Of a DNA stretch of 64,000 nt, positions 1 to 64,000 are shown piece after piece. The stretch's first letter is position 1. Each line of letters starts with the position of its first letter. The notes under the pieces were generated by a model. It was not told the DNA's origin. It ran no database searches and saw nothing but the letters and a program-made list of their open reading frames with translations. The position numbers and the translations under genes were made by a program. Source of the stretch: Eledone cirrhosa (taxonomy: Eukaryota). The stretch lies in assembly GCA_964016885.1 (NCBI GenBank), contig OZ024743.1, positions 260,214,001 to 260,278,000 of the forward strand. Direction: 5' to 3'.

Positions 1-177
1 ACTAAGTCCAAGCCATACGCAAGGGGCGATCCGTCGTGCGGACTATGTATTAATGAACGAATAAATATTCTAAAGAGATTACGCAATAGCGATTGCCTAA
101 ACTCAAGAAATGAATTCTTCACACGTAGTCCACGCGTCTAGAAACACCTCTTACACAACTACAAAGCTCCGGATTGA
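1..177 (+). pseudogene. C-terminal end of Penelope-like element ORF (GIY-YIG C-terminal region, Naiad-type), decayed
   Basis: Frame 1 reads TKSKPYARGDPSCGLCINERINILKRLRNSDCLNSRNEFFTRSPRV*KHLL. This fits the PY..CxLC..E..I..LN.R.E....CxH..K pattern at the end of PLE endonucleases. A hammerhead motif and (TA)n follow. Confidence 0.75.
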
Positions 178-342
178 ATTACAACATCCTAATTTTCTTA
201 TCAACTAGAAACTTTCGGACTTTCGCAGTTATCTCCCTTACACCTCTCGCACGCAATTTAGTATTGCCTGAGGGAAGTGACCGTTTCTGCACATGCGCGT
301 TCGTACGGTTGTCCTTCCTGTTCCGTATAACCATGTCCATCA

Positions 343-380
343 CGAGCTGAGGATCCGCTAAGGTGAAACAATTGTTCTCG
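343..380 (+). ncRNA. Minimal type I hammerhead ribozyme in PLE 3' pseudo-LTR
   Basis: cgag-CTGAGGA-tccgctaaggt-GAAA-caattg-TT-ctcg: stem I cgag/ctcg, palindromic stem III, weak stem II. Confidence 0.7.
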
Positions 381-411
381 GTATGGTGAACTAACTGTTG
401 TGTAACCACTT

Positions 412-830
<419 letters not shown>

Positions 831-1001
831 TTAAGAAGTGCACTACAACTGAAGAGTATGATATACAAGTTATATCTGTATAAATACTGGGTGTGTAACT
901 GGGACTGCACCAACGTGTATAAATATATACACATATCTACTATGTAGAAATGGAGACATGCCTAAAAATACGAATTTCTCTGTAATTGAAAAGATGATAA
1001 A

Positions 1002-1048
1002 CATCTTTAATCGATTTACGGGTTTAATTGGACCCTCATCAGAAGACG
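1002..1048 (-). ncRNA. Degenerate hammerhead motif
   Basis: Minus strand: cgtctt-CTGATGA-gggt..accc-GtAAA-tcga-TT-aaagatg. Stems I and II are intact but GAAA is interrupted. Confidence 0.55.
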
Positions 1049-1168
1049 CTTATATCATCCAATCAACCACCAGGAAACGTATTTAAAATGGGTATATATA
1101 CTCATTCACTGTTAGTATTATTCTGAAATAGACGTACTAATTTGCATATAATTATTGCTCTTGTTGGT

Positions 1169-1353
1169 GGGCTGGATTGGCAGTATTAGTAGAGTGTCGG
1201 ATGCCATGCTTTGACGCATAGAGTTACGGCCCTTGCCATTCTGAGTTCAAATCCCGCCGAGGTTAACTTTGCCTTTCATCCTTACGGGGTCGATAAAATA
1301 AAGTACCGGTAATACACTGGGTAATTGCTGGCCTTGTGCCTAACGTAGAAACT
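1169..1353 (+). mobile_element. tRNA-derived SINE (octopus-type, Meta-like central domain)
   Basis: A-box-like tggcagtattagt, B-box gagttcaaatccc, core gccgaggttaactttgcctttcatccttacggggtcgataaaataaagtacc. An 18-bp TSD attattgctcttgttggt lies at 1151-1168 and 1354-1371. Confidence 0.9.
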
Positions 1354-1699
1354 ATTATTGCTCTTGTTGGTAATGAATTAAGATATATATCAAGAAGTTC
1401 GGTAGCAACCGATGTGTATGATTTTCTGGCATGTTTATATATTAGATATGCATTTATATTTATACTGGTTGGTGCAGTCTCGGTTCCACACTCTGTATTT
1501 ATACAGATATAACTTTATCATATTACAGGCTTAGTCGAAGGCGCTAAATACGCAGGATTCGGTCCTGTACGTAATGTGTAATTTTGCGCTAGTTTTTTTT
1601 TATGGCACAAATTTCTTTAGATGAGGAAATATCAAGCACTTAGAAACAGCCACGCCTCCTAGGTCTGGAGGAAGTGGTTTTTCTCTTGACCATTGCAAA

Positions 1700-2192
1700 G
1701 TCCTCCATAACGGATGGAATTGGTGCTGTTGATGTTTTGTTTAAATTATTACAAGAAGGGACTGTATGTATGATATTTAGAAGGTCCCCCAAGATGGTGT
1801 TGAAGCTGTTGATGTTTTGTTTAGATTATTGTAAGAAGGAGCTGTGCCCATGATATTTAGAAGGTCCTCCAAGACAGATGAAATTAGTGCTGCTGGTGTT
1901 TTTTTTAAAGTTAATGTAAGAAGAGGCTGTGCCCATGATATTTAAAAGGGACTGTATCTATGATATTTAGAAGGTCCTCCAAGACGGATGGGATTGAAGC
2001 TGTTGACATTTGGTTTAAATTATTGCAAGAAGGAGCTGAGCCCATGATATTTAGAAGGGATTCCAAGACGAATGGGATTGATGCTGTTGATATTTAGTTT
2101 AAATTATTGCAAGAAGGGGTTGTGCCCGTCATAGAAGGTCCTCCAAGACAGATAGGATTGATATTGTTGATGCTTAGTTTAAGTTATTGCAG
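1700..2192. repeat. Degenerate ~84-bp tandem repeat (about 6 units)
   Basis: Recurrent gatatttagaaggtcctccaagac..gctgttgat..ttaaattattg..agaagg..ctgtgcccat. Confidence 0.85.
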
Positions 2193-3071
2193 GTCAATTC
2201 CTGCACGAATGACATGTGTAGGGAGAGATTTCCAGAGGTAAGACGTTATGAGGAGGAATGGATAGTCGAAATAGTTAATGTGAGGCCTTGGGACTGATAT
2301 GCATGTTTATCACTGTAGTTGCATAACTGTGGTTAGACTTGTTCGAGTAACTCTAGGCACAGAGCGATTCCATGCGTTGCCCTCGTATATTATTTGTTAT
2401 GCATATATGTGTGCTTCCATGCCTGTTGTTATAAGAATGTATCCGTAGTGGTGATATATCTGTGCTTCCATACATACACATCTACTCATGCTCATGTATA
2501 TATATCTATGCATGTGTATATATGTCATTGAAGGTTTATAAGTGTTTGTATTGATACATGTATGGGTGAATCTCGTGTAGTATGTATATACATATACATA
2601 GATTTATACGTACATAATACATATGTATAATTATATTCTTGCACATGCACTTGTTTCAGTGGCCATATTGGAGCACTCACGTGCACACGCACGCGTATAC
2701 ACGTTCACACAAACATATATATATATATATGTTTATGTGTATGTGTGTATGGGCAGGCGCTGCAAAAACATCCGGAAACTAACCATGCATCCCAGACCCT
2801 GCTTCAAATGACCCAGGCGGGCAGGTGCAGAAAAAAACAAACGTCTCAAAACAAACGTTGCTTACCTGACCCGACAATGGTAAGGTTGTAACCACATCTT
2901 GTAACGGATAAAAAACTTGTCCGGGAAAGACTGCCCTAACACCGGCCAGAGTTACCTCCCTTGACCTACTGCAAAATCAAAACACGCTTTTTTTGCGAAG
3001 AATGAACTCTGACGTGAACTTACCTCCCAAAACACTTTCCGGGCCTTGTAAGGAACACTTTTAGTTATTTA

Positions 3072-3111
3072 TGCCCTTGAGAAGCCCATCCGGGCGAAAC
3101 GTACGTAGGTG
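3072..3111 (+). ncRNA. Variant-core hammerhead motif (CUUGAGAA type)
   Basis: gcc-CTTGAGAA-gccc-atcc-gggc-GAAA-cgtacg-TA-ggt: perfect stem II, palindromic stem III. Confidence 0.55.
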
Positions 3112-3769
3112 CTGTTTTAAATAAACATGTATTAACGGTCTGTTCTCCTATTTCTTACTTTTCCACGTAATAAATGAACAGAGAAGAAAAAACAGAGAGG
3201 CAGTACAAATGATATTAGTATTAGTTTCACGCTTGAGAGTGTGGGTTGGGAGACATATATATGTATATATATGGTATCATATGCATAAATAAGCATATAA
3301 TTTATGTGTGTGGTGGTGTAATGGGGGGGGGAGACATAAACAACAGGGGGAAAGAGAAAGGGAAGGGAGTAGGAAGAAAGGCAATTATGTTCAGCTCAAT
3401 ACACGAGAACATGAATGACTGTGAGTAAACATGAAACGATTATAAACATAAGTAAATGATATAGTTTATTGTAATAGCTTGATACGGGAAGATATGGTCA
3501 TAAATTTTCTAATTTATCTTTCATTTGCTATTCATTCGGTGATAAGCAACTAATTTAATCACAGATTTAACGACGGTCCAGTTCGCTGAAGTTATTGATT
3601 AATGGATGAAGTATTGCTTATACAGTTTAATGAGAATTGGCCATAAGATTGATTGTTTTTATATAAACAATTTATGGAGAGATTGCTTCATTCATTCGTT
3701 ATACACCGTATAATATGATCACCGATAAAATTTAGCAAATATATTATTAATAGTAGTAGTGTTAGTATT

Positions 3770-3960
3770 CTTGTGGCCAATAAAGAAATATTATTATTAT
3801 TATTATATTGTATATTTTTTATATATTTTCATCGTTAATTGTTTTTGTTATTGTGTACTTTTACTCGATTTTATTGTAAACCCCCACTGTCCCTGTCTTT
3901 GTATTGTCCCCTATATCTCGGCCCTTGAGGCCAATAAATGAAACAATTATTATTATTATT
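3770..3960 (+). mobile_element. L1/Tx1-like LINE 3' tail fragments
   Basis: tgtattgtcc..tcggcccttgaggccaataaatgaaacaattatt matches the tail of the element ending near 30760. Confidence 0.55.
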
Positions 3961-3987
3961 ATTATCACCATTATAATTATCATTATA

Positions 3988-4205
3988 AGGGCGGTGGATT
4001 GGCAGAATCGGTAGAGCGTCATAGGCCATGCTTTGCACCATAAAGTTATGGCCCTTTACGTTCTGAGTTCAAATCCCACCGAGATTAACTTTGCCTTTCA
4101 TCCTTACGGGGTCGATAAAATAAAGTACCAGTCACGAACAGGGGTCGATTTAATCGACTTACCCCTCCCCCAAAAAATTGCTGGCCTTGTGCCCATATAA
4201 GAAAC

Positions 4206-4256
<51 letters not shown>

Positions 4257-4257
4257 C
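3988..4257 (+). mobile_element. tRNA-derived SINE, long form, with (TTA)n tail
   Basis: Same family as 1169, with an extra ggggtcgatttaatcgact hairpin segment. Confidence 0.9.
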
Positions 4258-5390
4258 AATCTTCCTATTGATACGCAGTATAGATGGAGAATGCACTGGA
4301 ATATATAGTCCTCTGTCAAGTCAGAACCTCAGAGAGATAATACTTTCCTTAAAATGTGCGCAGTACCTAGCAAGGTTGTTTTGTGTATATATCTATGTAT
4401 GTATTATCATTAATATTATTGCTGTCGTTGTTACTGTTGTTGTTATATGTTTTTTTTTTTGTTTTTCTCTCGGCATAGATATACATACATAAGTAGCGAG
4501 GTATTAATACAGAAATGTAAATATGCATATATGTTCATATTTATGTGCTTATGTATGTAGATATGCACACGCACACATAGAAAGGAAAAATGTATTTATT
4601 TACAGTATGTAGAGTTATTTATGCATAAATCAATACAAATATACATACTTACATACACCCATTATATTAAGTATATACATATAGGTATGTATACATATAT
4701 GCATATAAATATATAGGTGAGCATATATTTATTTATACATAGCTATATAAAACTGCACACAAATTCATAGGCATTAGCATTGCATACACGCGCTCGCACA
4801 CACGCACACACACACACACACACACACAGACACACACATATATATATATATTTATATATATATATATATATACAATCATTTATTTATGTAAATAAGATTC
4901 ATTTATGTATACTTACATACATATAGATACATACATAGATGCACGCACACACAAACACACACATTTATACCTGTATACATATGTGTTTGTGTATATGTGT
5001 AAAATCTGCAATAAAACACTTATATGCAAATATGTATAGACACTCTCACACATATATATACTTACAAATGATGTACATACATGCATGCATACAAACATAC
5101 ATACATAGATACATACATACATACATACATACATACATACATACATACATACATACATACATAGGTACAATCATACATACATGCACTCATACATTCATAC
5201 ATACATTCATACATACATACATACATACATACATACATACATACATACATACATACATACATACATACATGCATACATACATACTTACACACATACGTAC
5301 GTACATACACACATGCATACATACATTCATACATTCATCCATACATACATACACACATACATACGTACGTACATACATGCATACATACAT

Positions 5391-5442
<52 letters not shown>

Positions 5443-6139
5443 ACATACACACATAGATACATACATGCATAAAATGATGTTAATATCTTTACCATCACAC
5501 TACAAAAGCTGATACTTATAGCAATATGAATATTTAGTAATGTATCTATCAATATTTATCAGTATATTAATTATTGCAATGTTAATATCAATCATATATA
5601 CATACATGCAAACGCATATATCAATAGGATTGTTGACCACTGATGTCCAAGGAAAAGCTATCACTGATTATTGCCGGCAGTGTGCTGATTATTATCCCCG
5701 TGCAGTGTGTTGATGACGTGTTTCCAGTTCATGAGGTCCTCCCACTGCCAGTGGAATTATTATTAATCGGAAAAAATAAACAGGAATATCAGCCATATCC
5801 ATGCAGAATTTTACTTCCAATCAGACTTCCAAAAAGAAAAGTAGCCGATCGTTATATTGGGCCAAGAAAACAATGCTTCCATTGGGCTTTCCATTACTGG
5901 TATTATCTACCGCTCACAATTCCTGACAGAATGAGGCGGGATTTGAGCTCAGAACGCCCAGAGCTGAAACAGATACTGCAAAGCTACATGACTCCCAATG
6001 ATCTTATAAGAAGCCAAACAGTTTATAAGTCTTTGTTCAGTAAATATGTATGTATGCATTCATGAATGTATGTATGTATGTATGTATGTATGTATGTATG
6101 TATGTATGTATGTATGTATGTATGTATGTATGTATGTAT

Positions 6140-6660
6140 GTCAGGTCGCTCTCGAGTGCTACTAGTAACATTTAACCCAGTCAACCTGTCTCATGGTCAG
6201 GTCGTCGGGGATTAAACCGGCAAGCCAGCCAAGGTTGCTTGGTGAGAAAGGTGATTTTTGGACACTCTGCGAGATGAAATACAAGACCCTGCAAAAAGCA
6301 GAGGAACTCAGCAGAGTCAACGGCCATCCAAATAGTACTTTTATTTTCACCTAGGAGTGAAAGGCCTCCAGTTGTTGTCACAACACCTTTTTAAAAGAGC
6401 GAAACTCTGAAAAAAAACCCTGCGGCTTCGGAAGCATCCGAGGATGTTTACCAGCTCTCCTTTTCGGGTATTGTTTTCGATGCTCAGAGAGTGGGATTGG
6501 TCGAGTGCAACGCCTTTCCCCACTTAAAAAACCTTCAAAGTACAGGTATTGCTTGTTCAGGATACGTTACAGGTTCGTGTGGCTGGCCGTAGCCTAAAGG
6601 TGCACCATGTTCTGTAATCTGACAAGTTATTAACATACTCTTAACAGTTTGCAGCCATCA
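6140..6660 (+). mobile_element. Non-coding non-autonomous retroelement (RTE-like) in (TATG)n
   Basis: Homologous to 19897, 45536, 37223 and 57318. Ends gcagccatcat followed by gtatgtatg. Confidence 0.7.
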
Positions 6661-6674
6661 TGTATGTATGCATG

Positions 6675-6960
6675 AAGGTGCATGACTTAGAGATTAGGGC
6701 ATTCGTCTACCGGTCGTATGGTTATGAGTTCGATTCACAGCGGCGGATTGTGTTCTTGAGCAAAGCATTTTAATTTATGTTGCTCCAGTTCACTCAGCTT
6801 CTAATTCGTTGTACCTGTAATTTGAAGGACCAGTCTTGTCACATTCTGAGTCATTCTCAGAATTCTAATTTCCCTGAATCTAAGTTAATTGAGCGTGAAT
6901 TTCACGAGCAGGTTGTTCTGGTGATCATATCAAGTGCTACACTCATCGCCGCCACCGACG
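6675..6960 (+). mobile_element. Second, diverged tRNA-derived SINE family
   Basis: Head ggtgcatgacttagagattagg..gagttcgattc followed by tgtgttcttgagcaaagcattt (CORE/V-like motif). Confidence 0.6.
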
Positions 6961-7052
6961 GCATGTCAGTCATGTATGCATGTATATTTTATATACACAC
7001 TTACAGAAATATATGCATACACGCACGCACACACGCACGCACATACGCACAT

Positions 7053-7152
<100 letters not shown>

Positions 7153-7563
7153 TGTATATATGTATATATATACGTATAAACAAAAACATAAAAAATAAAA
7201 TATAATATTCTTATCAAAACACCGATGCACCCGTCTACACAATTCGATATCACGAACTCCCCATGTACACAACTAATATACATAAAACCACATCAAAGCA
7301 ACGTGTAATATATCACAACAATAAAACCCCTTCGCTTCCTGTAACAAAACCGCTTATCCTAAAATAAAGTATTCTTTCTTAAATGCAAATACAAACACAT
7401 GAGCTAACCGAACTCACAAGATCTCGTATAAACTGCGCGTTACCAACGAATATAATAGACTCAGAACCACAGCACCAATAATAAACAGCTGGAAGATCAT
7501 TTTCCGTATCTTAACATTAAATGAAGCTATCACAATATTATCTATAAATAAATTACAACTTCT

Positions 7564-8008
7564 ATAAATGTAATCTGAGTTTTTCGAATATTAATAATAA
7601 TATTCGATTCGTTTGCAATTATGCAAACCGCCTCATTTTTAATGAAATGTTAGTAGAATGAGCCCCTCATTCTTGCTCTTGTAAGTAAACAGAACTGCAC
7701 ACACTAATGATTCTGGGTGATTTCCCTTCATCAGTGCAGTTCATTGTTCACCTGCCAACTGTCAGAGCTAGTGAAAATATATGATATATATTTTGGAAAA
7801 TATCATATATTTTCACTAGCCCTGATAGTGAACTGCACTGATGAAGATTAATCACCCAGAAACATTAGTGTCAGCAGTTCTGTTTACATGCCAACACACG
7901 ACCAAGAATGGGGGGTCATTCTACAGACATGGCTTATAAAGAGGCTGTTTGCATAATTGTAAACGAATCGAATATTATTAATATTCGAAAAACTCAGATT
8001 ACATTTAT
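7564..8008. mobile_element. Foldback hammerhead element, family A
   Basis: About 220-bp inverted arms with centre near 7793. HHR on + at 7831-7879 (aactgca-CTGATGA..GAAA-cattagtg-TC-agcagtt); mutated copy on - at 7693-7741. Homolog at 48244. Confidence 0.85.
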
Positions 8009-8427
8009 TGTATTCAGCCATGTAGAGCGATAACTTTTTGTTAATTACAACTACTATTACTATAAATTGATATTCGCAGACACTCCATAAACAAAGAGCA
8101 AAATGAATGTACTAGACCGACTGGATTACTGTTAGTACCAAGACCTGCCACCAATCTGTCAATCCAGATTGGCCAGCTTCCACTGATACTACCTAAATAG
8201 TCACATCTATGTAACTGGACTATCGACTAAACCGATCATAATTATTTCTTTAAAGAGATACAACAATAATATCTTCAGACACAGCCTGAAGTAATCTAAT
8301 GCATAACTGCAATTCAAACGTCCTGGGCATATACCGTTGTATTGAAACACGTGTTAGAATTATTAATAAATGTAATATTAAATATCAACATTCTTGCCTC
8401 CGTTATTTTTCTACAGGCTATGATCAC

Positions 8428-8516
<89 letters not shown>

Positions 8517-8573
8517 ATAAACTAATAGGTTTCTTCATTATACTGTGTCGTTTGCTTTGTTATTTCTATTTAC

Positions 8574-8729
<156 letters not shown>

Positions 8730-8734
8730 GAATA

Positions 8735-8883
8735 TTTTCGAAACAGCGAGTGGGTTTGAAATTATTAGAAATGTAAGCTATCGCCGTATTTTGACTAAAG
8801 AAATTAAAGAAATTATTTAGCCTGATAGTGGGGTTAAGAACCCTCGGAGAAATGGGTTCTTAACCCCACTATCGGGCTAAATA

Positions 8884-8944
<61 letters not shown>

Positions 8945-9147
8945 AAAATCTTTTCCTGAGTTCAGTTTTTTTCGTTGCTATGGCAATGCGGCCAGACTGT
9001 CGGTCGCTATATTTAATTTGCAAAGCTGTCTAAACGTATTGTTATAACTCTGGGGTAATATTCTCCATCGAGTGCTAAGCTGCATTCCAATTCTGCATTC
9101 ATTAGCTTGGCCGCAGCCAAAAGCTTCGTTGATGCTGTACTAAAATT

Positions 9148-9150
<3 letters not shown>
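8735..9150. mobile_element. Dispersed TA-associated element (segments B and C) with terminal hairpin
   Basis: 8813-8883 is a palindrome. Segment B recurs at 26690-26770 and, inverted, at 49262-49350. Segment C (8941-9147) recurs at 48735-48939. Confidence 0.65.
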
Positions 9151-9216
<66 letters not shown>

Positions 9217-9826
9217 TGAAAACTTCATAGGCTGACTACGAAGGAGGGATGCAAGAGCTGTAAAATGCATCAATTTCAATTCTTCTTTAATAATAATTAA
9301 TAACTGCATTGTTTCTTTCCATGTTGAAAAATAAACTTCATTTGGTCATTCCATGAGAATACCTTGGTACCCCATGAACTTTTCAACCAATGAACTTTTC
9401 AGTCGACCCTCGTTTATATAGTAATTGCTGTTGTTTTCACTGATTTTGTTCATAGAATTCCTCAAGTTAGTGCCACTGACATAATATTTTAACGACTTGT
9501 AGAGAATTGATGAATCTAATTGTCTAAAATTAATTCTAAAAATCCAGGATTCAAACTGTTATAACTTTTCTATTAATGATGTTATAATTTTCGTTACCAA
9601 TATGCAAAACTACATTCTAAGCTATATCCGCGTGAAAATTTGCAATAAAATGTTTATGTTACAAATACACAAGTAGTAAAGTGTGTGGTAGCCAAAACGC
9701 AGTATCAGTATTAAGTCAAATCGAAGGACTATATAAGCCAACGCCGTACCACACAGATGTTTACGCTGGCAAATATTCCTAAAGTTAATCATTTTATTTG
9801 CTAATACATAATTTTATGTAAGCGTG

Positions 9827-10169
9827 TATTCTACGGTCCCAAATAATAGAAGGTGGTGGAATAAGCAGGGGAGTTGGAAAGTCGATGTTTCTAGGTTGTC
9901 TCACTTGATTTTTTTTTCTAGAAACCAGAATTAGCCGTTTAGTTTACATATTGAGACCCCAACCTATTCTATTTATTTTATAACTTATGAGATTTTTTGT
10001 AATACTTTTTTTTGTCATCTATATTGTCTTTTAATGTCTAAATAAAATTAATTGTTGTAGGAATGCTACTACTTAAAATAATATTTCGGCTGAGACAGCT
10101 GAGCAAAATTTAATAAGCGGGGGATTTGGAATAAGAGCGGTGGTGGGGAGATTATTCGAGACCCGAGAA
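9827..10169. mobile_element. MITE with imperfect TIRs
   Basis: tattctacggtcccaaataat versus attattcgagacccgagaata, with internal ggaataag repeats. Confidence 0.5.
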
Positions 10170-10190
10170 TATGTATGTATGCATGCATGT

Positions 10191-10575
10191 ATGTTCTTCT
10201 GGTTTTATTGTTGTATACATTTTCACCAATAGAGTCAGTTTGTAATATTGAAACAAAATTCTTTCATTTAAATTAGATAACTACGTATATTTATATATCT
10301 GTATGTGTTTGTGTGTGTGTGCAGGTATGGATGTTATTACATGTGTGGATCTGTATGTGTTATATGTATACACGTGCGTATGTTTCTGCACTTATACGTG
10401 TGTATATACAGTTATTGCATGTTGAGTTCTCTCCAATGTTTTATATATTTTTACAGTCCCATTAATCGACTGCAACTTCCTAAGTAGCCGAGCTCTTCTG
10501 GTTCTGTGAAGCCCAGCTTCTCAAGAGCCGCAATGATCACATGTACAAATCTAAAGGTATAATCAGAGTGGAGTA
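10191..10575 (-). mobile_element. R4/Dong-type LINE 3' end fragment in (TATG)n
   Basis: Minus strand encodes LHSDYTFRFVHVII..LEKLGFTE..QSINGTVKIYKT. The 3' UTR matches 46225-46440. Confidence 0.75.
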
Positions 10576-10929
10576 AATGTATGTATGCAGTGGCGGACTA
10601 GCCAGGTTGCCAGGTTGCCAAATGGCAAGTGGGCTCACGGTACCATTGCAGGAACCCACAGTAGCATTACAGTGCCCACTGTAGTATTTTAGGGACCAAT
10701 GGTTTGTTTTCAAAAAATACCTGAAGTCTAAGAGAAAATAAAAAAAATAAAATAAATAAAACATTTAAGCAAAGCATTTGGTCAACCAATTCCCCAGGGA
10801 ATTAATAGAAATCAAAATATATGATAGTACAAATAGCTGGAATCAGTGGTTATATATTCTACTAAATCTAAAGCTTAGTGTATTCAGTTTTGCATGCAAA
10901 CATATATATATATAGACACACACACAAGC

Positions 10930-10997
<68 letters not shown>

Positions 10998-11180
10998 GAT
11001 AACAAAATATCGTTATAGGTAATCCAGTTAGAGGTTGTGAATACTTCGTATTATGGATAGTTTTATCGTACGGCGTTGTTTGACTCAACAAGGGGTTTAT
11101 TTTTAGACAACTTAATCAGTGAAACAATTGTCAGACTGTAAATAAACCCCTGTTTGTACTGTTGACCATGGTATTCTTCA

Positions 11181-11274
<94 letters not shown>

Positions 11275-11422
11275 AGGAGTTGACGGACCCAGCATATTTA
11301 TCAATGCCAGGACCGGTTGTATCTCAGCGCACTCAATAGGTAATGTAGAATACATTCCCAGAGTATACACATAGTTATTCGCTCCAATACAACACACGTA
11401 AACGGGTGCCTATATTAGTTTA

Positions 11423-11529
11423 CGGACTCAAGTTTCAGCCACACTTAATGCAGCAGTAGGGTGCACTGCACCCTCTGTCTGCATATTTTATGCAACAATG
11501 CATAATCGGCGCATGCGGCTTCATCAGCG
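11423..11529 (-). ncRNA. Hammerhead motif with enlarged branched stem II
   Basis: Minus strand: cg-CTGATGA-agcc[~75 nt with two hairpins]ggct-GAAA-cttgag-TC-cg. Confidence 0.55.
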
Positions 11530-11626
11530 GGTATCGCCTAATCCATAACCAATCGATCGACCGAATTCAACTCCAGTCCATGCCGGCTATGACTGTTTGT
11601 GACGGCCGACACAATAAAGTGACTAG

Positions 11627-11709
<83 letters not shown>

Positions 11710-11712
<3 letters not shown>

Positions 11713-13979
11713 GTTAAACAAGGTTCAATGAATAAATCAAAGAATTAATTTTACAATAGAGTGGAAGCACTCAACAGTAATGGTTTTCCGGAGTTATTAA
11801 TAATAATTCAAAATATTAACAAAAATAGAACTTCTTGTGATCAAGTATATTTTATTAGACATATTTCAGAGATACTGAGCTAACTTCAACAGTACGTCCT
11901 CATCAGATAAAATAAGATGATGCATGACATACCCTGACATAGTAGATGGTTAAGATCCAGTCATGGTAGTGAGTAAGATATGACAAAACTCAATATTTAT
12001 ATACCTTAAGATTGAGACATGAAAAAACTTACATATAATACATATAATACAGAGGGTGCGTGCGAGAAAGCTTAAAAATACATAACAGTAATTTACATAA
12101 CTGTTAGAGATTCAAATAATTATTGAAGAAAGAGGAAAGAAAAAAAAAGAAAGACAGAGAGAAAACAGATGAGGGGAAAATATAGCTAGTAGAGGTATAG
12201 AGAGCAAAAGAGAATTGATCAAGGAAAGAGAGACAAAGAGGAATAATTATAGGGAGTGATGAATTATATATATTTATACATAACTATACATTTGGGCATG
12301 GCTATGCGATAGAGTAAACTCGAATCTTTGAATTATTGAATTATCTAGAAGTATTCATCAATCTAAATCCTAAATATAACTGGGTGTAATTATATGAAGG
12401 TTAATTTCCTTAGTTAATTAGTTATATATATTATCCAAACGTATCCGGATGACCGTTAACTTTCTAATCATTTAAGTTAGTTCAGAGTAATGAATTAATC
12501 AAAGTGTATAATATTTCAGGCTATAAAAGTTTTTAAATATCTGTATTAATATTAAAGTATACTATCATATTTAATTTATAAAATCATATTTTATGAATTC
12601 AGATTTAAACTATTTACAAACATGAGAAAGAAGACATAATATTTTCATCCTTACGAAGGTAATTCTTATTAAATTTTATTATAATATATTTAATTATTTA
12701 TATTATATTGAAGATAATTCACATTATATAATTTATAAAATAATTACAGTTATAATTTTAAAAATTAAGATTAACAATTAGAATGCCTTAAAGCATCAAA
12801 AGGCCTTATAATTAAACTTTAAAAAGTTTATTATTAAATTAGATATATGCGTTTGTCTAAATATAAACAAAGATTATATTGTCTAAAGATTAAGATGATA
12901 CCTATCAGTTATATATAACATAATATAATACAATAAATAAGTTACTGATAATATTGTTAAAAATTAAGGTTTTAGATCAATTATTATAATAAGGTCATGT
13001 AACATATATATACTATAAATATACAAGTCAAACTTCGTGAATTATACGGATAAGAATCTGATTCAAAGTAAAAAAATGAATTGTCTGCGATCTTAATTTT
13101 TTTAATAAATTTATATAGTAGTATAATGTGTCTGCAAACATGAGAAAGAGAAAGCCTAAGGATTTCCTTGACTCGAAGGTAACCCAAATTTAATAAATTA
13201 AATAAAATAATAATCGTTATATAACTTAGAAAATTTAGAAAATATTTAGAACATATTTAACAATTATAACACTAGAAAATCATTAAAGTATCTAAAGTAC
13301 TTATCAATAATAATCGCTACCGATTATTATTGATAAGTATACCGGATACGTTTGGATAGTATATATAACTAATTAACTAAGGAAATTAACCTTTATTAAT
13401 TACACCCAGTTATATTTAGGATTTAGATTGATGAATACTTCTAGATAATTCAATAATTCAAAGATTCGAGTTTACTCTATCGCATAGCCATGCCTAAATG
13501 TATAGTTATGTATAGATATATATAATTCATCACTTCCTATAATTATTCCTCTTTGTCTCTCTTTCCTTGATCAATTCTCTTTTGCTCTCTATACCTCTAC
13601 TAGCTATATTTTCCCCTCATCTGTTTTCTCTCTGTCTTTCTTTTTTTCTTTCCTCTTTCTTCAATAATTATTTGAATCTCTAACAGTTATGTAAATTACT
13701 GTTGTGTATTTTTATGGTTTCTTACACGCACCCTCTGTATTATATGTATTATATGTAAGTTTTTTCATGTCTCAATATTAAGGTATATAAATATTGACTT
13801 TTGTCATATTTACTTACTACCATGACTGGATCTTAACCATCTACTATGTCAGGGTATGTCATGCATCATCTTATTTTATCTGATGAGGACGTACTGTTGA
13901 AGTTATCTCAGAACCTCTGAAATATGTATAATAAAATATACTTGATCACAAGAAGTTCTATTTTTGTTAATATTTTGAA

Positions 13980-13981
<2 letters not shown>
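11710..13981. mobile_element. Large foldback hammerhead element (~640-bp arms) between (TA)n tracts
   Basis: 11805-12448 is the near-identical reverse complement of 13342-13981. HHR motifs at 11849-11913 (-) and 13873-13937 (+): attttat-CTGATGA..GAAA-tatg-TC/TA..ataaaat. Confidence 0.88.
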
Positions 13982-14029
<48 letters not shown>

Positions 14030-14146
14030 TTCAAAATATTATTCATATATATACATATATATTCATATATATACATATATATATACATATATATTCATAT
14101 ATATACATATATATATATTCATATATATACATATATATATATATGA

Positions 14147-14177
<31 letters not shown>

Positions 14178-14270
14178 CATATATATATACACACATACAT
14201 ACATATATATACATATATATATGTATATATACATATATATATATATACACACACACACATATGTAAATAA

Positions 14271-14330
<60 letters not shown>

Positions 14331-14558
14331 ATAGAGAAATTAATGTGAGCAAGAAGCCAACAGTAATTCATAATATATAAGTGACTATTACGTCAAGATG
14401 GAAAATATTTAAAATAATTCAATCTCAATTCAAAAAAAGTCATGACAGAAATTTTATCCACAGATTTTGTGTAATCCAGAGAAAAAAACCAATAGAGTCT
14501 TAACTCAGAATAAATTAAGAGTAAATACTTATCCTTCAATTTGGAAAAATCTACAAAT

Positions 14559-14639
14559 GCTCTATATAGTCTTAAAAAGACTATTTCACGAAACTTTTCA
14601 GTGGGGCTGGTCACGGTTGGAGTCGTTCATCAGTAGAGC
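14559..14639 (-). ncRNA. Canonical type I hammerhead ribozyme
   Basis: Minus strand: gctcta-CTGATGA-acga...tcgt-GAAA-tagtc(tttttaa)gacta-TA-tagagc. All three stems pair. Confidence 0.85.
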
Positions 14640-14743
14640 TCAAACACGAAAACCAAAGCCACTGCTAAAATATACCAGAAAGGGAATTTAAAAGCAGGCT
14701 AGTTACACCTCGTGTACACACATGGAGAACAGGATATATATAT

Positions 14744-15183
14744 ATTAGCAGAGGTACCCGGCGTTGCTCGGGTATTAAATAGCAGTTGTGTATGTCATTT
14801 ATGTCAATACTTCAGTGCTGCTTCAAAAACTATACTTTTACAAAATTGTCGGCTTTTTGCAAGAGGGGATTCCTGCCCCCAGGGGTCCCCTACTCAATAT
14901 GTGCCAATTCTGAGAGTTCACATTCATCTGTAGGACAAACGTATCCCATGTGTCAAGTTTTGTGAAAATCGGTTGCGAACTCCAGAAGTTATGATGTTTT
15001 GTTGCATTGCACTGCAGTGCTTCAGTCGACTCCAAGGTAGTGGTCAAAGGTGGTTATCTACCGGGAGGCCCTATAATCAATATCTGGAAAAATGAAAGTG
15101 CCCATGACCATCCGGAGTACATAAGTAACTTATGTCTTAAGTTTGGTGAAAATACTGTAGAAATGCATAAGGTTTATACATAC
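14744..15183 (-). mobile_element. Non-autonomous Helitron-like element
   Basis: Minus-strand 3' end tacccgagcaacgccgggta hairpin + ctctgCTAAT. Internal tgtgtcaagttttgtgaaaatcgg-type motifs. Confidence 0.6.
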
Positions 15184-15280
15184 GCGCGCGCGCGCGTGTG
15201 ATTGTGGGGGGGGGGGGTATGTATTTGTGTATGTGTATGTATGTGTATGTCCGTCGGGGCATACGTATGTACTGGCCTAA

Positions 15281-16953
15281 ATCTTCACTATTTACTTTTA
15301 CTATTTTAATAACCTCTGTCATTATCGTTTTCAATTTTATTTACATCATTCTTAAACTCCGGGGCTGGAAATCCTTCTGTTATTTTAGATAGAATATTAG
15401 TCTAACGACTCCATTTATACCATAAACTTGGTCTTGTCTTTGAATGAAATTGTTCTTCTCGCTGCACATAACGACGTATTATCCTCGCTTTTTTTCCGTT
15501 CATTGCAAGGGAACGTCTTCACGAACCAAAATATCGACTTCCTGTTTTCCTTCGGTTGCAACGTTTCTCGAAATATTTACTTCTGCGTTCACAGATTACT
15601 CTCAGTTCAATTTGAATGGGAAATTCCTGTTTCATCGATTTTCTCCTTAACTATGGAAGCTTGAAAGTCGACCCAACCCCTCCTCGGGGCATTTTGCATA
15701 ACTGTGTAAATTTTCGCTGCATTCCACCAAGCCGTTTCGACGTTTATCCGACTACACCTACATATACAACGTCCGACAACTTCCAATTTATATAGTAGAT
15801 ATATATAACACTTCCGGTTATACGTCATTCCTCACTTTTTCTTATAACGTCGCACCGCATTCCCCTCTTTTTCTTAGTCTGTATGTCTGGCTGTCTGCAT
15901 TAGTTAACGTTTTTCGAAATATTTACTTCTGCGTTCACAGACGGATTTTTTTTAGTTTCAGAAGCTCCCGTTAAGGGTGAAAATAGCGATTCTTTGCTTA
16001 AACTGTAATCTGTTATTTTAATATATATATTCGTGTACAGATATTTTTGCATACACAAAAACAAAAACCTATTTATTTTACGAAAGCACAGACGGCTTAT
16101 CGTCATTGCTACTGTTCGAGGTTAGAGGACCACAGTCTTTCCAAGATCTGAGAACCATCAATGGCCATCAATGTTCCACTTACCGTTTGGCTTGCCAGAT
16201 GCGTGGTATATTACACGATGACAGCCATTGGCACCTCACCCTGCAAGAAGCAGCAACTGCTAAAGCCTCTTCTCAGCTGCGAAAACCTTTTGCTATTATG
16301 CTGCACAACTGCGATCTCGCCGACCCTCTCGCACTGTGGAACAACCACCGTGAAAGTCTAGCTGAGGACATACTCCACCGCACACGCAGACACAATCCAA
16401 ACGTAACATACAATGTCGTTTTCAATGAGGCGCTCATTTGTCTTGAAAACAGTGTCCTGGAGATTGGTGGTAGGCCTCTAAGTACACTGACAGGAGTGTC
16501 GAGAGGTCAACGTCTACAGAGCTTCTCCGCGACGAGACAAGCTACGAAATCAGCGATTCTCCCATGGTCAATTGTATGTAGGATGCTCTAGGGTGAGCTC
16601 GCCAAACAATCTCTTCATCTTTGCTCCGGAGGGCCGAACAAAAAATATTGTATACTCTGCAGCTCTAATAATGTAATTTAAATATTTTCTGTTACTTGGA
16701 ATTTCCATTATGGTTGTACAAATTATTGTTTGTTAAAAAAGTTGTTCTCTGTTCAGCCTTTATTGTTGTAACTATCAATTTTTTTAACGTACTGGTTGCT
16801 GAACTGGGGAATCCTAAAAAACTATTCAAACCCAACATCAGAGCACGTTAACAACCCCTCCCCTCGCTGACTTGAGAGGGCGCGCGGTATCTTTGCACTG
16901 AAAAGATAAAATGCCGTAAACCTAGCCGGGTGCCAACCGGACGAGCCAGATAG
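15281..16953 (+). mobile_element. Internally deleted Helitron
   Basis: 5' TCTTCACTATT.. start (boundary tentative), RepHel remnants, 3' hairpin ccgg..ccgg followed by ATAG (degenerate CTAG). Confidence 0.7.
16106..16670 (+). pseudogene. Helitron Rep/helicase fragment
   Basis: LLFEVRGPQSFQDLRTING..TYRLACQMRGILHDDSHW..LRKPFAIML..DPLALW..LAED (Rep-helicase linker), then a deletion, then the Pif1-type C-terminus HGQLYVGCSRV..TKNIVY. Confidence 0.88.
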
Positions 16954-16963
16954 TATATATATT

Positions 16964-17034
<71 letters not shown>

Positions 17035-17189
17035 ACATGCACACATATACACGCACTCCCAAAGAGAAAGAGAGAGAGGGTGGGGAGAAATGAGGTGCAA
17101 CAGAAATGAAACATTGATTACAGATCAAAATATTAGTCCAGATAGATGAGAAACAAAATGAGGATGTAGTTTATGGAACACCCACATAA

Positions 17190-17680
17190 TTTAGAAGTCC
17201 ACCTTAAGTAGGAGCAATAACATTAAGAAAGGCATGAACGACGCCACATTATTTTGTTTTGAAAATGTTGAAAGTAGGTTTATAAGAATGAATGTTCTGT
17301 ACCTTTTCGTGGCTATCTCAGTGACCTAGTGGTAGGTACTAGAGACAGTGGAGATCCTGGTCTTGGGCTCAATCTTGGTCAAGGGGTACATGTAATCTTT
17401 TTCACTTTTTATTTTACATCCCATAGAAAAAAATTGAAAAGGCTCACCGAGAAACCTAGGATCGAACTTCAGACCAGGATCGAACTTCAGACTAGGATCG
17501 AACTTCAGACCAGGATCACCACCGTCTATGATTCCTAGAACTAGGCCGCCGAAAATGCTACTACAGTATAATGAAAATCAATAATTATAAACCTACTTTC
17601 AAAATCAAAGTTTAAAAGATGTGGTGTCGTTCATCACTTTCCTAGAGCTATTAGTCATATTTATAGTCGACTTAACCTTA
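17190..17680. mobile_element. Inverted-repeat element with two convergent tRNA-like segments
   Basis: Arms atgaacgacgccacat..gaaagtaggtttataa and ttataaacctactttc..atgtggtgtcgttcat. The 18-bp aggatcgaacttcagac repeat occurs x3 at about 17458-17517. Confidence 0.6.
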
Positions 17681-18026
17681 TTATTTCTGTGTGTTTAACT
17701 ATTGAATTAATTTAATTTGATTATTTTAACAAACAAATAATCTATATATATATATAATATATATAATAAAATAAATATGGTTTATTATATATATAATAAA
17801 ATAAATATGGTTTATTATATATATAATAAAATAAATATGGTTTTATAAATATAGTTTGCATTTATTAATATATTATGTATTTACTCCACTAAACTGTTGA
17901 GTGCTTTATATCAGTTATAAAAATGTTTAAGCTTGTTGAATCCCAACAAATTAAATATAACCTCTGCATATATATATATATATATATATATAGTTAAAAG
18001 AATAGAGGTATAACACACAAGTTATT

Positions 18027-18509
18027 ATATATTGGTAAACGGAATAGAAAATGCTGACAAATTGTTCACAGTGAAAAATAGTTTAATTAGGAATAAATGA
18101 GAATTAGTAATTGTATTGGTTAGTATTCAGTTTTGGTTTTAAGTTTTACCGGTTGCGCATTTCTAAATGCTTTTCAAAAATAATTTTGAGATAGAGTGTC
18201 CGTGAAAATTGTTTTGACCACAAAATTGTTTTGACCACAAGAATTTTTGCAACACGAATTGGCGCAAAAACCAATTTTAATAGCGCTGGAGCCACTTTTT
18301 AAACATAAAAACAGGTAGAATTCCCAAAACTAATCAGATCAGAGCAAACATCACGGACGCTCTATCTCAAAATTATTTTTGAAAATGCGCAACCGGTAAA
18401 ACTTAAAACCAAAACTGAATACTAACCAATACAATTACTAATTCTCATTTATTCCTAATTAAACTATTTTTCACTGTGAACAATTTGTCAGCATTTTCTA
18501 TTCCGTTTA

Positions 18510-18518
<9 letters not shown>
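18027..18518. mobile_element. Foldback element in (TA)n, ~170-bp arms
   Basis: 18027-18205 is the reverse complement of 18350-18518. The end also recurs at 22440-22540. Confidence 0.85.
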
Positions 18519-18553
<35 letters not shown>

Positions 18554-18807
18554 GGTTTGTTGGTTCACCACTGGATAGAATTGGTCATTCCGTATGGTCA
18601 ATCTTGATATTTAATTTTCTATTAATTTTCTAATAATTTAATTTCATCCTATAACTCTTAACATAAGTTAACGTTCCAATTTTCTGTTCACACATTAGAC
18701 CATACAGACACCCATATATATGCCTTTGTTAAAATATGGGTTCTTTGGAATAACATTTTTCGCGGCGTCTTCTAGCATGACTGTAGTGTGACCCTTACGC
18801 TGACTTT

Positions 18808-18864
<57 letters not shown>

Positions 18865-19057
18865 TCTTTTTTCTACTCTGACAGAGAGGTGTAGTACATT
18901 ATAAGCTTTTGCCCCCTAACCAGATGGTCATTAGTAGACCGAGTTGCCATCACTTGAGGGCGACTGGCCGAGGTGAAGACAGCTAGTTGGTCAGTCGTCC
19001 TCTCTGTCTCTGATTTTCGGACCCATGGATTTTATATATTCCTTTGTTATATTTCGA

Positions 19058-19115
19058 ATACCTGATGATATCACCGGATTCATACGGAACCCGGTCATTG
19101 AAATGATCATAGTAT
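19058..19115 (+). ncRNA. Type I hammerhead in TA-flanked element 18551-19165
   Basis: atac-CTGATGA-tatc-accgg..ccggt-catt-GAAA-tgatca-TA-gtat. Confidence 0.75.
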
Positions 19116-19158
19116 AATAAACTTTTCAAGGATTTACACCAGTCCAGCCTCCTGTTAT

Positions 19159-19247
<89 letters not shown>

Positions 19248-19896
19248 TCAATTAGATCCCTAGGGATTTTTGTACAAGTTGAAAACATGTTATGTATGCA
19301 TATATATAAATCTATATATACACATGTACATGCATACACATACACGCACTCCCATATAAATATATATATATACATTGAGTGAGCGTGAAAGACCAAAGGT
19401 CATTATTGAAAGTATCTGGATTTCGCAAAATACATATTTTTTATTGGAGAGGGTAAGATATTTTTCAGGAAAAAATTGATTGCCCTGTTTTGTTTCCACT
19501 TTGAAAATGTTATTTATTCATTATACTAATTAAATGATAGCAGTCTATATGTAGGTGGGCCCCCTTCATCTGCTGGCAACCAATACTTTTAGACCCAGTC
19601 CGCCACTGTATGTATGTATGTATGTATGTATGTATGTATGTATGTATGTATGTATGTATGTATGTATTTATTCATATATGTATGTAATGTATGTATCTAT
19701 CTATCTATCCATTAATGTATGCATGTATGTTTGTATGTAATACATGTAATAATATATATATATATATATATGTGTGTGTATATATACATGTATATATATA
19801 TGTATATATATACATGTATATATATATGTATGTATGTATGTAGGTATGTATGTATGTATGTATGGACATATGTATGTATATATGTATGTATTTTTG

Positions 19897-20364
19897 TCGG
19901 GTCACTCTTGAGTGCTACTGGTAACATGTAACTCAGTACAACCTGTCGCATGGTCGGGTCGTCGGCGCACCAAACTGGCAACCCCACCAAGTTTACTTGG
20001 TGAGGCGGGTGATTTTGGACACCCTGCAGGAAAAAAAACAAAACCTGACAAAGGGCGAAAGAACTCATGAGTCAACGGTCATCCAAAAATGTGTAAATAT
20101 GTATATACATGTGTATATGTATATATGTATATACATGTAAACATATGTATATATATGCACGGGGACATAGAAATAATCAGGCTGGAAACCCGATCACGCG
20201 GTTAAACCACTGGGAATGAAGGACCTCTAGCCTTTGTCAGGGCATTCTTCTAGGAGAAGGCAACTCGGGAAACTGGGATAACTCCGATATAAAACCTGCA
20301 GCTCAGTTGTTACCGATGATGTTGATCTTTTCTTCTTTTCGGATTATAGCTACTGTCGCTCAGA
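19897..20364 (+). mobile_element. RTE-like non-autonomous element, split by simple repeat
   Basis: Homologous to 6140, 45536 and 57318. Contains ctaggagaaggcaactc...aaacctgc. Confidence 0.7.
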
Positions 20365-20410
20365 CATGAATATGTATGCATGGATATATGTATCTATCTA
20401 TGTGTCTCTA

Positions 20411-20455
<45 letters not shown>

Positions 20456-21051
20456 GGCGACTAATGGTAACAACATGAATCAACCAATAAAAGGTTGCTT
20501 CTTCTCTCTCTTTAAAGTGCAACATTCCAGATGGCCAATGTCTAATCCTACCAGTCGATAGACTTGCAATTTTGAACTATGAATCATGGCAGCATCTAAA
20601 ACCGGCCGATTGATACAAAATGGTTTCCATTGAAATTGATAATTTACGAGGTCAGGGTCAATCTAATCAGTATAATGTCACATTTAAATTAGTTTTGACA
20701 CCACTCTTTCTCTCCTATCTGAATCTCATCTCTCTCCCTTTTGCCTTTCTGGATTTCACCTTATTCTGCCTGCCAGTCCTTTATTTAGACTAGAAACATT
20801 TCTCTCTACTCTCATCCCTATTTCTATTTCTCTAAGAAAATTCAGACTTGATCCTTCAAAAGCATCCTACACAACAATAATGTGTGAGAAATTTTGAAAT
20901 GGATAGAAAGCAGAAATCACTCACTTTGATCCACTCCTTATCTGGGATCAATTTAGTGTGAATTACATTTAAAAACTACGTTTTAACTTCTGGCACAGCT
21001 CTACATAAGTAGCACTAGGATCAAAGGTGCTCTAGTCATAGACATAATAAT

Positions 21052-21441
21052 TCTTTCTACTTTTGGCACAAGGCCAGCAATTACCCCAGTGCATTACTGG
21101 TACTTTATTTTATCGACCCCGTAGGATGAAAGGCAAAGTTAACCTCGGCGGGATTTAAAATCAGAATGGCAAGGGCCGTAACTCTATGCGTCAAAGCAGG
21201 GCGTCCGACCCTCTACCGATATTGCCAATCCATGATTTCTAGTATAGGCCATCAATTTTGGGAGAGGGGAAAGTCGATTAAATAGACCCCAGTGCGTGAC
21301 TGGTACTTTATTTTATCGACCCCGTAAGCATGAAAGGCAAAGTTAATCTCGGCGGGATTTGAACTAAGATCATAAAGGGCCGTAACTCCATGCTGCAAAG
21401 CAGGGCGTTCGCCCCTCTACCGATACTGCCAATCCACCGCC
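21052..21441 (-). mobile_element. SINE dimer within a single 20-bp TSD
   Basis: ctagtcatagacataataat at 21032-21051 and 21442-21461 flanks two tandem SINE units. Confidence 0.88.
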
Positions 21442-21654
21442 CTAGTCATAGACATAATAATGGAAGCCGGTCTTTTGACCAAGGAAACAATGTTTCTATC
21501 AATTTTTCCATTGATGATACTATATGCTGGTCGCAACTCTTGGCAGAAGAAGCAGCGTTAAACTAATGTATTTTTGCTTAAGAAACATTTCAACTGGTCC
21601 GGGAACCGAACCCACGATCTAACAAATTTATAACGCCTAAATGTGTGTGTGTAT

Positions 21655-22100
21655 CCCGGTTCAATCGGGGGTAACCATAGTAAGTGAGGTACTCAATACA
21701 TAGTAGAGTATATAATGATTGATATAGAAATGGCTTCTACATGACTAGAACTGTTTCATTCGAAGGAAATCATCAGAAATAAGGTATGTTTATAAATAAA
21801 CATTTAGAAAGCCATAGCTATGCAAAAATATCGGCAGCTATCACCATCTGGCGGTGGTCGGCAGAAACAAGGGGAACAATCGTCGATGCATTTCGAACAC
21901 AACTGCTTCTCATGGGGACGACCCCTCCTCCCCGCACTTGCAACTGCTGGACTTTGAAATCAGGCGAGAATATATAGTTTCCTCGTCTGTGTAACTGAGG
22001 CGCTTCATCTCATTTGCATATGAAGCGGTATAAGGTGGCTCAACCTATAATAGAATATTATTTCTAAATGTTTATTCATAAACATACCGTATTTCTTTAG
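21655..22100 (-). mobile_element. Two fused hammerhead-element remnants
   Basis: 21655-21777 is an inverted homolog of 60700-60830 with CTGATGA..GAAA. 21775-22097 is a diverged homolog of the 36073 monomer, with short terminal inverted arms and a mutated HHR near 21879-21922. Confidence 0.7.
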
Positions 22101-22220
22101 AAATGCGAAATTCCGATACATATCTGTATACAGCTATGCGCGAAGCTAAATTATAATATATATATACCACACTGTTCGTACTGCACTCTTTGTTATTGTT
22201 TTTGTTTTTTTGTTTTTTTA

Positions 22221-22263
<43 letters not shown>

Positions 22264-22534
22264 GATATATTAACAAATGGAAACAATATTTATAAAACCA
22301 TATTTATTTCATTATACATATTTCAATGACACCAAGTCAAATTATGGTGCGCTATCCGGGAGCTTCCAACAGAAATGGTCGCATTCTTTAAGGGTATGTC
22401 AATATTTATTTATAAAATTGATCTATATTATATCTTATCTGAATACTAACCAATACTTATTACTAATTTTTACTTATTCCTAATTAAACTATTTTTCACT
22501 GGGAACAATTTGTCAGTATTTTCTTTTCCTTTTA

Positions 22535-22591
<57 letters not shown>

Positions 22592-22770
22592 ATCAGTTGT
22601 GGGGTCTAGTCTTCATGAAGAACTCAATGTAATCCATATGTTGAAAATGTTGTAGGTTAAAATAAATCCCGGAAAACAATAAAACATTAAAAGGAAAACA
22701 AAGTCATGATATAAGTTATAATCAGGAAAATGCGAAGTTTGGTGTAGATGTTAAAGAGTCATTTATTAAC

Positions 22771-22859
22771 GAAGCTGTGATACATATTTCAATGACGACC
22801 GTTGCTACGTGATTGAACAATCACGTAGTAGGTCACGCAATATCACCAGACAGTAGCTT
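22771..22859 (-). ncRNA. Hammerhead-like motif with long stem II
   Basis: Minus strand: agctactgt-CTGGTGA..tactacgtgatt-gttc-aatcacgtagca..GAAA-tatg-TA-tcacagct. Confidence 0.55.
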
Positions 22860-22946
22860 TATGTAATAAGGTTACGTTTCAGAGGCAATCCAATCTAAAG
22901 ACAAGGAAGCGGACAGAAATGATGTTTTCATAGCCGACGTCGGTTC

Positions 22947-22987
<41 letters not shown>

Positions 22988-23326
22988 AACACCCCCTACA
23001 CATACACAGACACACACACATACACACACACATATATATATATGCGTATGTGTGTGATATGAAACTACTTTTAAGCATAATCAGTGCTGAAGGAAAACAT
23101 TAGACGATAATCAATAGTATAATTTGGGAGCGTTATGCTGCCAATAAAACACACACACGAGATGCGTTTCATTTGAGTTTATTATTAGTTGAGTAAGCAA
23201 TCCATTCATCGAGTAATTTAATAATCTGTTGGTTGCTTAATTGTTATCTTGCTTTCTAGGCACTCTGAATTTTATATTCCGAATATATACTCATCAGAGT
23301 ACTCGATACTTGGGGTAGTAAAATAT

Positions 23327-23400
23327 TGGGACCCCGACGGCTGAGTTCTTGCCGTTTCAACAACTAATTCCGAACGCAAGAGCTCAGCCGTCGGGGTCCC
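23327..23400. repeat. GC-rich 25-bp-stem hairpin
   Basis: gggaccccgacggctgagttcttgc / gcaagagctcagccgtcggggtccc. Confidence 0.9.
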
Positions 23401-23805
23401 GTCTCATTGATATATATATATATATATGAGAGTATTGAAGTTTGCTTGAAGCATTGTGGAACAATAAGTAAATATCTTTAAGTCGTTTGGAAGCCTCGAC
23501 AATGCAAATGGGTAAATCTCTGGGTAACAAGGTCCGGTGGTGGAGAGAGAGATGTAAATGGGTGTACGTTGAGATGCGTGGTGTGTATAAGATGTGTGAG
23601 ATGTGTAGAATGAAGGGAAGAGTATAAAGGATAAAAATAAAAATAACAACATAAGAGAGAGTTACCTTGGGAGAGATTTAATAGTCCCTATATATTTCGG
23701 ATTCACATCCATCAACTGGGGTTTTTTCCGGGGTGGGGGAAAAGGTTATATATATATATAGTGACGAAACATAAGTCAATTGCATGAACTCATAATCCTT
23801 TATTT

Positions 23806-23861
23806 ACTGCTATATATATTTCGATGATAGCCATTGTATGGTTATGACCTCATCAGGCAGT
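23806..23861 (-). ncRNA. Type I hammerhead motif
   Basis: Minus strand: actgc-CTGATGA-ggtcataacca..tggctatcatc-GAAA-tatata-TA-gcagt. A second degenerate motif lies at 23696-23741. Confidence 0.75.
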
Positions 23862-23939
23862 TAGTCAGTTCTTAGATATGCCAGTTCTGTGTTTTTGGTG
23901 TTGATGGTTTCAGAACCTTGGGACATATATATATATATA

Positions 23940-24625
23940 TAAACAAACATAAATTATCGAGATTCGCATTTCGGCCCACGAAATAACGAAAAACAACCTC
24001 CGAGATGTGAGGCAAGTGCTCAATGATTCAGATGAACCAGAGCTATAACAAACGTTAAAGGCCAAACACACTGAGACGATGGTTAAACAATCATTCGCAT
24101 AGCCAAAAAAAACGATCAAGTAATTCGGGTATTGAAAATTTACCCGGACCCTTGGAAGGTTGGTAAAATCCAGTATTTGGGATTCTGCGGCTCCTAAATC
24201 AAGTACCGTCCGCTTACATAAATAATGTCAGGCTCTGGTAAGATGATTGAACAAGGAAGCCACTTTCTCAACAGGTTTTAGTTCAATGTTAATACAAGGA
24301 CTGACTATTGCTGACTCCACGTGGGGATCGGCAAGGGAGGCATCCCCTATATCAGGCGAATAAATTCAGTTGTGTATATTTTTGCAAGAATGCAGAAACG
24401 AATAGAGTTATCAACAGAAGGGTTAAAATTAACATAAGCTATTTATCAGTCAATAGAATCAACTAAAAAATCAAGAAAATTAACTAGTCAATAGCTAGAG
24501 TCTGGAGATAAATACAAACATAAATTATCGAGATTCGTATTTCGGCCCACGAAATAACGAAAAACAACCTCCGAGCTGTGAGGCAAGTGCTCAATGATTC
24601 AGATGAACCAGAGCTATAACAAATA
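23940..24625. mobile_element. TA-flanked element with ~110-bp terminal direct repeat (period ~575 bp)
   Basis: acaaacataaattatcgagattcg..ccagagctataacaaa at about 23942 and 24514. Confidence 0.7.
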
Positions 24626-25378
24626 TATATATATATATATATATTGTTATACTTTGGGAGGGTCATGCTGCCAATAAAAACACACGCACCTGTCGGTTGG
24701 ACTTCAACATATTATAAATTTCCGGTTGGTTGGTTGGATAACCGGATGGTTGTTTATATATTGTCAAAGCTCTTTTGTCACACAACCTGTGACCTCCTCA
24801 GTGACTGGGTTTTTATTTGGTGTCTCTCCTTTATTCTGTCCTACACCATCTTGTTTTGTGCGTTGTGTGTTTTTGTACTAGGAGTTTCCCGAAGCAAGTT
24901 GATCTTACTTCGTTCGTCAGTGATCGGAAAGTCACCGTCGGTGATACTTCAGTAAATCCCTCCTGAAAAAAAAACATCCTTGAGGATACATGTAAAATAC
25001 ATACGCACACTCACGCGCAGACATGCGACATCCGTTCACAATCACACGCACATTTATCTACATGTATGAAGGGACACGCACATATACATACATGCACACA
25101 TGCACACATCCACGCATCCACGCCCATAAGTACCTCACCACACACACGTGCGTATGTTAGTGCACATGCGCCTATGCCCACATATGCACACGCACACACG
25201 TACAGACACACAAACACGTGCACATATGTCTTGTTAATGGTGCAGAAGAGGTAAAATATTCTGACAGTCTTTTCTATTTGGAATGTTTCGATGTTCGGCT
25301 CCCGAAAGGGTTAGAGTGGTTGCCTGGTGGTCTTGAATCCTTGTATCTGTGGTTATTGGTGTGTGTCTGGATATTTGG

Positions 25379-25765
25379 TCACACAAACCGGAGAATATAT
25401 TTTGTTCTATGTGCACATGGCTTACATATGTCGTTCTTCTTCTTGAGGCATGGGTTTGAATCCAGTGAATTTTTCCATATAAGCCACCTGTCGGTGTTGC
25501 AGGAAGCGTACCTCTTAGGACCATGGACGTAGGGCTTACATTTTTCTGTTATCTTCCAGCTGATGTTATAATTATTAGATCCCTCTTTCAGCTTCAATTA
25601 GCTGGAAAGCTTGGTTGCCTACTTTTTCTTCTGTTACCGGAATGACACCGCATGATTGTTGTATCGTTATTTAAACTGTTGTTACATAAGACGATGTACC
25701 GCTTACGAGTGGTTAGATTTTGGCTTGACAATTTTACTGTTGCCTCGTAGACACTGTTGCCTTCG
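25379..25765 (-). pseudogene. PLE GIY-YIG endonuclease fragment (Naiad-type)
   Basis: VYEATV..YIVL..FK*RYNNHAVSFR..TKLS..KLKEGSNNYNISWKITEKCKPY..C..CKPCAHRTKYIL, with frameshifts. Confidence 0.85.
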
Positions 25766-25789
25766 GCTTAAAAATAATTATAGGCATTA

Positions 25790-26240
25790 ACCTAACCAAT
25801 GTCAACTTCCTAAATGTAACACTAGACCTACAAAAAATAATTAATACAAGCCCTATAGCAAACCAAACGATAGATTTTCCTACATAAACGCAAGATCCTG
25901 CCAACCCCGTAATCTCATGAAAGATATTAGCAGGAGAATCTCCAACCTCTCATCTAGCAAAGAGAGTTTTGACATAGCGGCCTCCACCTACAACACAATC
26001 TTAGAAGTAAGCGGATTCAATGAGAGAATCAAATATAACACTTGACTAGCAATGGCGAACCCCGAAGAACAATCTAGTTCACGCCCCTCACTTCTAAGTG
26101 AACCTCGAGAGATTCATTCAGTAGAAGATTCCTAACTCTGATAGATAAATTCTTTCCATCTTGCCACCCTTACAGAAACTATTCAACAGGCACAACCTTA
26201 CAGTCAGTTTTAGCTCAATGCCCGACTCTAAATTAATTAT
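25790..26240 (+). pseudogene. PLE reverse transcriptase thumb/linker fragment
   Basis: VNFLNVTLDL..YKPYSKPND..YIN..RRISNLSSSKESF..Y..SGF..RFLTLIDKFFP..LQKLFNRHNLTVSFSSMP. Confidence 0.85.
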
Positions 26241-26641
26241 GACCAGTAAACTATGTGCACTAACAGACACACGTCTGTGTGTTTTGGTGGGAGGAGATAC
26301 GTGTGTGTGTGTGTACGTATTTTACAGGTATCCTCAGGGATATTTTTTCAGGGGGGATTTTACTGAAGTATCACCGGCAGTGACTTTCCGATCACTGAAG
26401 AACGAAGTAAGATCAACTTGCTTCGGAAAACTCCGAGTATCTCGGGAGGTATACGTTAGTTTCCCGTATGTTTTATATAACATAGAATATGTATATATGT
26501 ATATTATAGTCGTGACCTAGCATGGCCAAAACTGGATGGGAAAAGCCAGTCAAGGAATAAAAGAATTAATATCTGTATATGTACAGGGGTATGTATATTT
26601 TTTGAAAATGTACTTCAATGTTGTATACATACATACATATG

Positions 26642-26696
<55 letters not shown>

Positions 26697-26788
26697 TAGA
26701 ATAGCTTTCACCGTATTTTTTTGACGAAAGAAATTTTAGTCTGACAATGGGGTTTAGAACCCTCAGATAAATGGAAAAAGATGAGTAT

Positions 26789-26897
<109 letters not shown>

Positions 26898-27398
26898 ATA
26901 TATATATATGGATAGATAGATAGATAGATAGGTATTTTATATACATACATACATTCACGCGTACATACATGCATAGATACCTGCGTGCATATATTTGTAT
27001 GTGAATATATTCATGTATGTGCATGAGTGATTCTATGTTTACGTGTACGTACATACGTGTGTGTGTATGTGTGAATATGCAATTCTCGGAATGCAATGTT
27101 ATTGACCGAACGTAATGCAATTTCTATATTGGCAATCATAAAAAATGCATGTCCCTCAATTAACAGTCATCTCAATCTTGTCAATATCGTATTTTCAATT
27201 TTAACTTCGTCTCAACTACTTGAATTAAAACTAATGTTTTTGCCTATTAATATTGTGTCACACACATTCATACACCCACATTCACACACATTTACACACA
27301 CGCACAGACACACATACACACGCATAACCATTAATGCGTTATTTATATAAAAAAGTATCAGTCACAAACACACACATATGTATATATATATATATATG

Positions 27399-27615
<217 letters not shown>

Positions 27616-27754
27616 GTATATATATAGGTTATCATGTAGTTTTTCCTTACATATATACATCTATACATAAATATATTTCGTTAGTTAAAAAAAGAAATGC
27701 CTAACATATTTAAGCACTCTAACACATATACCTATCTCACTATTTCTCTCTTCG

Positions 27755-27834
<80 letters not shown>

Positions 27835-28320
27835 CGCGCGTGTGTGTGTATGTGTAAGTGTGGGTGTGTGCTTCTGTGTGTATATGTGAGTACATATATA
27901 TTACACTAGATATACATAAATGGATGCTGTCTAATTATCGTAAAAATGCATCAAGGAAAAGACAAAAAACAAACAGAACCCATACAGAAATAAATTATAA
28001 ATATACAATCAAAAGTTATCTACTCTTGTATAGGACATTTGAATTAAAATTGAAGGATGATATATATATTATCTGGTGTCGTCGTGTCATTCGGTAATAT
28101 TTTTGTTCTGATTTGTTGTGATGTTATTTTTCACTCTCATCTTTTGTCCAGGTGGCAATGGTAAAAGGTTGGGTTGTCTAACATATTATCATGTTTTTTA
28201 CATTACGAAAACATTAATTCATTTGACATCATCAACGTCGTTGACATAGAATAACTTTTCCTTGTTGTTGTTGCTGTTGTTGTTTTCAGTTTTCTTATTG
28301 TTATGGTTGCTGCTGTTGTT

Positions 28321-28420
28321 ATTGTACTACTGACATTATTTCTTCTTCTTCTTCTTCTTCTTCTTCTTCTTCTTCTTCTTCTTCTTCTTCTTCTTCTTCT
28401 TCTTCTTCTTCTTCTTCTTC
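28321..28420. repeat. (CTT)n microsatellite (also 43170-43235; (GAA/GGA)n at 49945-50420)
   Basis: Seen directly. Confidence 0.97.
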
Positions 28421-28513
28421 TGTTGTTGTTGTTGATGTTATCTCCGTTGTTGAGTCTTTCGAGACGTGGTTCACCTCGATCCTGAAATTGTGTTATAACT
28501 TCCATTATTACAC

Positions 28514-28697
28514 GAATTGACAGTATCGGTAGAGGGTCGGACATGCTTTCCAGCATAGTTACGTTCCCTTACGATCTGAGTTCAAATCCCGCAAATCCCG
28601 CCGAGGTTAACTTTGCCTTTCATCCTTACGGGGTCGATAAAATAAAGTACCAGTAATGTACTGGGTAATTGCTGGCCTTGTGCGAAAAATAGAAACA
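28514..28697 (+). mobile_element. tRNA-derived SINE with attattacac TSD
   Basis: Family match. TSD at 28504-28513 and 28698-28707. Confidence 0.88.
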
Positions 28698-28799
28698 ATT
28701 ATTACACAAAATTATACATTGAGCTTTTGTTACCGTTTCATAGATAAACTAACCAGGACTTTAGGGAGCTGGTTAGTATTTTTTGAATCTGCAGTGCTT

Positions 28800-30762
28800 A
28801 GAGACTAAACTAGGGTTTGTTTACCAACCACCCCTCCCTCAATTTTTCCTTTAAAACAAGGAAAGATGGTGGACGAGGAATGTACGTTTGTTAAAAAGAA
28901 GTGCCAGCCGCAGAATGAAACGGCAACAATTTTTAAATCAGTGACAGCAGCAGCAGGAGCCGCAACAACAACAAAAAACAAAAACATTACGGAAAAAGAC
29001 TAAAACGAATTTCCTGCTGCTAAAAATTTTCAACACCGCCATCACCATCACAGGAACAACAAAAGAAAATAACAACAACAAAAATGCAACAAACACCGCC
29101 ACCACCACCACTGCAATAACAAATATAACAGAAGCAAACAACACAAATGGCAACAACGGGAAACAATTACAATGACAACAGCAAAACACGAACAAAACTT
29201 TCGCAGGAACTGCTGCTAAAGCAACCCAAATATTCAATTTAGACATTTTTAACAAGAACACCTGTTTTGGTACAAGCGACCCAAACTTGTCAAACTGAAC
29301 AAGATTTTGGACCGACATAGCCGTCCCGCTCGATGTCTTGGCAGCAACTGCCAAAAATACCCTATCGTACAAATGCATTTCGTTACAAACCAGGACGCAG
29401 TACACAATGAAGAAGCTAGAAGAGCACTGTAAACCATATTGTCGGACATCCAGCACATTGCTAGAGCCAGGCAATTTGGTACCATTTCAATTCTCTTCAA
29501 GAGAGAAGGCTTTGTGAAAAGCTCTATGGTTCGTTTGCCGCACAGAGGATTTTATACTCTATCCGGTGTACCTGGGAAGAAGGACCGGAAAGGTAAGAAT
29601 TGGAAGGTCTGCACTTTCAACTTCTTGTGTAAGAGATATGTTCCATTACTGAGGCGGTCCACCTGCTGCTAGCACGCTCAACGTGGGAGGACTGGGCTGA
29701 TTGATGTTTCAAACATGCGCTAAGGCTGCAGCATCTAAAAATATTCTTAAACGGTGAACAGGTGTGCTCGCCGTTTGTCGGACAGATTTTTTCCGCAGCT
29801 CATCTCTTTGATTGAGCTACAGCCATGGGTCAAGCGAAGACCGAGACTGGGCGACTGGTATCAAGAATGTTGTCAGGTTCTCACAGCCCTCTACTAATCG
29901 GGCAATGCGGTCAGTGGAAATTCCACTCTAGAGTTATATGGAGGATTAGTGGTGGGAAAGTGCACCGACGTTCTCGGAGATGGTTTGGGTATTCGACAAG
30001 ATCAAACTGGCCCAGTCTTGTTCCGGAGAACTTTCAAGCCAGGGACTATGTGGAACTTTCACAAATCCCTCGCTTGGCAGTGCTACCGGGGGGGTACTGC
30101 CGGGTTCGAGATAAACTCTACAAGCACGGAAATGCAGTCAGACCAGACCTGTCCGAGATGCGACGAAACCTTTCTGCACTCACTCGTCCAGTAACCATGC
30201 ATTACTGACTTGTAGAGTTTTTGTCGAACAGTTATTATCGCGGGTAGGGACGGATCCGACTATCGAATGAGTCCATTATGAAGATCACCGCGCCGCCTTC
30301 ATTTGGCTGGGAAGGGCAGGGAGTTTTTCATCTCTCTAGTGGCTGTAGCGAAAGAGGTTGTGTGGTGGATGCGGTTGAAAGGACTGAATAGGGACTTTCC
30401 TCTTCGGCCTTGCCCTATTCAAGTTTCTCAAGTTCCATTTGGAAAGGAAGGTGGGGACGTGGAGGAAAAGTGCTAACTTCCCCCCCCCCCCCTACATTTG
30501 TTAAAGTGTAAGTGAATGTAGGCTGGGGAGTGTGGAGAGAAGAGGAGTTCCCTCTTAGGGTGCTCTCGGAGAGTAGGGTGGTTTAGGATTGAGGGGATTT
30601 CTAAGTCACCCCAGGGTGGTACTTTCCCCATTGGAGAATTTTTTAAATGCATTTTGTTAACTTTGCTTTTACTTGATTTTATGTAAACAACCATTGTTCC
30701 GTTTTTTGTATTGCCCTTCATGTTTCGGCCCTTGTGGCTAATAGTGAATTGTTATTATTATT
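28800..30762 (+). mobile_element. Deleted L1/Tx1-like LINE (ORF1-like remnant + ORF2 C-terminus + tail)
   Basis: GGLG motif; LFRRTFKPGTMWNFHKSLAWQCYR..VRDKLYKHG..TCPRC.ETFLHSLVQ (zinc-knuckle C-terminus); tail ggcccttgtggctaata..(TTA)n. Clade assigned from recalled motifs only. Confidence 0.7.
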
Positions 30763-30765
30763 ATG

Positions 30766-31203
30766 CATTGGTAGTATCGGTAGAGGGTCGGACGGCATGC
30801 TTTTGCAGCATAAAGTCACGGCCTTTATGATCTGAGTTCAAATCCCGCCGAGGTTAACTTTGCCTTTTCATTCTTACGGGGTCGATAAAATAAAGGGACG
30901 AGTAATGCACTTGGGTCGATTTAATCGACTTTTCTCTTCCCATAAAATTTGCTGGCCTTGTGCCTAACTCAGAAAGTATTATTATTATTATTAACACTAT
31001 TGGTTGGCACGTCGGATAATATGCTTTGTGGGCATATGGTTACGTGCCTTTATGTGCTGAGTTTCAAATCCCGCCGAGGTTAGCTTTGCCTTTCAGCCTT
31101 AAGCGGTCGATAAAATAATGTACCAGTAACTCACTGGGGTCGATTTAATTCGACCTTTCCCTCTTCCTTTCAAATTGCTGTTCTTGTGCCAAAGGTAGAA
31201 AAC

Positions 31204-31206
<3 letters not shown>
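30766..31206 (+). mobile_element. Two tandem SINE copies
   Basis: Family core present twice (about 30766-30977 and 31000-31206). Confidence 0.85.
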
Positions 31207-31237
<31 letters not shown>

Positions 31238-31483
31238 TATCATCACCATTATCAACGTCCATCATCATCATCAGCTTTCGTCTTGTTTTCATTACGTGTC
31301 ATCACTGCATTAGCGAGTCCAGCTGTAAGAGCCTTGGTTTATGGTAGTGTTGTTTCTTGTGTTATATCTATTGTTTTTCAGAGTACTCTTCGTAATATGT
31401 ATGCCGCGCCTTGTGCTATTTTGTGATATTGTATATATTTGTCAGTCACTGGCTTTTGATTATATATCTTTTCTGTTTTTGTA

Positions 31484-31546
<63 letters not shown>

Positions 31547-32334
31547 GTGTGTGTGTGCATTTTGTGTATGTGTGTGTGTATGTGAATGTATTTGTGTGTG
31601 CGTGTGTGTATGGTGTATGTATTTGTGTGTGCGTGTGTGTGCTTTATGATTCCCAGAGCCCCTGTTTATTATAGGGATAGTTTTTTTTGTTTTCATCATC
31701 AACATTCGAGTTATTTCTATTTCCACATTTATATTTAGATAATTTCCCCAAAACATAATGGATATACAAACATATGTGGAGATAGATACATCAATTAGAA
31801 AACTTTTTTCTTCTTCTATGGTATTTTGAATATCATATCTTGTTGGTTGGCTTTGATCTCCCTGGTCTGTGTGTATTGGCATAACCCCAGAGCATGGTTG
31901 CCTTGACATTCTCTGACACCTTTGTTAGTGTATGTCTGTGATACCTCTGTCCTCTTGGCATTTTATAATACAGGTATAATAATACGAATTTGTATTAAAA
32001 CTGTTTATCTTTTTTAGTTTCAGTAATGCGCCTCTCTGAAGTCCTGCGTCGTTGGCGGCTGATTAGTTGGTCTTAATAGCAGCGCTGATCCTGACCTAAG
32101 ACGTTTAAAAATTGAGTTTGTTATTAGTAAGACACAAATTGAAAACTTGAAATTATTCGGTAACTGAAAAAAACATTTGTGATTTTCGTTATGTTAAAAT
32201 TCGATACTTATTTTGGAATAAAATTATATTTAACTATGTTCGTGTAATACACAATTGTTAAACCTAGATTTTTGTTTAAGTTAATGGCTTGGGTTTCACT
32301 GTTTATTCCTGGTTATTTAAATTGTCGAATCCAT

Positions 32335-32856
32335 AATGGAAAAAGAGTCCGGGTGATTATGTTGTATGAGTTCAAAATGAAACGCAATTCAATGGAATAA
32401 CCCAATCAGTTTTTCTAGACAACCTGTCCTAAAATTTCTTGGATCCTGGTGAAACCATAATAGCTGATAGTTATAACCCAGGGTATCGATTACATGCGAA
32501 GGATTTACAATGTTTATGTATTAATATTGGTAAAATTAATAAGAACCAATTCTTCTCCCATGAAAACACCAGACATCTCTTACAAATAAATCTGCAGTAA
32601 CAGTAGGGGCTGGGCTATGAAAACTCTACCTCATGCACTTTACTCCGAGGTTCTTCCTCTGATTAACTACCACTTTTTCGAGCATCTTAATAACTTAATG
32701 CAAAAGAAGAATTTTCAACAACCAAGTAGTAGCTCCAGGCGTGTTTGAATAATTCATCGGTTCCGGAAATCCAGAATTATTTCCTGCGACAATAAATAGA
32801 CATGTATCCCGTTGATAGGAATGTATAAATTTTATAATCGTTATTATTTCGATTAA
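32335..32856 (+). pseudogene. Decayed mariner transposase
   Basis: RVIMLYEFK; FLDPGETIIADSY; LGYETLPHALYSEVLPLINYHFFEHL (YSPDLAP.DY-like); ends YFD*. Confidence 0.8.
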
Positions 32857-33458
32857 GAAAATATATAAAATATATTGCTTGAAAGTTGATGGTTACAAAA
32901 AAAGGTAATCTGTACCAAATTTAAATATTGCTTTCTTCAGCGTAGTGTGTTTCTAAAAGAAAATTTAATATGGCAGTAGGTATATATGAAATAATTGTAT
33001 GATAGTGATATAATTGTTTTCTACTTTAGGCACAAGGCCAGGCAAATTATCCAGTACATTACTGTACATTACTGATAGTGATATAATGGAGGTAGGTATG
33101 AAAATAGAATTGAATAATTAACCAATGATAATAATAAATATAAATAATTATATATATAAATGAATTTTAAAGTTTTCAATTAAAATTAATGGGTTGAATT
33201 GAATTATATCACATAAAAAAGAGTTATAAATAAAGAGCCCAAAAAAGTAACACGCAAAAAAATATCCAAAACAAAATAACGAAAAAGAATGTTGGATAGT
33301 TTAGATCGACTTAAAGTATTTACTGAAGATATGTTTTGCAAAGAAACTCCATATATACATACAACACAACACATACATATATACACACACATATACATAC
33401 ATACACATGAATATGTGCTTGTATGCAATAGATGCTACTTATAATCACGTATACTATA

Positions 33459-33841
33459 ATTGTTTCTACTATTGGCACAAGGCCAGCAATTACCCAGTAC
33501 ATTACTAGTACTTTATTTTATCGACCCCGTAAGGATGAAAAGGCAAAGTTAGCCTCAGCGGGATTTGAACTCAGAATGGCAAGGGCCGTAACTCTATGCG
33601 TCAAAGCATGGCGTCCGACTCTCTACCGATACTGCCAATCCACCTATACTATAATTGTTTCTACTTTAGGCACAAGGCCAGCAATTATCCAGTGCATTAC
33701 TGGTACTTTATTTTTATCGACCCCGTAAGGATGAAAGGCAAAGTCAACCTCGGCGGGATTTGAACTCGATCGTAAAGGGACGTAACTATGCTGCCAAAGC
33801 ATGGCGTCCGACCCTCTACCGATTACTGCCAATCCACCGCC
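33459..33841 (-). mobile_element. SINE tandem dimer (plus tail fragment at 33013-33060)
   Basis: Two family copies separated by tatactata. Confidence 0.88.
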
Positions 33842-33988
33842 TACTATATAATGAAATAGTTTATTGGTATCTAAACGGCCTCGTCCGAAAATAATTAGAA
33901 ATAAGTGTCTTCTGATATAGATATATACATTACATATATAGATTATATAGATATATACATACATATATATATATTATTATATATATAT

Positions 33989-34080
<92 letters not shown>

Positions 34081-34085
34081 TATAT

Positions 34086-34760
34086 ATGTAAGTATGCATG
34101 TATAACGTACATACATATATGTATACAGACGTACAGTAGCATGCACATATATATTTATATTATATACATATATACATTACATATGCATACAGGTACACAT
34201 ACATATATGCACGTATCAGTTTAGCGGCGCTTATTATAACGTCGCTTTGTTCGTTTGTAAACAAACTGAACAGCCTGAATTTATGCCATTACGGTGTTAA
34301 GGCAACCACGTCACCTTTTTGTTCAACACTGACACAGGAACGATGTACTAGTTTCAAGCTTGTTAGCTATCATCAGCACCGTTTACCCATCTGCCAGATA
34401 GTTGAACGTTCGAAAGTATATACTTTCCTTATGAAAATTAACGGCTGAGCAGCCTAATTTGCATATTGAGTGAGTTAAAATCGGTCAGGCATACCGAAAA
34501 ACGATAAATTGAAACAAAATGAAAACGAAATTTCATTTCTCACTCTTAGTATGGCACTTACTTAAATGTAAGTATGCATGTATACGTACATACATATATG
34601 TATACAGACGTACAGTAGCATGCACACATATATATATATATATATATACATATATACATACAACATATGCATACAGGTACACATACATATATGCACGTAT
34701 CATTACATGCAACTACATTTAAGTATGCCATACTAGAAATTCGTTCATTTTATTCAATTT
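34086..34760 (-). mobile_element. Hammerhead element: ~480-bp monomer with terminal direct repeat and short foldback
   Basis: 34086-34218 is repeated at 34566-34702. 34705-34760 inverts 34508-34580. HHR (-) at 34339-34383: aacggtg-CTGATGA-tagct-aaca-agctt-GAAA-ctag-TA-catcgtt. Confidence 0.8.
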
Positions 34761-34771
34761 ATATATATATA

Positions 34772-34971
34772 NNNNNNNNNNNNNNNNNNNNNNNNNNNNN
34801 NNNNNNNNNNNNNNNNNNNNNNNNNNNNNNNNNNNNNNNNNNNNNNNNNNNNNNNNNNNNNNNNNNNNNNNNNNNNNNNNNNNNNNNNNNNNNNNNNNNN
34901 NNNNNNNNNNNNNNNNNNNNNNNNNNNNNNNNNNNNNNNNNNNNNNNNNNNNNNNNNNNNNNNNNNNNNNN
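34772..34971. other. Assembly gap (200 N)
   Basis: Run of n. Confidence 1.
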
Positions 34972-35036
34972 ACACAAACAGTATATCTAATATACTGTTT
35001 GTAATAACAGTATTAAACAGGAAACACTCTAAGGTC

Positions 35037-35081
<45 letters not shown>

Positions 35082-36072
35082 GTATGTATGTACGATAGAT
35101 GTATGTATGTATGTTTGATGATTGTGTGCATATATATGCACACAATATATATATAAGAAAATAAACAGACATTCTAATCTGAGTGTATGATATTTATTAT
35201 CTGTAATATCATAGATGAAATACTTACTTTTCTATTTATTGAGAAGAAAGTTTTGACATTGCTGCAATAAGGCAGTTAGAAGTAAAGAAAATGAAACGTT
35301 TATTCGTCGAATACTGAAGATTCGCTGAATGGTGGCCATATTTATCCGGATGACTTGGCCACAGCTGTATTAGGACATATAATTGAAGTACTTAAGAGGA
35401 AATCCAGTCCGAGTATACGAAAATGCTTACGTAATATATATTTAGAAATAAAAATAAAAAACAGTAATATTTAAAAGTTGGAACGAAGGTGATGTTTATG
35501 ATAGCAATACTGCTAGTGATAGCAATTTCGTAGTATTGATAATATGAATAACAATAATAATATTTAATAGTAATAAAAAAAAATTATATGAATTCTTTTA
35601 TCGCCCAAGGGAGGAAATTAAAGGTCATTACAATGACAAATCACAAAACATGTTTTAATTATGACTGAGATTGCAGATCGTACAAAGAAACAACAATTAT
35701 GTGAAATATATACATTATACGTATATGTATTACAAAATGCGGACAGCCACGCGTACACACCACACGTACACACCAACACACAGCAATACACAAACACACA
35801 CACACAGTCACACAATCAAGTAAGACTTTGTGGTATGTACTCTGCTTTCTCAGTGTGGACACAGCGGGATTTGAGCTGAAAACGCAGAGGGGCAGAACAA
35901 ACATCCATCGCTCACACCATATTGCCAAATCTAGCACTATATATATATATATAATAGAGAAGAAATTATATTTACTCCAGCTCTACCAGCTGTTGAGTGC
36001 TACTTATCTGATATATGCATAGTTTTATTGTTCTACAATATTACTCACCTTCTACATTATATATATATATAT

Positions 36073-36956
36073 AAGAAATAGGATTTCGCTTCAAGCATAG
36101 CTTTATACAATATGTATAAATATTTCGTATCTCCAAAGAAATACCGTTTTAGGAAGCCGTAGCTATGCAAACACAGGGGCGCTAATGCCCTCTGGTGATG
36201 TCCAGCAGAAGCAAGGGGGACAACCGTCTATGCATTTCAGGCTTAACTGGCCTTCGTCAGGACCGTCCCTCCCACCGCTTGCGACTGCTGGACTAGAAGA
36301 AAGGTAAGAATATATAGTTTTCTCGTCTCTGTAAATGAGGTGATTAATCTCATTTGCATATGAAGCTGCATAAGTTGGCTAAACTTATAATAAAAAAGAA
36401 ATAGGATTTCGCTTCAAGCATAGCTTGATACAATATGTATAAATATTTCGTATCTCCAAAGAAATACGGTTTTAGGAAGCCGTAGCTATGCAAACACCGG
36501 GGGGCAACGCCCTCTGGTGATGTCCAGCAGAAGGAAGAGGAACAACCGTCTATGGACATCACCAGAGGGCGTTAGCCCCCCGGTGTTTGCATAGCTACGG
36601 CTTCCTAAAACCGTATTTCTTTGGAGATACGAAATATTTATACATATTTTATAATGCTATGCTTGAAGCGAAATCCTATTTCTTTTTTATTATAAGTTGA
36701 GCCAACTTATGCAGCTTCATATGCGATTAATCACCTCATTTACACAGACGAGAAAACTATATATTCTCGCCTGTCTTCTAGTCCAGCAGTCGCAAGCGGT
36801 GGGAGGGACCGTCCTGACGAAGGCCAGTTAAGCCTGAAATGCATAGACGGTTGTCCCCCTTGCTTCTGTTAGACATCACCAGAGGGCGTCAGAGGGTGTT
36901 TGCATAGCTACGGCTTCCTAAAACCGTATTTCTTTGGGGATACGAAATATTTATAC

Positions 36957-36960
<4 letters not shown>
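36073..36960. mobile_element. Retrozyme-like element: 323-bp monomer, ~1.5-mer fused to an inverted ~1.25-mer
   Basis: aagaaataggatttcgc at 36073 and 36396; inversion at about 36553. Perfect HHR (+) at 36808-36851: accgtc-CTGACGA-aggc..gcct-GAAA-tgca-TA-gacggt. A copy lies on - at 36223-36266. Confidence 0.9.
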
Positions 36961-37035
<75 letters not shown>

Positions 37036-37222
37036 TTTATAACTACACCTCTCTCTATATATATACACAAGAATTCATTCTCCAGTCTCCTTCTCAACAA
37101 GGAAGATGAAAAATACCTTTTAATTTTTAGTTTTTAATTTTTATTAATTCTTTTTAATTGTATTGATAAGATGAATTTTAATGATACATCGAAACCGGTA
37201 ATACTTTATATATATTATAAAA

Positions 37223-37471
37223 CTTCTAGGCGAAGGCAACTCAGGAAACTGCGATAACTCCGGTATAAAACCTGCGGCTCAGTAGTTACCAATGATGTTG
37301 ATCTTTTCTTCTTTTCCGGTTATAGCTACTGTCGCTCAGAGAGTAGGATTGGCTCAGTGCACAGTCTTTCCTCACTTCAAAAAATATCTTCACGCACAGG
37401 CATTGCACGATAGAATTAATAATGGTATATCGTGCAGTGGCCATACTCGATAACGAGGGGGGAGCCATCAT
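37223..37471 (+). mobile_element. RTE-like non-autonomous element, 3' part
   Basis: Homologous to 57318-57590 (inverted) and 20248-20364. Confidence 0.75.
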
Positions 37472-37645
37472 ATATATATATAGATAGATTTAAGCATAAT
37501 AAATGTGTATATGAAAGCATATACTATATTTTCATATTTTCATATACAATAAATACATGAGATACTCGCTATCAAGGAAGAAATATTTTTTCGTTAGGAA
37601 AAATAAAATCGTTTTTGCTCGGTATCAGATATCTCCATAGACGTT

Positions 37646-37700
37646 GTGAATACCTGGCAGCTGTTTCAAGATTCATTAATCACTCATCAGTGACATTCAC
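37646..37700 (-). ncRNA. Degenerate hammerhead motif (another at 37160-37204, +)
   Basis: Minus: gtgaatgtca-CTGATGA..GAAA-cagctg-CC-aggtattcac. Plus: gta-TTGATAA-gatg..catc-GAAA-ccgg-TA-atac. Confidence 0.5.
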
Positions 37701-38507
37701 TCAACCGGTACTGAAATGAAAATAGACTAGAGTCTATATAGATTTTGCGTATTAAACATTTGCTGGAGAAGCCTTTTTTTTATGTTTCATCGGCTGGAAA
37801 TGATAATTTACATATAGTGCGAATTTGACTGGGGGTGGTGGTGGCGTCTGATACAGGTCTGTGGTATCAGAGTCATGCTGGTGGTGGTGGTGGAGGTGGT
37901 GTTTGTAGTGGTGGCGGTGGAGGGTTGAGGCTGGAGCAGTAGTGATTGTGATAGTGGTAATCTTGGTGTTGGTAGTCTTGATGGTGGTGGTGAGGACGGT
38001 TGTGTTATAGGTGGCGGCGGTGGTGGTGGTGGTGTGATGATGACGATGATGATGTCAGTGAGAATACTGGTAGTGGTTAGATGTTATTGGTGTGTGTGTG
38101 TTTTTGTCCATTATAAAGTGAGTAATTAATAAGGAATGAGGAAGTGGAGGAGACGTGGTGGCTGTAGATTGAATAAGGTAGAGGGTGACTGGATTGATAG
38201 AGATGAGATTTTGTACTTATTGGATAATCATTTAAATAGATTACTTCACTTGCTTTCTAGGGAAAATGATTTCCATATTACACATACACATACACCACAC
38301 ACACACACACACACACACAAATAGAGATATATACTAATGCACTCATGAGCTCATATACAAGGTGCACACACATACATACTCTCAGTGAAACCTATACGGA
38401 TACTAACATACAATCCGCCACACACACACACATATATACATACATACGCGTTATGTGTATCGAGAGTCATACATGTACATATATATATATAAACACACAT
38501 ACACACA

Positions 38508-38592
<85 letters not shown>

Positions 38593-39519
38593 GTAAAACT
38601 TAATATATTGTTCATGGAATAGAAAAACTAATATCAATAACTGTGGCCAAATGCTAATAATGATGATTATTTTAATAATAATGGTTTTTGATTTAGGCAA
38701 ATGGCGAACAATTTTGGGGAGGGGAAAGTCGATTAAACCGACCGCACGTTCAGAATAGGCCCATCACACAGGCCATCCTTACAACATTCACCCACCTTTT
38801 AGCAAATGTATTGAGGTGGGGGTGGGTTGGGGGCGGAAACACTCACCTCTACACTTCTTTTCAGAAGTATAAAAATGCATGGTAAAAATTTGAAAACGAT
38901 AGTGAACTGCCCACATGGTCAACTAAGGGCTTCAAATGAGCATTTTTTGAAATCGCACATATTTCAAAACTTATTTTGACACTCCCATAATAGTAACTAA
39001 CAGGGTTACTGCTCAGAAATGGTCCACTATATGCTAACCAACAGGAAAACAATTATGGTCACTTTATCTAGTGTACATATTGAGATAGAAATACCTAAAA
39101 GAGGCATAAATTTGCTCTACGTTCAATTCTTGACAATTTTCAGAGGCCTGTAGATGGAAAAATATACTAAATACATTTGATTTGATAAAATATTTGAACT
39201 CCACAGAAAAAGTTATCCCCAAATACATGATTTCAAAGTTGTGCTTACCTTATTAGAGGAGAAATGACTGTCTCAAGTTGGTCCGAGAGGTTCTTTCGGA
39301 AAAAATGTATAATTAATTAATATTTTAAAGGTCTACAATCTCAAAACTATCAAAGATATTGACCTAATACTTGATATTTTCCCATCATATAGGTACAGGA
39401 GCTAGTATGAATTTTTTTCAGGTGGATCTGAAGGGGTGACCTGGGACCCTCTGGGTGATTTGAAATGGAATGACCGAAAAGTTGATGAGAGATTGGCCGA
39501 AAAGAAATGTCAGTTTCAG

Positions 39520-40700
39520 CCCTTTCAGGTTTGTCCACCACAAAACTTCTTTTGCTAGAACCATCAGGCATAGGAAAACTCCTGCCCTTCCCGGACAAAA
39601 GAAGGCAGCGTGGTGATCTTCACGTTGAATTCGGTCGATAGCCAGATCTGTCCCACATTCAATAACAGCTGTTCGATATCACCCAACAAGTCAGTAATGC
39701 ACGGTCACTGGACGAGCACGTGCAGAACGGTTTCTTCGTTCTGTGCGCATTTCTGACGAGTCCGTCTCACCGCACCGCTGTGCTTGTAGAGTGTATCTCG
39801 AACCGTTAATGACCACCGGTAGCAGTGCCAAGCCAGGGATTTCTGGAAGTTATCCATAGTCCTCGGTTCGAAAGTCCTCCGAAACAGACTGGCCAGTTCG
39901 ATTTCATCGATGCCCAGAGCCTCTCCGAGAACGCCGTTGCACTTGCTAATCATTAATTCTCTATAGAACTCCAGAGGGCAGTGAGCGCCTAGTAACTTTC
40001 CAGATTCCAGGTGCCCATCTTGGCCTCTTCTTGACCCAGGAATGCAGTTCAAACAAAGGGACAAGCGAAAAGACCTGTCTCACAAAAGGAGATCACACCT
40101 GTTCACAGTTTAAGAATATCTGTAGATGCCGGACCCTCAGCACATGTTTGTGCATCATCAGCCACGGCATTCCCAACCCACCACGTAGAGGGTTTTGGCA
40201 GTAGATGAACCGCCTCACCAATGGAACATGTCCACTCCACAAGACGTTGCAGAGCAGGCGTTCCAATTTGGTGAGGTGCGAAAGGAGATAAGGCATGACG
40301 GTCAGGCGGTAACAGATGACGGCTGCTAACAGTACAGGGTGAGACGTTCCTAGAAAGGCTTCTATGCGCTTAAATAAATCCGGGTGTCTGGCCCCGGTCG
40401 AGGTGTAGACGGCCACCCGTCTAAATGCACCACCTTCAAGGAAGATCATCCTTACTTCGAGATCATGGCTTTCCTACACAGCTGGTTTATCGTCCATACT
40501 TTAAACAGAAAAACTATTCGTAAAAACAAATTAAAATTCAAGTATTTGGGCCTATTACGTGGTCGCTTTTTTACAGGGCAGGCAAAGGCGGGTGTCTTAT
40601 GACCCTTTTACAACAAAAAATTACAACAAAATGTAAATTAAAACACCGTAATTCAACAAACCTATTGGAGCACAGAATCGCATGTCTTCACACTTTAGTC
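39520..40700 (-). mobile_element. L1/Tx1-like LINE remnant
   Basis: CNVLWSGHVPLVRR..PLRGGLGMP; LFRRTFEPRTMDNFQKSLAWHCYR..ETVLHVLVQ. Homologous to 29600-30400. Confidence 0.75.
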
Positions 40701-40711
40701 GCCAATGATAA

Positions 40712-40903
40712 TAATTGTTTCTACTTTTAACACAAGGCCAGCAATTACCACAGTGCATTACTGGTACTTTATTTTATCTACCCCGCAAGGATGAAAGGCA
40801 AAGTTAACCTCGGCAGGATTTGAACTCAGAACGTAAAGGGCCATAACTCTATGCTACAAAGCATGGCGTCCGACCCTCTACTGATACTGCCAATCCACCA
40901 CCC
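40712..40903 (-). mobile_element. tRNA-derived SINE
   Basis: Family match. Confidence 0.88.
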
Positions 40904-40929
40904 TTAATAATAATGTAATGATGATGGTG

Positions 40930-42290
40930 ATTTCTTTATTAGTCACACATAAAAAAAATTAAAGACAGCATTCGAAGGTACAAGAGGATACAGTGTAGGT
41001 TTTTTGCGTGTAAACAAACTGTAGCGAAAACAATGAAATATGTAATATACTAACAAAACAAATTCCCCAATAGAGAGAAAACTTCCGTGGATCACTCGTG
41101 TTGAAAGCCCACAAAAAGCCCCACTTACACTGACCACTAGGCAAGTGCCTTTTCTCAGTTGTCCTCATCAAATCTAAAGGCGTATACTCAGACTATGCGC
41201 TCAGCTCTCAGCCATCTTTCACCAAACCGTCTGGAAGGTTGCAATTCCCTCTCCACCCTAATTGTTTTCTTCAAGTGAAACCTGAAAAAGATAATCAAGG
41301 CTTAGATGAAGAGGAAATTGCTTTCCTTCAACCCTTTCAAACGTGTCCACCACACGTTCTCTTTCACTATGTCCACCATACAGATAAAAAACCACCTTGC
41401 TTCCCCCGCAAAAGGAAGATGGTGAGGTGATTTTCACGATGGACTCAGCTGATAGCCGCATCCGTTCTACACGTAACAAGAAGTGTTCGACATAAACCCA
41501 TACGTCAGTAATACTCGGATACTCGACCAGTGCGTGCTGGACGGTTTCTTCATCCTACGCACATTTCGGACAGGCGTGGCTGACAGCACTTCCATGCTTG
41601 TAGAGTTTATCTGGAACTGATAAGGCTCCCCACTAGTACTGCCATTCCAGGGATTTCTGGAAGATATCCATAGGCGCTGGACCAAAAGTCTTTCGGTAAA
41701 GAGAGGCTCATTTATTTTCGCCGGCGCCCAGATTCTCTGCAAGAACATCTTTGCTTTTACTTCCCACTAACCCTCTACATCTGTTCACTGCCAAGGAAAA
41801 GTTGCAGATGTATCCTCAGTGCATGTTTGCACATCATTGGCTACGTCATACTCAGTCCTCCACACAGTGGGAGTTTGCAAAAAATGGACCACCTGACGCA
41901 GACCAGAACAAAACATAACGGTCAGGTGATTGTAGATTACGGACGCGATGTACGCGTTCGCCAACATTTCTCGATTTCTGGAATAGCTTTCTCTCGGCCC
42001 ATTTCTCAGTGAGAGTGGCCGCTTTGCTCGATGCCTCAGTTTTAGTCGATTTGGAGGTCTGGACCAAATCAGACTCCGAACAATTTGACAGGTCTGTCTG
42101 TCCAACACTCGATGATAATATTAAACGTCATACAACTGCCTCTCTCGATGCCGAGGTGCAGACCCACCCAGTTTTCCTGGTTAATTGTCGCTCTTGTTAC
42201 TGCTTCCTATATTCTGAGAGCTGTGCCTATCATCTCATTGTGTTTGGTGTCCTACACAAATACAGTGACATCGTAGGCATATACTAACAT
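40930..42290 (-). mobile_element. L1/Tx1-like LINE 3' portion with tail
   Basis: EMLANAYIASVIYNHLTV.., MDIFQKSLEWQY.., tail aataaagaaatcaccatcat. Confidence 0.7.
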
Positions 42291-42577
42291 TAAAGTAGAA
42301 ACAATTAATATCCTATATCATAGGTCCCACAGGATGCCCCTCAACGTCTCCAATTTGTGTAGTAGTGGCTCAAGGTTCAATGGATACAATAGGGATGAGA
42401 GGGAACAATCTTGGCGGACCGAGCGCATGATGTCGAAAGGTCACTCTGACCCATAATATGTGCTAATGATAAATATTTCCTCTACGGGTTCATATATACT
42501 TAAGTACATAGAATCCTTATCAAGCCCTCTCTGGATTTTGCTCTTTGTTTTTAATATTACTACTATATATTGGACTC

Positions 42578-42735
42578 TGTGCCATGCTTTCCAGCATAGT
42601 TACGTCCCTTTACGATCTGAGTTCAAATCCCGCCGAGGTTGACTTTACCTTTCATCCTTACGGGGTCGATAAAATAAAGTACCAGTAATGCACTGGGTAA
42701 TTGCTGGCCTTGTGCCTAAAGTAGAAACAATTATT
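42578..42735 (+). mobile_element. 5'-truncated SINE
   Basis: Family core and tail. Confidence 0.85.
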
Positions 42736-42737
42736 AC

Positions 42738-42787
<50 letters not shown>

Positions 42788-43020
42788 GAAAAGTATAGAA
42801 ATTATTGTACCAAGAAGCCAATATATATATATATATATGTCTGTAGCAAAGTGACCCTCACAAGACTAGTTCTGTTTCGTTTCTGAGTAATTCGTGCCAG
42901 ACAAATTATTCATGAATTCTTGAAATAGTCACTTTCTATAGATTAATATGTCCTCTCTAATCTATGTACTGTTTCCCTTAATTTAATAGCGGTCTCTCTC
43001 CGTTTATAACTGAATACTTT

Positions 43021-43100
<80 letters not shown>

Positions 43101-43859
43101 TATATATATATATATATATCTTTCAGGCTAAAGCTATCATCTCTCTAAGTATCTATTACCCCCTCTTTTTTCCTTCTTCTTCTTCTTCTTCTTCTTCTTC
43201 TTCTTCTTCTTCTTCTTCTTCTTCTTCTTCTTCTCATCACCACCATCATCTACCTTCAATGAGTTAGTTATATAGGTAGCTAGTGTATGAGATATGTGTG
43301 CATGTGTGTGTATGCGTATGTGTAAATATGTCTGTATATAAATCACCATATCTGTATATGTGTGTATATTTGTATCTGTGTTTATGCTTGTGTATAAGTA
43401 TGTATATATTTGTGTATGTCTGTATACGTCTATATATGTCTCTATTTGTGTATATGCCTGTGTGTGTGTGTGTGTGTGTGTTTATGTGTGCATATGTTTG
43501 TGTATGAGTATGTATATATGTGTATATATGTCTGTATACGTCTGTATATGTGTGTATTTGTGTATATATATATATGTGTGTGTATGTTATTTTATTTAGA
43601 ATCGTAGATAGTTTAGTTGTCTTCTTCATTTTGTCGCTAATTAAATTCCCTGATTCTGTGCATGCTACGGAATGCTAAAACTGCAATAATCCGGTCGATT
43701 GGAGGTCAAATCATGGCTTCGATCTGACGCCCAATCGTCTGTTCCATCCATTCTTTTACTATTTCACTTACTTGAGCAAGATATACTCATAATAACACCA
43801 CTCCATCACCTCGCCACTATAGAAACACAACCACCACCATCATCACCCCAACACTAACA

Positions 43860-44015
43860 CCACCATCACGCCAGCACCACCGTCACCCCAACACCACCAT
43901 CACCCCAACACCACCGTCACCCCAACACCACCGTCACCCCAATACCACCGTCACCCCAACTCCACCATCACCGCAACACCACCGTCACCCCAACTCTACC
44001 ATCACTCCAACACCA
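43860..44015. repeat. 18-bp minisatellite caccaccgtcaccccaa
   Basis: Seen directly, about 8 units. Confidence 0.9.
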
Positions 44016-44719
44016 CTGCAGCATCCAGCCACACATACACACTCATTCTCACACACACAAGCAATACTTGAAGCACACACTCTGGTACACATTAACACAC
44101 ACATACACATATGCATTAAGACACATCCATATGCACAAATAGGCACACACACATATAGACATACACATACACACTCATACACACGCACATATTAACCCAT
44201 TCGCACACATTAAGACACTCATACATACAAACACACCCATAAGCACATACAGGCACACAAATACACAAGTACACATTAACACACACATACACACATAGAA
44301 ACCCACGCATACGCACATATAGACACACGCATACAGACATACACATACACTCATACTGACACATACACATACGCACTTACAGACATACACATACACACAT
44401 ACACTCATACTGACTAGTAGATTCAAATATTTATTCTGACACCTTGGTGTCAGTAAAGCCAGTTATTGTTTTGGTGTGGTGTATGGCTGAGAGGGTGAGG
44501 ATTGTAAGGTGTGTGGGGCAGGTCGAAGGGTTAGGATGGAACGAGGGGTAAGTTAGGCATTTAAAGACGGCATAAGTATGGTGGGGGAGGCTATCTGAAT
44601 AGAGATTACTGGTGATGTAAGGGTCCGTTATGGTGAGATGATACTGTTGGAGATCTCGGGGTGGTGGGCAGTGGTAGTGGTGGTGGTGGTGGTGGTGGCA
44701 GTGGTAGTGGTGGTGGTGG

Positions 44720-45200
44720 TTGTATGAAGGTGGTGTTGGTAGTAGTATGAGAGTGGTGTTGGTAGTAGTATGAAGGTGGTATTGATAGTGGAAGGAAAGT
44801 GGTATTGGTAGTGGTATTAAGGTGGTATTGATAGTGGATGGAAGGTGGTGTTAGTAGTGGTATGAAGGTGGAGTTGCTAGTGGAAGGAAGGTGGTATTGG
44901 TAGTAGTATAGAGGTGGTGTTGGTTAGTGGAAGGAAGGTGGTATTGGTAGTGGTATGAAGGTGGTGTTGGTAGTGGAAGGAAGGTGGTATTGGTAGTAGT
45001 ATAGAGGTGGTGTTGGTAGTGGAAGGAAGGTGGTGTTGGTAGTAGTATAGAGGTGGTGTTGGAAGTAGTATGAAGGTGGTGTTGGTAGTAGTATAGAGGT
45101 GGTGTTGGTAGTGGAAGGAAGGTGGTATTGGTAGTAGTATAGAGGTGGTGTTGGTAGTAGTTGTATGGAGAGGGTGTTGGTAATAGTATGGAGGTTGTGT
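44720..45200. repeat. 21/24-bp minisatellite ggtggtgttggtagt(agtataga|ggaagga)a
   Basis: Seen directly. Confidence 0.9.
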
Positions 45201-45535
45201 TGGTTGTAGTATGAAGTGAATGTTGTGATAGCGATGCTGTAGTGCAGGTAGTAGTGTGAAGCTTTTGTTGGTAGCAGTATGAAGGTGGTGATGGTGATGT
45301 AGTGCATGTATTGGTGTGAAGGTGGTGTGTGTTGCAGTATGAAGATGGTGGTGGTGATGTTGTAAAACAGGCAGTGGTATCAAGGTGGTGCTACTGTAGT
45401 AGATCTGAGCTAAGATATTCTGCAAATAAAACCATCATTGGTCTTCTGAGAGTTACGGGATCATATGTGTAATGTCAGTGTTTGTGTGTATGTATGTATG
45501 TATGTATGTATGTATGTATGTATGTATGTATGTAT

Positions 45536-46146
45536 GTCAGGTCACCAGTTGGTGCTACTGGTAACATGTATCCCAGTACAACCTGTCTCATGGTCGGGTC
45601 GTTGGCGACTAAACTGGCAACCCCACCAAGGTTTCTTGGTGAGGAGGGTGACTTTGGACATCCTGCAGGACTAAAAACAAAACCTGTCAAAGGGCAAAGG
45701 AGCTCTTAAGAGTCAATGGCCATCCAAAATCACCGGGAGAGATGACCCCTTAGCCTTTGTCAAGGCAGAATTCTAGGAGAAGGAAAACTCTGATATAACA
45801 CCTGCAACCCTGATGGTATCCAATGATGTTGACTTGTTCTTCTTTTTGGTAAATATCATCTTGGTTAAGAGAGTGGGACTGGCTTTGTGCAGTGCCTTTG
45901 CTCACTATAAAAGCTTCACGGCACAGGCATTGCTTTATATCTGGAGATCTCTCTGCACTTGTCGTCACATGGTACCATGGGCCCAGCACTATGTGTCAAT
46001 AATTGTCACAAGTGTAGTGTTTGTACCAGAGTTTTCAAGTCGCTGGCTGGACTAAAAAGTCACACTCGTTCAGCGCTTCGGTAGGGGTTCTCCTACATGG
46101 ATATAAAGTAGTGGCCGTACTCGAAAACGAGTTGGCAGCCACCATG
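45536..46146 (+). mobile_element. Apparently complete ~610-bp RTE-like non-autonomous element in (TATG)n
   Basis: (TATG)n on both sides. Contains ctaggagaaggaaaactctga..acctgc and ends tactcgaaaacgagttggcagccaccat. Confidence 0.75.
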
Positions 46147-46224
46147 TATGTATGTTAGTATGTATGTATGTATGTATGTATGTATGTATGTATGTATGTA
46201 TGTATATATGTGTGTATGTAAATA

Positions 46225-47720
46225 TGTTCTTCTGGTTTTATAATTTCACAATTTTTTTCCCAATAAAGAGAGAGTCGGTTTCTAACATAGGCACAAGACC
46301 CTCTCATTGGAATTTACACAACATCAACTAGGTAGATTATGTATGCATGCATGTGTGGATATGGATGTTATTGTATGTGTGGATGTGTATGTTTTGAGTT
46401 GTATGTGTGCATGTGTATATGCTTTGCATCTGTACATGCAGTTATTAGATGCAAAATATTTTGAATGTTTTACATATTTTTACTGTTCCATTAATGGATT
46501 GTACTTGTAATTTCCAAACTAGTTGTGTTCTTTCTGTTCCTGTGAAGCCTATCTTCTCAAGATTTGTATTGAGGCAGTTACTAACATACCCCAGTGCCCC
46601 AATAATCACAGGCATAAATCTGAAGGTGTAATCAGGATGGAGTATCTGCAGATTTCTCATCAGTTCTGCATAAATATTCTCCTTTTCGCTAATCTTTGAT
46701 ATTATATTGGCATCTGCTGGGCAGCTAATTTCCACTATTGCGCATGCTTTCTTCTCCCTGTCCCATATCATAATATCTGGTTTGTTATGCCTGCATTTTA
46801 TTGGGGTTTTTACTGGAACATTCTACCAGTACTCTTTCATATTATGTACATGGATGTCTTCCACATTGCTGTAACTTTTAATATGTTTATTGTCGGGGTT
46901 ATCTTTTCTACGGATTGCATTGTATAGTGTTTGGGCCACTACATCATGCCTCATAGGTAGATAGTACCGTGATGACATCTTTGGTCTGCTGCTAATGATA
47001 TGGGTGGCATCTTCAATGTTAATTCTGCTGAGTCTACATTTGCTGGCACATCTAGATGTTTTGCCTACATACCTATCTCTTTTGTGAATCAGGTATTGTG
47101 TATTGATTTCCTGTTCTTGGATTACAAAAGCATATCATTCAAAGTGAGAGCCGATATAGCGGTTGTTTGTCCCAAATTGACTACTTTGGTTATCTATATT
47201 ATTCTCACTCCGGAGCCTCCTGGCAACATATCCATGCATGATTTTGTGCCGATAAACATGCAGTTTTTCATCCATGGATTCACTGAGGTATTGCTGGACA
47301 ATACCGCAGGGAGTATTTTTCAAGGAGTTCTTTCCAAACTCCCATGATCTTATTTGTGTCATGTAGACAGACTTGCTCAATAGATGGGCTCCTAGGCTTG
47401 GAGGCTTGTAGATGTCGGAAGGATATGATGTGACACTCTAATGCTGTCTGGACTATGTTAGGCTTCTACCTCCCTGCTTACATTTCAAGTAGAGGTGGTG
47501 TATGTCATTGATGTGGAAGTTTCCGGTGTTGTTTAGGATTTTTCGACTTTTAATATCAATAGCTCGGATTTCGTCTATCGTTCAATCGAGTATTCAAAAA
47601 GTTGGTACAGCAAACACATTGTGAGCCACTGTTTTATTGTGCGCAGAGATTTCAGATGACTAATTTTCTTAATCGGGCGTAATATTCCCTGATTACACGC
47701 TCCTAGTTACAAATACCATC
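46225..47720 (-). mobile_element. 5'-truncated R4/Dong-type LINE, second family
   Basis: KIMHGY, SHFE, RYYLPMRHDVV, KHNKPDIMIWDREKKACAIVEISCP..VIIGALG..VKICKTF. The 3' end abuts (TACA)n on its sense strand. Confidence 0.85.
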
Positions 47721-48059
47721 TTAGGATACATTCGCATCTGTAGCAGGTTTCTGTAGCAGTCCTCATCAGATATCGGTGAAACAGTTTAATTTCACGAGGC
47801 GACCATTTCCGTTGATTGAATCAACTGGAGCACCCTTCGGCGGAAACGACGGAGGGCCTTCATGTGTGCATGATTGTGTGTGTGTGTTAGAAAAATTAAA
47901 TTGTTTATGTGTGTCTATGTTCAGATGTGTTTTTGTTGTATGATCTGTCAGCTGGATTGCATTTGGTGCATCAGGTTCCAGCAAGCATTTAATGACAGCT
48001 AACTGATCTAATCAAACTCACTTTTGAAAAGGAAATAAAAGTTACAGATAATAAAACAT

Positions 48060-48101
<42 letters not shown>

Positions 48102-48243
48102 CACAGACACACACATGGATTTACATGCGCACGTATCTATGTATGTATACATGTATTATTGGTGAACGTACTCAATACCGAAGTAGAGTTTAAATATTAA
48201 TTTATTATGGCTAAGTTGTAAGCCTTGTTACTCTGGACTTTCA

Positions 48244-48718
48244 CCTCATTTTTAAAGCCATGTCAGTAGAATGAACCCTTCATTCTTGCTCTTGTATTGA
48301 CATGTAAACAGAACTGCAGACACTAATGTTTCTGGGTATCACCCTTCATCAGTACAGCTCACTGTTCACCTGCCAACTGTCAGAGCTAGTGAAAATATAT
48401 GCTATTTTCTAAAATATACAGTGACTGATTGGCCTGATCTGCTAATATGAAAATCAGACCGATCAGTCATTGTATATTTTAGGAAATAGCATATATTTTC
48501 ACTAGCTCTGACAGTTGGCAGGTGAACAGTGAGCTGTACTGATGAAGGGTGATACCCAGAAACATTAGTGTCTGCAGTTCTGTTCACAGGCCAACACAAG
48601 AGCAAGAATGGAGGGTTCATTCTACTGACATGGCTTTAAAAATGAGGCTTGTTTGCATAATTGTAAACGAATCAGATGTTATTATTAATATTCGAAAAAC
48701 TCAGATTACATTTATTAT
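48244..48718. mobile_element. Foldback hammerhead element, family A, young copy
   Basis: About 200-bp arms with centre near 48445. Intact HHRs at 48311-48360 (-) and 48531-48580 (+): gagctgta-CTGATGA-agggt-gat-accca-GAAA-cattagtg-TC-tgcagttc. Confidence 0.9.
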
Positions 48719-48939
48719 ATATATACATCAGGTTTGTCATATTTTATCCTGAGTTCAGTTTTTTTCGTCGCTTTGGTCACTGCGGCCCGTCTATCGGTCG
48801 CTGTCTTCAATTTGCAAAGCTGTCTAAACGTAATGTTATAACTCTAAGGTAATATACCTTATTGAGTGCTTAGCTGCACACCTCGACTGCATTCGTTAGC
48901 TTGGCTGCAACCAGAGCTTCGATGATGCTGTACTAAATT

Positions 48940-49260
48940 CCCGAGATCCATGGACGAGTTCTCTCCAGCGGTCTCTGTCCCTCATTATCGCTGCCATGTC
49001 CTGCGTCTCCATCAGACCAGTGTCTGTCTTTAGGGCATCAACATACGTTAACCTTGGTCTTCCTCTTCCAGTGTGTCCATGCAGGGGCTCCCACAGGAGC
49101 ACTGAGTGCAGTGTCAACTCTGGATGTCGGTGAGCATGTCCAGCTAACCTCAGTCTCCTCTGTGTCACTTTTGGACTAACTTTTGGGAGGCTCCCGTACA
49201 GCTCTGAGTTCTTCATCCTCAGTGTATACCGATTAATGTTCAGAGCCATCCTCACCATTC
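48940..49260 (-). pseudogene. RTE-clade LINE ORF C-terminal fragment
   Basis: RMALNI..NSELYG.LPKVS..RRLRLAGHAHRHPE..VLLWEP.HG..GRGRPRLTYVDALK..MRDRDRWRELV. Confidence 0.85.
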
Positions 49261-49361
49261 TAAACCCCACTATCAGGCACTATTGTTTAGTAAAAAAAAA
49301 TACGGCGAAAGCTTCTATTTCTAATTTCAAACTCGCACGCTGTTTCGAAACATACTAACTC

Positions 49362-49482
<121 letters not shown>

Positions 49483-50368
49483 TCGATGGGGATCTGGAAA
49501 TAACCACAGTTAAATAATACGTTAGTAGAGTATAAACATATCTATTATTACTCTGTTACTCAATTACGTGTTTCAGCCGACAGGCTGAGGCCATGCTGGG
49601 GCACCGCCATTGTATGCCTTCTACAAAAACTGCTTCAGTCGCAGGAAATGATCAGAAATGTCAGATAAAACTGGTCAGATTCGTTATTTATAGATTTGTT
49701 TAGGATGTTGAGATGGGTACTATGTAGAAAAAGGGTGAGTAATAGAAGGGGTGTAGAAGGAGAAGAAGGGGGAGAAGAGGGCAACAGAGTGAAGGTGAAA
49801 AAGAAGACAAGATTAAAAAGTGAATAAAGGAAGAAAGGAAAAAATAAGAAAAGAGGGAGAAAGGAAAAATGTATAATATGGAAATAATTTCTTTATTGGC
49901 CACAAAGGTCATTATTATTTCTATATAATAGTATAGAAATAATGAGAAGAAGAAGAAGAAGAAGAAGAAGAAGAAGAAGAAGAAGAAGAAGAAGAAGAAG
50001 AAGAAGAAGAAGAAGAAGAAGGAGAAGGGGAGGAGGAGGAGGAGGAGGAGGAGAAGAAGAAGAAGAAGAAGAAGAAGAAGAAGAAGAAGAAGAAGAAGAA
50101 AAGAAGAAGAAGAAGAAGAAGAAGAAGAAGAAAAGAAGAAGAAGAAGGAGGAGGAGGAGGATGAGGGGGAGGGGGGAGGAGGAGAAGAAGAAGAAGAAGA
50201 AGAAAAGAAGAAGAAGAAGGAGGAGGAGGAGGAGGATGAGGGGGGAGGGGGAGGAGGAGGAGAAGAAGAAGAAGAAGAAGAAGAAGAAGGAGGAGGAGGA
50301 GGAGGAGGAGGAGAAGAAGAAGGAGGAGGAGGAGAAGAAGAAGAAGAAGAAGGAGGAGGAGGAGAAGG

Positions 50369-50401
<33 letters not shown>

Positions 50402-50569
50402 AGAAGAAGAAGAAGAAGAAGGGCGTGTCAATATTGTTTTTGTTTTGGTCAGTATTCTGAGAAACGTATCGGATGCATTAAGGGGCACAGTTACCACCAC
50501 ACCACGCCATGCATTAAGGGGCACAGTTACCACCACACCACGAGCACCACATCATGAACACCACACTAA

Positions 50570-51105
50570 GATCACTACACTAAGACTTCAACACCAAGAC
50601 GACTAGACTAAGCCTATTACACATACACCTCTACATTTGGATTACTACATAAATCACCATTTGAAACCATCACATTAAGACCGGGACATGACCACGACAC
50701 TGTCACTATCACAATAAGACCACTACAGTAAGACTACTGCACCAAGACCTCTAAAATAAGACCACTGCACTAAGACTGCCATACTAAGATACTTACATTA
50801 AGACCAGTACACCTAGACCTTTACACTAAGACTGGCATATTTCGACTACTACACTAAGAACAACACATTGAGACGACTACAATAAGACTATTACATATGC
50901 ACCTCTACATAACCCACTATATATAGACCCTCTACACATAGATCACTACATATAGACCACCACATGAAGACCACTACAAATATACCACCACACCGAGACC
51001 ATAGCACATAGACCCCCTACAGTAATACTACTTGACTAAGACCACTACACCAAAACCAGAACACTAAGACTACCATATAAATCCCTACACTAAGACCTCT
51101 ATACT
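50570..51105. repeat. Degenerate ~15-bp minisatellite (agaccactacacta)
   Basis: Seen directly. Confidence 0.85.
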
Positions 51106-51607
51106 TCCTTTAGTACCTTCACTTTTTGAAGTGTGTCGGTTTTACACACTCGAGAGGACAAAGTGATGTATATAACATGCGTGCGTATACATATTTATAT
51201 ACATACATACTTATATACATACGAATACTTATATATCTACCCGGTGAGTTTAGAAGCGAAGAGGAATGGTTGCCTCGCTAACAGTGTCAGCTATCGAGAG
51301 GAACGATGAGTCGATAGTGAAAAAAAGTTTACAATAAGAGTAGAAATTTTAGTTTTAAGATGACTTGGATACTCATCGCAACTAGCTCTATACACTTGTT
51401 GATGGGATACAACGTGAATGATATTCCAGAACATTTAATTTTGTAAAAATATTTTGCAAATCTTCGTTTGCTTGTTTTAACCGTATTCCTTTATATATAT
51501 TCGTGTGTGTATGTATGTATATATATATATATATAGTTAGTTAGAAACTCAGAGTAGTCTCTTACAATTAAATAGCTCTAAGAAAAAAACTTTTCCGAGC
51601 CGTACAA

Positions 51608-52183
51608 TATAATTGAATAAACAAGAGAGATGAACACTAATATAAACATACATGTGTTCAAATCGTAAGGACCAAGTTTGCTAGGGTGTAAAAATACTAA
51701 CTACAACAATATGGTTTGTCAGACTTAATTTTAAATATTAAATTAAGAAAAATAACAGACCTATATTGGGCAATCGCCTGGTAACAACTAGACAGTTTTG
51801 AAGACTGTTTCGCAACATCTTATTAAGTGAAGTTCACGCTTTTCTCTGCTCCTCAGTAGTTGTTGAGAAATTAGTGATCCTTCCACTTCTGAAAATATTA
51901 TAGACTAAATTGCGTTCGATAAGAATTACCACACGTGTCTTCGGAACCCAGCATGTCTCGAAATTCCTTACACTTAATAAGATGTTGCGAAACAGTCTCC
52001 AAAACTGTCTAGTTGTTACTAGCCGATTGCCCAATATAAGTCTATTATTTTTCTTAATTTAATATTTAAAATTAAGTCTGACAAACAATATTGCTGTAGT
52101 TAGTATTTTTTCACCCTAGAAAACTTGGCCCTTACGATTCGAACACGTGTATGTTTATATTAGTGTTCATCTCTTGTTTATTC

Positions 52184-52190
<7 letters not shown>
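51608..52190. mobile_element. Foldback element with canonical hammerhead
   Basis: Arms 51608-51829 and 51971-52190. HHR (-) at 51783-51864: aacaacta-CTGAGGA-gca..tgc-GAAA-cagt(cttcaaa)actg-TC-tagttgtt. Confidence 0.88.
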
Positions 52191-52282
<92 letters not shown>

Positions 52283-52359
52283 TATGTATGCGTACATACA
52301 TATATGTTTACAGACGTACAGTAGTATGTATATACATACATGTACACATATATATATGT

Positions 52360-52495
<136 letters not shown>

Positions 52496-53335
52496 AAATA
52501 TAATGCGAGTTGAAGTATGTGCTTAACTTTCGATATCTTATTTATGAAATAATCGTCCACTTTGGTTATTTTCATGTTGTATTTTATGGCAAGCACGATA
52601 AACAAGCGGCCCTTTACAAGCACACCTGAGGCCAGCACAAAGGTTTTTACAGCGCGAGCATGTTTTATCTTCGTAATATAAAATTTAAAAAATAGTTGTA
52701 ATGTGCGCAATTAGTTGTCATGTGTTGCCCTCAGACAACACATATGTAACCCATGGGGCCCTCGGGGGATCCTCGGTTTGACATGCCTGTTTTATGGGAT
52801 ATCGCTTTTTCTGATACAATCTTCCTGGTGCACGGTATCACGCTGATAGATTAAATATTTTTAAGGCCGATTTTGTACCGGTTAGTTTGGGAAATTTATA
52901 GTTGAAAGACGTAAACAGAAGGTGGAGCAAGGGCTATTACGTAATGGCGTTGTGGTCGCCGCATATGATAACAGTTTTACTATACAGAAACTACGTAAAA
53001 TGACAGCTGCAGTTTGATAACGTCTGCCTTCCCCATTTGGTGGCTAGTGCAGTCTGTGGTTGGTTTATGGAATATAGGGATGCGAGTCGGTGGTTGGTTT
53101 AGTGAGATTTATGAGTGCAGGTCAGTGGTGGGTTTGTGGTGTTTTCTAAGTGTTTTTTTTACTAGTTAAGGCAATCAATGGTCTTATTTACATGAATGCA
53201 TTTATGCATGCCAGCATACATACATACATGCATACATACATGCAAACATACATACATACATACATACATACATACATACATACATACATACATACATACA
53301 TACATACATACATACATACATACATACATACATAA

Positions 53336-56300
53336 AGAAATATACAAGTAACGTTTTCGATTCAGAAACAAAAACATAAGTGTTTGAACTGTGAATATGT
53401 TGTGAATAAGTTGTAGAACACCTATTTATATGAATGATACATAAACTTTAACATATAAATACAGCGTTGTTATATTATATTACATTCATAAAGAAATATA
53501 CTAAGTAACGGTTCTTTTTGTTCTCGATTCAAACGATTCAAGAACAACGTTTAAAACACAGTTGTAGAATTAAAAACTAACTGAAAAGAAATATTACACA
53601 AGCTGTGAATAACTTTAAATTTGATTCTGACAGAACTTTGTCGAAACTTTTAAAGAAGATCATCGACTATTTTGAAAAATAAATACGAAATATTAGTGAA
53701 TAGACGAACTCATCATGGCAAAAAGTACAAGTCTCCTTCGACCAAATCGCAACTACAACCGTTGTATACATTGGAGCTACGAGCTTAACAAAGTATTATA
53801 TGAAGCATACAAACAATCTGAACCCCAAAAGTTCGGTTTTATGCAAAGGCTAAAAACTTTATGGAACTCCAAACACCCAGAATTAGACTTTTCTCCAAAG
53901 CATTTAAATGAACAGGCAAAACGTATCATTAGATGTAAATTGATACATCTAACGTAATTGAGTGATACTACAAATACAGCCCTTGTAGACAACCACCCCA
54001 CCTCCACTGACAGACAAAGAGAATGGCCAGCTAAATCTAACAGTGAACAGCTCACCAACAATTTTGCTGAAATCCATCCCACTTCCACTGAAGAACAGCG
54101 AGAAAGGTCAGCTAACTCTAGTAGTAATTGTCACCACATCAACAACGAGGCTGAAATTCATGACGCTACTGAACAAACAGAGCACCAAAAACTTGTGGAC
54201 ACCCTACAAGTGATATGGAACGATATGTTTCAAGAGATACACTGCCTTAATGTGAGTGACAGACCATACAACACCAGAATCAGTAAAGAACCCACTAAAT
54301 TGGAATTGGAAGCGGTGAACGAAATAGCTGGCAATTATCTGAAGGCTATACGATCTAAAGGTGTAGAAACGACATTTGAAACGCTTAATGTTTTGTTATA
54401 TGTTTCAGCTGTCACATTGCTATCATATAACACACATCTAAAATCACGCAATCAAGATACAAACAGAAAGCCTGAACCAGCGTGGATGCGAAATTTAAAA
54501 AGCAAAATTTTGTCCCTGAGACGAAGTATCTCACACATCGCAGTCGTTATGAAATGCAACATAGAGAGCAACTTCACACGACACCAGGAAGACCTAAAAA
54601 AAAGTTAGAGAGACGATTTGGAGATACAAAATTTAAAACTTTGAACTCCAAATTACAGTTGAAACAACAACTCACAACTACAACAGAAAGACTAAAATAT
54701 AAGTCAACAGCACATAAACGACAAGTGCTAAATAGATTGTTTGCCAGAGATCCTAAATCAGTTTATCGCAGCTTCGGTGGCAAAAGCTCAATCCCTGTAA
54801 ACGACACCCCTTCAAAAGAACAGGTTGAGAGCTACTGGAGATCTGTATGGGAAACGGATGACGGATTCAACAGACAAACCAATTGGCTAAAAGAACTGGA
54901 ACAGGACTACTGCCAACATGTCCAAACAAAACAATATGACATAGATGGGTCAATACTGGAAACAGCTCTACAGAAAATGTCGAATAGGAAATCGCCAGGC
55001 CCAGACCTCATTACAGGATACTGGTTGAAGAATTTCACTTTCTATCGGCAAGATCTCATACGGCTGTTTACAGAAACCATTAAAGGCACACAAGAACTGC
55101 CCAGATGGTTATCAACTGCCACTACTCTCCTCATTCCCCAAAATAGCCAAACCACCCTTGCTAAAAATTACCGCCCAATAGCCTGCCAAAACATCATGTA
55201 TAAATTATATACTGGGTGCCTTAACCTGTTCTTACAGGATCACTGTGCTACCAACAACATCATAACACCTGAGCAAGCTGGTGGAAAGAGGGAGGTGTGG
55301 GGTTGCATAGATCACCTACTAACTAACAAAATGATTCAGGAAAAAACAACAAAGAATCGCAGAAACATGACTGTGGTGTGGCTGGACTATCAAAAAGCAT
55401 TTGATAGTGTACCTCATGGGTGGATTATTAAGGCTTTACAGTTAGCTAAAGTCCCACAACCATTGGTAGCTGCTGTTGAACGCCTGACCAAGAACTGGTA
55501 CACCAATTTGATCCTTAGAGGTGAGAAGGAGCAAGTTAAGACTGATAAGATACATTACCAGAAGGGCATCTTTCAGGGTGATAGCTTGTCAGTGCTACTC
55601 TTCATTCTCTCACTGAATCCACTATCTTACCTACTCAGGAAACAAGGTGGACAAAGATGTGGGCCCAGAAGTATCTCCCATCTTTCCTTTGTTGATGACC
55701 TGAAGTTGTATGGCCAAATATCAATGACATCAAGAAACAATTGGACCTCATTACACAATTTTCAACCGACATCAAAATGAAATTTGGTGAGTCCAAGTGT
55801 GCATATTTGGCTGTAAAACGTGGAAGAGCTGTGCCCTCCTCTAAAAATCTAGAGATGAACGGCCTGACAATACAACCTCTACAGTCAGGTGACAACTACA
55901 GATATCTTGGACAGGATGAGAATGTCAGATATGATGGACCCATAAATGAGGAGAGAACCAGAACTGAATACCTCAGAAGAGTGAAGAAAATATGGTCATC
56001 AGAACTGTCAGCGTACAACAAATACATAGCCCACAATACTTATGCTGTGCCAATTCTAACGCCAACATTTGGCCTGCTGAACTGGTCATTGCAAGAACTA
56101 AGTGAGATGGATGTTAGAACTCGAAAACTTCTCAGTGTTACTGGAAACTTTAACATGAATGGTGATGTGGATAGGCTATACTTCTCACGCAAGAAAGGTG
56201 GCCGGGGTCTAAAATCAATATTAACAAAATATGAGACCCGGATAGTAACACTGAAGCAACACCTTCAACAGAGGAAACAGGTTGGCAACCATCTTGCCCA

Positions 56301-57300
56301 GGTTTATGAGCATGAAAAAAAAAATCATTAGAATAGCGACTGATCTGGAGGAGAGATATGGAATAAAGCCTGATATAAATCTCTCACCCAGAGAAGTCGG
56401 AAGATCCTATTCAATGTATAAACAAGATAAAAAAAATTGACCAATTTACAGAAAAAGTTGTGCATGGATACTTGAGGCGTAAAACACAGACCATAGAGGG
56501 GATAAACCACTCAAAAAGCCTGGCATGGAGTTCCGACAAGTTTATGACATCACACCTTGAGGAATATCTCTATGCAATACAGGAACAAGAACTCCCTACC
56601 AAATATCTGCTGCACAAAAGAGGAGGGCCAGCAGCTGACAATAAATGTAGGCTATGTAAAACAAAGATCGAGGATGTAAGCCACATTGTTGCCAGCTGCG
56701 AAAGAATGTCATCTCGCTACTACCTCTCCATGAGACACGATGGGATAGCTAGAACCATCTGGACCGCACTTCGGAAAACAAAATTAAAAACAAACGACGA
56801 AGAATATATTGAGACAGATGGCACTAAGGAATACTGGTGGAACCTGAAAATAAAAACTGCCACCAAATTAAAACACAACCGGCCTGATATTATTGTTAGG
56901 GACCACACATTGAAAACGTGTTCTGTTGTGGAGATCAGCTGCCCACTTGAAGTAAACGTTGTCAGAAAAATACAGGAGAAGGAGGACATCTACGGACCAT
57001 TGATGAGGAGTTTACAAATCCAGTATCCAAGATACACCTTTAGCTTCTTACCCATCATTATTGGAGCTACGGGTTATATACCAACCCGCTTGGACCAAAG
57101 TATGACTGAACTTGGATTTGCGGACAAAAAGCGCAGCTCCCTAATTCATAGTCTACAAATGGCTGTGATAGCTGGCACCTTCAAAATTTGCAAAACATTC
57201 TTGCGATTCAAGGGATGACAATTTCTTTTCTTTTACAACCTTGCCACCAGGAAGGTGGCCGGTCAAAAAAATATACTCGAAATTAAGAGAAAGAGATAAC
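53336..57300 (+). mobile_element. Near full-length R4/Dong-clade non-LTR retrotransposon inserted in (TACA)n
   Basis: Single disrupted ORF; (TACA)n on both sides; short 3' UTR with gccaccaggaaggtggc hairpin. Confidence 0.9.
53715..57218 (+). pseudogene. RT + CCHC zinc finger + REL endonuclease polyprotein, broken by stops and frameshifts
   Basis: N-terminal W..N..LY..Y..S.P..GF..RL..LW..HP domain. RT motifs KSPGPD, NYRPIAC, DYQKAFDSVPH, GIFQGDSLS, FVDDLKLY. Then CRLC..H..C, RHD, RPDII, EISCP. Confidence 0.92.
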
Positions 57301-57317
57301 ATTCATACATACATACA

Positions 57318-57675
57318 TGATGATGATGGCTGCCCCCTCGTTATCTAGTATGGCCATTGCACGATATACCATTATTAATAATTATTAATTAATTCTATCG
57401 TGCAATGCCTGTGCGTGAAGATATTTGTTAAAGTGAGGAAAGACTGTGAACTGAGCCAATCCCACTCTCTGAGCGGCAGTAGCTATAATCCGAAAAGAAG
57501 AAAAGATCAACATGATCGGTAACTACTAAGCCGCAGGTTTTATATCGGAGTTATCCCAGTTTCCTGAGTTGCCTTCTCCTAGAAGAATGCCCTGACAAAG
57601 GCTGGGGCTCCTTCATTCCCAGTGGTTTAACCGCGCGATCGGGTGTCCAGCCCGACTATATCCATGTCTCCGCGC
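57318..57675 (-). mobile_element. RTE-like non-autonomous element with (CAT)n tail
   Basis: Reverse complement of the 20159-20364 and 37223-37471 sequences. Confidence 0.78.
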
Positions 57676-57727
57676 ATATACATACATACATACATACATA
57701 CATACATACATACATACATACATACAT

Positions 57728-57999
57728 ACTCGATAACGAGGGGGCAGCCATCATCATCATGTATGTATGCATGTATGTATGTATGTATGTATGTATGTTT
57801 GCATGTATGTATGCTTGTATGTATGTATGCAGGCATGCATAAATGCATTCATGTAAATAAGACCATTGATTGCCTTAACCAGTAAAAAAACACTTAGAAA
57901 ACACCACAAATCCACCACTGACCTGCAGTCATAAATCTCACTAAACCAACCACCTACTCGCATCCCTATATTCCATAAACCAACCACAGACTGCACTAG
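57728..57999 (-). repeat. Inverted duplicate of the LINE upstream flank joined to its downstream flank
   Basis: Reverse complement of 53043-53270 + (TACA)n + 57318-57350. Confidence 0.88.
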
Positions 58000-59390
58000 C
58001 TACGGCTTATATACCAACCCGCTTGGACCAAAGTATGACTGAACTTGGATTTGCGGACAAAGAGCACAGCTCCCTTATTCATAGTCTACAAATGGCTGCG
58101 ATAGTTGGCACCTTCAAAATTTGCAAAAGATTCTTGCGATTCAAGATATGACAATTTCTTTTCTTTGACAACCTTGCCACCAGGAAGGTGGCCAGTCAAA
58201 AAATTATACTCGAAATTAAGAGACAGAGATAACATACATACATAACATCAATGATGATGTGGATAGGCTATACTTCTCACGCAAGGAAGGTGGCCGGGGT
58301 CTAAAATCCATATTAACATCATATGAGACCCGGATAGTAACACTGAAGCAACATCTTCAACAGAGGAAAAAGGTTGGCAACCATCTTGCCCAGGTTTATG
58401 AGCATGAAGAAAAAAATATCATTAGGAAAGCCACTGATCTGGAGGAGAGATATGGAATAAAGCCTGATATAAATCTCTCACCCAGAGAAATCGGAAGATC
58501 CTATTCAATGTTCAAACAAGATGAAAAAATTAACCAATTTACAGAAAAAGTTGTGCATGGATACTTGAGACGTAAAACACAGACCATAGAGGGGATAAAC
58601 CACTCAAAAAGCCTGGCATGGAGTTCCGACAAGTTTATGACATCACACCTTGAGGGATATCTCTATGAAATACAGGAACAAGAACTCCCTACCAAATATC
58701 TGCTGCACAAAAGAGGAGGGCCATCAGCTGACAATAAATGTAGGCTATGTAAAACAAAGATAGAAGATGTAAGCCACATTGTTGCCAGCTGCGAAAGAAT
58801 GTCATCTCGCTACTACCTCTCCATGAGACACGATGAGATAGCTAGAACCATCTGGAACGCACTTCGGAAAACAAAATTAAAAACAAACGACGAAGAATAT
58901 ATTGAGACAGATGGAACTAAGGAATACTGGTTGAACCTGAAAATAAAAACTGCCACCAAATTAAAGCACACCCGGCCTGATATTGTTGTTTGGGACCACA
59001 CATTGAAAACGTGTTCTGTTGTGGAGATCAGCTGCCCACTTGTGTAAACGTTGTCAGAAAAATACAAGAGAAGGATGACATCTACGGACCATTGATGAGG
59101 AATTTACAAATCCAGTATCCAAGGTACACCTTTAGCTTCTTACCCATCATTATTAGAGCTACGGTTTATATACGAACCCGCTTGGACCAATGTATAACGG
59201 AAGTTGGATTTGCGGGCAAAGAGCGCAGCTCCCTAATTCATAGTCTACAAATGGCTGCGATAGCTGGCACCTTCAAAATTTGCAAAACATTCTTGCGATT
59301 CAAGGGATGACAATTTCTTTTCTTTTACAACCTTGCCACCAGGAAGGTGGCCGGTCAAAAAATATACTCGAAATTAAGAGAAAGAGTGAA
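58000..59390 (+). mobile_element. Two further 5'-truncated copies of the R4/Dong element 3' end
   Basis: 58000-58232 corresponds to 57066-57300, and 58250-59390 to 56157-57300. Each ends in (CATA)n. Confidence 0.9.
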
Positions 59391-59454
59391 CATACATACA
59401 TACATACATACATACATACTACCTACATACATTATATGTGTATATATATATGCC

Positions 59455-59495
<41 letters not shown>

Positions 59496-60094
59496 CCCAA
59501 TTCTTTACTTTTTTCTTTGAGGATTTTTTGCTTCTTTATACATATTTCTTATATATATTTTTTATTCATCATAAACCCCAGGTGAAGTTGTTGGACATCT
59601 ATGACAAACAGGCAGCACAGTTTAGCTATTATTTCCGACCTCAACGACAGAATGATGGCGAGTTTCCTTGACACAGCATGACCTGTGATACGTAAATTAG
59701 ACTCTGATTAACCGCTCTCTACCTAACATAATCACACCAACTGTCCGATACGTGTCCACGAATTATTTACGATTACAATCATCCATATTCTTCTCTCTTC
59801 TCTCTCTTCTATACATTCTCTTATTCTGACATTCTTACAAGCATTCATATTCTCCTCTCTTCTCTACATTCTCCCATTCTTATATTTTTATATTCTTATA
59901 TTCTTACATTCGGTTATATGTAGTTTTCTAGATCTGGGTTTTCTCTTTATTTTGCTACAGTTTACTTTTAGGTTTCTAGTTATTTTTCATCTCTTTCTTT
60001 CTATATATTCCAATACGTTTCATTTCTTTATTTATTCATTCCTTCATTTATCTATTCATTCATTTATTTGTATCAGTTATTTGTTCATATAAAT

Positions 60095-60300
60095 AAATGT
60101 GTGTACATGTGTTTTTATGTAGGTATGTTTCCTGTGTGTAAGTGTTTTTATGTAGGTATGTTTCCTGTATGTGTGTGTTTTATGTAGGTATGTTTTCTGT
60201 GTGTATGTGTTTTTATGTAGGTATGTTTCCTGTGTGTATGTGTTTTTATGTAGGTATGTTTCCTGTATGTGTGTGTTTTTATGTAGGTATGTTTTCCTGT
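60095..60300. repeat. ~30-bp minisatellite tgtgtttttatgtaggtatgtttcctgtgtg
   Basis: Seen directly, 6-7 units. Confidence 0.9.
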
Positions 60301-60479
60301 GAAATGTGTAGTATACACGTATACTACACATTCTATATTTGTATGTGTGTATAGTTCTGTGTTTGTAGTTGTGTATATCTGTTTGTATGTGGGTATGCAT
60401 GTATATCGTACATATCATATATGTGTATATTTCGCAAAGATGAAAATTTAGTTTACGATATATGATAATTGGAGAAGGC

Positions 60480-60830
60480 AGAGAGAATGAGATAGTGGTT
60501 ATGAGAGAGTAGATTGAAAGGCAGACATAGAGAGAGGGAGAGGAGACAGAGGAGAATGGAAGAGAGAGAGCTGGTGGTGGGGTTGTGTATATATATATAT
60601 ATGTGAGTGTGTGTATGTATATATATATATAAATATATGTATGTGTATGTGTGTGTGTGTCTATGACCAGTGTATATAGAACACAGACACCTATATATAT
60701 ATGATGATGATTTCTAAAGAATGAAACAGTTCTAGTCCTGTAGAATATCATCTATATTAAAACTTTTATACTCTGCAATGTATTGAGTACCTTACTTACT
60801 GTGGTTACCTCCAATTCAACCCGGAATAAC

Positions 60831-60914
<84 letters not shown>

Positions 60915-61454
60915 GTATATATACGTATATATACGTATATATATGTATACAAGCACGTACATTTATATATATATACATACACACTCGGATATATATGGCC
61001 CTTCCAGTTTCATTTCACATTATATACATGTCTGTGTATATTTTAATTATTTAAAAATCGTTTTTAAGTGAACATGATTTTTAAAAAATATTTGGAAGTG
61101 AACGTGAACCAACGGGTCACGGGTGAGCTAGTATAATACTAAAAGTCTGTGATTGCTTGCTTGCTTGCTTCCTTGCTTGTCTGTAATGTAATTCAGCCAA
61201 AAGGGCGCATAATGAGAAAATACTTTGAAAGGAAATTGCCCCTGAGATGGGAATACAAATGGAATAAAATAAGTTTCGCGTAAATCCGACCACGGGTTCC
61301 CGAGATATAGGGTTTTTCCGGGTACCTTCATAAATAAAGAGAGAGAAAGATAGAGAGGAAGAGATGGTGGTTGTGACAGAGTAGATTGAAAGAGAGACAT
61401 AGAGAGAGGGAAAGGAGACAGAGAAGGAGAATGGAAGAGAGCTGGTGGTGCTGT

Positions 61455-61486
<32 letters not shown>

Positions 61487-61557
61487 AATATATATATAAA
61501 TATATATATGAGTGTGTGTCTATGACCAGTGTATATAGATCACCGACACCCACATAT

Positions 61558-61588
<31 letters not shown>

Positions 61589-61770
61589 CAAACACACACA
61601 TTTATATATACATAAACACTCGGATATATATGGGTCTTCCAGTTTCATTTCACATTATATACATGTCTGTGTATATTTTAATTATTTAAAAATCGTTTTT
61701 AAGTGAACATGATTTTAAAAAATATTTTGAAGTGAACGTGAACCATCGGGTCACGGGTGGTCTAGTATAT
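60480..61770. repeat. Local tandem duplication; first copy interrupted by a hammerhead-family fragment and (TA)n
   Basis: 60480-60700 matches 61340-61560, and 60980-61135 matches 61615-61770. The insert is 60700-60960. Confidence 0.8.
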
Positions 61771-61881
61771 AATGAAATTAAAATAAAATACAATAATAAA
61801 AAAAATACCTGTATATAAAAAAAACAAAATATAAAGTAATAACAGTGTAGACAAAGTATAAGCAGTAAAAACAAAATCTAT

Positions 61882-61922
<41 letters not shown>

Positions 61923-62047
61923 CACACACACACAGCCACACATATACACATATACACACATACCCACATACATACATAACCTTCTCACGTGCGCGCATAC
62001 ATGCATGCAAACACATATAGATACCTACACACACATAAATATGCACA

Positions 62048-62215
<168 letters not shown>

Positions 62216-62329
62216 CATATATATATATATATCCATATACACATACACACCCATACAGACACCCATATGTGTAAAAGAAATCATAATACTGAGCTAGAAT
62301 GAAACCAAAATACAGTTTTTTTTTAAATA

Positions 62330-62932
62330 ATAATTGTTTCTACTTTTGGCACAAGGTCAGCAATAACTCAGTGCATTACTGGTACTTTATTTTATCGACC
62401 CAGTAAGGATGAATGGCAAAGTTAACCTCGGCGGGATTTGAACTCAGAATGGCAAGGGCCGTAACTCTATGCGTCAAAGCATGGCGTCCGACTCTCTACC
62501 GATACTGCCAATCCACCGAAAAAATAATAATTGTTTCTTATAGTAATAATTGTTTCTACTTTTGGCACAAGGCCAGCAAATATCCAGTGCATTACTGGTA
62601 CTTTATTTTATCGACCCCGTAAGGATGAAAGGCAAAGTTATCCGCGGCGGGATTTGAACACAGAATGGCAAGGGCCGTAACTCTATGCGTCAAAGCATGG
62701 CGTCCGACCCTCTACCGATACTGCCAATCCACCGAAAAAATAATAATTGTTTCTACTTTTGGCACAAGGCCAGCAATTGCCCAGTGCATTACTGGTACTT
62801 TATTTTATCGACCCCGTAAGGATGAAAGGCAAAGTCAACCTCGGCGGGATTTGAACTCAGATCGTAAAGGGACGTAACTCTATGCTTCAAAGCATGGCGT
62901 CCGATCCTCTACCGATACTGCCAATCCACCGC
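62330..62932 (-). mobile_element. SINE tandem trimer
   Basis: Three head-to-tail family copies joined by ccaccgaaaaaataataattgtttc. Confidence 0.9.
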
Positions 62933-64000
62933 ATGGATCAGTTAGAGATGCGACAGGAGTAGTGATAGTCAGGGTGTTTCAAATAGAATCCTGTGGACGG
63001 TTAATAGATTGTCTCCAGAGATCAGAAAGCCGACCACAGAAACGCAAGCAAGGATGTATGAACAAGTTGGATATGTACCCATATGTTGTGATTGTATAAG
63101 TGTGTGTCTTTACGCGGGCGTTTTACGCTGTGTAAGATGTTATGCGCGTAGTACGTGCATAGGAACGTTTCTACGTGTGTATACGTTCTAATAAGTGCTA
63201 ATTTGTGCACGGTTCAGGTGTTCAGCAAAATGCAGGGCCGCCCCAGTGCGTGGGTGGGCCTGACTCCCATTGTCTGCATGCACCATGCACTTATTAAGCT
63301 CTTTTGTATATATATGCGTGTGTTTGTGTGTGCGTGTGTTTATGTTTGTATATATATATATGCGTGTGTGTGTGTGTGTGTCATTGGTAACCCTAATTAA
63401 TTTGTTCAATATTAGCACTACACTATTAAATCTGTATGTGAGTACTCTATTTCCTGAATTCATTTCAGTTAGCATTGAATAAGTTAGTGTGTGGCACGGT
63501 GTTACAATGTCTTAAGCACCTTATGGTACTGTGATTTCGTAAATTTACAGTGCAGAGCTCTGGTGATACCCGGGCAAATCTTGATTGTATGCTCCAAAGA
63601 CTCAAGTATAAGGTCTAATATACTGAGAAATATTATGAGAAAGGAAAATATTTTGAATATGTAAACACAGATGAAACATGAAATAAACGCTTTATTCGAT
63701 TTTAATATAAATCAATCAAATTTATTAAATTCTTTTCCCCCAAAGGATGCCCGGGGCCAACACACCGTCCCCCCTCCTCCCCTGCATGCTACTACCAATG
63801 CATGATAGACATTATTATTTTCTTACATTATTCTTTTGATTTCTGGTTGAATTAAGTTTTTTCCATTATATTTTGAATTCATCTAATTTCTTAAACAATA
63901 CAGATTGGAAAGCGTGTAATACATTATACAGGCTAATTTATAAGTTATGTTAATTTTTCAACTATGTAAATACGTATCTATGGCTGTATGTGTTCGTTTG

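Follow-up and report, generated by a model that had tools for sequence, protein, structure and literature searches.

Penelope-like elements are the closest mobile relatives of telomerase. Those that carry an endonuclease (Neptune/Nematis, Penelope/Poseidon) occur as partial tandems with 5' truncation and an adjacent inverted, truncated copy, and they show a 30-40-nt tail at one end, a hammerhead in the repeat and a preference for (TA)n (PMC8557442, PMC3846280). How such elements make their tandem and inverted insertions is, according to Craig et al. (2021, PMC8557442), still to be explained, and self-priming is the standing proposal for the inversions of Penelope (PMC3846280). In vitro, a Penelope-like protein nicks and extends both strands of its target, prefers AT-rich DNA and initiates reverse transcription at two internal positions, one at each boundary of the tail; the protein is a predicted dimer, and its template is uncut, with hammerhead cleavage being dispensable (Frangieh et al. 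2024, PMC11167929).

Animal non-LTR retrozymes are the other described system that is close to our locus. They are non-coding, highly self-paired units of 170-400 nt with a type I hammerhead (PMC7229834; bioRxiv 10.64898/2026.07.22.740005), they co-occur with Penelope-like elements, and they have been proposed to be non-autonomous derivatives of them (Cervera and de la Pena 2020, PMC7229834; Li et al., bioRxiv 10.64898/2026.07.22.740005). The word "inverted" is absent from the text of PMC7229834 and is found only in the title of a reference in the bioRxiv paper.

Here we analysed an element at positions 36,073-36,960 of a 64,000-nt stretch of DNA from Eledone cirrhosa. The whole stretch, called the window below, abounds in microsatellites such as (TA)n and (CA)n. 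The assembly contains 3.0 Gb in 1,796 contigs. The element is almost certainly a non-autonomous member of the Penelope type. It consists of two arms placed head to head, and the predicted hammerhead cut was defined as base 1 of the repeat unit. The outer ends fall at site A (~unit base 116) or at site B (~base 157), which lie ~41 nt apart, each 14-17 nt downstream of a CGAAAT motif. The features are as follows.

36058-36072, no strand: left (TA)n flank, which doubles as the 3' flank of a neighbouring element from another family.
36073-36554, minus strand: left arm, ~1.5 units, with its outer (3') end at site B and its inner (5') end 2-4 nt upstream of the predicted cut.
36073-36113, minus strand: 41-nt tail from site A to site B, forming the end of the left arm only.
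36200-36293, minus strand: predicted type I hammerhead fold of the left arm, with the core at 36260-36254, GAAA at 36238-36235 and the predicted cut at 36229/36228.
36229-36550, minus strand: one whole unit from cut site to cut site, 322 nt.
36551-36554, no strand: head-to-head junction, with TA from upstream of the predicted cut and then a 2-nt TG microhomology.
36553 to ~36957, plus strand: right arm, inverted, ~1.27 units, starting at unit base 25 and with its outer (3') end at site A.
36781-36874, plus strand: predicted type I hammerhead of the right arm, with the core at 36814-36820 and the predicted cut at 36845/36846.
36958-37034, no strand: right (TA)n flank.

A first-pass annotation of this DNA had described a 323-nt hammerhead monomer present as a 1.5-unit arm followed by an inverted copy, and this anatomy is indeed present. 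Positions 36067-36182 are repeated at 36390-36505 with a spacing of 323, and the second arm is inverted. The predicted cut sites of the left arm (36228 and 36550) are 322 apart because one base is missing from its unit, and a natural unit at another locus measures 323 nt. Read on its sense strand, the left arm comprises 2-4 nt, the whole 322-nt unit (36550-36229), bases 1-156 of the next unit and then (TA)n; the right arm runs from unit base 25 to the end of that unit, continues through the next unit to ~base 116, and is likewise followed by (TA)n. The 5' ends of the arms face inward and the 3' ends outward. The outer ends are unequal by the 41-nt tail (left = B, right = A), and both abut (TA)n, which would mask any target-site duplication. 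At the junction, the TG at 36553-36554 is compatible with both arms, and the TA at 36551-36552 equals the sequence 5' of the scissile bond. No stop-to-stop frame of at least 120 aa overlaps 36073-36960. The same annotation had taken the element to be reverse-transcribed, with more than one unit copied, and here too we agree. In three sequencing runs of one sample, whose kind is unrecorded, the family appeared at high copy, and no starts, ends or empty allele were seen.

Inverted duplications are a known long-read artefact, and an assembly or read fold-back could in principle produce such an arrangement. Over 297 positions the two arms differ by 10 substitutions and a deletion of 6 nt, and therefore the structure is not a read artefact; moreover, the same anatomy and the same rule for the outer ends recur in 124 pairs and in other families. 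We consider the probability of an artefact to be negligible.

As the first-pass annotation had it, the monomer carries a predicted hammerhead; it is of type I, and each arm has one whole copy. Its stem I is long and its stem II has 4 bp; the core is CUGACGA, and the fold also contains GAAA, UA and a UGCA loop that is palindromic. The left-arm fold (36200-36293, minus) has a z of -2.24, with 4 in 200 shuffled sequences doing as well, and this copy has one disrupted pair in stem I; a second cut in the left arm is predicted at 36551^36550. The whole unit (36229-36550, minus) folds with a z of -3.76, and none of 100 shuffles was as good. The window gave no Rfam match at the gathering score, and at E values up to 10 there were only chance matches of the hairpin type and no hammerhead. 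The stem II pairs are intact in 195-220 of 228 cores, a sample enriched by the exact-core search. An older 342-nt relative has exchanged three stem II pairs (AGGC/GCCT to GAAC/GTTC), indicating that the hammerhead fold is conserved. The dimer-type architecture of this hammerhead has been described for metazoan type I and Penelope hammerheads, and the Penelope-type hammerheads cleave poorly in vitro (PMC4209133).

The family is of high copy. We found 865 exact matches for a 25-mer of the unit and 367 for the 38-nt hammerhead core, and the first 100 matches of the 25-mer represent 81 loci, so the family has at least several hundred genomic copies. We mapped 178 loci, comprising 81 in order of position (from the first 100 pattern matches, contig C1), 58 from the core pattern and 39 best BLAST matches, after 17 of 195 fetched loci had been removed as overlaps of one place. 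Contig C1 supplied most of these loci, and sequence conservation was the basis of selection for two of the three samples. The allele and stop-rate counts omit L032, L054, L106, L243, L256 and L270, which are degenerate, duplicated or arrayed. Among the first 127 loci classed there are two subfamilies, of 95 and 29 loci, with 3 intermediate. The median divergence from the column majority is 3.6%. Head-to-head pairs number 124 in the 178 loci (53 in the 81 position-ordered loci), and the other 54 of the 178 have no head-to-head partner.

Across these loci we found a type I hammerhead motif whose helix III is short and palindromic, partial tandems, variable 5' truncation, fixed internal 3' ends downstream of the hammerhead, an adjacent inverted 5'-truncated copy, a tail on one end only and an AT-rich or (TA)n target, as in Penelope-like elements. 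We also found a non-coding unit within 170-400 nt and a type I hammerhead fold, as in retrozymes. The hammerhead arrangement of retrozymes is seen only in a minority of the loci, for example in L274 and in the 10-unit array L271, and is absent from the studied locus, where each arm has one hammerhead.

The junction at the studied locus lies 2-4 nt from the predicted cut (TA upstream of the scissile bond, with TG ambiguous), exactly as the first-pass annotation had noticed. From this it was proposed that the reverse transcriptase reached the 5' end made by the ribozyme and switched onto its own cDNA, so that the inversion marks the cut. The position of the junction and the short spacer of 30 nt do look like a fold-back, and in a few more arms the end falls at unit bases 2-11. 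However, when the breakpoints were mapped across the family, as that annotation had suggested, they were scattered along the unit, which is the outcome it had named as refuting. Only 5 of 248 inversion ends fall at most 5 nt from the cut, where 8.4 would be expected by chance in the 178 loci; allowing for microhomology, the count is 7 of 248 against ~9.8. The inner ends show an even spread along the unit (chi-square p 0.35, 174 ends), and the longer arm ends at the cut in just 3 of 80 pairs. In the position-ordered sample, none of the 93 arms at risk stops at the first cut site, and at the second site 34 of the 42 arms that reach it run past. The stop rate there is 1.3 per 100 nt, compared with 1.0 and 1.9 on either side, and with two different natural reference units no enrichment was found at either site. 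Narrow stop peaks at unit bases 110-122 and 149-166 were not used as evidence because in such AT-rich sequence an alignment can extend spuriously into (TA)n.

The left arm of the studied locus itself retains 2 unambiguous bases from upstream of the cut, which a cut RNA would lack. Since the cut is crossed freely and the ends are scattered, the copied RNA was uncut or religated, and copying was not stopped at a cut end. The studied locus looks special because its spacer is short, the fourth smallest among 80 pairs, and its end happens to lie near the cut. We therefore judge a stop and template switch at the ribozyme-made end to be very improbable.

The outer ends, in turn, are regular. Among the 124 pairs, 80 have one end at A and the other at B, 2 have both at A, 3 have both at B, and in 39 one end or both lie outside the two sites, which probably reflects deletions or insertions after integration. 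The A+B combination thus accounts for 80 of 85 classable pairs (binomial p 1.8e-18), and for 35 of 37 in the position-ordered sample alone. The inner ends behave differently: those of paired arms are uncorrelated (rho 0.02), and either arm can reach further 5' (20 vs 15), both in the position-ordered sample. Overall, the spacer distribution fits independent arms (KS p 0.27). Opposite arms appear to have a common origin. Rare alleles (present in at most 5 of 172 loci) are common to opposite arms in 12.7% of cases (30 of 105 loci), compared with 0.6% between loci; this sharing is about twentyfold above the between-locus level, indicating that both arms came from one source. An apparent pile-up at bases 44-56 was left out of the allele counts because of a variable C-run there. 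The same sharing between arms is also expected from fold-back or from later gene conversion.

Paired arms also meet in a characteristic way. Junctions are flush or overlapping in 87 of 124 pairs, with extra bases in the other 37; in the 87, the microhomology ranges from 0 to 7 nt, and the mean overlap is 2.5 nt against 0.68 by chance. L096 and L097, 5 Mb apart, have an identical junction (bases 196/154, overlapping by 3 nt), but A and B are exchanged between their arms, and thus the same microhomology was probably used twice. At L272:2510-3984, an A/B inverted pair was duplicated in tandem after insertion.

The main rival to two separate primers is a self-primed, trimmed hairpin. Arkhipova et al. 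(2013, PMC3846280) put forward its general form to explain why Penelope copies are inverted head to head. Here, antisense RNA or free cDNA extending past site B would fold back and be copied into a long hairpin, the two ends of which would then be trimmed in a staggered manner, one at A and one at B, before joining to (TA)n. It accounts for the junction microhomology and for allele sharing in the same register. Nesting of the arms separates this version from the simple switch onto the element's own cDNA. In 30 of the 80 A/B pairs the A arm lies within the B arm, in 8 the B arm lies within an earlier unit of the A arm, and in 42 neither is nested, so that each arm holds sequence absent from the other. 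Simple fold-back fails on these 42, and the trimmed hairpin is compatible with them because its outer ends would be cut afterwards.

The shortest spacers favour the hairpin as well. Spacers below 30 nt occur in 3 of 80 pairs against 10.0 expected (p 0.006), and independent arms do not predict this scarcity unless perfect palindromes were lost later. Perfect palindromes can be lost from genomes or assemblies, which would likewise leave few short spacers. Otherwise the spacers are those of independent arms, which argues against the hairpin, as do the in vitro data, where the tail boundaries are start sites of reverse transcription on a sense template with the nicked target as primer (PMC11167929). 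The flanks point in the same direction, since their type tracks the RNA letters at each site. (TA)n adjoins 88 of 128 A ends and 120 of 137 B ends (208 of 265 in total), (CA)n is found mostly at A ends (15 of 128, vs 2 at B), and (TC)n at B ends only (4 of 137, vs 0 at A). This mirroring of the local RNA letters is as expected if the target end anneals there; the (CA)n after A and the (TC)n after B may reflect such annealing or a telomerase-like repeat addition. Taken with this evidence, we regard the hairpin as a rather improbable explanation.

The first-pass annotation had predicted a circular RNA of ~323 nt. We also considered whether the template was such a circle, formed by hammerhead cleavage and ligation, with both cDNAs primed on it and tending to stall after one lap. 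This variant is compatible with the two-primer explanation. On a circle the arms would pass the cut site freely, as they do, and rare alleles are shared across registers at 6-8%, compared with 0.6% between loci. The stop rate rises 3.6-fold, from 0.34 to 1.24 per 100 nt, at a change point at base 165 (interval 161-204) of the preceding unit; B arms over bases 62-125 stop at 0.15 per 100 nt on the first pass and at 1.84 on the second. One 10-unit array carries one private allele in all 8 units scored, and mussel retrozymes of 350-390 nt yield abundant circles (PMC7229834).

On the other hand, sharing across units is limited to few loci (6 of 95 and 6 of 73), whereas sharing in the same register is broad (30 of 105); Fisher's test for the same-register excess gives p 0.029 at one threshold and 0.10-0.23 at three others. 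The stop rate also continues to climb with length, with 3 of 209 arms exceeding 570 nt, and therefore a length limit explains the data as well as a stall after one lap. The poor cleavage of Penelope-type hammerheads in vitro (PMC4209133) also speaks against a circle. Private alleles do not discriminate between a circular and a linear template, and on balance we find a circular template unlikely. The single-strand array of ~10 units at L271:6131-9435 (G000:C2, near 83.92 Mb) ends at site A; its units are 7-16% apart, and a ~1.56-kb block is duplicated. It may be a candidate source locus or a long rolling product.

For the search of a mobilising partner, we looked at other Penelope-like elements in the assembly. 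Searching for GIY-YIG domains returned 10,596 candidates, of which 150 were listed and 60 loci were examined. These 60 loci include at least six families with long frames of reverse transcriptase and GIY-YIG with a cysteine linker, which, judged by the description in PMC8557442, appear to be of the Neptune/Nematis kind. They have hammerhead variants of their own, 100-170 nt upstream of a (TA)n-flanked end, and full-length elements in inverted pairs (L171, L180, L284) have one short and one tailed end. Among the Penelope-like families, L166, L167, L168 and L169 have open frames of 636-1,096 aa, and their copies are 94-98% similar; in several families the hammerhead core reads UUGA instead of CUGA. 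The unit matches none of the 60 GIY-YIG loci, barring separate nearby unit insertions, and translated searches of the family loci returned unrelated neighbouring fragments only. With no partner in terminal sequence among these 60 loci, the mobilising enzyme is therefore one that we infer.

At 35949-36060 of the window lies a tiny head-to-head insertion of another hammerhead family (1,393 first-look candidates), with a ~90-nt tail and a UGCGCA loop, and the studied element is inserted in the (TA)n flank of this copy. At 21803-22166 lies the older relative, ~77% alike, with its 342-nt unit, an extra hairpin, inverted anatomy and 2,501 first-look candidates. Both of these also have one short and one tailed end. 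Two more short families, at L147:2441-2871 and L151:510-557, share a central hairpin motif with the older relative; of the two, L147 has one short arm and one tailed arm, and the two families may use the same enzyme. Elsewhere in the window, 53958-59047 holds one or more broken LINE-type elements (RVT_1 and two zf-RVT matches), and 33451-33848 and 62544-62931 are tandem pairs of one family's 195-197-nt repeat, which we take to resemble a SINE.

The A/B pairing, the allele sharing and the microhomology, together with the in vitro data of Frangieh et al., make the two-primer reading the simplest. The element is thus probably a protein-free one of the Penelope type, with head-to-head arms in (TA)n that stem from two cDNAs primed at A and B on uncut RNA. 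For the two-primer mechanism as such, our confidence is moderate. We infer the enzyme, its dimeric state and the order of the steps, which would be as follows. A borrowed, dimeric Penelope-like reverse transcriptase-endonuclease would bind the structured region at unit bases 60-157 and nick both strands of AT-rich DNA. One cDNA would begin at A and the other at B, on one RNA or on two RNAs from one source locus. Both would extend 5'-ward over the hammerhead and come to variable stops after ~100-550 nt, and their 3' ends would be joined to each other via 0-7 nt of complementarity, followed by fill-in. The template would be a multi-unit RNA, on present evidence more often a linear tandem transcript than a circle, and the hammerhead would be under selection, with its cut being no marker of the insertion ends. 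Against this model, the start sites found in vitro are alike on both strands (Frangieh et al. 2024, PMC11167929), whereas the model needs one per strand. The 54 loci that lack a head-to-head partner and the 37 junctions with extra bases also count against it. A stronger version, in which twin priming at two sites is obligate and a dimer on one RNA assigns A to one target strand and B to the other, would explain the inverted copy and the one-sided tail across the whole class; in the family studied here, the RNA may be a 323-nt circle on which the enzymes stall after one lap. We hold this version tentatively, at somewhat below even confidence.

Twin priming is familiar from L1, where each of the two target ends primes a cDNA on the same RNA, and joining by microhomology gives an inversion. 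In L1, the second primer sits at a variable internal site and the pieces barely overlap. In the studied family, both starts are fixed, 41 nt apart, and the same stretch is copied. An L1-type twin-priming inversion was rejected as the source of this insertion, in which the arms mostly overlap, both 3' ends point outward and poly(A) is lacking.

Compared with the described systems, the element is of the animal retrozyme type and has the known Penelope anatomy of an inverted copy plus a tail. Unlike the endonuclease-containing Penelope-like elements, it has no ORF and consists entirely of a 323-nt repeat, and its unit has no sequence match to the full-length families sampled in this genome. Unlike retrozymes with their long tandem arrays, the family is mostly dispersed in head-to-head pairs of 0.3-1.7 units. 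For this family, cleavage and circles are predicted. Set against the main texts of the cited papers, whose supplements may list a similar cephalopod family, the family is new and its kind is known.

With green anole Poseidon in vitro, the family shares two internal starts of reverse transcription that bound the tail, an AT-rich target and a hammerhead whose cleavage is dispensable (PMC11167929). The consulted text of that paper does not link the two start sites to head-to-head insertions, and it uses "inverted" only for a blocking base. The pairing of one A with one B was counted here, whereas PMC8557442 and PMC3846280, in the portions consulted, only give the tail as often being at one end; the searched literature, with subscription journals mostly outside it, contained no paper that states this pairing rule.

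A young, abundant and short family supplies counts that are unobtainable from long elements. The ribozyme cut leaves the insertion ends unmarked, and animal retrozyme-like units are tied directly to the integration signature of Penelope. That 80 of 85 pairs have one of each start turns the two-start finding in vitro into a testable prediction for a single product, and this one-of-each rule for the start sites is the part worth pursuing.
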